DNA from: Octopus vulgaris
Lineage: Eukaryota
Assembly (NCBI GenBank): GCA_951406725.2
Contig: OX597818.1
Location: 111,662,001-111,726,000, forward strand
Reading direction: 5' to 3'
DNA: 64,000 nt
A model generated the notes under the pieces. The model did not search any database. It had not been told where the DNA came from and saw only the letters and a program-made list of their open reading frames with translations. The position numbers and the translations under genes were made by a program. How positions within the stretch are numbered: position 1 is the first letter of the stretch; every line of letters starts with the position of its first letter. Below, piece after piece: positions 1 to 64,000 of this stretch.

Positions 1-560
1 GAATACCTGACCCGCCTGTTTCAAACGACTTTCGGCCCGGGACCTATGGACAACTTCCAGAGATCCCTGGCCTGGCGGTGCTACCGAGAAGCGCTACCCG
101 TTCGGGATAAGCTCTATAGGCATGGCTCGAGAAACACGGGGCCGACCTGCCCGAGATGCGGGCAGAGCGACGAAACCGCTCTGCACGCAATCGTGCAGTG
201 TCCAGCAATTTCCCACCTGTGGGCTTATGTCGAACGACTGCTGTCACGTGTGGGACGTGTCGGTTTATCAGCCGAGTCTATCGTTAATATCGTCACGCCT
301 CCTTCCTTCAAACGGGAAGGAAGAGCTATTTTTATCATACTATGGCGAAAGAATGTATCTGGTGGACGCGTCTGAAAGGATTAGAGACAAACACTTTCCT
401 CTCTGGTCAATCTCTCATCAACTTCTTCAAGTATCACTTGAAGAAAAAAGTGAGAGTAGAGAGGCAAGTTTTGTCTAGTGAATGTTTTAAAAAAAGATGG
501 GTGAATGTAGCAAGGATGGCACGTATGAATGACGAAGCCACCTTGACTATGATTCTATGA
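1..560 (+). pseudogene. Frameshifted LINE ORF2 C-terminal fragment (zf-RVT zinc-binding domain)
   Basis: Two overlapping ORFs (46-375, 342-560) join as ...AIFIIL / AKECIWWTRLKG..., consistent with a small deletion near 342. Confidence 0.8.
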
Positions 561-962
561 ACCGTAAAAATTAATACAGAGAGTTGCTTATTTGCAAAAA
601 AAAAAAAAAAAAAGAAGAAATATAACATGTGACTTCATTGACCGAGGTTACCGTGGTCTTTTCCGTAGGCTTTTCTTTCCACGGGTAAACCTCACCTGTC
701 CTCCCCTTTACACTTCATATTGACATTTCTGTGATAACGATCCCTATTGATCAATTTTTTCCTCTCCCCCTTTTTTTTAACCCCCCTTTTTTTGTCCTCT
801 TTCTCTCCTTTTACGATCCCTTTTGATCGACCCCCCTTTTTTATTTTATTTTTATTTTATTTTTTTATTTTTTATTTTTTTATTTTTTAAACCTTCAAAA
901 GAAAAGCTCTACCTTGTAATTTGTTCTATCTGTGTGCATCCCTGTGTGGCTAATAAAGAAAC
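1..962 (+). mobile_element. 3' end of an L1/Tx1-clade LINE (ORF2 C-terminus plus 3' UTR), running off the window start
   Basis: ORF 46-375 reads LAWRCYREALPVRDKL...CPRCGQSDETALHAIVQC...LW, the zf-RVT CCHC signature of L1/Tx1 ORF2. It continues in another frame to a stop at 558-560. A T-rich 3' UTR ends AATAAAGAAA and abuts (ATCT)n. Confidence 0.85.
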
Positions 963-963
963 A

Positions 964-1165
<202 letters not shown>

Positions 1166-1906
1166 TTACATCTGTATCTAACGCATGAAATTACGACCCT
1201 TGACTCACTCTGTAGCTTTTGCTAAATAATAATATATATATATATATATTAACACACACACATATATACACAGAGATAGATAGATGGTGAGAGAAGCAGA
1301 TAGAGATACAAATACATAGACATACACGTACATACATTACTGGTTGTTGTTGTGGGTATGAATAATAAACACTGTTCCACACACACATACACACACACAT
1401 ACTGGTCAAAATCCTCAGTTTTAACGAGTTAACTTTCCAACGACAACGGAACAGAGAGACATAAAAGGCGCAACCTAGACTCCAGCCAATATAGAATCTA
1501 ATAACAATAACAGAACAGATAAATACGTGACATCTCTGACATCTCTTTATATGAATGATATTAATAAATTCTCTTTATATTAATGTCCAATATGATTGTC
1601 CCGTGATGTATAAAATTTACCTCAATAAAACATGAAAAAGAAGCTTTCACCTTATGAACTACGTAGCAGTAAATATACTTTATTAAATAATATCCATTCC
1701 AATAAGGTCTCCGACAATAAATAGTAAGAGTGTGTGTGTGTGTGTGTATGATGTAACCATGGAATGTTGGTCCCACATCTGGAAAGGAGCTGTTGCTGTA
1801 CAGACAGCCGACGCATCATTTAATGCAGTGGTCGGTTCTCAACCGGGGTGCCTATGGCTCGTGAGGGTCCACACAAGATTTGTGGGTGTCCGGGCAACAA
1901 AGTAAT

Positions 1907-2245
1907 AGGCTGTATGGTAAGAAGCTTGCTTACCAACCACATGGTTCCAGGTTCAGTCCCACTGCGTGGCACTTTGGGCAACCGTCTTCTACTATAGTCT
2001 TCCCTTACGGGACTGTCACGTTATGTTGACAGTATACAACCACTATATATACATACACATATGAACATATATGTGTGTGAGTGTGATTACGTTCTGGTGG
2101 TGGTGTCTTTACGTCTCCGTTACTTAGCGTTTTGGTCAAAGAGGCTAATAGACTAAGTACCCGGCTTAAAATTAATAAGTACTTGGGTCTCCAAGACAAT
2201 GTCCCAGCATGGCCACGGTCGAATGACTAAAACAAGTATAAAAAT
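1907..2245 (+). mobile_element. SINE family A (tRNA-derived head, CORE-like centre, internal TA/GT microsatellite), degenerate copy
   Basis: GGCTGTATGGTAAGAAGCTTGC...GGTTCAGTCCCACTGCGTGGCACTTTGGGCAA...CCAGCATGGCCACGGTCGAATGACTAAAACAAGT; matches about 20 other copies in the window. Confidence 0.8.
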
Positions 2246-3196
2246 AAATGACATACACGCATACATACTTGCATACATATGTGTATACAAACATACAAAT
2301 ATGCAGGAAGATTTTGGTTGATAGCCATACGTCTGTGTACGTTTCCCTGTCTTTGTGTGCGTGAGAGAATGTCTATCGATGTAGAGAAATGTTTCTGTCG
2401 CAAATACGGATTGGAAATCTTGTGTTTCTATTTGCTAAAATCTTCCTATTGTGTATTTTTATTAGACTTCGCCTTATCAAGATGGCCTACCCGGACACAA
2501 TATCCCCATTAAATTCACCCACACTACTTCCCCTTTCATCCTACTACTTCCCCTTTCATCCTTTAGGAGTCAATAAATTAAGTATCAATTGCGTACTGGG
2601 ATCGATCTAATCGACTGCCTCCATCCCCAAAATTTCCGGCCTTGTGCCTAGAGGAGAAAAGAATATTTTCTTTTTAGAATGTGTCAATGAAATTTCCTGT
2701 TTCTTTTGACGCCGTCAACTTGCAACCGTTCAGGAAAAACTAAAACTACATCGATATCGCTACTTTGGAATGTCTTCCAAGTATCCTTGACAAGTCTGTT
2801 CCTCCAGAGCAAGCCACAAAATAATGGAAAATAAACTAAATGAATTTCTTTGTCAATGAATCTAAAGTAAATATAAAATTTGTCAGCAAAATCATGTATG
2901 TTTGTAAACTTAAAATGCAAACGATGTTCTTCAGAAGAAAAATAATCATAAAATAAACGATAGGCACAATTTTTTCTAAATAAAAGGCTACATCTTGTTA
3001 AACTGCTAAGATTCATGCGACTGATTTTCAACTTGGACAATTTTAAGCCGATGTCTTCAGGAGAAATGTGAGACGGAAAGGATTATGTTTCTCTGTTTGA
3101 AGGCAGGAAACCAAATACTTAAACAAAGAAATCAATGTTATATTAGAATACTGTAGCATAATCATTTATTTATGAAAATGATACAATTATCAATAT

Positions 3197-3236
<40 letters not shown>

Positions 3237-3249
3237 CTCTCTGTCGCTG

Positions 3250-3282
<33 letters not shown>

Positions 3283-3326
3283 TATGGTACAAATTAAATA
3301 GGCTACAAATACGAATATATATTACA

Positions 3327-3710
3327 GCACTCCGTCGGTTGCGACGACCAGGGTTCTGGTTGATCCGATCAACGGAACAGCTTGCTCGTGAAATTAACGT
3401 GCAAGTGGCTGAGTACTCCACAGACACGTGTACCCTTAATATAGTTCACGGGGAGATTCAGCATGACACAGAGTGTGACAATGCTGGCCCCTTTGAAATA
3501 TAGGTACAAGAGAAACAGGAAGAAAGAGTGAGAGAAAGTTGTGGTGAAAGAGTACAGCGGGGTTCGCCCCCCCCCCCGCCCCTGCCGGAGTTCGTGGAGC
3601 ATTAGGTGTATTCGCTCGATAAACACTCACAACGCCTGGTCTGGGAGTCGAAATCGCGATCCTATGACTGCGAGGCCCTTTCCCTAACCACTGGGTCATT
3701 GCACCTCCAC
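3327..3710 (-). mobile_element. SINE family B, near full length (tRNA-derived head with A/B boxes)
   Basis: Minus strand begins GTGGAGGTGCAATGACCCAGTGGTTAGGG...TTCGACTCCC and ends ...GTCGCAACCGACGGAGTGC. Homologous pieces lie at 9705-9870, 16740-16930, 19560-19705, 24436-24625, 31630-31755 and 60225-60532. Confidence 0.85.
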
Positions 3711-3750
3711 GAATATATATACAGTACATGGGACAGCAAAGAGTTGAACT

Positions 3751-4153
3751 GGCGGCGAGCTGGCAGAAACGTTAGCTCGCCGGGCGAAATGCTTAGTGGT
3801 ATTTCGTCTGTCTTTACGTTCTGAGTTCAAATTCCACCGAGGTCAACTTTGCCTTTCATCCTTTTGGGGGACGATAAATTAAGTACCAGTTACGCACTGG
3901 GGTCGATGTAATCGACTTAATACCTATGTCTGTCCTTGTTTGTCCCCTCTGTGTTTAGCCCCTTGTGGGTAATAAAGAAATAGGTATTCCGTCTGTCTTT
4001 ACGTTCTGAGTTCAAATTCCACCGAGGTCAACTTTGCCTTTCATCCTTTTGGGGGGACGATAAATTAAGTACCAGTTGCGTACTCGGGTCGATCTAATCG
4101 ACTGGCCCCTTCCCTAAAATTTCGGGCCTTGCACCTAGAGTAGAAAAGAATAT
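3751..4153 (+). mobile_element. SINE family C, dimeric arrangement
   Basis: Degenerate tRNA head (GAGTTCAAATTCC B box) plus a central ACTTTGCCTTTCATCC...GATAAATTAAGTACCAG domain, present twice and separated by a 60-bp tail ending AATAAAGAAATA. Confidence 0.85.
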
Positions 4154-5530
4154 TACAGGAAACGGAGCAGTTATTCCTGTTTGTTGAATTGTGACGAAAG
4201 CCATATGTCTAACTTCGTTATGCATCAAAAATATTTCTTGCATTGAAATCTAAATGAAAAAAATTTCAAAATTCAATGTTTGAAAATTGAACAATTTCTG
4301 TAAAAGGTGGTTAGTAATAGAGGAAACGTGCACATATGAAACTTGCTGTAGTTTTGAAACTGTTATCTTTAGAAGTAGAAGAACAAGAAACATGTGTGTC
4401 CAATATAAAGATATTTTGAAAGACATTTTAATATTAGAGAAAGCACAGACGTTTATTATATTTTAATAGAAAGAATTCAAGTACATGAATATGTTTGTAC
4501 AGATATAATTATTCGCGGTTGTTTGAAGATTAACATTATTGGAAACGAAAATTTCGATGTCGATTTAGTGATATTTTTAGCGAGCTGAATACGACGTAAA
4601 GTGAACGTGAGAATTGACGTGCAAACAGTCTCAACAAATTTTACATTAATTTAGAAGATGGCTAAATTAAAGCTAAAAATATAAAACAGCTATTAACACC
4701 TGGTCTGTTTATATGCAATTCACGTAATTAATAGAAAAGTAGGTGATATAAGATCAGGTGTGTGTATATATGTATGTGTGTGTTTCTATATATCTGTGTG
4801 TAAGTGTCTGTATGCTCGATAGTGTCTGTGTATGTGTGTGCATGTGTGTATGTATATATACAAGGAATGAAAGATAAGAGAGGCCGAGAGACAAAAAAAA
4901 AACAATCAGGGTGAGAGAGAGAAAGAGAGAGAGAGAGAGAGGGAGAGAGAGAGAGAGGGAGAGACAGAGAGAGAATTAAATATTTGTCGAAGTTATCAAC
5001 AAATTTCAAAAATAGTAACGGTTACTGCTTTAGAGTTAATTGCACGGTTGGAATTGGGCTTGTATGGAAACATGTCTGGTTGTGTTATTGGTAGTGTCTG
5101 TTCCCTACGTGAGTAATCCTTAATGACTTTGCTTTAAAATGAGTTAACATGAACTTTACTATATGAGTTCAAATTAAGATGAACTCGGATCTTTTATTTA
5201 GGACTGGATTTGTAATCTGTTGCCGTTTCTTATACTTTCCTCGGTCTTACGTTTATCGCTCTCTCTACTAATACATGTTTCGTTAAATTCTCGATTATAT
5301 ACACCGATCTCACATATTCTCTTCTGAAGATTTCTATTTGAAAATTTAAACTTTTCTTCTGCACGGCATAAGATTTATTTCACCGTCGAATGTATTAATT
5401 TTTGCGGACACAAAACATCACTAGTTTCTTTGCTAACTGCTATTTCTTTTTTCTTTCTTTGTTGTTTGTTTGTTTGTTTGTTTGCTTGTTTCTTTCTTTC
5501 TTCTTTCTTTCTTTCGTCACCCTTCTATAT

Positions 5531-5588
<58 letters not shown>

Positions 5589-5648
5589 AGAAAAAGAAAA
5601 TAGGGATTGGGAAGTTGATAATTGTTTATTATTAACAGCAAATTGATC

Positions 5649-5738
5649 ATCCCTTACAGCTGTTTCAATTAATTTTCAATAAATATTAAGTAAATATTAA
5701 ATTTATATGATCTGAGCGTAATATCTTCAGAGAGGGAT
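5649..5738 (-). ncRNA. Degenerate type I hammerhead motif in a short TA-embedded element
   Basis: Minus strand: ATCCCT (stem I), CTCTGAAGA, AT-rich stem II, GAAA, CAGCTG, TA, AGGGAT. A related fragment lies at 20352-20430. Confidence 0.5.
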
Positions 5739-6204
5739 CGATATATATATACATATATATATATATTAGTATGTATATACATATTTATATATAAATATAT
5801 AGATAGAGAGAGAGAGAGAAAGAAATTTGTGTATGTGTGTTCGTGCGTGCGTGAGTGCACGTGCGCGCCTGTGTGCGTGTGTTTGTATGTTTGCATACAC
5901 ATATATAGATTGGAATCCATGTGTAGATAGATGTAAATAGACTCAACATGACTATCATATATAAATAACTCGTTTATAATTAGATCGCATATCATCGCTC
6001 AGAAAAATCGATCACCTATTTCTACCAGAAACAAATAGAGAATGTTCGAAACATCACGCGCAAAAGTCAAACTAAATTCCAAGTGAAGAACTCGCTAAGA
6101 AATCACGTTTACAAGTCATTCACAGATGCTTAAAAAATTCCGGCGAATTAACAATTTTAAGACAAACTGTTATTCACACTATAAACTTTTAAATTTGCAT
6201 CTTT

Positions 6205-6560
6205 TAAATTCTTTTATTTGTTTCAGTCATTTGACATCGGCAAAGTTGGAGCACCAACTTTAGTCGAACAAATCGAACCCAGGACTTATTCTTTGTAAGC
6301 GTAGTACTTATTCTATGGTTATCAAGCAATAGTGGGAGGGGCAAACACAGACTCACAAATACAGACACACGCACACACACACACACACACACGCACACAC
6401 ACACACACACACACGCACACACACATACACGACGGGCTTCTTTCAGTTTCCTTCTACCAAGTCCACTCACAAGGCTTTCGTCGGCCCGAAGCTATAGTAG
6501 AAGACACTTACTCAAGGTTCCACGAAGTGGGACTGAGCCCGGAACCATGTGGCTGGTGCA
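6205..6560 (-). mobile_element. SINE family A copy
   Basis: Reverse complement of the family A head, core and tail with an internal (CA)n. Confidence 0.8.
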
Positions 6561-6985
6561 GTTTGAGGATAATACTGTTAAAATCATGGATTCAGTATTG
6601 CAAAAAGGAACATGACGATTCTGCTTGTTTATTATGCATATACACATGTGTACATGTACACACAGACACACAGCCTTGTGTGTCTGTGTGTGCGTATATA
6701 TGAGAATAGAGGCACCTATTTATACGTACAGATATAAATGTGCATGCATACATATACACGTACATTTATGCATGCACATAAACATTTGCATGCATATGAG
6801 TGCGTATAATCACATGTACATATATATATGCATCTTTCTTCTATCTCTCTACATTTACATATACATATACATACATATATATATATATATACATATATAT
6901 ATATGTATATATATATGCATATGCATATATACATACATACATATATGTATATATACACATATACATATACATATATATATGTATG

Positions 6986-7017
<32 letters not shown>

Positions 7018-7057
7018 TATATACATACACACATATATATATACATATATGTACATA

Positions 7058-7163
<106 letters not shown>

Positions 7164-7746
7164 TGTATGCACAGATATATATATGTTTGTATGTATACAT
7201 TTGCAAACTTATTGAGTGGGCGGATAGATATTTCTAGAATAATAAAGACAAACCAACGTCTTGACAAACAGTTGACGTCATAGTTCTTTGTATCCAAAAT
7301 AATGCTAAGACAAACCAATTTTCAAAGTAGATTTCCATTATCGCAGACCATCCTCCAGTTTTCTTTATTAGCATTATTATTATTATAGTAAATCCGCACT
7401 ACACAACTGCGTAATGCACATAAAAACCTGTTTGGCTTTAGGTCACATTAACAGCGATCGCAAAAGCAAAATGTATGTATGTATGTATGTATGTATGTAT
7501 GTATGTATGTATGTATGTATGTATGTATGTATCTATCTATTTATCTATCTATCTAGCTAGCTAGCTATCATCTATTTATTTATTTATCTATCACATATGT
7601 GTGTTTATGTATATATATTTACATAGGTATACATGTATTTATATATATGTATTTATATATATGTATTTATATATATGTATATATATATGTATCTATATAT
7701 AAGGTATTTTTCGATGTTGTTATTGTTGTTGTTGTTGCTATTATTA

Positions 7747-7768
<22 letters not shown>

Positions 7769-7789
<21 letters not shown>

Positions 7790-7899
7790 AGTCCCTGCCT
7801 GGAATTGAACTCGGAATCTTGGGGTTAGTAACCCGCGCTCTTAACCCCAAGATTCCGAGTTCGATTCCAGGCAGTAACCTGAATAATAATAATAATAAT
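7769..7899. repeat. Fold-back inverted repeat of a tRNA-like SINE head fragment within (ATT)n
   Basis: GCCTGGAATTGAACTCGGAATCTTGGGGTTA / TAACCCCAAGATTCCGAGTTCGATTCCAGGC with a 14-nt spacer. Confidence 0.85.
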
Positions 7900-8132
7900 T
7901 TACTCCATATGTTAATGATATCTTTGACAAAAAACTTTGCAAAACTAACCCCTGGGCCATTGCACCTCCACCGTTCTCCACTCAATTTGTGTTAGTGTCA
8001 TACGGGGAAAAGTCATGATTTAAGTTGTTAGCTCCATAAATCCAACATATTGAATCTTTATAGCTAAAAACCACTACAAAAATTTCTATATCTAATCCTA
8101 TGATCATCCTCGACTGACTATATCGTACTCAC

Positions 8133-8177
<45 letters not shown>

Positions 8178-8808
8178 ATTTAGGTCGGTAGAGTCAAACG
8201 GTACTTTGTACTTGATACGGAGGGTGATGCTCCAGCATGGCTGCAGTCTAATGACTGATGCAAATAAAAGATCAAAGAGAAAAGATGTATCTGTGTCTCG
8301 AAGCATCTCGTGTACTCTGTGGTATATTTTTGAATATTTAGTGATTAATAAACATTAAATTTTATCACCTTTCTCATCGGATTTTAATATTTTATGAGAA
8401 AAATTTTATTGCTTTGCGATACTTTTTCTTCTCAAATAATTTCCGATTGGATTTACAATTTGGAAAAAAAAATTAGATAGGTTAAAATTGTCATTTTATA
8501 TATTTCCATATTTCTTATCGTTTTTACTTTTATAAATGCATAAATAAATGATTAAATTCATAGAATTCTGTTTTGTATGAAACAATGCATTTCGTTCATT
8601 TTCCACAATAAATTGCCTAGACCGATATTTTGGTTATATGACTAATATTAAACGCCCTAAACATCAGTTTGTGAAATTATCTGACAGCAGACACTTAGTG
8701 TAGATTTCACCTTGAGGTTCAAGTTGTCGTAAACGCATTTTAACATCAACCACAGAATAAAGTAGTCATAAATATTGTCTTAAGTCCAGTGGTTCCACAG
8801 AGTATTTG

Positions 8809-9048
<240 letters not shown>

Positions 9049-9101
9049 CTGTTTCAACACACGACTTCACATAAAAAATCTTGCACAACAAATATATAAA
9101 C

Positions 9102-9143
<42 letters not shown>

Positions 9144-10514
9144 ACGGGTTTCTTTCAGTTTCCGTCAACCAAATTCACCCACAAAACTTTGGTCAAGGTT
9201 ATTGTAGAAGACACTTGCCCAAGTTGCCAGGCAGTGGAACTGAACCTGGAACCATACAGTTGGGAGGCAAGCTTTTTGCCACACAGCCAGGAATGGGGCT
9301 ATATGCATAGCATACAAATATACATATACGTATTCATATACACACATACACAACAGCATATGTGTGTGCACATAATGTATACAGACATATATATGCATGG
9401 TGTGTGTGTGCGTGCGCGCGAATGTATGAATGTGCGCGCGTGTTTTCAACCTCGGGCCCAGGAAAAGTTGAGAGCTATTTGTGCAAGGTGCATATCTATG
9501 AAATTTGAAGCTCGTAAAATGTATACAATTTCGACGGTTTTGTGCAGGAGACCTCGTGGAAGATTAAAACCAAGAGACAATGGGTTATAACGGATTACAA
9601 ATGAATTATTGAGCGGATTTATATGTGTCAGAATGGTTCAAACGAAAGCAAGTTAGTGTGTCAGAGCATTATAATCTCTTGAGAGAACTGTAAAATACAT
9701 ATGGTTCTCCGTCGATTACGACGACGCGTGTTCCAGTTGATCCGATCAACGAAACAGCCTGCTCGTTAAATTAACGTGTAAGTGGCTGGCCAATCCCCAG
9801 GCATGCGTACCCTTAACGTAGTTCTCGGGGAACTTCAGCTTCACACAGTATGTGACAAAGCTGGTCTAATTATAACACATAATAAATAATACAAGCCTAA
9901 ATAAATTAATTTGGTCAATTAAAGACTAAAACAATAGCTATTCTATCGGGTGAGGATCAATTAGTACTGATAAGCCTTGTCGAGTAGGAGGAAATAGATG
10001 CAACTTATGCGCTTAGGACCTATTCAAAATATTTACATGAAGACACGAACATTCGGGCTTGATATAACAAATGGAACAATATAACCTAAAAATAAAAATA
10101 TTTAATAACCATCATTAATAAAAAAACAAACAAACAATGTACAACTATGTACAAATAATGAGCAACCCAACCAAAGAATGAGTATACACAAACAAGGACC
10201 CTTCAATAAAAGCACAACTTTCGAAATCAAAAATAAAACAGCCATTAAAACGTACAAAGGCCTGAGAAAACAACAGTCGCGAACTTAACCTATTTTAAGA
10301 CAAAACCCTAACTTCGGATAGCGACTATAATACCCCCACCTATAATAATACCTATAATACCCCTACCTCCCACATACTCACATACTTCAATCAGTTCACT
10401 TCAAGGATGACCAAATGGATGGACCCTGATGAAGCTGCACCGACAATATTGCAAAGTTGCAGTTGCAATACTGAGTATTCGCTGCAGCGGGAAAACGTGT
10501 AGCTTATTATAATA

Positions 10515-10611
10515 TCCTTGGGGCTGGCTAGATTGGAGCAATCTCGAGTATAACTAACCAAAATTGCAAAGATAATCTGGAACTCGACTGAGGAAAGAAA
10601 ACTCCGAATGA
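10515..10611 (+). ncRNA. Scrambled-order hammerhead motif, decayed copy (GAAA mutated to AAAA)
   Basis: GGCTGG/CTAACC (stem II), CTAGATT/AATCTGG (P4), GCAA/TTGC (III), ATC site, TCGAGT/ACTCGA (I), CTGAGGA at 10588-10594. Confidence 0.6.
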
Positions 10612-10692
10612 CCCATCCTTGTTTTTTCTTGTCCCTTTTTTGTATCATCTAGCTGTCTGGATGTTTTGCGTTCTTGTTTCAGTTTTTGTATT

Positions 10693-10957
<265 letters not shown>

Positions 10958-11115
10958 ACAGTATATGCTTCAACACACGAAGCCTGCAAACCAAATCCCA
11001 AAACGAAATATATATATATGAAAGAGAGGGATATAGAGAGACAGAGACAGAGGGGGAGAGAGGGGAGGGAGATGGATAGATAAATAGATAGATAAGTAGG
11101 TAGATAGATAAATAA

Positions 11116-11188
<73 letters not shown>

Positions 11189-11618
11189 CAAATTGATGGA
11201 CAGAAAGATAGGCAGGTAGATAGATAAATAGATAGATAGATAGATAGATAGATATAAATCTACCGAGGGAAGAATTTCTCTGCAATGCAAAAGTATTTCT
11301 TTCTGAATTACCATATTGACGAAAATACTTTATTCAAAAACCAGAATAAACCGGAAAAAAAAACTCATTCGTTATATATGTGAGAAATAAAATTACATTT
11401 GTCAAAGTAAAATCATAAAGAATTTAACATAGCAATTCAGTGACAATTGCAATCATACAAAGACCCACAGACAAGCGTACGACAGTTAACATAAAGCTAA
11501 CAAGTAGCAAGCTGCTGATGTGACTGTCATTATTGAAGCTCGCCTAATAAATCTATATAAATTTCGTTATCTCTTTCATCCCAGTGAATATCGCTTTCGT
11601 TTCTATGCAGCTTTTATG

Positions 11619-11682
<64 letters not shown>

Positions 11683-11793
11683 GTGTGTGTGTGTGTGTGT
11701 ATGTGTGTGTGTGTTTCTGTGTGTTTATTTGATTCGATGTGTGTGCATCTCCGCATACACATATCTATGTATTTAAATACATCTATGTACTTA

Positions 11794-11872
<79 letters not shown>

Positions 11873-12291
11873 TTATCTATTTATCTATACACACACACAC
11901 ACACCTTACAGTCATGCACACACGCACGCACGCACACACGCACGCACGCACACACGCACGCACGCACACACGCACGCACGCACACACGCACGCACGCACA
12001 CACGCACGTACGCACACACGGACGCACGCACACACGCACGCACACAAAACTATCCTGGTGTTCACAGTGAAAGGCAATAAATCCAGGTCTCACTGCTTAA
12101 AATTGTGGAAACAAACCACATAAAACTGTGTATTTCAGGAATCTGTGGTCCGATTTACGCGAAACTTGTTTTATTCTTTCTGTGCTCACATTCCAAGGGT
12201 GGGGTACCTTACTTTCAGAATATTTCCTCATTATGCACCGGTTTGGCTTATTAAATTACAGACAAGCACGCAAGCAATCACAGGCTTTTAG

Positions 12292-12357
<66 letters not shown>

Positions 12358-13070
12358 TTATATATGTACATTGTGGGTATGTGCGTGTGTCCTTGTGTCT
12401 GTGTTTATCCGCATCATCGCTTGACAACCGGTGCTGGTGCATTTACGTCCACATAACGTAGTTCTTCGACAAAAGTGCGATAGAATAAGTACCAGACTCG
12501 CTCTGCCCCAGCATGGTCTCAGTCAAATAACTGAAGGAAGTAAAAGATAAACGATAAAAGATGAAAGTTTAATTTCCATAATAAAAAAACTGAGGGAAGC
12601 GAAAGAAAATAACTCGAGAGTGCGAATGGTTTGAATTTTATTAACAAAACTTAAGAGCGAATCCTGAACACTTTACATCATATATTGTTAATATATTTCA
12701 TAATTTCCTTCACTGTAGCAGTAGTAGTGATGGTGAAGATAGCGGCTCTGGTGGCTCTGGTGGCGGCGCGGCGACGGTGGTGGTGCTAGTTTTATTTTGT
12801 TTGCTCTAGGTTTTATAGATCTACTTTAGAGGAATCAAGCTGTGTGTTAGCAGACTTCAGCTGTCATCAATAAGATTTTGATAGGAGTCAATGTGCAGCA
12901 AATATTTGCAGTCAGTAAATAACGATGCAGTTTATAGATTTTTGTTTTTACTATAAAAAATAAAATGCGATAAGGCTCCCCATGATTCGGGTTACGGCTT
13001 AGACGCAGTTTCAAATCCCGATCGATGCAGCTTCACTATCACATATCCCCTATCTTCCCTTTATAAGTAA

Positions 13071-13460
13071 CTAGCAGTATCGCCCGGCGTTGCTCGGGTT
13101 TGTTTCGACCCTTTAGAATTGGAATTTTTGAAAAGTAAAAATTTTGCATTATGTAACTTGTTACTTTCTTTAAGTGAACATTTTTCTGGTTGAAATACAC
13201 CGAAAAATGGCGACACAGCAGTCAAAAAATCGTAAAAAATAGGGATTTTCATAGAAAAAAGCACCTATTTAATGTAAATAGTTTTTGGTTGTTAACATGG
13301 TCTGATTTGAATGTTTTCTTCCACGGAAGGAAGAGCAAGCCTTCTTCTATCATACTTTCAATTTTGGTCAACTTGCGCCGCAAGGTCTCGGAGGAGATAG
13401 TGTTAGTTGAAGGCTACCAAACCAGCCATACACAGACAACTTCAGCTTTATATATATAGA
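13071..13460 (-). mobile_element. Non-autonomous Helitron
   Basis: Minus strand starts TCTATATATATAAAG and ends with hairpin CCCGAGCAACGCCGGG followed by CTAG. It is inserted between A and T with no TSD. Confidence 0.85.
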
Positions 13461-13639
13461 TTTGGGAGTGGTGGCTACGTAACTTAAGGAATAGGAAGTC
13501 TGACCCCTTATTCAAGTAAATCGGGAATTCAAACTTCAGTGGATGACGGAAATTCTTGCTGCTGTTTTGCTCCTGGGCAGAGCTGAATATTCCCGCATTG
13601 TGTACCTTGGAGTACATTAACAATACTCATATGTACATT

Positions 13640-13721
13640 GGTTGTCAAGCGATGGTGGGGAGACAAATACAGACACACAAACACATACACACACACACAC
13701 ACGCATTTATATACACATATC

Positions 13722-13780
<59 letters not shown>

Positions 13781-13932
13781 GAAGGGTTTCTTTCAGTTTC
13801 CGTCTACCAAATCCACTCACAGGGCTTTGGTCGGCCCGAGGCTATAGCAGAAGACACTAGCCTAAGGTGCCGCGTAGTGGAACTGAACCCTGAACCATGT
13901 GGCTGGTAAGCAAGTTACCTACCACACAGCCT
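13640..13932 (-). mobile_element. SINE family A, 5' two-thirds
   Basis: Homology to the other copies. Confidence 0.8.
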
Positions 13933-14011
13933 TAGAAAAAACAAAGGACGAAGACAGGTGTATGGACAACAAGCAAGTGTTTTAGTTTGACGCTCGGAAA
14001 GAGGAAAAAGT

Positions 14012-14046
14012 CTTTTACATTTCGAGGTATGCTCTTCAACAGAAAG
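14012..14046 (-). ncRNA. Decayed minimal hammerhead (same family as 20690-20725)
   Basis: CTTT CTGTTGA A GAGCATACCTC GAAA TG TA AAAG. Confidence 0.55.
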
Positions 14047-14064
14047 GAAAAAGAGAAAATAAAC

Positions 14065-14118
<54 letters not shown>

Positions 14119-14434
14119 AAAAACTTGTAGATTTCATAATATGATTATGATTCAGTTGAAGCACTTTGTTATGTCGATCTAATCTGCACAGCCAAACAAT
14201 ATCAGGTGGATATCAAACTCTATGCAGAAGTGTTTGCACTTGATATTCTTGCATTGTATGCAGATAACACGAACCAATTTAGTGAAGGGATCTGCTCTTG
14301 GTTGTTCAGTCATGTAGAAAAAATACTTTCTTTAATATTTCCGAAGAGCAGATTCCAAGGGCAGGTGAATAAAATATAAATGACCAACAAAGATGTACTG
14401 GTGTCATTCACCTGTACATCTTTGTTACTCATGC

Positions 14435-14469
<35 letters not shown>

Positions 14470-14545
14470 TGTGTATAAAATTAACAGAATGAGATAAAAA
14501 AAAATACAAGGTTGTGAAAGATTTTAGAACATTTATGAAGAGAAG

Positions 14546-14595
14546 GTCTTGGAGTTGTTTCCGGGATATTTTATATATATCCCTTCATCAGAGAC
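14546..14595 (-). ncRNA. Type I hammerhead motif with decayed stem III
   Basis: GTCT CTGATGA A GGGATA..TATCCC G GAAA CAACTC CA AGAC: stems I and II and both core boxes are intact; stem III and the cleavage site are broken. Confidence 0.6.
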
Positions 14596-16050
14596 GGTGC
14601 GAGAAAATGGTTAAGCAATAGTTATTATAGAGAAGATATGAAATACAGGGTAAAGAGGAGGAATAAAAACAGACATGTATATATATATATATATTTATAT
14701 ATATATACACACATGTGTATATATGTGTGTATGTGTGTGTATGTGTGTGTGTGTAAGTGACTGCGTCTATGTGAATGTATTTGTCCCCCACCCAACGCTT
14801 GGCAACCTGTGCTGATGTGTTACGTCCGGTAATCTAGCGGTTTAGCAGAGAGATCGACAGAATAAGTGTTGCGTGCTACAAAAAAAAGAACAATTCATAC
14901 TGGGATGGATTCTCTTGACTAAAATTCCTTGAACGCTGTGCCCCGGCATGGCCGCAGTCTCATGACTGAAACAATTGAAAGGTAAAATAAAAGATATGTG
15001 TGTGTGTGTGTGTGTGTTTGAGTGTGTGTGTGTGTGTGTGTGTTTGTGTGTGTATGTGTATGTATGTGTGTGTGCGTGTGTCTATTGTAATTAAAAGCAT
15101 CGGCGTTTATGTCATTTTAACCTGTGCGATATTTTCCTGTTTCTAAGAATAGCTTTCGCATCTTAATTTATTATATTATAATATGTAGTAGGTCACCTTG
15201 ATGTTGTAATGGCTTCAGATTTGACATATATGGACACGTCCAAGATACGTAGCTGCCTCGGATCTACAATGGAAAACAAAGACATCTACACTTTCTTCCT
15301 TCCTCCTGCCGCTTCGCCTCTTTCTTTTGCTCTGAACTCTTTCCACATAGCTTCATACATCTTCGAAACAAATACACACACACAACTGTTTATAGATGAA
15401 TGTCGGTGTGTGCGTGTGTGTATGAGATTTTCGAAAGGAATATATATAAATCAAATAAATTTGTTAGGTTTATCAACTCTTATATTCCACGTTCTTTGAT
15501 GTCTCTGGATACGCAAATTGCTTCCATTTGAATTCAGTTCGTGTAGCTGTAGAGAATAGGCACCTGGGCATCGGTTAATCTAGTCTGGGTGGGAACGAAG
15601 TGGATTGATAACTTATTAAATGAACGGTTGACCTTTTATCCGCAACGAACTCCTAAGTTAAGCTTTAGAATACGCAGATTCCTTCCGTAATATAGTCTAT
15701 GGCGAAACCACTAACACGAGTCATTGTTTTTTGAGATAGGGCTTCTAAAAACAACCCAAACAAACCCTATGGCTATTTTTATGATACTGTCTCCGGTAGA
15801 AAATTTTCAGACAGAATCAAAGAGTGTCAAACCAAATTATATTGTGGTATTTACGACGGTCTTTTGCTTTTTTTAGAAATATTTTATGCTCAAATCTTCA
15901 TATACATCTATCTATCTGTCTGTCTGTCTGTTTATCTATCTATCTATCTATCTATTTTCCTGAGCGTCAAACTAATTGACTTGTTGGTTGTTTCTACACC
16001 TGTCTTCGTCTTTTGTTTTTCTATAAATCTTAACTTCATACACACACACA

Positions 16051-16136
<86 letters not shown>

Positions 16137-16138
<2 letters not shown>

Positions 16139-16616
16139 CAATAATAAATCTCTGAACGATATGTAAACAGTAACTGCTCGACAACGTAAAGTATACTAGC
16201 CATCTCAATATGGCTAACCACTAAGGGTGGGTGTTACTGTAGCTTTTAGCCCCCAGGAGATCATCGTCTCCAGTTGGCTTTAGACACACTTTCTGTACCC
16301 TTATGGTATTTGCAAAGGGAGATCATCCCTCTCTCGTAAACCTAAGTGACACGCACGGACTGCTGTTTCTATGTATTTGCCTGTCTTCGACGTACGGCAG
16401 TCATCGGTTTACGATGAAAGGGAGACCTGTTTGCAAATACTTATTGTTTTTCTAGTAACTTACCGTCACTGATTTCGAAAAGCTGTCTGCAAGCAATAAT
16501 AAATCTCTGAACGAGATGTAAACAGTAACTGCTTGACAACGTAAAGTATACTAGCCATCTCAATATGGCTAACCACTAAGGGTGGGTGTTACTGTAGCTT
16601 TTAGCCCCTCGGAGAT
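16137..16616. repeat. TA-embedded element with 125-bp direct terminal repeats (period 355)
   Basis: 16137-16261 is near-identical to 16492-16616; long internal hairpin at 16306-16440. Confidence 0.85.
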
Positions 16617-16946
16617 TTATTATTGATATATATATATATCACCGTGATCACCGTGACCGACCAGGCTATCAGATGTTGCTAGACATCGCTGGTCACAATG
16701 CGCTTTGCATTGTTTTAGCCTTCAAGTGACGCCACTTGAGCAGGCCAACAGAAGAAAGAGTGAGAGAAAGTTGTGGTGAAAGAGTACAGCAGGGATCGCC
16801 ACCACCCCTTGCCGGATACTCGTGGAGCTTTAGGTGCTTTCGCTCAATAAACACTCACAACGCCCGGTCGGGGAATCGAAACCGCGATCCTACGACCGCG
16901 AGTCCACTGCCCTAACCACTGCGCCTCCACACACACACACACACAC

Positions 16947-16977
<31 letters not shown>

Positions 16978-17549
16978 CATACATACATACATACATACAT
17001 ACATACATACATAAATACTGTTGACTCATTCGTATTGTGTGTAAAAGAAACCTCCAAGTGTGAATAAATTACAGTGAAATATGAAAATATCTCCGTCTCA
17101 TTAATATGTATGTTCCCTTCTATTTCCCAGACACCACCTCGCTGACGTTGTGTGCTCGGCTCTGTTTTCTTCTCGTTTTATGGATGTTTTCACTCCACTT
17201 CCATCTGAAGATATGACTATGTCAGAGAGATATAGCTATTTAAATAATTCGGACATTTACAATATCCTTGATCGTTTCCCCACCATTATTCTTCCGACTG
17301 TGGCCAATATGTGTTGCTGAACTCCAGCCTGACCTCGCCACTTCAGTTCGATTCTCTGTTAGCTTTCTATAATGACGAATTAACGTAATATTGCTATCAT
17401 TCTGAATATCACATTCATGTGGCTGACTCACAATGACTCAGTCTCTAACAAGCAATATCGCCCAAGTGGATGGAATGCTTGCTCGAATAATATCGATTTA
17501 TTGTGTCGGCTGCCAGTATCATTACTATTATCATTATTATTATTGTTGC

Positions 17550-17589
<40 letters not shown>

Positions 17590-17954
17590 ATTATTATTAT
17601 TATTATAATTATTATTATTATTATTATTATTATTGTTATTATTTATTCATTTATTTATTTATTTATTTACCAATTTGTTTTATTACATTTAGAGACGCTT
17701 GTAAATCTATGAAATTCTTCTCAGAAATACTTGTCTGTCAGGAAATATTTATCAGGATGTTTTCACATGAATCTCTCATCCTCTCTCTCTCTCTCTCTCT
17801 CTCTCAGTCAATATCGCTTTTGCCTTTCTTTCTCTATCTCTGTATTTATCAGCTTATGTCTCTCTCCGTCTAACGTTTTAGTTCTGTCTTTATTTGTCTT
17901 TCTCACAAACTGTGTGCGTGTATATGTAAACATACTTACAGAATTACACAGAAG

Positions 17955-17985
<31 letters not shown>

Positions 17986-18544
17986 TAATAAGCAAATAAA
18001 TAGATAACCGGACATATAAATACACACAAAGAGACATAGGTAAAAGATAAGTGAACAGAGAAGTACACACGCACACATACATACACAGCTTGTCAAACCG
18101 GTCCAAGACCGTTTTACTCTGGAAGATCCGATGTGTGCAACCATTTCTTAAGGCCCGAAAAAGTGGCTGCACGCGATGGGAACGCCAGATTAATAGAACA
18201 TTATCGGCTTTAGTAAACTAATGAACAAGTTTTCTTCCCACACACATGCATATATATATATATATAAAAACATATACATTTACACATATATGAATACAAA
18301 CACACACACATATACATATACAGTTTGAAAACTAGGGGTGTAATGGTTACGAATTAATTAATTAACATATTCACCTACAATTGTTTCATTTCACAACCAA
18401 AATTGAAACTACAAAACATATATACATATATAACTTTGCATTTTAAAATACCTCGGATGGTATTTTAAAAAGCAGAGGGCAGCGGTATTCTAGGTGTGGT
18501 CGTACGTAGAAAAGAAGAGGAGGGGATAATGAAATCTTGCTCTC

Positions 18545-19550
18545 TGAACCAGAAAGTTCTGAGAGACATGTTTCTCTTCTTGAAGAACGGGATGACAGAT
18601 TGGAATAAGAACTGTTTCAGTGTAATAGTCTGTGTCTAAAGAATTTATCTAGAGGTTGATTACAAAGATTGTAAATTAGTGTGTACATTCCTTGAAGACT
18701 CTAACAGCGAATCTATCACGGCCTACAACAGAATTATTACTTCATGTCATTTATTGCAGCTGTGATGTCCGAGGCAGTAAAAGTTATGTCCGAGGTAATT
18801 TATTCCTTTACTATCCACAAGGGGCTAAACACAGAGAGGACAAACAAGGACAGACACACGGATTAAGTCGATTACATCGACACCGGTGTGTAAACTGGTA
18901 CTTAATTAATCGACCCCGAAAGGATGAAAGGCAAAGTCGACCTTGACGGAATTTGAACTCAGAACGTAACGGCAGACGAAATACGGCTACACATTTCGCC
19001 CGGCATGCTAGCGTTTCTGCCAGCTCGCCGCCTTCTAAAGAAATACGCTTAGCAGAGTGTAGTTATGTCCGAGATAATATATTCGTCACATCACTTGCGT
19101 CAGAATATCAGTAGGGTCACTAAAAATAGGGCAGGATTACCACTCCAGCACGTCTGCCATTTCTTTAGCGTCATGTTGGAGAATGCTGTGTTCTTCAATC
19201 AATGAACCAACGAATGAGACAACGGTCCTATTCTTGTTGGCATCTGAATAACACACTTTCAGGTTCTCTGTTTGATCTTTTTAATTAACCACTCTTCCTC
19301 TGCAGCTCTTTTGTTGTCGATGAGAGTTTTCAAGCTGATCTCCAAAGGATATTTTTTTCTCAAACTTTCTTATTCTTCTTGAATGTGGATGCTGTTGGTT
19401 GTAGGATTTTAATTGGTTGATTTTTCTTCTTAAGTCTTTTGATTCTGGTGATGAGAGTTGTTTTCCCCTTTCTCTGGAACCTGTTTTTGTGAGTTCCATA
19501 GGAGCGCGTTTTGGACATGAATATGACAATGCTCTCAAATCGCAAAACGA
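18545..19550 (-). pseudogene. Decayed CR1/L2-type LINE ORF2 fragment (inter-domain region and RT N-terminus), split by a SINE
   Basis: Manual minus-strand translation across stops and frameshifts gives CYSDANKNRTVVSFVGSLIEEHSILQHDAKEMADVL..PIFSDP, then NNSVVGRDRFAVRVFKEC...NSLDT...QSVIPFFKKRN. This resembles the typical GPL..MAEIL..SVFS and GPDG..LKEC..VIPIFKKG segments. Confidence 0.65.
18800..19033 (-). mobile_element. SINE family C monomer with LINE-like tail and 18-bp TSD
   Basis: Flanked by AGTTATGTCCGAG(G/A)TAAT at 18782-18799 and 19061-19078. Confidence 0.85.
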
Positions 19551-19725
19551 ATTGTAACTGTTATACAAAGGGCCAGCCTTGTCACTTTCTGTATCTCGCC
19601 GAATCGTTAAGGGTACGCATGTCTGTGGAGTACTCAACCACTTGCGCGTTAAATTCACGAGTAGGCTGTTCTTTTGACTGCATCAACTGGAACCCTGTTT
19701 TTCGTAGTCAAGGGAATGCTAGTTT

Positions 19726-19759
<34 letters not shown>

Positions 19760-19882
19760 TGTATGTATGTATGTATGTATGTATGTATGTATGTATGTAT
19801 GTATGTATGTATGTATGTATGTATGTATGTATATACTGTTCCAGTACCATAGTAGCATGAAACTATTAGTAGCTCTTACATT

Positions 19883-20033
19883 TGGCGTGGCTCTCTGGTG
19901 AGAAGTCCCCAACCACATGGTTCCGGGTTCAGTCCTACTGCGGGGCACCTTGGACATGTTCTTCTACTATAACCTCGGGCCGACCAAAGCTTTGTAAGTG
20001 GATTTGGTAGACGGACACTGAAAGAAGCCCGTC

Positions 20034-20109
<76 letters not shown>

Positions 20110-20340
20110 ATCTATGTGCGTGTGTCTTTGCTTCTGTGTTCGTCCGCGCATCACTGCTTGACAAACATTGTTAGTGTTTATGTCCCTGTAAGTTAGCGGT
20201 TCGGCAAAAAGATACCGATTAAATAAGTACTAGGCTTTAAAAACTAAGTCCTGGAGTCGTTTTATCCTACTAAAATCTTTGAGGCGGTGCTCCAGAATGG
20301 CCGCAGTAAAATGACTGAAACAGGTAACGGAATAATCGAA
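19883..20340 (+). mobile_element. SINE family A, near full length
   Basis: Head, CORE-like segment, internal (TA)n(GT)n and tail all present. Confidence 0.85.
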
Positions 20341-20560
20341 TAATAGAAAACGGAGATTGGGAAGTTAATGATTCTTTAATACTAACCACAAATCAATCAT
20401 CATCCCTTACAGCTATTTCAATTAATACTACTTGAATATTTATGGAAATTAATTCCCCCAAAATATTAGGTATTGAACCAGTATTATTTCTTTGGGTGAA
20501 ACTGTCTCTTCATGAGGCTAACACAACCTCTAATCGAATTTATATATATACAAACTGCCG

Positions 20561-20595
<35 letters not shown>

Positions 20596-20689
20596 GTAAT
20601 TTACACACACAAAAAAAAACACAAGACGAAGACAGATATATAAACAACAAACAGATGTATTAGTTTAACCCTCGGGAAGGTGAGAAAGT

Positions 20690-20725
20690 CTTTTACGTTT
20701 CGAGCCTACGCTCTTCAACAGAAAG
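20690..20725 (-). ncRNA. Minimal type I hammerhead, A6U core variant
   Basis: CTTT CTGTTGA A GAGC GTAG GCTC GAAA CG TA AAAG; palindromic ACGT stem III. Confidence 0.7.
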
Positions 20726-21023
20726 GAACACGAGAAAATAAACAGAGAGAGAATTATAAAAAGCTTTAGTGGCTAGCGTTCGATCATATATATATATTAA
20801 TTATATTTAATTATATCCATGAAACGTACGTAGTTTTTTTATTTATTATATATTGATTATTTATTTTTATACTCTTTGTGATCTAGTTATATGTTTTATA
20901 AAAATATATTTTATTTTTTATTTATAATTTGATTTATGTCTATCATTGTTTGAATTGCATAATAGTGGCTTTTTTCTCTAATTTATATTATACTATATCA
21001 TATTATATTATATTATATTATAT

Positions 21024-21099
<76 letters not shown>

Positions 21100-21581
21100 G
21101 AGAGAGAGAGGGATGGAGAAAGAAAGATAGCTTTGTAATATACTTATATATACATGTTTAAAAGGTGAGTGAGGTGGGTAGGAGTGGAAGAGCCATTGAC
21201 AAATAGGCAGATAAACAAGGACGTAGATAAATAAAGAGATAGACAGTGTCTGAATTAGTAAAGAACTTGTTTGAAGTTCGTTTATTGAGCGACGAACGTA
21301 CGTGATCTTACATCAGACGCTAACAATTGTTTTTGTTTTCACGAACGCAAATATTAATACATAAACAGGGAAAATTCTACGCACGTTTCACTAACACTCT
21401 ACACAAAATGGATAAACAGATTTTAGACACTTTGCTGCACATGTGTCACTAATGTCGTTGAGAAAGCCAGAAATATTTATGCACATCTATGTTCCGTTAT
21501 CTTCAAAATCATTTTATGGAATCAGTGTTGGAAAGATAACTTGAAAGTTATAAAATATACTTTCTTTATTACTCAGATATA

Positions 21582-22045
21582 GGCACAGGCTTGGCTGTCT
21601 AGTAAGAAGTTTCTTCCCCAACCACATAGTTCTGGGTTCAGTCCCACTGCGTAGCACCTTGTGCAAGTGTCTTGTACTATGGCTTCGGGCCGACCAAAGC
21701 CTTGTGAGTGAATTTGGTAGAAGGGAAACAGAAAGAAGCCCGTCGTATATATGTACATATATATATATGTGTGCGTGTGCTTGTGTGTGTGTTTCTGTGT
21801 GTGTGTATGTGTGTGTGTATGTGTCTCTGTGTGTGTTTGTGTGTCTGTGTTTGTCCCCCACCCAGCATCACTTGACAAACGATGCTGGCGTGTTTACATC
21901 CCCGTCACTTAGCGGTTCGGCAAAAAAGACCGATAAAATAAGTACTAGGCTTACAAAGAATTAGTCCTGGAGACGATTTCTTCGACTAAAGGCGGTGCTC
22001 CACCATAGCCGCAGTCAAATTATAGAAACAAGTAAAAGAATAGAA
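21582..22045 (+). mobile_element. SINE family A, full length
   Basis: All segments present. Confidence 0.85.
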
Positions 22046-22281
22046 GAACAAAAGAATGTGTGTGTGTGTGTGTGCATATATATGTAAATATATGTGCGGG
22101 AATGAATGTGTTTTCACCTCTTTAACTTAGCAGTTCGCCAAAAGACACCGATAGAATAAGTAACAAGCCTAAAAAATAAAAATAAGTACAGGCGTCTATT
22201 CCTTTGGCTAAGATTCTTCAAGTCTGTCTCATGGGAACGTTCGTCCCGAAATTGAGACGACTACCAACGTTCCCATATGGC

Positions 22282-22333
22282 AGGCTTGATAATTGTTAAG
22301 AGATCCGCCTTAACATGAAACCATTGGTAGCCT
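22282..22333 (+). ncRNA. Type I hammerhead, U3-A8 core variant
   Basis: AGGC TTGATAA T TGTTAAG agatccgc CTTAACA T GAAA CCATTGG TA GCCT; all three stems pair; predicted cut after 22329. Confidence 0.7.
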
Positions 22334-22424
22334 TGTTAACTCACAAGCATGGAATATTTATCAACTAATGCAGTGTTAAACGCTCATTCTCACTATTCGA
22401 TATTAGTGCATACACAAACACAAG

Positions 22425-22467
<43 letters not shown>

Positions 22468-22508
22468 ACATTCATATATATATATATAAACACATACACA
22501 CAAAGATA

Positions 22509-22637
<129 letters not shown>

Positions 22638-23142
22638 GTGCTAATGTCGAACATATATATGGGATTAAATTTAAAATTATTTCCGTTTCATTGTTTCCAA
22701 TTACTTTTTCTAAAACAACCCGTCGCGTGTTGTGACAGTGATTGATTCACTGTCGTATATAAAGTTCAGAACAGAAAACTAATGTTATACCAAATGTGTG
22801 TGTGTGTGTGTGTGGTCAATATGGTATGTGTTTTGTTTTTTATTTTTTATTTTTTACTCTTGATTATAAATTACTCGCTAAATTTACGGCACAAAAAAAG
22901 AAAAAGAAGAAAAGTGCATTGCCATGTTGATCAAAATGCCTGCTACTCCAGCCTTTGCAAAACCACATACTACAGCCTACTGTAATTATAAACTTGTTAC
23001 TTTCTCTCGCATACATTTGACATCTCCGATTGTCACTTTACCAACTCTACAGCTGCAGTTTCAGCTTCTCTCTACAAGTATGATCACTAACAAAAAAAAA
23101 ATAAAAGACTGTACTTTGCTATATTTATTATTATTTTCAATT

Positions 23143-23210
<68 letters not shown>

Positions 23211-23218
23211 TGCCTTAA

Positions 23219-23260
<42 letters not shown>

Positions 23261-23290
23261 TACTATTATTATTATTGTTATTATTATTTG

Positions 23291-23344
<54 letters not shown>

Positions 23345-23351
23345 CATTATT

Positions 23352-23548
23352 GAGTGAGAGAGTATTGCATGCCATCAAAGTGACACTAGACTAAAATATA
23401 CGAAGCCCAGTATACCCATCATGACTACCCGTCTGATAAGGTTACACCAGGCACATGCATCACAACCATATGTGCGCGACATGGTGATCCCATATCAAGA
23501 TAAACAGCAGATGACCTTGCAGGTGGGGCCCAGTTAGAATTTTCTTCT
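23352..23548. repeat. Unclassified interspersed insert within a long (ATT)n tract
   Basis: About 200 bp of mixed sequence bounded on both sides by (ATT)n; class not determined. Confidence 0.4.
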
Positions 23549-23573
23549 TATTAATTATTATTATTATAATTAC

Positions 23574-23626
<53 letters not shown>

Positions 23627-23699
23627 GTTTTATTTTATTTTTATTTTTATTATAATTATTATTATTACTATTCTTCTTCTTCTTCTTCTTCTTCTTCTT

Positions 23700-23780
<81 letters not shown>

Positions 23781-24955
23781 ATAATAATAATAATATTGTT
23801 GTTGTTGTTCCTTTTGCTGTTGTTGTTATTTCTATCATCATCATCATCATCATCGTCATCATCATTACCATCATCAACATCGTCATCGCCGTCATCATCA
23901 TCATCATCATCATAATCATCATCACCATCATCATCATCATTAGTAGTTAGAAATCGCATTTTAATTAATATCGAAACACTTTGATTCCTACTGAAATCTA
24001 AAAAAGCTGAATATATTTAGAACAAGTTTTCGGAGGAAATGAGAAATCATTACAAAACAGTAATCTTAATTAAAACGGCCACAATGACACACAACCCGAA
24101 CAAAACCTCAACGGTAATTCTAATGATGATGATGTGGAGCGAAATAATAACAATGAAATAATAAATTAGTATAACACCATACCATCGCTAATGACGACGA
24201 AAACAACAGCAGCAGCAGCCGCCCAAGAATTTGGTCCTGGAGATCTCCATTTCCAGCGACTTCGAGGGCCACCTCCCAGTGGTGTCACGCGTCAACGAAG
24301 AGCCCTCGTCTACAACAAAATGACCAAGGTTTTTTTTTCCAAGGTTTGGGGTCTCCCGCCCCTAAGCCCTAGACCATCACCTAATCACCCTTACCCGTCT
24401 TCTTGCTTAACAGTAACAGCAACAACAACAGGAGCAGTGGAGGCGCAATGGCCCAGTGGTTAGGGCATCGGACTCGCAGTCGTAAGAACGCGGTTTCGAT
24501 TCCCAGACCGAGCATTGTGAGTATTTATTGAGCAAAAACACCTAAGGTCCACGGCGGAGGGTGGTGATGAACCTCGCTGTACTCTTTCACCACAACTTTC
24601 TCTCACTCTTTCTTCCTACTTCTTCCACAAATCAGAGGAACCATGGTGTAACCCACTATGGTGTGGTAAACTTTCAGATCCTAGTCTAGATTGCGAATCC
24701 TCTGTACCCCATTATGGTTCAGCTCTCCACCCGTTAAAAGCCACCGTTTATGGAATGAGGATAAGAACGTAGCTTTAATGCCCGTGCAACCACCAGTCTA
24801 TCGCGTGTGGTGGGTGGATCTTCAAGTTGCCACACGCATTCTTAGTAGCTTAGAGTAGGCTCGAATTAGAGATTATTCTTTGTGGCTAATGGCGTGAGTC
24901 TTGATTGGAAGAAGCAAAAGAAGAAGAAGAAGAAGAAGAAGAAGAAGAAGAAGAC

Positions 24956-24987
<32 letters not shown>

Positions 24988-25118
24988 AGAAGAAGAAGAA
25001 GAAGAACAACAACAACAACAACAATGGTAAAACTAACAGTGGTAATAAGAGCAACCTCTGACTTTGGTACAAAACTATAAAGCTAGTAATTGGTGGAAGA
25101 ATAACAGAGAGGTAGTGT

Positions 25119-25445
25119 AGGCGCGTGGCTAAGTGGTTAGGGTATTTGACCTCACGGTCGTAAGGTCATGAGTTCGATTTCAAGCGGTGCATTGTGTTCT
25201 TGAGCAAGTCACTTTTCTTCATGCTGCTCCACTTCTCTCAGCTGGCAAAAATGAGTTGTACCTGTATTTCAAGGGGACAGCCCTCGTCACATTCTGTGTC
25301 ACGTCACCCTGAATCTCCCTGAGAACTACGTTAAGGGTACACGTGTCTGTGGAGTACTCAGCCACTTGCTCATTAATTTCACGCGCTGTCTGTTCCGTTG
25401 ATCGGATCAGCTGGAATCTTCGACTTCGTAACCGGTGGAGTGCCA
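25119..25445 (+). mobile_element. Chimeric SINE: tRNA head, CORE-like segment, then family B 3' half
   Basis: GTTCTTGAGCAAGTCACTTT core (shared with 38778-39090) joined to the family B tail TGTACCTGTATTTCAA...GGAGTGCC. Confidence 0.75.
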
Positions 25446-27329
25446 GATTAGAGTACAGATGGTCTCAGACTACCAATTGCTAGAATAATTCCTCCTTCGA
25501 AACTTAGAGGGAGTATCTACCAATTGTTTATATTTTCCTTCTCTGTAGCGTTGGATAACCTTAAATAGCTCAAAGTCATTCAATTTCAACAAACGTAGCA
25601 ATCTGCACGCTCCACTCCCAATATTTAATCATTGTAGCGGGGGTTCAAAACCGAATCCCTGGATATACGGTCAAACATCTCAACTGAATCACATTAGTTA
25701 CATGTGATTGGTCTATTAAGCAACCAATCAGCGTCAAGATTCAGTCCTCTAGAATTCTTTTGTGCCCCATAAAAGACGACTTTTGGCGGTAATTAATTGT
25801 ACAATATTAAGCAGAAGAGCGGTATGTGCCTCCATTCTTGCAACACCAGACGTCCCACGCAGATGGCTCAGATTACAAAGAACCACCGTCAGCACTAATA
25901 TAGCACAATTGTTTCCAGTTATGTTGGGGCAGCCACATGTTGCATCAGAAGGTTGCCATAAATTCCAGGTAGTATCTCCCCCACAGAATATAATCATCGC
26001 TGTTGTTATTTGTAAAAGGCCAACGCAGTTTGTCTTTGTGTGTGATAATAAAATCTACTGCTCGCAGATGTTGTTCAGTTAGTTTCCCACGGTGACCAAG
26101 AGACATTTTCATTCATTAACTCAATCAGATCAGCCAACAGACACCCAAGGGGCACCGCTTTACGAGAAACACCAGCATAGTTAATTCGACTTCGCTGTTT
26201 ACTCATTTATATTCCATCGGCCAATGAAGGTGGGAAAAGCAAAGTCTACCGTGGCTGGATTTAAAATTGAATACGTAAAGGGCTGTAAGTTCATACACGG
26301 CAATAACAATTGTTTCGGTCGAACCGTGAAGCGTAACACAATTTCACAGTTCCCTGAATGTCTACTTAAATCTCATTGCTGCCTCTTTTATGCCATGGGA
26401 TGTGTATATTGATGCAAATCCTTCAAATACAGTCAAATATATTTACCACGTTCAAAATTCTTTCCATTCTGCCGTTGATCAGACTTATTCACTATAGCAT
26501 TTAATTACTTTCAACTAATTAAAATTCCGATGTTTCTTGACCGGTATTAGACATTTAGATAATGATTTGTTCTCATTAATAAAGGTGAAAATTTAATTAA
26601 TTAATTAATATTTCTTGGTTTACTACACCATTTTGTTATCATCCAATTTAGTATGATTTTGTATACTGGTTTGATAGCTTTAACACAACATCAGCTAACT
26701 CGAATGTTCACAGAAACAAAACAATTATACTAAAAATTTCAGAAAAAAACACATAAAAAAGAGAAACTTTGGTAGTGTTTGGCAAAGAGCCACAAGAGAG
26801 AATGGGCACTTTAAATTCTATTTGTAAAATGTACAAAAATTTAAACGTGGAAAAGAATGATGCAGTATCTGCAATCGATAAACTGGAATGAAGTGAAAAT
26901 TGTGTGAACATAAATGGAAGCTGGGATTATCTCTCCCGGTTTCAAATAAAATCAGGAATGTTATGGCAGTCTCGGGAGAAATACATTTTCAAAAAACACT
27001 GATGCTGTACACCTGAATCCCATTGAAACACGAGAAAATGGATTGATCAACTTAAGCGGCAAGAAATTTCACACAAAAAAGACGACCTCATTCTAAAGGA
27101 AGGACATGCTGCGGGATGAAGTTCTTAGTGTAGAAAATGGAGAGAAAAGAAAAGTGACCGCCGCTGGAAGGTTTCGGATCACAGCTCTTCTCAATAAGGT
27201 ATAGAGGACGACAATTGCAGCAGAAGCAACAACGAAATATTGATGAGAAAATGAAAGTTATTATTGTGTGAATGCCTCGAAAAAAAAAAAGGAAAATAGA
27301 TAGAGAGGGACAGTTTCTGTTACTCAAGG

Positions 27330-27910
27330 GCAGTTCTTAACTGGGGTCCTTATGACCCTTGGGGTGGAGTGGGTTTATGGATCCCTATAACATTCTGCTG
27401 TTAAAAATTGAGTCCAATAAATTGGATATAATTCTACAATACATAAAATATTTCAGTTGTTTTTAATAGAATTCCCAATAATACAGTTCTGTATTTAAAA
27501 GATGAGGAATTATCTACACTATTTACATTATTTACATTTGACGGATATTTGTCCTCATCTTGTTTGTTGTTAACACAACATTTCGGCTGATATATACTCC
27601 AGCCTTCATTATCAGCCGAAACGTCGTGTTAACAACAAACAAGATGAGGACAAATGTAAATAATGTAAATAGTGTAGATAATTCCTCATCTTTTAAATAT
27701 AGAACTGTATTATTGGGAATTCTATTAAAAACAACTAAAATATCCGTCAAATGCAAATAATGTAAATAATCCCCAATAATATTTAATAAAAATATAATGA
27801 TAGGAAGTTTTAAACATCGAATGGCAGTGAGGGGCCAGTGAGGGGCCAGTAAAATAGGGAGCAAAAGGCGTCCATAGGCAAAAGAAGAAAAAAAAGGGTT
27901 GAGAAGTGCT
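27330..27910. mobile_element. Degenerate hAT-like MITE carrying a nested palindromic insertion
   Basis: Ends resemble GTTCTTAACTGGGGTCC and GTCCATAGG...GGTTGAGAA; a similar left end lies at 1827-1890. Confidence 0.5.
27449..27770. repeat. Complex fold-back of a hammerhead-bearing Penelope-type terminal fragment
   Basis: Inverted arms meet at 27609/27610. The minus strand reads (CTG lost)ATGA A GGCTG..CAGCC GAAA TG TT GTGT; the plus arm carries CAGCC GAAA CG TC GTGT. Confidence 0.8.
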
Positions 27911-28363
27911 TCTCTGGTGATATTGGTGGAGTTTGGTGGTTAGCGGGAACCAAAGTAGATTTGTGTTCGTGGACGGGAATGGAATTCATGAGTTTTAGAG
28001 AAACGAAAAAAGTTTTCAGTTACGGCTTTTTTGTGAGGTGAAGTTCTGGAGAAGGTTATAAATCATGTAAAAAAAGAAGATAAGCAGAAATAAATCAATG
28101 CAAGAAATGAATACAAACAAAAGCGCAACAGCCCGTTTTCATGGAATCTATAAGGATACTCGATCTGTTAGAAAGAGCAGCCAAATCTTCAAAGTACAAC
28201 TAAACTATCTTAGAAAATGGAGTAACTTATCGGATAAAGCAATCCTTCTCGTACGCTAGGAAAGAGACTGACGATATAGTCATGGCTGGAAAGCCTAGGT
28301 TCATAAATCTGCTGAATCGGGTCCGATATGGGGTTAAGCAACAAGGAAATTGTTGATTTAGAC

Positions 28364-28658
28364 CAGAGGTTCTCAAACATTTGGGGCTCCCGCCCCACTC
28401 ATGGCAATATAATATCATCAGCTCCTATTCTTATGCAAAAATAGATATTTTATAATTTACTAATTTACATATACTATGAATCACTGGATATTTAATATGA
28501 TATTATATATTTTGTAAACAATACTATAATAATATTATAAATTCATAGCTTCCTCCAAATCACTGCCTTCCTCCCCACGACTCCTTTTTCTCTACCGCCC
28601 CAGCGCCCACCTCGACTGTCTCAACGCCCACTGGGGGGGCCCGCCTTGAGAACCTATG
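28364..28658. mobile_element. hAT (Charlie-like) MITE
   Basis: TIRs CAGAGGTTCTCAA / TTGAGAACCTATG; 8-bp TSD ATTTAGAC / ATTTAGAA. Confidence 0.8.
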
Positions 28659-31149
28659 ATTTAGAATAACTTAACTGGCAACAAGGAAACAAGAACAGCT
28701 TCAACATTTGGGTAAAAATTATCTACAAAACTAGTTTATGATTTGAGGTAAGAAGTTGGCTGTAAAACATTACTTTCCTTTATAATATCAGATAGAAAAT
28801 GTATCTAATGACTAAAATATGATAGGAATAACAAAATATGAAGGAACATTCTCCGGGAACACATGACAGAATCAATATTGTATTTTTGTCCGCAAATCTA
28901 ATTCTTTATTCAAAACCTTTACAAACAAAGAAAATAATATACATTCCGGAACGTATCTTATATCCTGAAGTCTTACAGGAAAAATGAGCCTGACCAGAAT
29001 CAATATGATAGAATGGTAAAATATCTTGAGGAATTAACATTAGCAAGACAAAAAGGAAAAAGACAAAAAAAAAAGAAATAGCCAATATGCTGTAGTCTGA
29101 AGCAAACTGCTGTCTTTAAAGGTATTCTAAGGTAAACGTAGATAATTCAATGAATAGATGGATGCTTGGAAGTGCATTGTAAAGAAGAGGAACGACTGGA
29201 CACCTCGGAACAGATGGTGATCGACAGGAAGCGACTTATATCCAGCTGGATAAAGAAATATAGTGAACTGACGTAATCTTCGTAGCGAACAGGGAAGAAT
29301 GAACTAAATAGAGTACATTCAGGATTTCTATGAAAAGAGAGACAGATTTAAAAGAAAAATATTAGAAATAACATCTTAAAAACATAAAAATAGAAATATT
29401 CACTCCGCAGATTTAGACGTGTAGGAAATGACATAGTGTGACGTATGTGCTTTGCTGAAAGAGTTGATAATGGCGTAAGTGAAGTCAAATGGTACGCAGC
29501 GACTTTACATCTTTTATTATTGCGCTCAACATTGACTTCCAAAGAGAATGATGATTAAACAGAAAAAAAATAAAGAAAGAAACCTAAAGAAATACATATA
29601 TATTTTTTTTTGAAGTGCACACTGTTTGAATTGAACAGAATCAATACATTATTAACACATGCGATAGATGAATGTAAGCGGGATATTTTAAGAATATTCA
29701 TAACAGTAAAACCTGCTATAACTCCGGGAGGTCATTGAATGACCTCGCTTGAGTTGCATAATGAGGGCATTTTATGAAGAAAATTTAACTTTAAAAATTA
29801 TATAAGCAAAGAAACACACAAAAAAAAACAACGACAACACAAAAGACAAATGCAACACGACGTTGGTTAATGGCAAAAATTGCATTAAAATTATTTGATC
29901 AGAATATCAGATAAAAGAGGCGTTAATTAAGTGGCACATTCTAAAGTAAATTAACATCAACTATAACACTAAAATAAAATTTAAAACAAAACAAAAATAT
30001 AAAACAAAAGAAAAACTTAAAATAAAAATACTTTAGTTGCTATGGCAGCCATTTTATTTTTGTTGAAAACAGCGACAAAGAAACATAAAATAGCAAAATA
30101 AACAAAATCACGATGAAATAAAATGTAAAATAAAAATATGAGGTAACGTTCTGCTGTAAGCTAATGCTTTGGTATTGTTCAGTTGCAAGGCGCTTCGTAG
30201 TAATGGGTCTGTTCTCTCTCTCTCTTTTACTGCCCGTCATCAATCTAACAAGCGCTGTAACTATCACTATGGGAGGTGGTAGGGGCGGGGGCGTGGGGGA
30301 GTGGAGTTGAGGGGTGGGAGAGATCATTGTGATGATAACCCCCACCATGATTTTCATCGTCGTCATCTTCTTACTCCTCATCCTCCGCCCCTCCTCCTCC
30401 TCCTCATCATCATCATCGTCATCGTCATCAAAAGAAATAGTTCTGCCACAATCGCTATGACAACGCGGCGCCTACCACCAGCATCTCAACCACTACCACC
30501 AACACCACCACCACAAACAACAACAAATAACAACAATCCCCCAACACCAGCACTACCAACAACAGTAACAACAACAACACCAACACCAACAACAACAATA
30601 ACAATAACAATACCAACACCACTACCAACAACAACAACCCCAACAACAAAACCACCACCACCACCGACAACAACAACAACAATAACAACAACACGACGAC
30701 GACGACCACCACCACCACCACAAACAAAACAACACGACTAGCAGTACTACAACGACCAATCAACATCCCCATCATCATCACCAGCATCTCTTACATCAAT
30801 ACAAGACACTACTAGGTCGGTCGAAGTGTTAGAAAGAGCAGCGAAATCATAACCTAGAGATTTAGATAAGGAAGGACAAAGACACATTGAACAATGTATT
30901 ATAATAGATATAAAAACAGAAGGAACAACAAGAATGTTATTTGTCAACGTTCCTCCTAAAAATAGCAGTCAAATCCACTCGAATTACATCCGGCCATTTT
31001 TAAATAGCAGCATGACTATGTATGAAAATGAGACGAAGTGGTCGTGGGTGGATTGTCTTCGATCATGTGTGCTCTAACGGACCAACATGGGCGCTCAAGG
31101 GATAAAAGCTGCAGCAGTAGCAACTATTTTTTCTTTTGCTGCTGCTATA

Positions 31150-31270
31150 TGGTTTCGGGTTCAGTCCCACTGCGTGGCACCTTGGGCAAGTGTTTTCTAC
31201 TCTAGCTTCGGGCCGGCCAAAGCCTTGGGAGTGGATTTGGGAGACGGAAACTGAAAGAAGCCCGTCGAAG

Positions 31271-31314
<44 letters not shown>

Positions 31315-31510
31315 GTGTGTTTGTCCCCCTCCAACATCGCTTGACAACCGATGCTGGTGTGTTTATGTCCCTGTAAATTAACAGTTCGGCAAATGAGACT
31401 GATAGAATAAATACTAGACTTACAAAGAATAAGTCCTGGGGTCGATTTGCTTGACTAAACGCGGTGCTCCAGCATGTCCGCAGTCACATGACTGAAACAA
31501 GTAAAAGAAT
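31150..31510 (+). mobile_element. SINE family A copy
   Basis: Homology to the other copies. Confidence 0.85.
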
Positions 31511-31755
31511 GAATGTATGTATGGATGTAAGTAGGTAGGTAGGTGTAAATATATATACACATGTGTGTGTGTGTGTATTGGTGATTTAACTGCTATGCGT
31601 AGACTATGTATGCTTATACATACATTTTGTGGCACTCCGTCGGTTACGACGACGAGGGTTCCAGTTGATCCGATCAACGAAACAACCTGCTCGTGAAATT
31701 AACGTGCAAGTGGCTGAGCACTCCACAGACACGTGTACCCTTAACGTAGTTCTTG

Positions 31756-32060
31756 GACTTTGCCTTTCATCCTTTCGGGGTCGATAAATTAAGTACCAGT
31801 TACGCACTGGAGTCGATGTAATCGACTTAATCCGTTTGTCTGCCCTTGTTTGTCCTCTCTATGTTTAACCCCTTGTGGACAATAAAGAAATAAGTATTTC
31901 GTCTGCCGCTACGTTCTGAGTTCAAATTCCGCCGAGGTCGACTTTGCCTTTCATCCTTTCGGGGTCGATTAAATAAGTACCAGTTACGCACTGGGGTCGA
32001 TATAATCCACCTTTTTTTTTCCCCAAAAAAATGTTCAAGGCCTTGTACCAAGAGTATAAA
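31756..32060 (+). mobile_element. SINE family C, second dimeric arrangement (5'-truncated)
   Basis: Same tail-to-head junction (AATAAAGAAATA-AGTATTTCGTCTG) as at 3971-3995. Confidence 0.8.
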
Positions 32061-33218
32061 ACAATATATATTGGTTTTAAATTTAGGCACAAGGTCAGCA
32101 AGGTAAGTCAATTGCATCACCCCCACCCCCCGTGATCAACTGGTTCTTATTTCATCGACTCACCACCAAAAGGGATGACAGACCAAATCCACCTCGACCC
32201 GATTTGAACTCAGATTGTGTAGATGGGCGGCAAAATGGAGAAGTAAATATTTCCTTTGAATTACTTTTATGAATAAGATCTTTACACTTTTTTACTCTTT
32301 TACTCTTTTACTTGTTTCAGTCATTTGACTGCGGCCATGCTGGAGCACCGCCTTTAATCGAGCAACTCGACCCCGGGACTTATTCTTTTGTAAGCCCATG
32401 TTTTAATGTGCTTTTCAATCTGAAGGAGTTTTATTTGTGAACAAAATAAATATTGAGTCTGTTTATTTTATTGGCGGGTCTCAATACTGCAAAAGGATTA
32501 TGTTTAACGGTATTAATTGATAAATTTGTTTTGCATACAGACACACAGAGACACACAAAGACGTGCACACGCACTCGCATTCACATACCCTTATAAATAA
32601 GAGAGAGAGAGCAGAGAGGAAATAGGTTAACATCTTGAGTAAACAACATAGATTTCGCTTTCAGAATCACGTAATCCCATGTCAACAATATCGATGAAAA
32701 AAATTTTGTCTGTATTTGTAAATAAACCATTCTATCAAGAGTGATAGGAGAAATGACAGATTCCAGGGTATATGTAAATCTGATATATTCAGATGAACAG
32801 AAGCAAAACACTATTAAGAGACGTTTAAGTATATATACAAGCGAACTGTATTTACCTAAATGTTTTCACGAAGTTTACACTTATTTGTCTAGTTGAAACT
32901 TAGTCCATTAAAATAAGCTGTTTCGGCACAGCCATATGTCACGTCACGTTAGTTTGAGTTTATTGTGTTTTAAACAAGCAAAGTCAGTCATTTTAAGCGA
33001 TTTTAAATTGTCAATCATCGAGTTAAGGAAAATATACAAATCATGAAAAAAGCATCAGGTATTAAAACTATTTCAACAAAAGGCAGATTATAAAAGAAGA
33101 TTATGAAATGAACGATATGACTAAATAAATGGATTATAGAAGGGGGATAATAAAACGAAAGGTGGCATTAAATCGATTAAAATTTTTACTATAATTTGTT
33201 GAACCTTTTTATCATTTA

Positions 33219-33612
33219 CTAGCAATATCGCCCGGCCTTTCTCGGGTTTGTTTCGACCCTTTAGAATTAGAATTTTTGAAAAGTAAAAATTTTGCATTAT
33301 GTAGCTTGTTATTCTCTTTAAGTGAACATTTTTCTGGTTGAAATACACCGAAAAATGGCGACACAGCAGTAAAAAAAATCGTAAAAAATAGGGATTTTCA
33401 TAGAAAAAAAAGCACCTTTTTTATGTAAATAATTTTTGGTGTTAACATGATCTGATTTGAGTTTTCTCTTCTACGGAAGGAAGAGCAAGCCTTCTTCTAT
33501 CATACTTTCAATTTTGGTCAATTTGCGCCGAAGGGTCTCGGAGGAGATAGTGTTAGTTCAAGGCTACCAAACCTGCCATACACAGACAACTTCAGTTTTA
33601 TATATAGAGAGA
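33219..33612 (-). mobile_element. Non-autonomous Helitron, second copy
   Basis: Closely similar to 13071-13460 along its length; TC...CTAG termini. Confidence 0.85.
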
Positions 33613-33965
33613 TGGGTGTCCTGTGACAGTGGTAGTCAAAGAAATGATCCGAATTTAGGAATAAAATTCACTATTTTATAGGTGCAGACGTGGCTGTGCG
33701 CTAAGAAGTTTGTTTTCATAATGCGTGGCACCTTCTACTATAGCCACAGATTGAACAAAGCCTTGTGAGTGGATTTGGTAGACGGAAGCTGAAAGAAGCC
33801 CGTCTCGTCGTCTCTTCTCAAAGCTCGTTTTTCCAGAGTTCACCACTTCGCCTTGTTATAGCTTAACAGCTCTTACCTTTTGTTATACTGTTTTGTTCTT
33901 ACTGTCCTGTTTTTGGCACCCCTTTAACACATCGCAAAAATCCCAAATTTTATTCAGTTTGCTTT

Positions 33966-34066
33966 GCGGAAAGAACTGTTTTAACGAAGTCGCGTCTTGT
34001 CCCAGCGTTCGAAATGCGGAGTAGATAAAACAGGGGACAACTGATGAAGGGATTGTTCTTTATGTT
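33966..34066 (+). ncRNA. Scrambled-order (non-circularly permuted) hammerhead, best-preserved copy
   Basis: GAAC/GTTC (II), TGTTTTA/TAAAACA (P4), CGCG/TGCG (III), GTC site at 33994-33996, TTGTCCC/GGGACAA (I), GAAA 34011-34014, CTGATGA 34041-34047. Confidence 0.75.
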
Positions 34067-34258
34067 GGCTGTCTCGTTTCTCTATTTATTTATTTCGTTG
34101 TTCGAAAAAAGTTCATTTTCCATGTTTTTGTTTTTTTATGTTCCCGTTTTTCATTTTGTTCACGTTGTTTTTTACGTCCTGTACACATATATGCAAGTAT
34201 ATACACATATATGCAAGTATATATACATATATATATATATATATACATATATATGCAA

Positions 34259-34307
<49 letters not shown>

Positions 34308-34511
34308 ATTTATATTATTATAAAATCGAACACCATGCATCCATTTCCGAATAAGTTTTATCTCTATGTATGTATGTATCTATCTATGTATCCATCCATC
34401 CATCCATCCATACATACATACATACATACATGCATGCATACATACATACATACATATATGCATACATACACACATACATATATACATATATACATATATA
34501 TATATATATAC

Positions 34512-34562
<51 letters not shown>

Positions 34563-35574
34563 TATACATATATATATATGTATATATATATACATATATA
34601 TATATATATGTATATATATATACATATATATATGTATATATATATATATATATATACATACATACATACATATATACATACATACATACATACATATATA
34701 GACTCGAAACGTAAAAGACTTTCTCACCTTGCCGAGCGTCAAACTAATACACCTGCTTGAGGTTTGTACGCCTGTCTTTGCCTTTTATTTTTCTGTAAAT
34801 TCCAACTTTATATAAACTGTGGCCTTTCTCTATACGGTTTCTGGTTAAAGCAGAAGGCCAACTGTTTTGAAGGGAGGTGGTTAAAAGATATCACTGACTG
34901 TACTACTTGGTCGGTACTTTACCTTTGGTACCACGGAAAAAAGGCAAAGTTAACCTTGGCGAGATTTGAAATCAGAATGAAAAGACTCTCCAGTTCTCCA
35001 CGTTCTTCAGCAAATATAAGAAAATAAAAGAAATACAAAACTAGATTATTTTAAGAGTGTTGTAGTTCCCTTGAAGCATTGTAGTAGAGGAGTAGAAAAT
35101 GAATGAAATGAAGAATAAGGAAATCTTCTAACAATGAAGAGAGTTGAAAAAGAAACTTTATATTTCGGACGCAAATGCCGATCTGAAGAATACAGTTCAA
35201 AATATTAACACAGATCCTGCCATTTTTGATAGTCCAGTGCTTGTGCTAGTAGCAGCGGTTACTCAAATGCTTGGGTATTACTGGTACCGTAGAGGTTACA
35301 TAGGGGTGGCGAAGACTAGCTGTAGATTGGCAGCAGTGGTAGTAAAGCGAGGGTGGTGATTCATGTTGGACAATAAATAAGTTACGTAGCACTATCTAGG
35401 AAACTGAAATATGGGAACAAATCAAGGAAGTATGTAATGACGTTATAAATAATTTGTCAGTCATTGAGATAAGTAAGATAAATAAAGTGTAAAGAGAAGT
35501 AAAAGCAGAAATTCATAAATCATTTATCGCCGTTGTCAGAATTTGACTCTTAATTTTCAATTCGACATATTAAG

Positions 35575-36067
35575 TTTCTTTATTGGCCACACAGGGCTGC
35601 ACACAGATGGGACGAGTTACAAGGTAGAGCTTTTCTTTTGGGAGAGAAAAAAAAAGGTGGCGTAGGTTTTCGATCAAAAGGGATCGTAAAAGGGAAAAAA
35701 GAACAAAAAAAAAAGGAAAAGAAAAAAGAAAAAAGGGAAAAGAAACAAAAGAAAAGAAAAATGAAAAAAGAAGAAAAAAGGGGAAGAGGAAAAAAAAACG
35801 ATCAATAGGGATCGTGTATCACAGTGTCATGATGTATGGTGTAAAGGGGAAAGCAAGTAAGGTTTATCCGTGGGAAAAAAAGCCTACGAAAAAGACCACG
35901 GTAACCTTGGTCAATATTGTTATATGTTACCACATTTGTTTGCAAGTGGGTAACCCTATGTTTTCAATTTCTGGGTTCATAGGATTATACTCAAGGTGGC
36001 TTCGTCATTCATACGTGCCATCCTTGCTACATTCACCCATCTTTTTTTAAAACGTTCGCTAGACAAA
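35575..36067 (-). mobile_element. 5'-truncated copy of the L1/Tx1-type LINE seen at 1-962
   Basis: Reverse complement matches 469-960, including the last ORF2 codons (KKRWVNVARMARMNDEATL) and the AATAAAGAAA terminus. Confidence 0.9.
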
Positions 36068-36304
36068 TCTACCAATTCTACGTACTCAGATCAGGGCCAC
36101 GAATGTGCTTTTGTGGTTAACGGGGTAACTTGACCATCTTCTAATTTCCAGAATATATTGTGTTTGTTACACTACTTTGCATCTCTTTTTAATGAATGAT
36201 TATATACTTCTGTTCATATCCATGCACAACTGGATTTGGGAGACATAAACCGACAGAACCCCGTCGTATACATACATGCATACATACATACATACAAACA
36301 TACA

Positions 36305-36443
<139 letters not shown>

Positions 36444-36758
36444 CTTATTTCTCACATATATTTTTTTCTCTCATCCTTTCCCTAATTCCCTTTTTACCCC
36501 CTTTATTGTTCTCCGTCACACCATCTTCCTCCGTTTCTCTCCCTCGTTGCTCACACGTGACCATCATCCATCTTTCTCTTTCTCACGTGATCATCTTTCT
36601 TTTCTTTAGGGTTCGTTCTTTGTCTTATTTGTCCTGTTTTCCATTTGCGTATTGAACTCATTTGTCTTCGTATTTCATGTTGTTTACTGTTGGTGACGTC
36701 CTGTACCCATATATGCACTGGCATAGATGTGGCAACATTTGAAATATTGTAGAGGTAT

Positions 36759-36830
36759 ATGCAGCTGATGAAGATAAATCAAATATATGTTGGCAAACGT
36801 ATTTTGAAGAATCTGAAACCGGTACTGCAT
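36759..36830 (+). ncRNA. Type I hammerhead, canonical core, copy 1
   Basis: ATGCAG CTGATGA A GAT..long stem II..ATC T GAAA CCGG TA CTGCAT; predicted cut after 36824. Confidence 0.8.
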
Positions 36831-37186
36831 TATCCGTTTCTAGGTTTTTCATTTTTCAGATGTTCTTCCTAGAGGTAAGACAATTTTTTTTCATGTTTGT
36901 TGCACACACGCATCTTTACTAGTAAATACGCAGTGAAGCTATACATTAGCGTCGTATTTATTACGTTCTCTATTTTCCAGTAAATATCGGTGCTTCGTTG
37001 TGCCATTTATTTACTTTTATATATGATTTTACCCTCATGGGCTATCCTTTACTGGAAAGAAATACTCTCGTATTGCATTACTATTTTCATTGAAACTTCT
37101 TCACTGTTCTCGTTCTGTTAACGTTTTGGCGTTCAGACGAGTGTACTGGCATAGATGTGGCAACATTTGAAATATTGTCGAGGTAT

Positions 37187-37258
37187 ATGCAGCTGATGAA
37201 GATAAATCAAATATATGTTGGCAAACGTATTTTGAAGAATCTGAAACCGGTACTGCAT
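37187..37258 (+). ncRNA. Type I hammerhead, canonical core, copy 2
   Basis: Identical to copy 1; predicted cut after 37252. Confidence 0.8.
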
Positions 37259-37442
37259 TATCCGTTTCTAGGTTTTTCATTGTTCAGATGTTCTTCCTAG
37301 AGGTAAGACAATTTTTTTCATGTCTGTTGCACACACGCATCTTTACTAGTAAATACGCAGTGAAGCTATACATTAGCGTCGTATTTATTACGTTCGCTAT
37401 TTTCCAGTAAACATCGTTGCTTCGTTGTGCCATTTATTTACT

Positions 37443-37477
<35 letters not shown>

Positions 37478-37514
37478 GTGTGTGTATATATATATACATA
37501 CATATATACATAAA

Positions 37515-37573
<59 letters not shown>

Positions 37574-37799
37574 ATATATACGCACACATACATACATATA
37601 TGTGTATTATATATATATAAATATATCTTTTTTAGAAACCAGTTCTCTCTCTTCAGAAGAAGAATCTAGATAATTAAAAAGACAAAAGAGAACACACACA
37701 CACACACACATACACACACACACACATACACACACACACACATACACACATACACCCACACCCACACACACACACACACACCATTAACAGCCAGTTTAT

Positions 37800-38520
37800 A
37801 AATACATTTTGAGTTCATAATATTTCTCTACACTCATTAAATATTTATTGCAGCGTAAAGAAATCTTCTCCATCCTTTTCCTTCCAGAATATTCCATAAC
37901 GGTGCTTAATCCTCTTTCCTTCCGCATTCCCCTTCTTCGGCACGTCTTTTGCTCTCTCTCCTCACATAATCCTCTAGCTTTAGTTTCGACAGAAGCGGCC
38001 GCCAGCATCTTAATAATAGAGAACAGTCGAAAAATGATGCGGTTGAAGTGGTTTTCGTTCTGAAGACATATATTAATTCGTGCCATTCGAGCGTCTTTTA
38101 CATCCTGTTGACGACACCAGATTTGCACAAAGAGCTTTTAGCAACTGTTGAAAATATGAAGAAATGATCTATCCTTTAAATTTCTTAAAATTTCCTGAGG
38201 CTCTGCTGCAAAACTGACCAGTTGAGCGAAAAACTTCTGTCATATATTCTATATCACACCCAAAGGGAAAAACCGACACTTCTGCAATATTGTTAATATC
38301 CCTTAGATTTCACTCGGTTAATTAACGTACACTTATCGTTGGAACCAATCGGAAATACAAGAAGCCTGGATATTTTAATGGTGAAACTTCTCAAAAATTG
38401 CTGTCGGTGTATTGTGGGCACTTTACCCTTATCCCAATGCGATTACAGTATCAAGCATTATCCGGATCCTTGTTACTTCTACACTTGAACACAATATTTT
38501 CACTATTTAAATTCGATAAA
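37800..38520 (-). pseudogene. Possible highly decayed piggyBac-type transposase remnant
   Basis: Fragmentary translations (YTDSNF, FRLFSIIKML, KTCRRRGMRKE) fall in the order expected for piggyBac core and C-terminal motifs; many stops and frameshifts. Confidence 0.3.
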
Positions 38521-38617
38521 TATATCAGCTTATTTAGTTTCTACATGTACTTTACAGTGTTTTCAATTTTGTTCCTGAAGTTCAAAGGTCAAATCAGACA
38601 ATCGAATTATTATTATT

Positions 38618-38677
<60 letters not shown>

Positions 38678-38711
38678 ATTATTATTATTATTATTATCAT
38701 TATTATTATTA

Positions 38712-38763
<52 letters not shown>

Positions 38764-38776
38764 CATCATCTTTATT

Positions 38777-39080
38777 GTGAAGGCGCATGGCTCATTGGTT
38801 AGAGCGTCCATTTTACGACCGGGTTGCGTGTTGCGTTCTTGAGCAAGACACTTTATTTCACATTGCTCCAGTTCACTAAGCTGTAGAAATGAGTTGCGAC
38901 ATCACTGATGCCAAGTTGTATCGGCCCCTTTGCCTTTCCCTTGGATAACATTGGTGGCGTGGAGAGGGGAGGCTGGTATGCATGGGCGACTGCTGGCCTT
39001 CCATAAACAACCTTGCCCGAACTTGTGCCTGGAAGGGTAACTTTCTAGTTGCAATCCCATTGTCAGTCAGGACCGAAGGA
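38777..39080 (+). mobile_element. tRNA-derived CORE-like SINE (distinct tail) following (ATT)n
   Basis: GGCGCATGGCTCATTGGTTAGAGCG A-box head; GTTCTTGAGCAAGACACTTTATTTCACATTGCTCCAG core. Confidence 0.75.
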
Positions 39081-39999
39081 TGTTTCCGACTCCGATTATT
39101 ATTAATATTATAGTAGACGTCGTACAGTATACAATATCATGACGTTGTTGATTGAAGATATTGTGTCTACCGGGGTTTTGTACTGTCTGTCAAGTCACAG
39201 CAAGGACCTGAGACAGACAGTACTTTATGCAATATGCGTGCATTATTCCAAATAATGCCGACTTTTGCAATACACTTAGATTGTAGGGTATTTCTAAAGT
39301 TTTCAGGTTTTTTTTTTAGATTAGATGGTATTGAACCCATCGTCCATAGTTGTCAACGATGACCACTTACATTACGGTGACCACGGACATCACGATGACC
39401 ACGGGAGAAGAAGACGGAGCAGGGTGTGTGCGGATGTGGCCGGTTAATACGACGCGTGCTCGGAAGGCTCTGCTGCAGATAGGACACTGGTGTTCTGCTG
39501 AGACTGAAGGCAAGGTGTTAGCTCTGGACTTGCGCATTTAGCATTTTCTTTGTGGTTCTGCAATCCAATCGTAAGAAGTGACACCTCTGTTGGTGCAGCT
39601 TCGCCGAGCAGAACGGTCTTGCGCTTGCGTTTCTCCGGTGTCGGGGTTGATTTCAAGAGTCTTCAGCGAGGCTTTGTGCGTATCCTAGAAGAGCTCTTTC
39701 TGTCCATCATTTCCCGACACTCCGAATTTTCCCCTTTCCGTACTGTCTCAATAATCACAATTCACTCATCTTAAACGCTCCTAAATTGTCTTATATGATA
39801 GCGATATTTTCATTACATTTTGATTACGATAAAGCAATGCGTATTACACCAAAAATAAAAGACTAATCGTCAGCACTTGACTTTGGGTCTTTAGAGATTT
39901 ATAAGGAATACAAGACATTACGAAATATCCGAAAATAATTGAAATCTGCAATTTCAATTAAAACATCGCTTATTCCAGGGCCAAAGACTTATGTTTGGG

Positions 40000-40330
40000 A
40001 AATCAACGAGGAAGAATTGTGCAGCTGATGTTACAACTGATATCACATTCTCATTTTGGTGCTATATTAAGAAAGCCCCACCATTTTGGAAGGATCTTAG
40101 AAGCCCGTCGTTTACAATCTGCATTTACAGTAAATCTGCAATGTTCTAAGACTAACTTGAATGATGGAGCTTTGGAAGATTTACCAAAGGAGACATCTAG
40201 AACAGCTTCTTGCCATTGTTGCAGGGGATTCGCCAATCACAAAAGATATTTTAGACTGCTTAGAAAACTGTATTTGTTACACCATTGGCTTTCATACTTT
40301 CACATTTTTTTTCTTTTGCAATATCTGTGT
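40000..40330 (-). pseudogene. Possible decayed LINE RT N-terminal fragment
   Basis: LQQWQEAVL...CRFTVNADCKRRASKIL loosely resembles W.EA.I...YRPISLLN.DYKILSKIL. Confidence 0.3.
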
Positions 40331-40424
40331 CCATGAGTGAGCGAAGTTAGTTTATACCATTCCTTTCTTGTAAGACCAATTCGTGAATTGTTCATCATTG
40401 CGAACGATATTATATAAAATAGTA

Positions 40425-40590
40425 AGGTAGCGAACTGACGGAACCGTTGGCACACCGGACAAAATGCTTGGCGACATTTCATACGCCTCTGTGTTCTGAG
40501 TTCAAATTCCGCCGAGGTCGACTTTGATTTTAATCCTCTCGAGGGTCGATAAAATAAGTAACGGTTAAGCAGTGGGGTCGCTGTAATCTA
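40425..40590 (+). mobile_element. SINE family C copy
   Basis: Head and central domain present. Confidence 0.75.
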
Positions 40591-41010
40591 CTAATCCGCA
40601 AAGTATTTCAAAACTCATGGATCTAACAGAAAAGATATGTATGTTTGCAGACGTCTGATATGTTTTTGCTGCAAAATACATGCTGTGTTTGCGTTAAAGT
40701 TTTTGTTACCGGCTTCATTGATTTTTTAAAATCCTCTGCAGGTCTTATTAGAGAGTGGGGAGGCGTGTGGGGTGGGGAAAAGACGTGAAGATACTGGAAG
40801 TACCCAAGGGACGATGTAACTAATGTATCTAGGATAGAATGGTTACGCATCAAAATATTTTGAAATCGGAGAGTCGGTTGCGTTATACGGAACTGACCAA
40901 ATCACTAACGAAACAAGACATGAGTCAAGTCTAATGTTACGCTGTAAGACAATATATACGGTGAGACGCCAAAGAGTTCCTCGTCGCAATGGCATAGATT
41001 ATTGTACTTC

Positions 41011-41522
41011 TATGTATGCATGTATGTATGTATGTATGTATGTATGTATATATGTATGTATGTGTGTGTGTATGCATGTATGTATGTATGTATGTATGTA
41101 TGTATGTATGTATGTTTGTATGTATGTATGCATGCATGCATGTATGCATGTATGTATGTATGTATGTATGTATGTATGTATGTATGTTTGTATGTATGTT
41201 TGTATGTATGCATATATGTTTCTATGTTTGTATGTATGTATGTATGTATGTTTGTATGTATGTTTGCATGTATGTATGATGTATGCATGTATTTTTGTAT
41301 GTTTGTATGTATGTATGTATGTATGTATGTATGTATGTATGTACGTATGTATGTATGTATGTATGTATGTATGTATGCATACATGCATGCATGTATGTAT
41401 GTATGTATATATGTATGTTTGTATGTATATATGTATGTATGTATGCATGTATGTATGTATGCATGTATGTATGTATGCATGTATGTATGTATGTATGTAT
41501 GTATGTATGTATGTATGTATGT
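41011..41522. repeat. Long degenerate (TATG)n
   Basis: Direct reading. Confidence 0.95.
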
Positions 41523-41755
41523 TTTATCCCTTACAGTGGTTTGGATTTTGGCTATTCCTTCTAGCGTGCCAGGAATCCTATGACGGACACCTCTTGTGTG
41601 TTTACATGTACACTGTATTTATATGAATAATAGTCTATTGACTATTAATCTATTGACTACATTTTCTACACGATAGGCCATTGGGAGTAAAAATTTCTAA
41701 AATTTTTATTACCCTGATATTATTAATTATATATATATTATTTATATTATCTATC

Positions 41756-41826
<71 letters not shown>

Positions 41827-42060
41827 GCCTTGAGAGGATTTAATAGATGGAAACTGAAGGAATCTCGTAGTATGTATATGTCTGTGTTTGTTCCCCGTAC
41901 CATCGCTTGATAACCGATGTTGGTGCGGTTACGTTCTCGTAACATTGCGGTTTGGCAAAGTCACCGATAGAATAAGTACTAGACTTACAAAGAATAAGTC
42001 CTGGGGTCAATTTGCTCCAGCATGGCTGTTGTCGAACGACTGAAACAAAAGACTAAAAGA

Positions 42061-42790
42061 ATACATACACACGCATTCATAACGCACATACACATACATA
42101 CACACACATACATACACACACGCATGCATACACACATGCACACACATACACACACACGCATATATACACACACATGTATACACACACGCACATATGTACA
42201 AATACATACATACACACGCATACATACGCACACGCATACATACGCACACATACACATACACACATATACGCACACACGCACATACGTACACACACATACA
42301 CACACGCATGCATATACACACATAGATACACACGCACATATGTACACATACATGAACGCACATACATACACACATACACACATAGGAGCACACACGCGCA
42401 TACGTACATACACATACATGCACACACTCGCACATACGTACAAACATATACATACACACACACGCACATACATACACACATTCATACACACATACATGCA
42501 CACACATACAAACACACACATATATACATACACATGCACACACACACATGCACATACGTACACACATACAGACACACATACACGTTCATACATACACACA
42601 TGTAAGTATATACACACATACACGCACATACGTACACACACATGCACACGCACGCTCATACATACACACGAATACATACACACACATAAATACACACATA
42701 CATAAACACACATACACACACATACATACACACATACACGCACACGCACATACGTACACACACACACATACACACACACACAAACAACCA
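42061..42790. repeat. Long degenerate (CA)n/(TACA)n tract
   Basis: Direct reading. Confidence 0.95.
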
Positions 42791-43246
42791 CAATGAAACC
42801 AGAATAATTAGAATGCTCTGCGATTATAATATAAACAACTCCTGTCGGATATTTTCACTTAATTTTTATGTTCGTGACAATCTCTAAAGATTAATGATAT
42901 TTAGAGTGATGGTCACGGCGGCGCTGGCGTTGGTGGTTCTGTGGTTATTGGTTGTCGTCGCTGTGACATAAATCGATGTGCGTATGCGTGCGTGTGTGTT
43001 TGTGTGGGTTCGGCGTGTACGTGTGTGTGTGTGTGTGTACACGTTTAAGTATATTTACGTACGTCTGTGTGTGTGTGTGTGTGTGTGTGCGTGTGTGTGT
43101 GCGCGTGTGTGTGCGTGTGTGTGCACTAATAAAGATATTGATATTTACGTTAGCGACAGCGACTATAAAATCTTTTGTATCATCAAAGCCACTTATTAAT
43201 CGCGCGTCACACGAATACTCAGCCATCGCTGCTACACGCCAGCCGC

Positions 43247-43259
43247 CATCATCATCACC

Positions 43260-43320
<61 letters not shown>

Positions 43321-43347
43321 CCATGAATCATCATCATCATCATCATC

Positions 43348-43378
<31 letters not shown>

Positions 43379-43417
43379 TCGCCATCATCATCATCATCAT
43401 CATGACCATGAATCATC

Positions 43418-43478
<61 letters not shown>

Positions 43479-43503
43479 CCTTCATCATCATCATCTCCAC
43501 CAC

Positions 43504-43545
<42 letters not shown>

Positions 43546-43790
43546 TATCATCATCGTCATCATCGTCGTCGTCGTCATCATCGTCGTCATCATCATCATC
43601 CTCGTCATTAACATTATCATCATCTTCATCATCATCGTTGTGGTCATGATCATCATCATTATCATCATTACTGTCGTTCACTTCCTCTCCTTCATCATTG
43701 TCATCATCATCTTCGCCATCATTCCTCATCACCTTCCCTCTCCGCTTCCTCCTCCTCCTCATCGTCATCATCATCATCCTCATCATCATT
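43247..43790. repeat. Long degenerate (CAT)n
   Basis: Direct reading. Confidence 0.95.
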
Positions 43791-44288
43791 ACCAACGTTG
43801 TTATTCTTCCTTTCCTCCACCACCACCACCGCCACCCCCACAACCATCAACAATTTTCATAAGGATGATGCCTACGACGAAGGCGAACGTCGCTGGACAA
43901 CAAAATATGCGAGGACAACAACAACAGCAACTACAGCGGTCGTAGCAGCAGCAGCTGCAGCAGCAGAAGTAGCAGCAGGAGCAGAAGCAGCAGCAAGTGA
44001 GATATTAAAGACAATGCAACAGTAATATGAAACATTGTATACAAAGTAATTAATATTGTCGCCTAAGTGATTCTGTCAAATCTTTGGGGAGATATGAGCG
44101 GGGTAGGGGGAGGGAGGTGGAAGGAGGTGGAAGGAGGTGAGGAAGGAACGGCGAGGAAGGAACGGCGAGGAGACTGGCTGAGAAAGAGAAGGGCTATATA
44201 CTCTCTGACATACAAGCATATATATGTGTATGTGTGTGTGTGTATATACATACAAACGCTCACATACTGCATACATACATATATACAC

Positions 44289-44327
<39 letters not shown>

Positions 44328-44377
44328 CATATATATGTATATACATGTATATATGTATGTATGTATATATGTTTGTA

Positions 44378-44431
<54 letters not shown>

Positions 44432-44522
44432 TGTATATATATACACACATATATAATATATATACATATATATATATTCATATATATATTTATATATTAT
44501 ACATATGTTATACATATTATAT

Positions 44523-44565
<43 letters not shown>

Positions 44566-44990
44566 CACTCACATTATATATACATATACGTTTATATATA
44601 CATACATACTTATATTTGTGTGAGAGCGTACGTATGTGTATGTGATTGTATGCGTGTGGTTGTATGAGCGCACATATACATTTCAAGACAGAGTAGAAAA
44701 GGGAGGGAGTGAAAGAGAGGGGGCGAGAGAGAGTGGGAGAGAGAGTGCGGAGAGAGAGAGAGAGGAAGAGAGATTGGGAGAAGGAGAAGATTAAATCGAA
44801 AGAGAGAACAGTGAGGCGGAAGTGCTGAAGTAGTCTAGACACACACACGCACGCACTCAAACGTGTGCGTGTGTGTGAGTGCGTGTGTCTGTGTGTGTGC
44901 GTGTGCATGTGTGTGTGTGTATGTATGTGTAGCTATCTATATCTAATCTATCTATCTATCTATCTATCTATCTATATATACACACACACA

Positions 44991-45121
<131 letters not shown>

Positions 45122-45612
45122 ACACACGTATATATATATATATATATATATATATCTGTACAAACACAGATATACACAAATTCGATTGATAAAAATCTAG
45201 CTCAGACGACACACAACTAAAATCAAACATCATACTAAAAGCTAAAAGCATTTAATATTTCTCCCACTGGGTCATCGAACTTGGAGAATCTCTCTGACCT
45301 TATTATATCACTCAAAATGGACAGTGATTGTTCCGTTAAGAGGACAGATGTCCATTCTTTTATCCAGTCAGATGAAACTAAATAGATGCTGAGAGACGAC
45401 AAGAGATGTGTAGGTAGTACAATACTTTTTTAGCGCGCTCAGTATTACTAATTGTGTGGTTAAGGAGTTTCCTACGAAACCACATGGTGCCAGGTTCAAT
45501 CCCACTGTGTGGCAGTTTTTTGTGAATGTCTTCTAGTAAAGCCCCTAGATGACCAAAAGCATTGTGTATGGATTTGGTAGACGGAAACTGAAAGATGACC
45601 GTCAAGTATAGA

Positions 45613-45643
<31 letters not shown>

Positions 45644-45657
45644 GTTGTGTGTGTATG

Positions 45658-45692
<35 letters not shown>

Positions 45693-45782
45693 ATAAAACG
45701 GTAAGATAACAAAAGAAAGAAAGAGACCTCAATATTATGTAAATAGAGGAAATTTATCTATACAATATGTTACATTACTCGG

Positions 45783-45856
45783 TAGTCAAGATAAAACTCT
45801 GAGTTTCAGATGCCGAAGTGGAAATCCACAACACCATCTCTTCGGTTATCTGGCTA
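45783..45856 (-). ncRNA. PLE pLTR hammerhead (left arm), U4C variant
   Basis: Mirror copy of 48528-48601. Confidence 0.7.
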
Positions 45857-46045
45857 TTTGAAAACGTTATGAAAAAATACCGTTAAAAATGAAGGGAAAT
45901 TACTCTGTTATAACTCTGCTTTGCCTGCGTACTTATACATCGCTCGCATTTTTCGTCATAAAAATTATATAAAAATACATAAAAATATATAAAAATATAT
46001 AAATATATATAAAATCTTCTTGGGACATAACACAGAAAGCATGTT

Positions 46046-47573
46046 CTATCCGTTTTCTTTAGGGGACCAAAAACGTAACAGAAATTTAGTCACATGTGGG
46101 CATGATCCGAAAAGCTCTGTCCTTGTATTTAGACATGTGGTAGGGTCTAAGCTGCTTTTCCAGATAAGCCATCTCTCCATGTCGCATAAACCGCACCTTC
46201 CGCTGCCGTTAGTATAGGGCTTACATCTGGCCAAAATCTTCCATTGTATGTTATAATCGACACCTTTATCTCTTAAAGACCAAATATGATTGGATAATTG
46301 TGTCGCTTTTCTTTTGTTCCAGTGCCTAAAGCTCAAAGTGTGGTTATTGAACCTGGCCTTGAAATTACCCTCTGTCAGGCCCACGTATTTCTTCGTCGAA
46401 ACGGTGTCTTTAGTGGTTATAGAGTTTACGGTAGCTTCGTATATGATGGTCTTGGACATGCAAGCTCCATTTAGCGGGCACAATTCTTTATTCCTGCATG
46501 AACAGCTGTTTTCTTCTTGTGTTTTTTGTATGTTATGATTGATTATGTTTTTAAAATTGGTAGTTGAACTAAAACTAATTTTTAAATTGTGTCTATTGAA
46601 GAGTTTCCTATAAGCATGGTTAACTGGAAAATGTCTATCTATCAGTGCTAGGAAATATTTACCTATATTGAAGGCCACCTCGGGTGAGTAAGGGGGCGTA
46701 AACCAGATGACCTTCCTATTTCTATTATTCCTTTTCCTTATTGTTGGGCTGGTGATAGGTGTATATTTTATTTTTTCGCTAAAACCACTATCTTTTAAAG
46801 CTTTATTATAAACTGGGGCAACGCTATTGAAGATGTCCTCATTAGATGAGAGGCTAGAAATCCTCTTACTAATATTTTTAACTAAATTTTTGAATACTAT
46901 AGGGGGATGGCATGAACCTACATTAATATAACTTAGGCTATCATTGGGCTTCCTATAAGGCTTATAAATATTATTATTAAGATCTAAGGAAACGTCTAAG
47001 AAATTGACAACCGTCAGGTTAGTGTCTATAGTTATACTAAGTCCGAAGTGTTTCATTAACTGGATAATATCCTTCCTAAAACGATCTTGTGCTGGTCCAT
47101 TTGTATTAGCTGTTAAGGCGAGGGCATCATCTTTGTAGATGGCAAAATGTACGTTAGGGAATGTCTTACTGAAGGTATCTAGGAGAAAGAGTCCAATTAG
47201 ATCACAGATGCCTGCCCCATCATATGAACCCATGCTCACATCGAAAGCGCCCTCCGTGTCGGTGTTTTTTACCCACTTTGCATTCTCACTGAAAAGTAAT
47301 GTCTTTCTAGCATGGAAGATTATATCCTTATCATTGGTACTAATTTCTATGAAATCACTAGCGAAGATTAGGGCTTTATCTAGCAGTTCTTTAGAGATAG
47401 AGGCATAAAAATCAACAATATCGAATTGTGTAAACCTCGCTTTTTTCTTATTCTTAATAGCTTTAAACCAGTCTACGACTTCTATACTATTGGACCATTG
47501 CACTAGCCTAGTATCGGTCTTAATTTTCGTATTTATTTTATCTAAAATTTCTTTGCTAATAATCCCTAGTTCT
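46046..47573 (-). CDS. PLE polyprotein, 5'-truncated: reverse transcriptase plus C-terminal GIY-YIG endonuclease (probably Naiad-type)
   Basis: Uninterrupted frame with RT motifs FDIVDFYASI, MGSYDG, YKDD, FLDV, YRKP; linker CSCx5CPLxGxC; GIY-YIG IIYEA...YVGLT..FKARF.NH; C-terminal CGLC and CPH. The listed N-terminal MGMIRKALSL comes from the inverted filler. Confidence 0.92.
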
Positions 47574-47687
47574 AAGGACAGAGCTTTTCGGATCATGCCC
47601 ACATGTGACTAAATTTCTGTTACGTTTTTGGTCCCCTAAAGAAAACGGATAGAACATGCTTTCTGTGTTATGTCCCAAGAAGATTGT

Positions 47688-48338
47688 CCCCCTTACTCAC
47701 CCGAGGTGGCCTTCAATATAGGTAAATATTTCCTAGCACTGATAGATAGACATTTTCCAGTTAACCATGCTTATAGGAAACTCTTCAATAGACACAATTT
47801 AAAAATTAGTTTTAGTTCAACTACCAATTTTAAAAACATAATCAATCATAACATACAAAAAACACAAGAAGAAAACAGCTGTTCATGCAGGAATAAAGAA
47901 TTGTGCCCGCTAAATGGAGCTTGCATGTCCAAGACCATCATATATGAAGCTACCGTAAACTCTATAACCACTAAAGACACCGTTTCGACGAAGAAATACG
48001 TGGGCCTGACAGAGGGTAATTTCAAGGCCAGGTTCAATAACCACACTTTGAGCTTTAGGCACTGGAACAAAAGAAAAGCGACACAATTATCCAATCATAT
48101 TTGGTCTTTAAGAGATAAAGGTGTCGATTATAACATACAATGGAAGATTTTGGCCAGATGTAAGCCCTATACTAACGGCAGCGGAAGGTGCGGTTTATGC
48201 GACATGGAGAGATGGCTTATCTGGAAAAGCAGCTTAGACCCTACCACATGTCTAAATACAAGGACAGAGCTTTTCGGATCATGCCCACATGTGACTAAAT
48301 TTCTGTTACGTTTTTGGTCCCCTAAAGAAAACGGATAG
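47688..48338 (+). pseudogene. Inverted duplicate of the PLE endonuclease-coding 3' part
   Basis: Protein identical to the C-terminal part of the minus-strand ORF from PPYSPEV onward. Confidence 0.9.
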
Positions 48339-48527
48339 AACATGCTTTCTGTGTTATGTCCCAAGAAGATTTTATATATTTTTATATATTTTTATATATT
48401 TTTATGTATTTTTATATAATTTTTATGACGAAAAATGCGAGCGATGTATAAGTACGCAGGCAAAGCAGAGTTATAACAGAGTAATTTCCCTTCATTTTTA
48501 ATGGTATTTTTTCATAACGTTTTCAAA

Positions 48528-48601
48528 TAGTCAGATAACCGAAGAGATGGTGTTGTGGATTTCCACTTCGGCATCTGAAACTCAGAGTTTTATCTTGACT
48601 A
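48528..48601 (+). ncRNA. PLE pLTR hammerhead (right arm), U4C variant
   Basis: TAGTCAGATAA CCGAAGA GATG..GTGGA TT TCCAC..CATC T GAAA CTCAGAG TT TTATCTTGACTA; near-palindromic stem III. Confidence 0.72.
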
Positions 48602-48624
48602 CCGAGTAATGTAACATATTGTAT

Positions 48625-48669
<45 letters not shown>

Positions 48670-48743
48670 TATGTGTGTGTGTATGTGTACTCCAGCATGA
48701 CCACAGCCACGTGGCTGAAAATGAATAAACGGATATATGTGTG

Positions 48744-48792
<49 letters not shown>

Positions 48793-48974
48793 TGTTTGGA
48801 GTGATCACAAGTGATCACTACAGACGCCTGTTGCTTTTCCTTGTTGCTTGTATTCGTAATTGTGCACAATGTTCTCCGTTTTTTTCTTGTTTATTAAAAT
48901 TTTTTTTTGTTTTTGTTGCCGTACACATTCGCTAGGTTTCTTACAAAGAAGTCTAAAGCTCGTAGCTTAGACTT

Positions 48975-49070
48975 TTTTTTTAGGGCAACCAGATCGAACC
49001 ATCCCAAGTGTAACTGCCCGAAATGGTCGTGACTTCTGGTACTTGACTGATGAAAGAAAACCAAGAATAA
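48975..49070 (+). ncRNA. Scrambled-order hammerhead copy
   Basis: GGGCA/TGCCC (II), ACCAGA/TCTGGT (P4), ACCA/TGGT (III), ATC site 49001-49003, CAAGT/ACTTG (I), GAAA 49020-49023, CTGATGA 49047-49053. Confidence 0.7.
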
Positions 49071-49357
49071 CCCGTCTTTTTTGCTTGTCCTTCTAATTGT
49101 TGTTTCTCTTGTCCGCCTTTGTATCGTCTATCTGTCCGAACGTTTTAATGCCTTCTACTGCATTTTGTTCCATTTTCACATATACATATATACATACATA
49201 CATATATACATACACACTCACACACATACACACACCTTACAAATAAGAAAATGGAGAAACACATTAGTTGGTTTATCAGCTTTAGGATATTAGAATGTCT
49301 TATTTAATTAACAAAACTACAACCATAATAACATACATATATACAGTATATATACAC

Positions 49358-49400
<43 letters not shown>

Positions 49401-49883
49401 CATACATATATATATATATATGTGTATATATATATATGTGTGTGTGTTCGTGTGTGTGTATGTATACAAATGCATATGTGTATATGTAAGTAAATATGGT
49501 CTTGTGGCAATCATGCTTCTTCCACAGTTAGCGCCAGTGTGAGGCGTGGCGCACTCAACACTTGCCGCTGGTGGTGGGGGTCGGCGTCACGGATCAGGAA
49601 ACCCATTTCTGTTCTATTCATGGGGTGGCTCACTATCAAATAAATGCTGTTGGACACACAAGGTATTGGTTGGCCCGGGGGTGGGGGGGCTACACAGCTG
49701 CTAAGACGCCCACCCCAGACTGTCTTTGAACTGAAACACTCCACTAAGGTGTAGCCATTCGATTTACTCCGAGAATCGAAACCGAATTCCAGCGATTGAA
49801 TGCCGCATGATGTATGCGGCATACGTGGGTGTGTATGAGAAGTGTGTGAGAAAGTGCAACGCGAAAATTGCACACAACAAAGA

Positions 49884-49889
49884 AGAGTT

Positions 49890-49955
<66 letters not shown>

Positions 49956-49990
49956 GAGAGAGGGAGAGAGGGAGGTAGATAGATAGGCAA

Positions 49991-50047
<57 letters not shown>

Positions 50048-50050
50048 CTG

Positions 50051-50089
<39 letters not shown>

Positions 50090-50099
50090 TAGATAGATT

Positions 50100-50141
<42 letters not shown>

Positions 50142-50144
50142 CAG

Positions 50145-50183
<39 letters not shown>

Positions 50184-50193
50184 TAGATAGATT

Positions 50194-50248
<55 letters not shown>

Positions 50249-50250
50249 TG
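49884..50250. repeat. (AG)n/(AGAT)n compound microsatellite with a higher-order internal duplication
   Basis: The block GAC(T/A)GTGGAAG(AG)nATGGATAGATAGATTG occurs twice (about 50046 and 50140). Confidence 0.9.
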
Positions 50251-50625
50251 AGAAATAAAATGATAGAGAGAAAAAGAGTGAGCGAGTGAAAGAAGAAAGG
50301 AATGAAATATGGAGTCAGTGAGAGGCAGATTGAAAGAGGAGGGGGGGATGAGGATAATTGTGATAAATCCAACAGATCGAAAGAAAGGTAGAAAGATAAA
50401 TTACAGAGATTTAAAATAGAAAGCGTATGAAAAGCCAGGGCGCATAATCTGCTCTAGCGTAAAGTACATAATCACCTTAAAATTGATTACGTATTAAGAG
50501 GAAATGAACAAATCATCAGAATTTGTTATTGTTGTTGTTGTTGTTGTTGATGATGGGTTCGTTCAGCATCCGCCTCTCGCCCTTCACTTACTGTCTATGC
50601 ATAATGCAGCATATAAATGCATATA

Positions 50626-50682
<57 letters not shown>

Positions 50683-50967
50683 GTATTTATATATATATGT
50701 ATGTATATCTATGTATGTATGTATGTATGTATGTATGTATGTATGTATGTATGTATGTATATGCAGACACACAGACACATATGCATGTACGTATATGATA
50801 TATCAACACACAAACATATATACATTCATACACAAATACGCACATATGTGCATAAAATATGCGTGCGTATGTGTGTTTGTGAGTGTGCGTATATATACAT
50901 ATATATAGGTATATATAGGTATATATATATATATGTAAACATATATATAAATATATGTATATATATG

Positions 50968-51016
<49 letters not shown>

Positions 51017-51091
51017 TACATATATATATACCAACACATACATACTTACATAGATATATATATGCATATAGATATGCGCAAATACTCAGAC

Positions 51092-51148
<57 letters not shown>

Positions 51149-51594
51149 TGTGTGTGCAATACCCGAGTTTCGGAAAAAGGCCTTCCCACTTTCTTTAATG
51201 ATAAATTGATTTTGTGACAAATTTTCGTTTGAACATACATAATAGGTTTTAAACCTATAATTCAGAAATAAAAAAAAAAATTCATAAAGAAAAGTAAAAA
51301 AAAAAAAAATTAAAAATTGAAAAAATGAATCAATTCCAGCAGGTTGTGTGCTCAGAGACAGCAAAAGGGCGCCATCTGACAAAAGAAAAAAAGAAGAAAA
51401 GAAAGAAAAAAAAAAAGAAAAGAAAATGAAAGTGTTAATTAACGTTCTAACAGTCTGAGAAATTTTCTTCCGCAGAATCGGAATCTGATTGAATAATAGA
51501 GAATATAGAATAATGGAAAATATAGGAGATGCGAAGTAACGTAGGAAACATAACCAGAACAGAAATACACGCAACATACATACATATGTATATA

Positions 51595-51631
<37 letters not shown>

Positions 51632-51718
51632 CTTCATACTTTATTAGAAAGCAACAAAAATATCACAAAAATTGTTACTCAGAGTTTCACGTTCCTATTC
51701 GTCAAACAATTTTGTTTA

Positions 51719-51748
<30 letters not shown>

Positions 51749-51751
<3 letters not shown>

Positions 51752-52315
51752 ACATCTCGAGGATTGAATCACCCCAGAGGGCACTCACTAAACGAATTGA
51801 AAGCATGACTGATCTCGATTATTGGGACCGCCTTAAAGCCTTGAAACTCTACTCTCTCCAGCGCTGTCGTGAGCGGTACATCATATTTGTACCATGTGGA
51901 GAATATACCGCCAACATTGCCCAAACGACCTGAGCATTAGTTTCAAGGTTCATCCAAGGCTGGGACCATGGGCCATACGTCCCCTGCCCAATTCAGGATC
52001 ACAGCATATAGGTACACTGCAACATGATTTCTTTTCCTCAACAGGCCCTGTCCTGTTTAACATTGTCCCTAAACTGATCAAAGAGGAAAAGGATCCCATC
52101 AACTTTAAACGGAGTCGGGATAGATTTTTTCAAGGAATACCGGATAAGCCACCCATACCTGGATACAACTCAACCAACAAGAACTCACTATTTGAATGGA
52201 CCATAAACAAAACTTGACTTAAACAGGATTTAGATAATCCTATCAGGTGGTGCTATTAAGTTAGACATGGCCTGGACCAATCTTTGGTCGAAACATATCT
52301 AAGTTTATCTAAGTT
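51749..52315 (+). mobile_element. 3' end of a CR1/L2-type LINE, 5'-truncated and frameshifted
   Basis: IESPQRALTKRIESMTDLDYWDRLKALKLYSLQRCRERYII, then GPVLFNIVPKLIK...FKRSRDRFFQGIPDKP; short 3' UTR ending in tandem TATCTAAGTT. Confidence 0.85.
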
Positions 52316-52486
52316 ATATATATATATGCGCAGGAGTGGATGTGTGGTAAGTAGCTTGCTTACCAACCACATGTTTCCGGGTTCAGTCCCACTGCATGAC
52401 ATATTGGGCAAGTGTTTCCTACTTGCCTCGGGCTGACGAAAGCCTTGTGAGTGGTTTTGGCAGACGGAAACTGAAAGAAGCCCGTC

Positions 52487-52547
<61 letters not shown>

Positions 52548-52619
52548 TATAAAAATTATATAAAAAAAAGGAACAAGAACGTGAAATACACAAAAAGACG
52601 AACACAAAAAACGGACGGG

Positions 52620-52717
52620 TCATTCGAAGCCTTTAATCTTCAGTCAGAAACCGGATCATCATAGCAAATTTCGGCTGATTAATTCTGATATTGCTCCGAC
52701 ACGGCCAGCCCCAATGA
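52620..52717 (-). ncRNA. Scrambled-order hammerhead copy
   Basis: Minus strand: GGCTG/CAGCC (II), CCGTGT/ATCCGG (P4, 1 mismatch), AGCAA/TTGCT (III, one extra T), ATA site, TCAGAA/TTCTGA (I), CTGAAGA, TCATT/AATGA closing helix. Confidence 0.65.
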
Positions 52718-53111
52718 AAAACTAAGCTGCGAGCATTAGATTTCTTTGAAAAAGGATCGAATGTAAACGAAACAAGGACAGAAAAACGGACGAAGCCACA
52801 CGAATATAAATACAAAAAAAAAACAAAAATAAAAATAAAAACAAAAACAATAGTGGTAATAATAGGATAACAGCAGGTGTCTTACGACTTTAGACAAATT
52901 TAGACAAATTTGACTTATCTATATATATATATGCATGTGTGTGTATATGTTTGTGTCTGTGTGTGTCCCAACACCGCTTGACAACCGATGCTAGTGTGTT
53001 TATGTCCCCGTAGCTTAGTGGTTCTGCAAAAGAGCCCGATAAAATAAGTACTAAGCTTGCAAAGAATAAGTCATGGGTCGATTTGCTGGACGAACACAAA
53101 AAACGGACGGG

Positions 53112-53209
53112 TCATTCGAAGCCTTTAATCTTCAGTCAGAAACCGGATCATCATAGCAAATTTCGGCTGATTAATCCTGATATTGCTCCGACACGGCCAG
53201 CCCCAATGA
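53112..53209 (-). ncRNA. Local duplicate of the 52620-52717 scrambled hammerhead
   Basis: Lies within the 135-bp copy 53089-53223; the single change converts an A-U pair to G-U in stem I. Confidence 0.65.
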
Positions 53210-53299
53210 AAAACTAAGCTGCGGTACTTCAGCAAGGCCACAGTCAAATGACTGAAACAAGTAAAAGAATAAATATAAATATATATATATATATATATT

Positions 53300-53517
53300 A
53301 CTCTTTTACTCTTTACTCTTTTACTTGTTTCAGTCATTTGACTGCGGCCATACTGGAGCACCGCCTTTAGTCGAGCAAATCGACCCCGGGACTTATTCTT
53401 TTGTATGCCCAGTACTTATTCTATCGGTCTCTTTTGCCGAACCGCTAAGTGACGGGGACGTAAACACACCAGCATCGGCTGTCAAGCAATGCTAGGGGGA
53501 CAAACACAAACACACAA

Positions 53518-53552
<35 letters not shown>

Positions 53553-53612
53553 CATATATACGACAGGCTTCTTTCAGTTTCCGTCTACCAAATCCACTCA
53601 CAAGGCATTGGT
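53300..53612 (-). mobile_element. SINE family A, tail-to-tail with the preceding copy
   Basis: Reverse-complement homology. Confidence 0.85.
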
Positions 53613-53635
53613 CGCATATGCATTGGTCACAAGGC

Positions 53636-53675
<40 letters not shown>

Positions 53676-54049
53676 GCACACACACACATATATACACGGG
53701 CTTCTTTCAGTTTCCGTCTGTCGATTCCACTCGCAAGGCTCTGGTCGACCCACGCACTGGGAATGAACCTTCAACTTTGGGGTTAGGAAGCAAAATTGTT
53801 ACCCCACAGCCACGCCATCCGTAGATTTTAGTGGTCGCTTCCTTTAGAAGTTGATTCTAATTTTCAGATTCGTTCTATAAGCATGTAGTCTTTTAGAGTT
53901 TTCCTTGTGACCTGTGGCCATGCTGGAGCACCTATGTAGATAGACAGACAAGAAAATGCGCGATGTATGACAACTAAAGATTAAGGACTGTTTAATAGTG
54001 CAGACGTATTATCTATTGTTGGTGTTCTTGCAGATGTTGTTAACGATGG

Positions 54050-54083
<34 letters not shown>

Positions 54084-54677
54084 GAGGAAGGGGTGGAGGA
54101 GGGGAAGGAAGAAAAGCTTAGCTGCGTCTAAAGATTCATCCAATGGGCCCACGGTGAAAGCTATTGGCTCTGTGAACACCGTGTCACGTGCTCAGGAATT
54201 ATGGTTTTTGTCTGTTGTCGTTCGATAGTGGTTTTGACTGGTATTTCTAGCAGATAAAGCGACCTCACTGAACGACCACGTTAAGCAAATGCTTCGAGGC
54301 TCGAGCAAGCGATTGTCATGTTGTATAAAAATGATGATATTGACGTATACATGCGTGTGTGTGTGTATGTGTGTGTGTGTGTGTGTGTGTGTAAACGTTG
54401 GGGAGAGTGATAGAGAGAGTGAGAAAGTGAGTGAAACGACGAGAGAGAAAGGCATAGAGGGGACGAGAGAGGGGTAAGAGAGGCAGTAGGCGGTGGCGTT
54501 GTATAAAGTTCCTATATACATCGTTAGACAAAGAATAACAACGATGGTGGTGGTGGGAGCTAAATAATAAATAAACGAAGCAGTCAGTAAGAGAAAGACA
54601 GAGTAAGAGATGAAAAGAGTGACAGAAAGGAAGGAGAGGGATATATATATATAGAGAGAGGGGGAGTTATAGAAGCT

Positions 54678-54729
<52 letters not shown>

Positions 54730-55063
54730 GAGTGGAAGAGTCGTTTAAGCATTGCAGCAGTCTCTATGTGAATGTGAGCTGATGTTTAGCAACCGTCGTG
54801 CATGTTTTCGTATTGATTTCTGATTCAGGGCTTCCATGGTAAAGAAGACAGAAGCGAAGAGGTGGAAGGGAGAGGTGAGTGACATTCATGCACACCCTCC
54901 CCCCTTCCCCCACACTCCACAAAGTAAAAAATTTATCGCCTTTGGTGAAATTATTGCCACAATATTTAAATTTCTTTTCAAAATTTACACAAAGTTTATT
55001 AGTTTAAAAAATGTGCAGGAACGTCCATTCTCATATTTTGAGGAATCGCCATACATACATACA

Positions 55064-55141
<78 letters not shown>

Positions 55142-55212
55142 GTGATCTCTTGAGCACCACCAGCTCAAATATTTTTTCCTGTCTTCCCTTCTTGGGATCA
55201 TTCCTTCTCCTT

Positions 55213-55247
55213 GTTTCCGACGAAGAGCTCCGCTCGAAACGTTAAAC
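55213..55247 (+). ncRNA. Minimal 35-nt type I hammerhead, U4C variant
   Basis: GTTT CCGACGA A GAGC TCC GCTC GAAA CG TT AAAC, inside a TA-flanked element at about 55139-55355. Confidence 0.75.
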
Positions 55248-56164
55248 CCTCCTTCTCTTCTTTCCTGAGCGTCAATAATACTTTAATTGTTCCACGTCCT
55301 GCGTTGCTGTGTTTTTTTTCTCTTTTTTCTGTGTTTTCTTGTTTGGATTAACTTTATATATATATATATATAAGAGAGAGAGGGTACGTATCTGGCACGT
55401 GCCGTCAGTAATTACCCAGGGTAGGCAGTTGGTCACCTTTAATGTAGTAAAACGCACAAACGACTGAGTTGAAGGCAGGCCTATTTCTGCCTTTATAGAA
55501 CGTAAAACAAAAGTTGTCGTAGGAATGTACGCAGCACGTGTACTACAGCAATACTATGCGTAGCTTTAATGCAGAGATTGAAAGGCAGGGGCGAATTATG
55601 CCTACCTAGTCTACAAAAACATACAATATTTTGCATTTTATGCATAGTAATCAGCGTAACCTTCATAATTTTATTGAATTTGGTGGATATTTTGCCATGA
55701 GAGGAAACTGTTGCCATCGATCTATTTTATTCAAGGTAGGTACTACCTATCCTGGCGGCAGGTCCCTGGTATAGACATATTTTTAACGGTCAGTGATCTC
55801 TGGAATGAATGAGATTTTGTTAAGTTTAACCTTCTTGAGGAGGCATTAAGCACTGGCTTCAAATTTTTGCAGAAGGTCAGCAATTTCGAAGTAGGGAGTA
55901 AGTCAATTACATCAACACCAGGGTTTATTTTATTGACCACGAAAAAACGAAAGACGGACGAAATGCTGCTAAACATTTTGCTCGCTGCCTAAAGGTGTTG
56001 ATTAATTATTAATTAATTGTTAATAACAATTGATAATAACACAGAGGAGACATGCTCACCGTCATTCAGAGTTGATATTGCTTTCAGTGCCCCCGTGTGA
56101 GCCTTTCCACGGACACAATAGAAGAGGGAGACCGAGGTTGACATCGTGTATATATATGTGTATA

Positions 56165-56380
56165 TGTGTGTCTGTTTGCCAAACCCAAAATCTCCCACCC
56201 AACATCGCTTGAGAACCGATGCTGGTGTGTTTATGTCCCCGTAACTTAGCGGTTCTGCACAGGGGCCCGATAGAATAAGTACTATGCTTACAAATAATAA
56301 GTAATGGGGTCGATTTGCGCGACTATAGGCGGTGCTCCGGCATGGACGCAATCAAATAACTGAAACAAATAAAAGGATAT
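56165..56380 (+). mobile_element. SINE family A, 3' half
   Basis: Homology to the other copies. Confidence 0.8.
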
Positions 56381-56613
56381 AAGGATGTGTTTGTGTGTGT
56401 ATTTCCTGAACATGTATGTTGATACAAGTGATGTATGTGTGTGTGTGTGTGTGTGTGTAGCTATGCATGGAGCGTCATTTTGTAACCCAAAGTCCATATC
56501 AGCTGGTCTTGGATTTCTCTCAGCCATTTTTGACGCCGAGGACCTCGTACTGGATGAAGAATCAGGAGATGAAGATGAAATTCTTTTGAGCACTACTAAG
56601 GTGTTTACTATCC

Positions 56614-56775
56614 ATACCTATTTCTTTATTACCCACAAGGGGCTAAATACAGAGGGGACAAACAAGGACAGACATAGGTATTAAGTCGATTTACATCGAC
56701 TCCAGTGCGTAACTGGTACTTAATTTCTCGACCCCGAAAGGATGAAAGGCAAAGTCGACCTCGGCGGAATTGAAC
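56614..56775 (-). mobile_element. SINE family C with LINE-like tail
   Basis: Central domain plus tail CCCCTTGTGGGTAATAAAGAAATAGGTAT. Confidence 0.8.
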
Positions 56776-57392
56776 ACCGAGCACCTATCGTCTGCCAGCC
56801 CGAGGCCTGGGGCACCACCTTTTGCTCTGCTTACACTTTAACTAAACCTTCTCTGGTATGTGTGACATTTAGTGTATGAAGGGGTTTGAGGCTGCTGTCC
56901 TCATCTGTGTGTATGTATGCGTATGTATTAGAGAGATAGAGAGGAGTAGGGAGGAGGAGGAGGAGGAGGAGAAAGGCAGAGAGAAACACGTAAAGCGACT
57001 GACTGTGAAAATCAATGGGGAAAAAGCGGCAAAGCGTAGTAAAAAAACGGAGCTTGATGATAACGATGATGATGGTGATAATGAATGAATGATGGCGTTT
57101 GTGACGCATCATGCATGTTTATTTAATTACACACACAATCGCACACGCAAACACATACACACACACACAGGGGCGTGTGTGTGTGTGTGTATTTATGATA
57201 AATATGCAGGTAGGGGAGTAGGAAGAGGCGCATAAGGTCCCCAAGATAAAGGGAGAGGGGGAGAGTGAGTGAGGGAGAGAAAGAGAGTGAGAGTAAATGA
57301 GGTGGAGTAAGATGAATGAATGACAAGAGAAAGTGGAAGAGTGACAAAGAATGAAAGAGAGAGAGAAAGAGGGAATGACAGAGAGAGAGAGA

Positions 57393-57432
<40 letters not shown>

Positions 57433-57997
57433 GTATGTATGTATGTATGTATGTGTGTGCGTGTGCATGTGGTGTGTGTGTGTGTGTGTTTTTATAAATA
57501 ATATAATTTTTTTTGTATGGCAAGTAAAGGTCAAAATATGTATTAGGAACTGGTGTCGCTGTAGTGTCGATACAGCTGGCAGACCTACAGGCAGTCAGGC
57601 AGGCAGCCAGGCAGACAGACAGGCGAGCAGGCAAGCAGGCGGACAGGCAGACAGACTGACATGCAGCAGGCACCAGGCATGTCAGGTAAGACAAACAGAC
57701 AGCCAGCCAGCCAGTCTGACAGACTGACAGACTGACAGACTACTAATTTAACCAGCCATGATGTCAAGCAGGCAGACAATGCAGGCAGGCAGGCAGGCAG
57801 GCAGGCAGGCTGGCGGGCTGGCTGACTGGCGGGCTGGTTTGTGAGCCGGCAGGTGGGCGGGTTGGTCGGTTGGTAGGTTGTTTGAGGCAGAAAGAGAAGC
57901 AGTGATGTTGATACGGTGGAGGAGGGCTGGGCTTGATGGTAAACATGTGGGTGAAAAGGTACAAACGGATTCCAAGAGAGTGGGAGACGGATAGGTG

Positions 57998-58061
<64 letters not shown>

Positions 58062-59218
58062 GAGATAGATAGAGAGAGAGATAGATAGAGAGAGCGTGAT
58101 ACAGGGTGGGTGAAAGTGAGGGCGAGGCTGAAGGAGACTGCTTCCCCGCCACCACCAACATTGCTAAGCGAGGGTTGATATATATGTAAACAGAGGCAGA
58201 CAGACAGACGGACAGGCAAGCAGACGCACAGGCAAGCAGACGGACAGGCAAGTAGACGGACAGGCAAGCAGTTATACTGTCAAAGAAGAACATCGTCGGT
58301 GTGATGAAAGGGGCGGATAAACCAGACAAGCAAACAAACTGCCGGACAAACAGACAGACAAACGGTCCGACGACGGAGAGGCCGACAGACAGACGGACGG
58401 ACAGCAACGTACGGACAGACGGAAGCTGCCTGTTGCTATGTAGACAGACACGGGTATAAAACGACCGACCGACACACGGGAAGAGGGTCTCCGAATTTTT
58501 TTTTTTTTGGCCAAAACCCCACGTTTTCGGCAACGGAGATTCCGGAAAAATGTCAAAAATCGGTATTGAGGGTGGCGACGGGACTGTCCATGGAATGTGG
58601 GTGTTTTAGTGTGTGTGTATACATATGTTAGTGTGTGTGTATGTGTTTGTATGTATGCATGTGTGTGTGTGTGAGTTTGCAGAAAGTCTATGTGCGTCTG
58701 TGTGCATATGTATTTTGTGCGTAAGCGTGTATATAAACCTATAGTGAGCGGTGTATATTTACATTATGTACGCAGGTGTGCATGTATGTATATTTGTATG
58801 ATGAAGTGTGTATAAATATGGCCACGTGTATTTGTTGTGTATATTTTTATACTTGTATGTGACAGAGTATATATATTTTAATGTCTTTGAGTGTGTGTGT
58901 GCATGTGTGGTAAGAAGCATGCTTCCCAACTATGTTTCCGGGTTCAGTCCCACTGCGTGACACCTCGCGCACGTGCCTTCTACTATAGCCTCGGACCGAC
59001 CAAAGCCTTGTCAGTGGATTTGGTAGAGAATTATGGTTGTATAGCTTTTTTTAAAAGTCTAGAACTTATTTTATCGGTGTCTTTTTTCCGAACCGATATG
59101 TTGTGTGGACATAAACAATACAAAACAAACACATACACAAAGACACACACACAAAGACAGACACAAAGACTGACACAGACATATACACACACACACACAC
59201 ATTCATATAAATATGTGT

Positions 59219-59275
59219 CAGCCGAAATTGCGAGGATGATCCGGTTCTTGACTGAAGATTCGAGGCTTCGAATGA
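59219..59275 (+). ncRNA. 5'-truncated scrambled hammerhead (enzyme half only)
   Basis: CAGCC GAAA TTGC..ATCCGG T TCTTGA CTGAAGA..GAATGA; same family as 52620-52717. Confidence 0.55.
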
Positions 59276-59330
59276 CCCGTCCGTTTTTTGTGTCGTCTAT
59301 TTGAGTGTTTTGCGTTGTTGTCCCATTTTG

Positions 59331-59395
<65 letters not shown>

Positions 59396-59416
59396 TTATA
59401 TATATATATGCGTATA

Positions 59417-59453
<37 letters not shown>

Positions 59454-59534
59454 CAATTGCAGCGTGGAAGGTGTTTATAAGCCATTTAAGAAACACACAA
59501 AAGCCGTTCGATTCACTCCAACATTTAAGTTTAA

Positions 59535-59584
59535 TTTGTCAAAATATTTTCGTCGCTAAAATCCGCGACCTGTTCACTGACAAA
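59535..59584 (-). ncRNA. Minimal type I hammerhead, G3-C8 core variant
   Basis: TTTGTCA GTGAACA G GTCGC ggatttta GCGAC GAAA ATAT TT TGACAAA; 7-bp stem I, 5-bp stem II, palindromic stem III. Confidence 0.75.
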
Positions 59585-59626
59585 GTCCGTGCTACACGTA
59601 CATACATGTATGCGTGTGTGCCTGTG

Positions 59627-59666
<40 letters not shown>

Positions 59667-60224
59667 ACGGGAAGCTTTATGAAAATAGACAAAAGACGAA
59701 GGCAGGTGGAAAACAAACAAACAATTGTATTATATATATATATTTGTGTGTGTGTGTGTATGTGTGTGTGTGCGTGTGTGCGTGTGTGCGTGTGTGTGTG
59801 TGTGTGTGTGTATGAGTGTGTGTGTGCGTGCGTGTGTGTGAAAGAAAAAAGTGAAGAAATATGCAATCTGACAATGCGGTAAGTTTAAGAATGCTTAATA
59901 ATTTCGGTGCAAAGCCCATCCTCAGAAGAAAAGCTGTCTGGGAAATGTCATGTTGTAGAACCTGTATGGCTAAACTATGGATGCGCCATTGCGCCTGAAA
60001 TATAAGGATTTTATAAAAATTCCCGCATTGTCAGAAGCCTTCCTATCCCCCCCCTTTCCCCTCTCTTCTATATTACAGTGCTTCGATATGACAGTGCTAG
60101 AAATGCCAGTTGAATTCTCCCTCAAACTTCATTCCATCATCGGAAACAAAAATAAGGCAAGACCTAACAGCGGATAGTGATGTTCTAGCAGCACTATATT
60201 TTTAATTTTATTTATGCGGCCTTT

Positions 60225-60532
60225 TCAAGCATAGCCAGGCTCATGGGCCCTGTTTCCTGGTTTCTATGGCGTATGTGTTCCCCCCCCCAGCTGAACGGGA
60301 CGCCAGTCCATCGCAGCGTTACTCAAGAAACAGGAAGAAAGAGTGAGGGAAAGTTCGGACGAAAGAGTACAACAGGGGTGCCCTCAGCTCCTGTCAGAGC
60401 TTCGTGGAGCTTTAGGTGTTTTCGCTCAACAAACACACACAACGCCCGTTCTGACGCCCGGTCTAGGAATCGAAACCGCGATCCTCCGACCGCCAGTCCG
60501 CTGCCGTAACCACTGGGCCATTGCGTCTCCAC
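60225..60532 (-). mobile_element. SINE with family B head and a different 3' tail
   Basis: Head GTGGAGACGCAATGGCCCAGTGGTTACGGCAGCGGAC; diverges from family B after CTCACTCTTTCTTCCTGTTTCT. Confidence 0.75.
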
Positions 60533-61208
60533 AGCTGCACTATGCTTGAATAAAATTAGAAAAAAGGGCCGTCACGACTATAATGGGATTGCTTGTTATA
60601 TTTGTTTTTTGCTTTTTTTGTTGTTTTTTTTCGATCAGAGATGATCAAAACCCAAGTAAACACAAACGAGAAAAACAATGTATTCTGAGAAGGTCATTCT
60701 GCAAATAAATCACACGCACTGATTGTACTTAAATTTTTAATTAATTATCTAATTAATTAATTAGCGGATTAATTAAACGATTTTTCTTTCAGGCACATCT
60801 CTCATCTATTCAATAATTTTCATTCTTTTATCTCATATTTCTAAGCCTGTTTTTTTTTTATTTCTTAAATTTTTTTGGTAGTTCAGCTTTTTATGAGTAT
60901 AGACTTGTTGACGGGTTCCGCAAAATGCTTGTGTATAATTACATTCTAATTGAGGGGGTACTATGCAGTGCGTTTCTATGGTGGGAGGCCTTCAAGCGTG
61001 CAGGTGAAGAAGGGGGCGGGAACGTCTGTGTGTGCGTGGTGCGTGCGTGTATGTAGGAGTAGTGGGCTTTGTTTAAAGCCTGATCAATCGTGACTGAGCA
61101 GATCAATGATCAAAGACTTTCCAGTAAAGTGCGTTAACATTGCGGATGCATATGTGCGTGCAGGTCTGTACGACCGTGTCTACGTGTGCATGGACTATAT
61201 ATGTATAT

Positions 61209-61263
<55 letters not shown>

Positions 61264-61411
61264 CACCCACCCACACACACACACACACACATATATATAC
61301 ACCCACCCACCCACACACACACACATATATATATACCCCCCCATGCAAACACACACATATATATATATATATTCATTTAATTTTTCTAAAATTTAATTGT
61401 TTTCCATACTT

Positions 61412-61449
61412 ACAGTTGAAAAAGTCTCAATGACGGAAACCGGTACAGA
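61412..61449 (+). ncRNA. Decayed minimal hammerhead, U3-A8 variant
   Basis: ACAG TTGAAAA A GTC tcaat GAC G GAAA CCGG TA CAGA; stem I has two mismatches. Confidence 0.45.
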
Positions 61450-61527
61450 AATGTTTTTTATCAAATTATTTTAGCATTTTCTACCTTGACATTTTCTTCC
61501 ATATATATATATCAACTCATGCGATCC

Positions 61528-61605
<78 letters not shown>

Positions 61606-61608
61606 GAA

Positions 61609-61996
61609 GCGCAGCAGTGGCTGTGTGGTAAGAGGCTTCCTTACCAACTACATTGTTCAGGGTTCAGTCCCATTGCGTGGCACCTTGGGCATGTGTCTCC
61701 TACTATAGCCTCGGGCCGACTAAAGCCTTGTGAGTGGATTTGGTAGACGGAAACTGAAAGAAGCCCATCGTATATACAAATATATGTGTGTCTGTATTTG
61801 TCCCCCACCCACCATCGCTTGACAAAAGGTGTTGATGTGTTTATGTCTCCGTAACTTAGCGGTTCGGCAAAAGAGACCGGTAGAATGAGTACTAGGCTTA
61901 CAAAGAATAAGTCCTGGGGTCGATTTGTTCGACTAAAGGCGGTGCTGCAGCATGGCCGCAGTCAAATGACTGAAACATGTAAAAGAATAAAAGAAT
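61609..61996 (+). mobile_element. SINE family A, most complete copy
   Basis: Head, core, short internal microsatellite and tail ending AAAAGAATAAAAGAAT. Confidence 0.9.
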
Positions 61997-61998
61997 TT

Positions 61999-62046
<48 letters not shown>

Positions 62047-62594
62047 CAAGCACATACATACACATGCATTTGTACACACATATATGCACTGCATAAAGAT
62101 ATTTGCAATAAACTGCCGAAGACAAAATATATAAAATGAAATTGTAACGTAATAAAATACAAATACAAAATTATGATTGTCACTTAAATGACAGGCTTCA
62201 AAATCTGCGTGTGTTTGTGTGTGTGAGTATGCGTGAGTATTCGTGAGTGATTGTGTTGATGTGTGTTTGTGTTGGAGAGTATCTATTGAACTAAAATAGT
62301 ACAATGTAATGATTAACTCTGTTGAATTGAAGGACGTATGTCGATCAACTGCCTGTCTGACCCAGACGGTTTGGTAAATATGAACGATTTTAAGTCGTGT
62401 CAACTGCTGGGTTAAGGTCGAAGATGTTTTACGAATGACGAGCGGAGACGGAAGGGGGCAATGGCGGGAACACATGAAATGTAAGAAAGCTGTAACCATA
62501 GGGGGTAAGGACCAGACAGACATTGAGGGGCTCTAAGCGTGCACCTCTCACACAGGCAAATACTGGTACGTCATGCAATACAGTAATCCCTCGA

Positions 62595-62747
62595 AAATTC
62601 CGCCGGGGTCGACTTTGCCTTTCATCCTATCGGGGTCGATTAAACAAGTACCAGCTACGCACTGGAGTCGATGTAATCGACTTAATTCCTTTGTCTGTCC
62701 TTGTTTGTTACCTCTCTGTTTAGCCCCTTGTGGGCAATAAATAAATA
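62595..62747 (+). mobile_element. 5'-truncated SINE family C with 18-bp TSD, inserted into the TIR of a Tigger/pogo-like MITE
   Basis: TSD AATACA(G/A)TAATCCCTCGA at 62577-62594 and 62748-62765; the host continues CTACCGCGGG...GTTCCA...CGCGATAAGTGAAAATCCG. Confidence 0.75.
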
Positions 62748-62889
62748 AATACAATAATCCCTCGACTACCGCGGGTATTAAGTTCCAACACACCCTCCCC
62801 CCCTCGCGATAAGTGAAAATCCGTGAAGTAGAAACAGTATTGTACAGTACAGTTTTTTAAAAATCATTTTTTAGAATTTTACTATTTTA

Positions 62890-63080
62890 TTCTTTTACTT
62901 GTTTGAGTCATTTGACTGCGGCCATGCTGAAGCACCGCCTTCAGTCGAACGAATCAACCCCAGGACTTATTCATTAAGCGTAGTACTTATTCTATCGGTC
63001 ACTTTCACCGAACCGCTAGTTTAAGGGGACGTAAACACACCAACATCGGTTGTCAAGTGATGGTGGGGGGGAGACAAATA
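62890..63080 (-). mobile_element. SINE family A, 3' half
   Basis: Reverse-complement homology. Confidence 0.8.
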
Positions 63081-63509
63081 ATAATTTGAACTCAGAACAG
63101 AATTTGAACTCAGAAAGTAGCGGCAGACGAAATACCGCTTAGCATTTCATCCAGTGTGCTAACGGTTTGGTCACCTCATAGGTGGGGGGGGGGGGGGCGG
63201 CGGAAGATTACATCGAACCCAAGTATTTTACTGGTACTTATTTTATCCACCCTGAAAGGATAGCAGAACATCGCAGTACGAGTGCACCATTGTACGACTA
63301 ATTTACTGTACGAGCCGAGGCTCTTGCGAATTTTTGTCTTAAATTACGAGCAGAAATCTGCACTACAACAAACATACACAAATGGTCCCACTTTTAAGGT
63401 AATTCAGTTAATAAAACCAGCTTCCATATTTCTTTCGCATTCTCTCTTTTTTATAATTGTTATGTTACTTGTAGCTACATCTTTTCTGTATCTATATTTT
63501 AATATAAAT

Positions 63510-63593
<84 letters not shown>

Positions 63594-63733
63594 ACACATG
63601 CAAATGAAATTAAATCCGCATACGTGAACGTAAGTATTTGATGTACGATCGTGTTTTTGTCTCTTTGTCATTGCATACGTAAGCGCAAAACTAATGCGCA
63701 ACTAATGTGCGTGTGTATGTGAATGTGTGTGTG

Positions 63734-63765
<32 letters not shown>

Positions 63766-64000
63766 AGCGTACGTGTTTTACGTGCGTACATATGTACGTG
63801 AATGTGTTTTGTGACGTCAGATGACGCAGGAAACAACGAAATCGATGGCGTACTCGGCGGGGCCAGGATGGGGAGATCTAATAATGAAACGTAATAATTT
63901 AGAATTCGCTCCATTTGATCCTGGCGACGCCGCCGGTAGGGATAGTGGTGGCGGTGTAGACGTTGATGGCATTTGTATTATTTTTGTTGTTGCTGTTGTG

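Follow-up and report, generated by a model that had tools for sequence, protein, structure and literature searches.

A tandem 428-nucleotide unit with two hammerhead motifs at an octopus (TA)n microsatellite is probably a non-LTR retrozyme

Introduction

What kind of element leaves two identical hammerhead motifs in a short tandem repeat that encodes no protein and runs directly into a (TA)n microsatellite? Such an insertion lies on the plus strand of a 64-kb stretch of Octopus vulgaris DNA, which was analysed as a whole and is referred to below as the window. Retrozymes occur in many animal groups, corals, mussels and amphibians among them, and their copying back into DNA is still a hypothesis in the account of PMC7229834. 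A PLE origin of these elements has been argued by Li, Clavereau & Pollet (10.64898/2026.07.22.740005), as set out there from co-occurrence and pseudo-LTR similarity only. The sequence-only reading of this locus had called it retrozyme-like. Our analysis upholds the tandem unit, places it in a multi-copy family and predicts a self-paired fold, all at the level of DNA, and it finds the hammerheads closer to the canonical build than to the minimal one of PLEs. We describe the insertion, its relatives and its predicted RNA and then weigh the ways in which it could have arisen.

Results

Anatomy of the insertion

The insertion consists of two direct repeats (36714–37022 and 37142–37449) that lie 428 nt apart and align over 309 columns with 97.4% identity. 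They differ by seven mismatches and one gap, none of which falls inside 36759–36830 or 37187–37258, where the hammerheads are found. The first four nucleotides of the upstream repeat are also the end of the neighbouring upstream repeat family. The features are as follows.

36718–37449, plus strand: whole insertion, a 428-nt non-coding unit present about 1.7 times head to tail; truncated on the 5' side, with its 3' end in (TA)n
36714–37022, plus strand: upstream repeat (pre-hammerhead, hammerhead and post-hammerhead segments; a partial unit), from its alignment to 37142–37449
36759–36830, plus strand: hammerhead 1, type I, from the motif scan and the sequence
36825–37252, plus strand: predicted released monomer, the site-to-site unit of 428 nt, 35% GC, with a predicted rod fold closed by stem I
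37018–37024, plus strand: TATATAT linker at the unit junction, from the sequence; the same position is the 3' end of the element at 37445–37449; putative (TA)n priming site
37023–37141, plus strand: spacer, which the insertion contains a single time; family sequence predicted to pair with the post-hammerhead segment
37142–37449, plus strand: downstream repeat, ending in the (TA)n tract, from the repeat alignment
37187–37258, plus strand: hammerhead 2, type I, identical to hammerhead 1, with a predicted cut after A37252
37445–37626, no strand: (TA)n microsatellite and presumed target, from the tandem-repeat table; probably the former tail of the upstream repeat
36613–36717, plus strand: 3' part of a different abundant repeat family, outside the unit, 82% alike over 51 nt to 34145–34195

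Several elements of the sequence-only reading were borne out by this comparison. It had proposed an excisable unit of 428 nt at 36825–37252, and the distance from cut site to cut site is indeed 428 nt. It had also described direct repeats of about 305 bp without an open reading frame, in keeping with the 309 columns aligned here and with reading frames of at most 59 aa. The spacer, which had been given as 125 bp at 37021–37144, measures 119 nt at 37023–37141. The insertion had further been placed between two (TA)n tracts; this stands for its 3' end, which abuts (TA)n, but on the left about 275 nt of other repeat DNA (36442–36717) intervene.

When all six frames were read on the rolled 428-nt unit, the longest ATG-initiated frames were 37 aa on the plus strand and 59 aa on the minus strand, and no frame held a GIY-YIG C-terminus. 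No RT/GIY-YIG frame lies between the repeats, which only 119 nt separate, and an autonomous PLE was therefore rejected for the locus as it stands. We also rejected a tRNA-derived SINE, as the window contains no tRNA and the unit has one A-box-like match per strand with no B box, and a plant-type LTR retrozyme, in which type III hammerheads lie in LTRs accompanied by a PBS, a PPT and a 4-bp TSD, as the motif here is of type I. The window is rich in microsatellites (186 tandem-repeat rows), and within its 64 kb we saw neither a further copy of the unit nor an array longer than 1.7 units.

The hammerhead motifs

The alignment and a motif scan verified the positions and the identity of the two type I hammerheads that had been reported at 36759–36830 and 37187–37258. 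The sequence features claimed for them are present in both: CUGAUGA (at 36765 and 37193) and GAAA (at 36815 and 37243) are intact, and each motif has the 6-bp stem I AUGCAG/CUGCAU, the palindrome ACCGGU and a GUA site. In hammerhead 1, stem I is formed by 36759–64 and 36825–30, CUGAUGA occupies 36765–71, stem II pairs 36772–75 with 36811–14, GAAA lies at 36815–18 and the palindrome at 36818–23, and the cut is predicted after A36824. Stem II consists of 4 bp, AGAU/AUCU, beyond which come an internal loop and a 12-bp hairpin. The window copy carries A-U at 10.1–11.1 and GUA, rather than G-C and GUC.

A strict type I scan of both strands of the window (CUGANGA, stem I of at least 6 bp, stem II of at least 4 bp, GAAA and UH) returned two matches in 64 kb, both of them these hammerheads, and none in each of 30 dinucleotide shuffles. 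No Rfam family matched at its gathering score anywhere in the 64-kb window. The best matches within 36700–37300 were to Hammerhead_HH9 (clan CL00010) at both sites, with 21 bits against a cut-off of 52 and E values of 0.013–0.015; the alignment takes in the core, stem I and the palindromic stem III and leaves a 32-nt helix II insertion unaligned. Matches to miRNA families near the TA tracts were dismissed as low-complexity noise.

The minimal hammerhead of PLEs is described with a helix I of 4–5 bp and a helix II of 7–8 bp that starts with an unpaired 5' base (Cervera & de la Peña 2014, PMC4209133). The sequence-only reading had pointed to the cleavage of such minimal hammerheads as dimers. 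With a helix I of 6 bp, a helix II of 4 bp followed by an internal loop and no unpaired 5' base, the motifs here correspond to the type I form termed "canonical" in that description, not to the "minimal" one.

The unit as a repeat family

A run search covered 24 sequencing runs under four organism labels, of which 20 held part of the stretch searched and 3 held half or more. Assembled contigs of four of these runs (X1, X2, X3 and X10) were placed on 36600–37141 at 85% likeness, and 16 further stretch-bearing runs, organisms B and D included, were left out of the contig comparison. None of the surveyed runs is recorded as RNA; X2 and X3 are RNA by guess, so their cover was not counted as transcription. 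Contigs show neither the ends of molecules nor strand nor circles, and, as expected of contigs, no pile-up of molecule starts or ends was seen among those placed.

X1 (organism A) contributed 3865 contigs to this stretch and X10 (organism C) 3399, counts that include the upstream repeat family; most of these contigs are 90–99% alike and together they cover 29 of 29 bins. The spacer is covered as deeply as the repeat in both runs. Its bins at 37056–37112 reach a summed depth of 90,000–188,000 in X1 and 83,000–162,000 in X10, above the hammerhead bins, although such depth is not a copy number. Diverged contigs with 8–11 differences each cross the spacer unbroken (record 8 of X1, records 15 and 16 of X10 and record 23 of X2), and joints between spacer and pre-hammerhead segment were found in X1, X2 and X10. 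The deep cover in X1 and X10 together with these joints identifies the spacer as family sequence that directly precedes the pre-hammerhead segment rather than host DNA. The possibility raised earlier that the spacer is unrelated host DNA is thus excluded, and the other one, that it is the 5' UTR of an ordinary coding PLE, is made unlikely by the diverged contigs that cross it. As judged from these contigs, the whole unit, spacer included, is an abundant multi-copy family in at least two animal species.

The closing junction, from the post-hammerhead segment into the spacer, was found away from this locus in two contigs, both of run X2. Record 22 of X2 bridges it over 36958–37118 with three differences, and a diverged X2 contig passes from 37015 into spacer-like letters with a different linker; 293 further letters of this contig were not placed at 85%, and it may leave the unit. 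Among the pieces listed for X1 and X10, none bridges this junction with 31 letters on each side. Depth peaks at 36980–37017 and falls about tenfold in X1 and about sevenfold in X10 at 37018–37036; across the junction it drops from 319,000 to 27,000 in X1, and 37025–37038 is far lower than both of its neighbours. In a further X2 contig, at least 255 unrelated letters lead into the spacer at 37111. The X2 contigs at 37015 and 37111 may represent a longer or coding relative that shares both ends of the unit.

The unit is also covered by contigs of the two runs guessed to be RNA. Those of X3 include contigs identical to the locus over 36667–36924, which span the junction with the upstream repeat and carry a private A at 36751, and X2 has one contig identical to 36600–36696. 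If these runs are RNA, a kind that is guessed, the locus is read through. An exact 22-nt pattern had no matches in metagenome contigs and a 20-nt pattern none in viral contigs.

Predicted fold of the unit and its test by family variants

Folded as a circle, the unit 36825–37252 has a minimum free energy of −103.2 kcal/mol, compared with −82.2 ± 5.6 kcal/mol for shuffled sequences (z = −3.7; 0 of 60 as low). The prediction is a rod that is closed by stem I and built of helices 36879–36924/37144–37179, 36930–37/37100–07 and 36974–84/37048–58, with its apex at the TATATAT linker. When only the spacer was shuffled, 2 of 100 sequences were as stable as the native one.

This fold was predicted from the window sequence alone and the family variants provide a test of it. 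The variants are unphased and were filtered at a 5% share, and the expectation is that of the same substitutions at random sites. From the 40 variant rows listed we dropped three that lie upstream of the unit and 36751, at which the letter is already that of the folded unit, leaving n = 36. Of these, 20 fall at unpaired positions, 11 leave a pair intact and 5 disrupt one, where 14.1 ± 2.5 disruptions were expected (P ~0.0002). With the hammerhead and homopolymer runs excluded, 2 of the 21 listed variants break pairs compared with 9.1 expected (P ~0.0001). The fold of the minus strand is broken by 9 of the 36 listed variants (P = 0.017); the plus strand fits better. Thus, the released monomer is predicted to fold into a rod whose pairs appear to be spared by variation in the family.

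The listed variants within the hammerhead are A36772G and T36814C, T36788C, G36799A and A36824C, the last of which changes GUA to GUC. Taken together, A36772G and T36814C, which are unphased, would turn the first pair of stem II from A-U into the usual G-C, and the pair 36788/36799 shifts from U-G to C-G or U-A among the family variants. The 16 core positions hold none of the 36 listed variants, a count that is not significant alone. T36826C (9 contigs in X1 and 10 in X10) breaks stem I and has no partner change among the variants listed.

For a transcript carrying both motifs, a double-hammerhead fold is predicted at −129.9 kcal/mol, compared with a minimum of −130.5 kcal/mol and with −108.7 kcal/mol for two monomeric hammerheads, and would be energetically accessible. 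The idea that the rod drives formation of the double hammerhead was weak and was set aside, as 7 of 40 shuffled interiors came equally close to the minimum.

Insertion site and upstream repeat

The left (TA)n tract occupies 36300–36441 and is followed by the roughly 275 nt of other repeat DNA (36442–36717) and then by the element. In X1, 48 and 93 contigs have the end of the upstream family at 36714/36717, and in X10 101 contigs have it at 36717; other copies of this family pass into TA right after 36714–36717. The element was therefore most likely inserted at the start of the TA tail of the upstream repeat. Since the insertion point lies inside a TA tract, a target-site duplication, which exceeds 4 bp when present in non-LTR retrozymes, is unreadable here.

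The 3' end of the insertion lies 197 nt past the ribozyme cut, at a TATAT that matches the linker at 37018–37024. Read from this end, the copy runs through the cut site twice and spans about 1.7 units. A 3' end at a TATATAT linker running into (TA)n is what target priming by a PLE would be expected to leave.

The upstream repeat is of note in itself. The segments 34020–34200 and 36613–36717 belong to a second very abundant TA-tailed family that carries CTGATGAAGGG in a hairpin and has no GAAA half; it resembles a hammerhead half-core, and at 34166–34230 its tail repeats ATATATGCAAGT. It is possibly another PLE-type non-autonomous family. The adjoining 36442–36612 is a pyrimidine-rich non-coding stretch with weak similarity to 29557–29592 on the minus strand.

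A Hydra-type PLE in the window

About 9 kb from the unit lies a coding PLE that is not part of the element.

45752–48632, RT and C-terminal GIY-YIG on the minus strand: Hydra-type PLE, young and 5'-truncated, with (TA)n at both ends

On the minus strand this copy has 507 uninterrupted codons with YKDD and a weak GIY-YIG match (E = 0.007, below the cut-off), and in its nearest atlas clusters part of the members have RVT_1, HTH_animal and GIY-YIG. It has an inverted partial copy that is identical at 938 of 943 positions (99.5%). A hammerhead variant in which CCGAAGA replaces CUGANGA, with the odd palindrome ACUCAGAGU, occurs at 45845 (minus) and 48539 (plus), and the stop codon lies 201 nt ahead of the ribozyme core. 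The RWK and DKT motifs were not found in this 5'-truncated copy. It carries CxCx5C, CxxC and CxH motifs, which have been described for the Hydra clade, and Hydra elements are listed from molluscs (Craig et al. 2021, PMC8557442). On the evidence of this copy, a recently active, TA-targeting, hammerhead-bearing PLE is present in this genome.

The unit does not align to it above chance: the score was 28, against 30.7 ± 4.4 for shuffled sequences. Alignments that tried this PLE or the upstream repeat as the sequence parent of the unit did not exceed shuffles (155, 89 and 86 of 200 as high), and both were rejected as parents. As there is no alignment to the unit, the nearby PLE stands for a candidate class only; it is an example of the likely partner class, not the parent. 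Farther along, at 51526–52217, are two short minus-strand frames, which we take to resemble the C-terminal end of a decayed LINE-type reading frame.

Discussion

The DNA-level features of an animal non-LTR retrozyme all appear to be present in this insertion, its recurrence at the short period being hinted at. We put at roughly two chances in three the reading that it is a non-LTR retrozyme, that is, a non-autonomous PLE parasite that would self-cleave, would probably circularise and would likely return to (TA)n through the reverse transcriptase of a PLE.

On this retrozyme reading, the two ACCGGU palindromes of a read-through plus-strand transcript would pair and a double hammerhead would cut after 36824 and 37252. 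A single motif would cut poorly, since its stem III is only 1–2 bp, and activation by dimerisation has been described for hammerheads with a palindromic stem III (PMC4209133, PMC7229834). The released 428-nt monomer is predicted to fold into the rod closed by stem I, and a host RtcB-type ligase could then close it into a circle, as would be expected from the coral, mussel and axolotl retrozymes; these units occur as circles, and RtcB closes the mussel and axolotl monomers in vitro (PMC7229834). The endonuclease of a PLE would nick (TA)n, the nick would anneal to the internal UAUAUAU linker and the RT would copy backwards round the circle. The partner could be a (TA)n-targeting PLE such as the Hydra-type element at 45752–48632, though not necessarily of that family. 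Priming at the linker and rolling reverse transcription on a circle would give a copy that ends at the linker and not at the cut, crosses the cut twice and breaks off some 1.7 turns on. Such a double crossing is possible on a circle, on an uncleaved multimer or with template jumping, but not on a cleaved linear monomer. In its most specific form, in which this is a high-copy cephalopod retrozyme family whose UAUAUAU linker primes on nicked (TA)n and whose 428-nt circle is copied 1.7 times round by a Penelope RT of the Hydra clade, the scheme is tentative, and we think it doubtful that every part of it holds.

Could the locus instead be the debris of an ordinary coding PLE? The repeats would then be its pseudo-LTRs, spacer and repeat together its long 3' UTR, and the hammerheads would process a long coding RNA, with no independent 428-nt RNA; the locus itself would consist of two 3' ends, 428 and 305 nt long and both truncated on the 5' side, in a partial tandem that arose when the short TA tail of the first served to prime the second. 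PLEs do form partial tandems and 5'-truncated copies and carry hammerheads in pseudo-LTRs (PMC4209133, PMC8557442), and TATATAT does stand at the junction. The 170 nt from the start of the spacer to the core could all be UTR, as the stop codon of the nearby PLE precedes its core by 201 nt. The roughly tenfold fall in depth across the junction and the X2 contig in which at least 255 unrelated letters meet the spacer at 37111 also point this way. The rod pairs are compatible with it as well: with the rod apex at the linker, they could bring together the two ends of a long coding PLE RNA. Yet the junction recurs in one contig with three differences and in a diverged contig with another linker, which chance truncation would not give, no frame holds a GIY-YIG C-terminus, and the hammerheads are of canonical and not PLE-minimal build. 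On balance we judge a coding origin unlikely.

It is also conceivable, though quite improbable in our view, that the unit is a non-autonomous PLE derivative that makes no circles. Its mobile form would be a linear multimeric transcript, uncleaved or cleaved once, copied with template jumps as in the non-autonomous PLEs of Chlamydomonas, and its hammerhead would be inherited and maybe slow. Non-autonomous Chlamys PLEs without hammerheads make head-to-tail insertions (PMC8557442), one non-autonomous PLE of Chlamydomonas is active, with 5' truncation and at microsatellites (PMC9977147), and contigs identical to the locus (record 27 of X3) run across the cut site without a break, although ends are not visible in contigs. 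As for cleavage, only one of nine predicted Xenopus retrozyme dimers cleaved in vitro and eight did not (Li, Clavereau & Pollet 2026, 10.64898/2026.07.22.740005). However, the rod is closed by stem I precisely where the cuts are predicted, the core is free of listed variants, stem II and the triplet vary toward canonical forms, and in PMC7229834 the RNA of all three animal retrozymes tested was mainly circular. A mere local event, in which a solo hammerhead-like repeat was duplicated so that 119 nt of host DNA separate its copies and no functional unit exists, would account for there being 1.7 copies here and no other in 64 kb, but it is barely credible: the spacer is deeply covered and family-wide, diverged contigs from two organisms link it to the pre-hammerhead segment, and it pairs with the repeat in the predicted fold.

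If the scheme of linker priming by a Hydra-clade RT holds, family and partner would be the first matched retrozyme–PLE pair with a defined priming site, and the mobilisation of animal retrozyme circles would become directly testable; a confirmed circle and partner would reveal the place and manner of RT priming on a retrozyme. The family adds an insertion anatomy that can be read, with a 3' end at a TA linker in (TA)n, a length above one unit, 5' truncation and an apparently preserved structure. Should the DNA-level reading alone hold, the result is a useful repeat annotation and no more.

In the literature on retrozymes and hammerheads of cephalopods, on non-autonomous Penelope elements of octopus and on retrozymes with microsatellites we found no report of this family, and none of a cephalopod retrozyme; the supplement of PMC7229834, which holds further invertebrate examples, may list the family. 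Ribozymes go unmentioned in the available text of the cephalopod repeat survey PMC8967140. Among known systems, non-autonomous Chlamys PLEs such as MRC1 and Chlamys-N4 are likewise short, non-coding parasites of PLEs; they have pseudo-LTRs or stand head to tail, target microsatellites and show 5' truncation, but they are green algal, mostly lack canonical hammerheads and target (C)n or (CA)n (PMC8557442, PMC9977147). Hydra-clade PLEs share the (TA)n insertion and a hammerhead near the 3' end (PMC8557442), and a Hydra-type copy lies 9 kb off. These elements encode RT-GIY-YIG, whereas the unit encodes nothing and does not align to the 3' end of the nearby copy. The pseudo-LTR hammerheads of PLEs resemble those here in being of type I within direct repeats, with a palindromic helix III, a predicted dimer and a partial-tandem, 5'-truncated insertion, but here no RT/endonuclease frame lies between the repeats and the unit measures 428 nt compared with ~3 kb (PMC4209133).

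The closest likeness is to the animal non-LTR retrozymes. These are described as tandem non-coding units of 150–450 bp (here 428) with a GC content below 50% (here 35%) (PMC7229834, 10.64898/2026.07.22.740005), with one type I hammerhead per unit, a short palindromic helix III, a self-paired predicted fold, a high copy number and co-occurring PLEs, in all of which the octopus unit is alike. It differs from them in that it is a new sequence family with no Rfam match at cut-off, in the 12-bp hairpin extension of helix II, and in the A-U at its base together with the GUA site. Its 3' end at an internal TA linker in (TA)n is undescribed in the accounts just cited, its cleavage and circles are predicted, and no long array was seen. 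With two consecutive complete hammerheads it would be classed as "active" by Li et al. (10.64898/2026.07.22.740005), and the mussel retrozyme family, at 350–390 bp, is nearest to the 428-nt unit in both size and phylum (PMC7229834).

Follow-up and report, generated by a model that had tools for sequence, protein, structure and literature searches.

A candidate split-core hammerhead ribozyme in repeat families of Octopus vulgaris and in Naiad retrotransposons

The motif and its host element

The analysed window comprises 64,000 nucleotides of the Octopus vulgaris genome (contig OX597818.1, positions 111,662,001 to 111,726,000 of the forward strand). On its plus strand, at 48822..49174, it contains a 5'-truncated copy of a repeat family, here termed family A, which is inserted into (TA)n. 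According to blastn searches this copy corresponds to positions 404-748 of the family unit and is 84% identical across 355 columns to the whole unit at locus L142. The preliminary description of this region correctly located the host element within (TA)n, but it set the start at 48790 instead of about 48822. A near-perfect foldback indeed exists at the 5' junction (48791-48828); its central 20 nt were, however, found in 0 of 189 family loci when up to 3 mismatches were permitted, hence the hairpin belongs to this insertion only and does not represent a family feature. The 3' part of the copy is a U-rich tail (49070..49174) whose fixed terminus, TTTTGTTCCA, borders on (TA)n, and an alignment of 30 copies showed that this end is sharp and common to them.

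The motif spans about 48926-49069, with all parts on the plus strand. It begins with the 5' strands of a closing helix P0 (48926..48942, comprising P0b CATTC at 48926-30 and P0a TTTCTT at 48937-42) and a hairpin P5 (48945..48980), which ends just 5' of a detached stem II 5' strand. This strand (GGGCA, 48983-87, G10.1 being 48983) and the subsequent 5' strand of P4, the helix through which stems I and II would interact (ACCAGA, 48988-93), together cover 48983..48993. Block S (48998..49009) is composed of the stem III 3' strand (ACCA, 48998-49001), the AUC triplet including UC at 49002-03, the predicted cut 49003/49004 and the stem I 3' strand (CAAGT, 49005-09). It is followed by block G (49015..49027) with the stem II 3' strand (TGCCC, 49015-19, C11.1 being 49019), GAAA (49020-23) and the stem III 5' strand (TGGT, 49024-27), and by block C lacking its stem II strand (49035..49053), i.e. 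the P4 3' strand (TCTGGT, 49035-40), the stem I 5' strand (ACTTG, 49041-45) and CUGAUGA (C3-A9, 49047-53). The P0 3' strands (49054..49069) begin immediately after A9. The preliminary description had read the arrangement as a scrambled hammerhead; the four helices and the core elements lie where it had placed them, and homologues back this reading, its helix assignments and the cut predicted after 49003, while the two extra helices P0 and P5 had been overlooked.

Both P0 and P5 are present in the minimum-energy fold of the window copy, whereas the single-strand fold of 48925-49070 is no stabler than usual (z -1.17), in a kind of calculation that cannot show pseudoknots. The Rfam scan of the window gave 0 hits at the gathering score, which is expected because the models assume nested orders. 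It had also been proposed that C49004 is a damaging change, and indeed 29 of the 30 best family A copies have T at this place, which completes a six-pair stem I; the mismatch is private to the window copy. Breaking the first stem I pair, it has probably weakened this copy.

Further copies of related repeats occur in the window. The family B copy at 33936..34243 (plus strand) has the same layout with unrelated helix letters, as had been noted for the locus at 33966. The family D copy at 10515..10704 (plus strand) breaks off at the stem II strand and has decayed, with G12 changed to A, and a family C copy is located at 52533..52772 on the minus strand. Beyond the loci named previously, we found a second family C copy (53088..53221, minus strand) and a family C-like copy (59218..59363, plus strand), which is truncated 3' of the predicted cut site. 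Initially, four of these loci were regarded as divergent sequences sharing one architecture and an invariant core. However, families A, C and D share about 73% identity across this region and therefore represent homologous rather than independent inventions, and the core is variable, since the copy at 10515 has AAAA and CTGAGGA and the copy at 52620 has UA and CTGAAGA.

Upstream of the family A copy, a Penelope-like element with a C-terminal GIY-YIG domain occupies about 45760-48617 in an inverted and partially tandem arrangement. It carries its own minimal hammerhead in standard order at 48532-48597, which is present in both inverted arms. In both arms this hammerhead has CCGAAGA in place of CUGAnGA and a U before GAAA, variants that resemble the Hydra-clade motifs given in the accessible part of the PMC8557442 supplement.

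Conservation of pairing and core among the families

Eight sequence types were compared, namely five repeat families of this genome (A-E) and three metagenome contigs. The first look yielded 2612, 4232, 4632 and 2740 candidates for families A, B, C and D, respectively, which are not copy numbers, while exact 22-23-letter words matched 162, 139, 151 and 1048 times with 0 matches for the reversed controls. Finally, 58, 54, 49, 49 and 30 distinct copies of families A to E were included; they were selected by similarity or by exact words within the motif, which partly biases the conservation of core letters, and conservation within a family mostly reflects descent. Because MAFFT, when aligning families A, C and D, set stem II one column out of register, the cross-family counts were made by anchoring in scripts.

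For 23 of the 30 best family A copies, 94.1% of the cells were paired (89.9-97.3% per helix), compared with 27-44% for the control with slid partners. At stem II position 3 of these 23 copies, A-U and G-C were found in 10 copies each, which probably traces back to one inherited event. Family B shows G-C 14 times, C-G 4 times and U-A once at stem II position 4 among 25 copies. Across all five families, 88-99% of the cells in stems I to III as well as 89-98% of those in P4 are paired (P4 of family B: 191/198). For the additional helices of family A, the paired cells amount to 363/380 for P0a, 172/182 for its extension P0b and 270/288 for P5. P0 is weak in families B (198/235) and E (3 bp, 55/64), and in family C it opens with two U.U pairs; P5 of family D reached 190/269, a count made with the register set wrongly. 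When strands were swapped between the eight types, only 36-64% of the positions were paired and 3-8 of 56 swaps paired fully, own-strand pairing being 100% by construction in this comparison. Thus, the homologues keep the pairings with changed helix letters across lineages as well as within families A and B, in line with the covariation claimed in the preliminary description.

In each of the five families the most frequent core letters match the catalytic ones, with N7 and H17 varying between families, and the three metagenome contigs have the catalytic core letters as well. The pattern that is kept comprises C3, U4, G5, A6, G8, A9, G12, A13, A14, the A15.1-U16.1 pair, an H17 that is not G, the G10.1-C11.1 pair and a free N7; the first stem II pair, G10.1-C11.1, is G-C in 8 of 8 sequence types. 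The full core together with the first four pairs of four helices is intact in 16 of the 50 spanning family A copies. Family C (L056-L080, L223-L252) can be divided into two subfamilies, in which stem III either forms six perfect pairs or has one bulged U, and which also differ at stem I position 5 (A-U versus G-C or G-U).

Relation to known hammerhead types and to Naiad elements

Hammerheads have been described by Eckert et al. (2023) as combinations of blocks C, G and S, and the non-circular orders SGC and CSG were validated. The accessible sections of that paper (PMC10085705) treat the blocks as unbreakable, with at most 1-2 nt inserted between CUGAnGA and the stems in known alignments, mention CSG examples from soil metagenome DNA, and state that no SGC RNA was found in the genome of a known organism. 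The core order of the window motif is S-G-C, with P4 connecting stems I and II on their far sides. Type SGC (HRIMA-1 and its variants) resembles it in the order S, G, CUGAnGA, in the short linker between stems I and II, in the extra helix tying these stems and in the two pseudoknots. However, its stem II strand directly follows A9, whereas in our motif this strand is detached from CUGAnGA and located at the 5' end, and P0 and P5 occupy the gap between A9 and G10.1. Moreover, as far as the sources consulted extend, type SGC is known from environmental RNA, while the split-core motif resides in animal retrotransposons. Type CSG shares the cyclic order, with the stem II 5' strand and the interaction helix followed by S and G, but in the motif the piece consisting of the interaction strand, stem I and CUGAnGA is at the 3' end, which corresponds to a circular permutation broken at A9|G10.1. 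With its block C broken, the motif belongs to none of the six types CGS, GSC, SCG, SGC, CSG and GCS.

Some of these features have precedents. Each of the two unusual joins has a counterpart among the validated SGC and CSG ribozymes (PMC10085705), and hammerhead variants with additional helices are mentioned in the available part of PMC13725137, which cites Weinberg et al. (2015); the block C statement of Eckert et al. from 2023 came later and from the same laboratory. The (+) hammerhead of CChMVd tolerates 1 extra nt between A9 and G10.1, and U10 speeds cleavage (PMC3705267), whereas the motif has a two-helix arm carrying both RNA ends at this step. We found no description of the split-core form or of permuted Naiad hammerheads in the openly accessible literature searched; likewise, no split-core hammerhead is described in the accessible portions of PMC13725137, PMC10162972, PMC3088659, PMC6155905 and PMC544870.

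A link to Naiad elements became apparent from their 3' ends. Craig et al. (2021) reported Naiads to be without canonical hammerheads and listed 10 'HHR_core' and 8 'HHR_half_core' cases fitting no descriptor, and the accessible text of that study (PMC8557442) proposes no permuted fold for them. From the same text, Naiads share with the family units the (TA)n targets, fixed 3' ends and partial tandems. The autonomous carriers of the motif are Naiads: in family E and in the metagenome contigs L383, L384 and L386 it lies in the 3' UTR of Naiad-type reverse transcriptase (RT) genes, whereas the window element is non-coding. The consensus 3' ends of Naiad_Obim and Naiad_Ovul display the split-core layout, and an 18-letter word from this Octopus Naiad layout has 279 exact matches in the genome (control 0). 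At locus L125, an RT fragment is followed by a UTR of ~800 bases, the motif and (TA)n; this RT matches PF00078 at E 2.4e-5, which falls below the curated cut-off, and is the only Naiad mark found there. At 9 of 30 Naiad-RT loci of this genome the family E motif is situated downstream in sense orientation.

The metagenome scan with the L125 RT gave 10 loci. In L383, L384 and L386 the six-helix layout recurs with new letters in the 3' UTR of a Naiad-type RT; P0 starts 0 nt after A9 and P5 ends 0-1 nt before G10.1, the latter spacing being also found in L189. L384 shows further Naiad marks by eye, namely an N-terminal GIY-YIG-type domain, CxC and DKA, with the RT located C-terminally. Hence, the motif was found in 3 of the 5 close RT relatives whose sequence continues for more than about 250 bases beyond the stop codon; of the remaining loci, 4 stop at this codon or close to it, L389 and L390 have a UTR without the motif, and L392 encodes a distant RT. 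Shuffled UTRs gave a four-helix parse in 0 of 2000 cases for each of the three contigs (0/6000), and Rfam reported no hammerhead hit at E<=1 on six contigs. Behind the distant RT of L392, at ~1195-1235, a hammerhead-like motif in standard order was observed.

In addition, the last ~350-500 bases of all 54 published Naiad consensi were surveyed by eye, with nothing computed. In this survey the split-core layout was recognized in 11 of the 54, i.e. Bfor, Chem-3, Amil, Aacu, Anas, Movir-2, Plae, EuTe, Obim, Ovul and Esco, which represent about eight independent cases from five phyla; stem I of Bfor has just 2 pairs and stem II of Esco is imperfect. P0 with P5 could be made out at the ends from Acropora, Chem-3, Movir-2 and Bfor. 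Type CSG was seen by eye in 6 of the 54 consensi, all from nematodes (Nbra-1, -2, -3, Hcon, Hpol and Asuum, the last with one additional U after A9), while Ptep and part of Dst-4 appeared SGC-like with long inserts and the remaining consensi were not parsed as hammerheads. The motif was absent from the last ~350 bases of the thirteen Chlamys consensus ends inspected in the same way. In this regard it may be mentioned that the CSG ribozymes that Eckert et al. describe from soil might be nematode Naiads. Another conserved motif, GACGGGTG ... GCTYACTC ... CACCTG, was noticed by eye in Naiads of bivalves, a hemichordate, a fish (Cmel) and Clytia-1/-2; it holds the place in the 3' UTR that ribozymes have in other Naiads and is a candidate self-cleaving RNA with the class not assigned. 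Furthermore, L389 at ~3560-3620 and the ends of Naiad-1_Movir and Naiad-4_Chem contain, in their 3' UTRs, words that we take to be twister-like, and Rfam gave no hit on L389. These words suggest that Naiads swap ribozyme classes. In the light of the shared layout, the split-core motif is likely the ribozyme that has been missing from Naiads.

Returning to the window element, the family A unit is non-coding, has roughly 770 nt, starts after (TA)n and possesses a fixed end before (TA)n. In 17 of 30 loci the unit start is preceded by a core or tail piece, and tandem periods of 756, 765 and 770 were found. The idea that homologues extended in the 5' direction might join an ORF of a Penelope-like element was not borne out, because none of 30 loci has a Naiad or Penelope ORF attached upstream of the unit; tblastn with Naiad proteins against loci of families A-D gave no hit, and none of the 30 Naiad-RT loci terminates in family A. 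Animal non-LTR retrozymes are described, in the available parts of bioRxiv 10.64898/2026.07.22.740005 and PMC6155905, as non-coding tandem units with one hammerhead each and a proposed origin from Penelope-like elements. Family A agrees with them as a non-coding tandem unit of a few hundred bases with one ribozyme each, but it has the split-core form instead of the ordinary hammerheads reported in those sources. The window element is therefore best read as a piece of a non-autonomous, retrozyme-like unit, and family A is probably a Naiad-dependent retrozyme. We infer that the Naiad protein moves the unit because ribozyme layout, target and 3'-anchored structure are shared, and not from its sequence. 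One RNA read joins the unit end to its start and the same joint exists in a contig from run X16, which tandem DNA explains equally well.

Proposed ribozyme, alternative readings and implications

Collectively, our data favour a hammerhead fold in the knotted order S-G-C, in which CUGAnGA is split from stem II by a two-helix arm and which is predicted to cut itself after AUC at 49003 in intact copies; we assign this reading a probability of roughly 0.7. Such an RNA would work like a hammerhead although it stands outside the six named types, and it is likely to be catalytically active in intact copies. P4 and stem III would nest, while stems I and II would cross both as two pseudoknots and thereby rebuild the usual active site, with A9 still placed on G12 and the G10.1-C11.1 pair. 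P0 could be stacked on P5 to form a lateral arm keeping the split backbone in place. Since CUGAnGA is transcribed last, cutting might become possible only once the whole domain has been made. In tandem units, one cut each would release monomers of roughly 770 nt, possibly circularised, which the Naiad reverse transcriptase may copy into (TA)n sites.

It is less likely that the motif is a real hammerhead-derived fold whose cleavage has been lost or is too slow, and which offers the Naiad protein a structure for binding or pausing at the template's 3' end. Activity with such a split core would be without precedent, because Eckert et al. state that known alignments contain no more than 1-2 inserted nt between CUGAnGA and its stems (PMC10085705). 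Reads from three RNA runs (one study, related source) cross the cut site in families A and D and show no pile-up of ends, in libraries that were fragmented and behave as unstranded, and 63 of 100 tail-anchored family A copies run past the site. After two duplicates were dropped from these 100, the remaining 98 copies had 7 truncation ends at 0..+12 versus 2.9 expected (p 0.027), in an interval picked after viewing other sets, and 1 versus 1.0 expected at -2..+2, i.e. no enrichment at the exact site. Per nt, truncation amounted to 0.0082 at 0..+12, 0.0074 at -30..-14 and 0.0033 overall, so that the excess is modest, nonspecific for the site and raised on both sides of it, as a fold blocking the RT would give. 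Against such a non-cutting role, the exact catalytic pattern is kept while all helix letters change, and the nematode Naiads seem, by eye, to carry the validated CSG type at the same place. Copies beginning at or a few bases from the predicted cut were observed at L142:1233 (runs X21-X23), L108/L109, L164, L220 and L250; one of the near-cut-site starts lies in an expressed transcript, and the tail-anchored count has no significant pile-up.

It is very unlikely that the motif acts as a conventional hammerhead of type SGC or CSG, or as a two-unit dimer, in which the strand after A9 would provide stem II and the upstream strand would be incidental. The frequent tandem arrangement of the units would fit a dimer, and in family B this alternative stem II pairs 135/210 cells (64%), mostly as G-U. 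However, pairing of the strand after A9 with the strand before GAAA reaches only 25% in family A (59/232 cells, with A.C as the first pair in 57 of 58 copies), 0% in C, 3% in D and 50% in E, and the first pair is mismatched in all five families. Moreover, the upstream strand covaries with its partner within families A and B and between lineages, and the strand after A9 is already paired in P0.

That the motif serves the neighbouring Penelope-like element (46046-48617) as its ribozyme or 3' part, a tie implied by the preliminary description, is highly improbable. Only ~200 bases separate this element from the motif copy and both reside in (TA)n, a closeness that most likely arose because the (TA)n target is shared; the reading is largely refuted by the element's own standard-order hammerhead in both inverted arms and by the missing similarity, as a blastn search of the window with the family A unit returned nothing within the Penelope element and tblastn with its protein matched few family loci at scattered positions. 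Finally, a chance arrangement of short words can be dismissed, although block-shuffled windows match at times (6 hits in 300 on both strands for the mismatch-tolerant descriptor versus 2 in the real window, and 2 in 300 versus 1 for the strict descriptor) and a single copy is thus suggestive rather than decisive and exceeds chance only modestly, because the homologues give the strong support: the same six helices, spelled with other letters, return in five families and in three unrelated contigs, which keep the same gene position and whose shuffled UTRs never parsed.

In a broader view, it appears fairly probable that active knotted hammerheads exist in the Naiads of at least five animal phyla, including a seventh, block-breaking topology with a two-helix arm at A9-G10.1 and the nematode CSG type. 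Permutation would then have hidden the 'missing' Naiad ribozyme, non-circular hammerheads would be common in animal genomes, and the present genome would harbour thousands of candidate copies belonging to several retrozyme families driven by Naiads. If true, this would extend the hammerheads by a topology excluded from the present block scheme, and it would mean that the A9-G10.1 step can bear a whole domain plus both RNA ends, which bears on active-site folding and ribozyme design. The descriptor of the motif is applicable to any genome. Non-circular permutations would move from environmental RNA into animal genomes. Hammerhead-free Naiads were used to argue that ribozymes are maybe dispensable passengers of Penelope-like elements (PMC8557442, in its accessible part); if our reading is true, it would overturn the view that Naiads spread without hammerheads.
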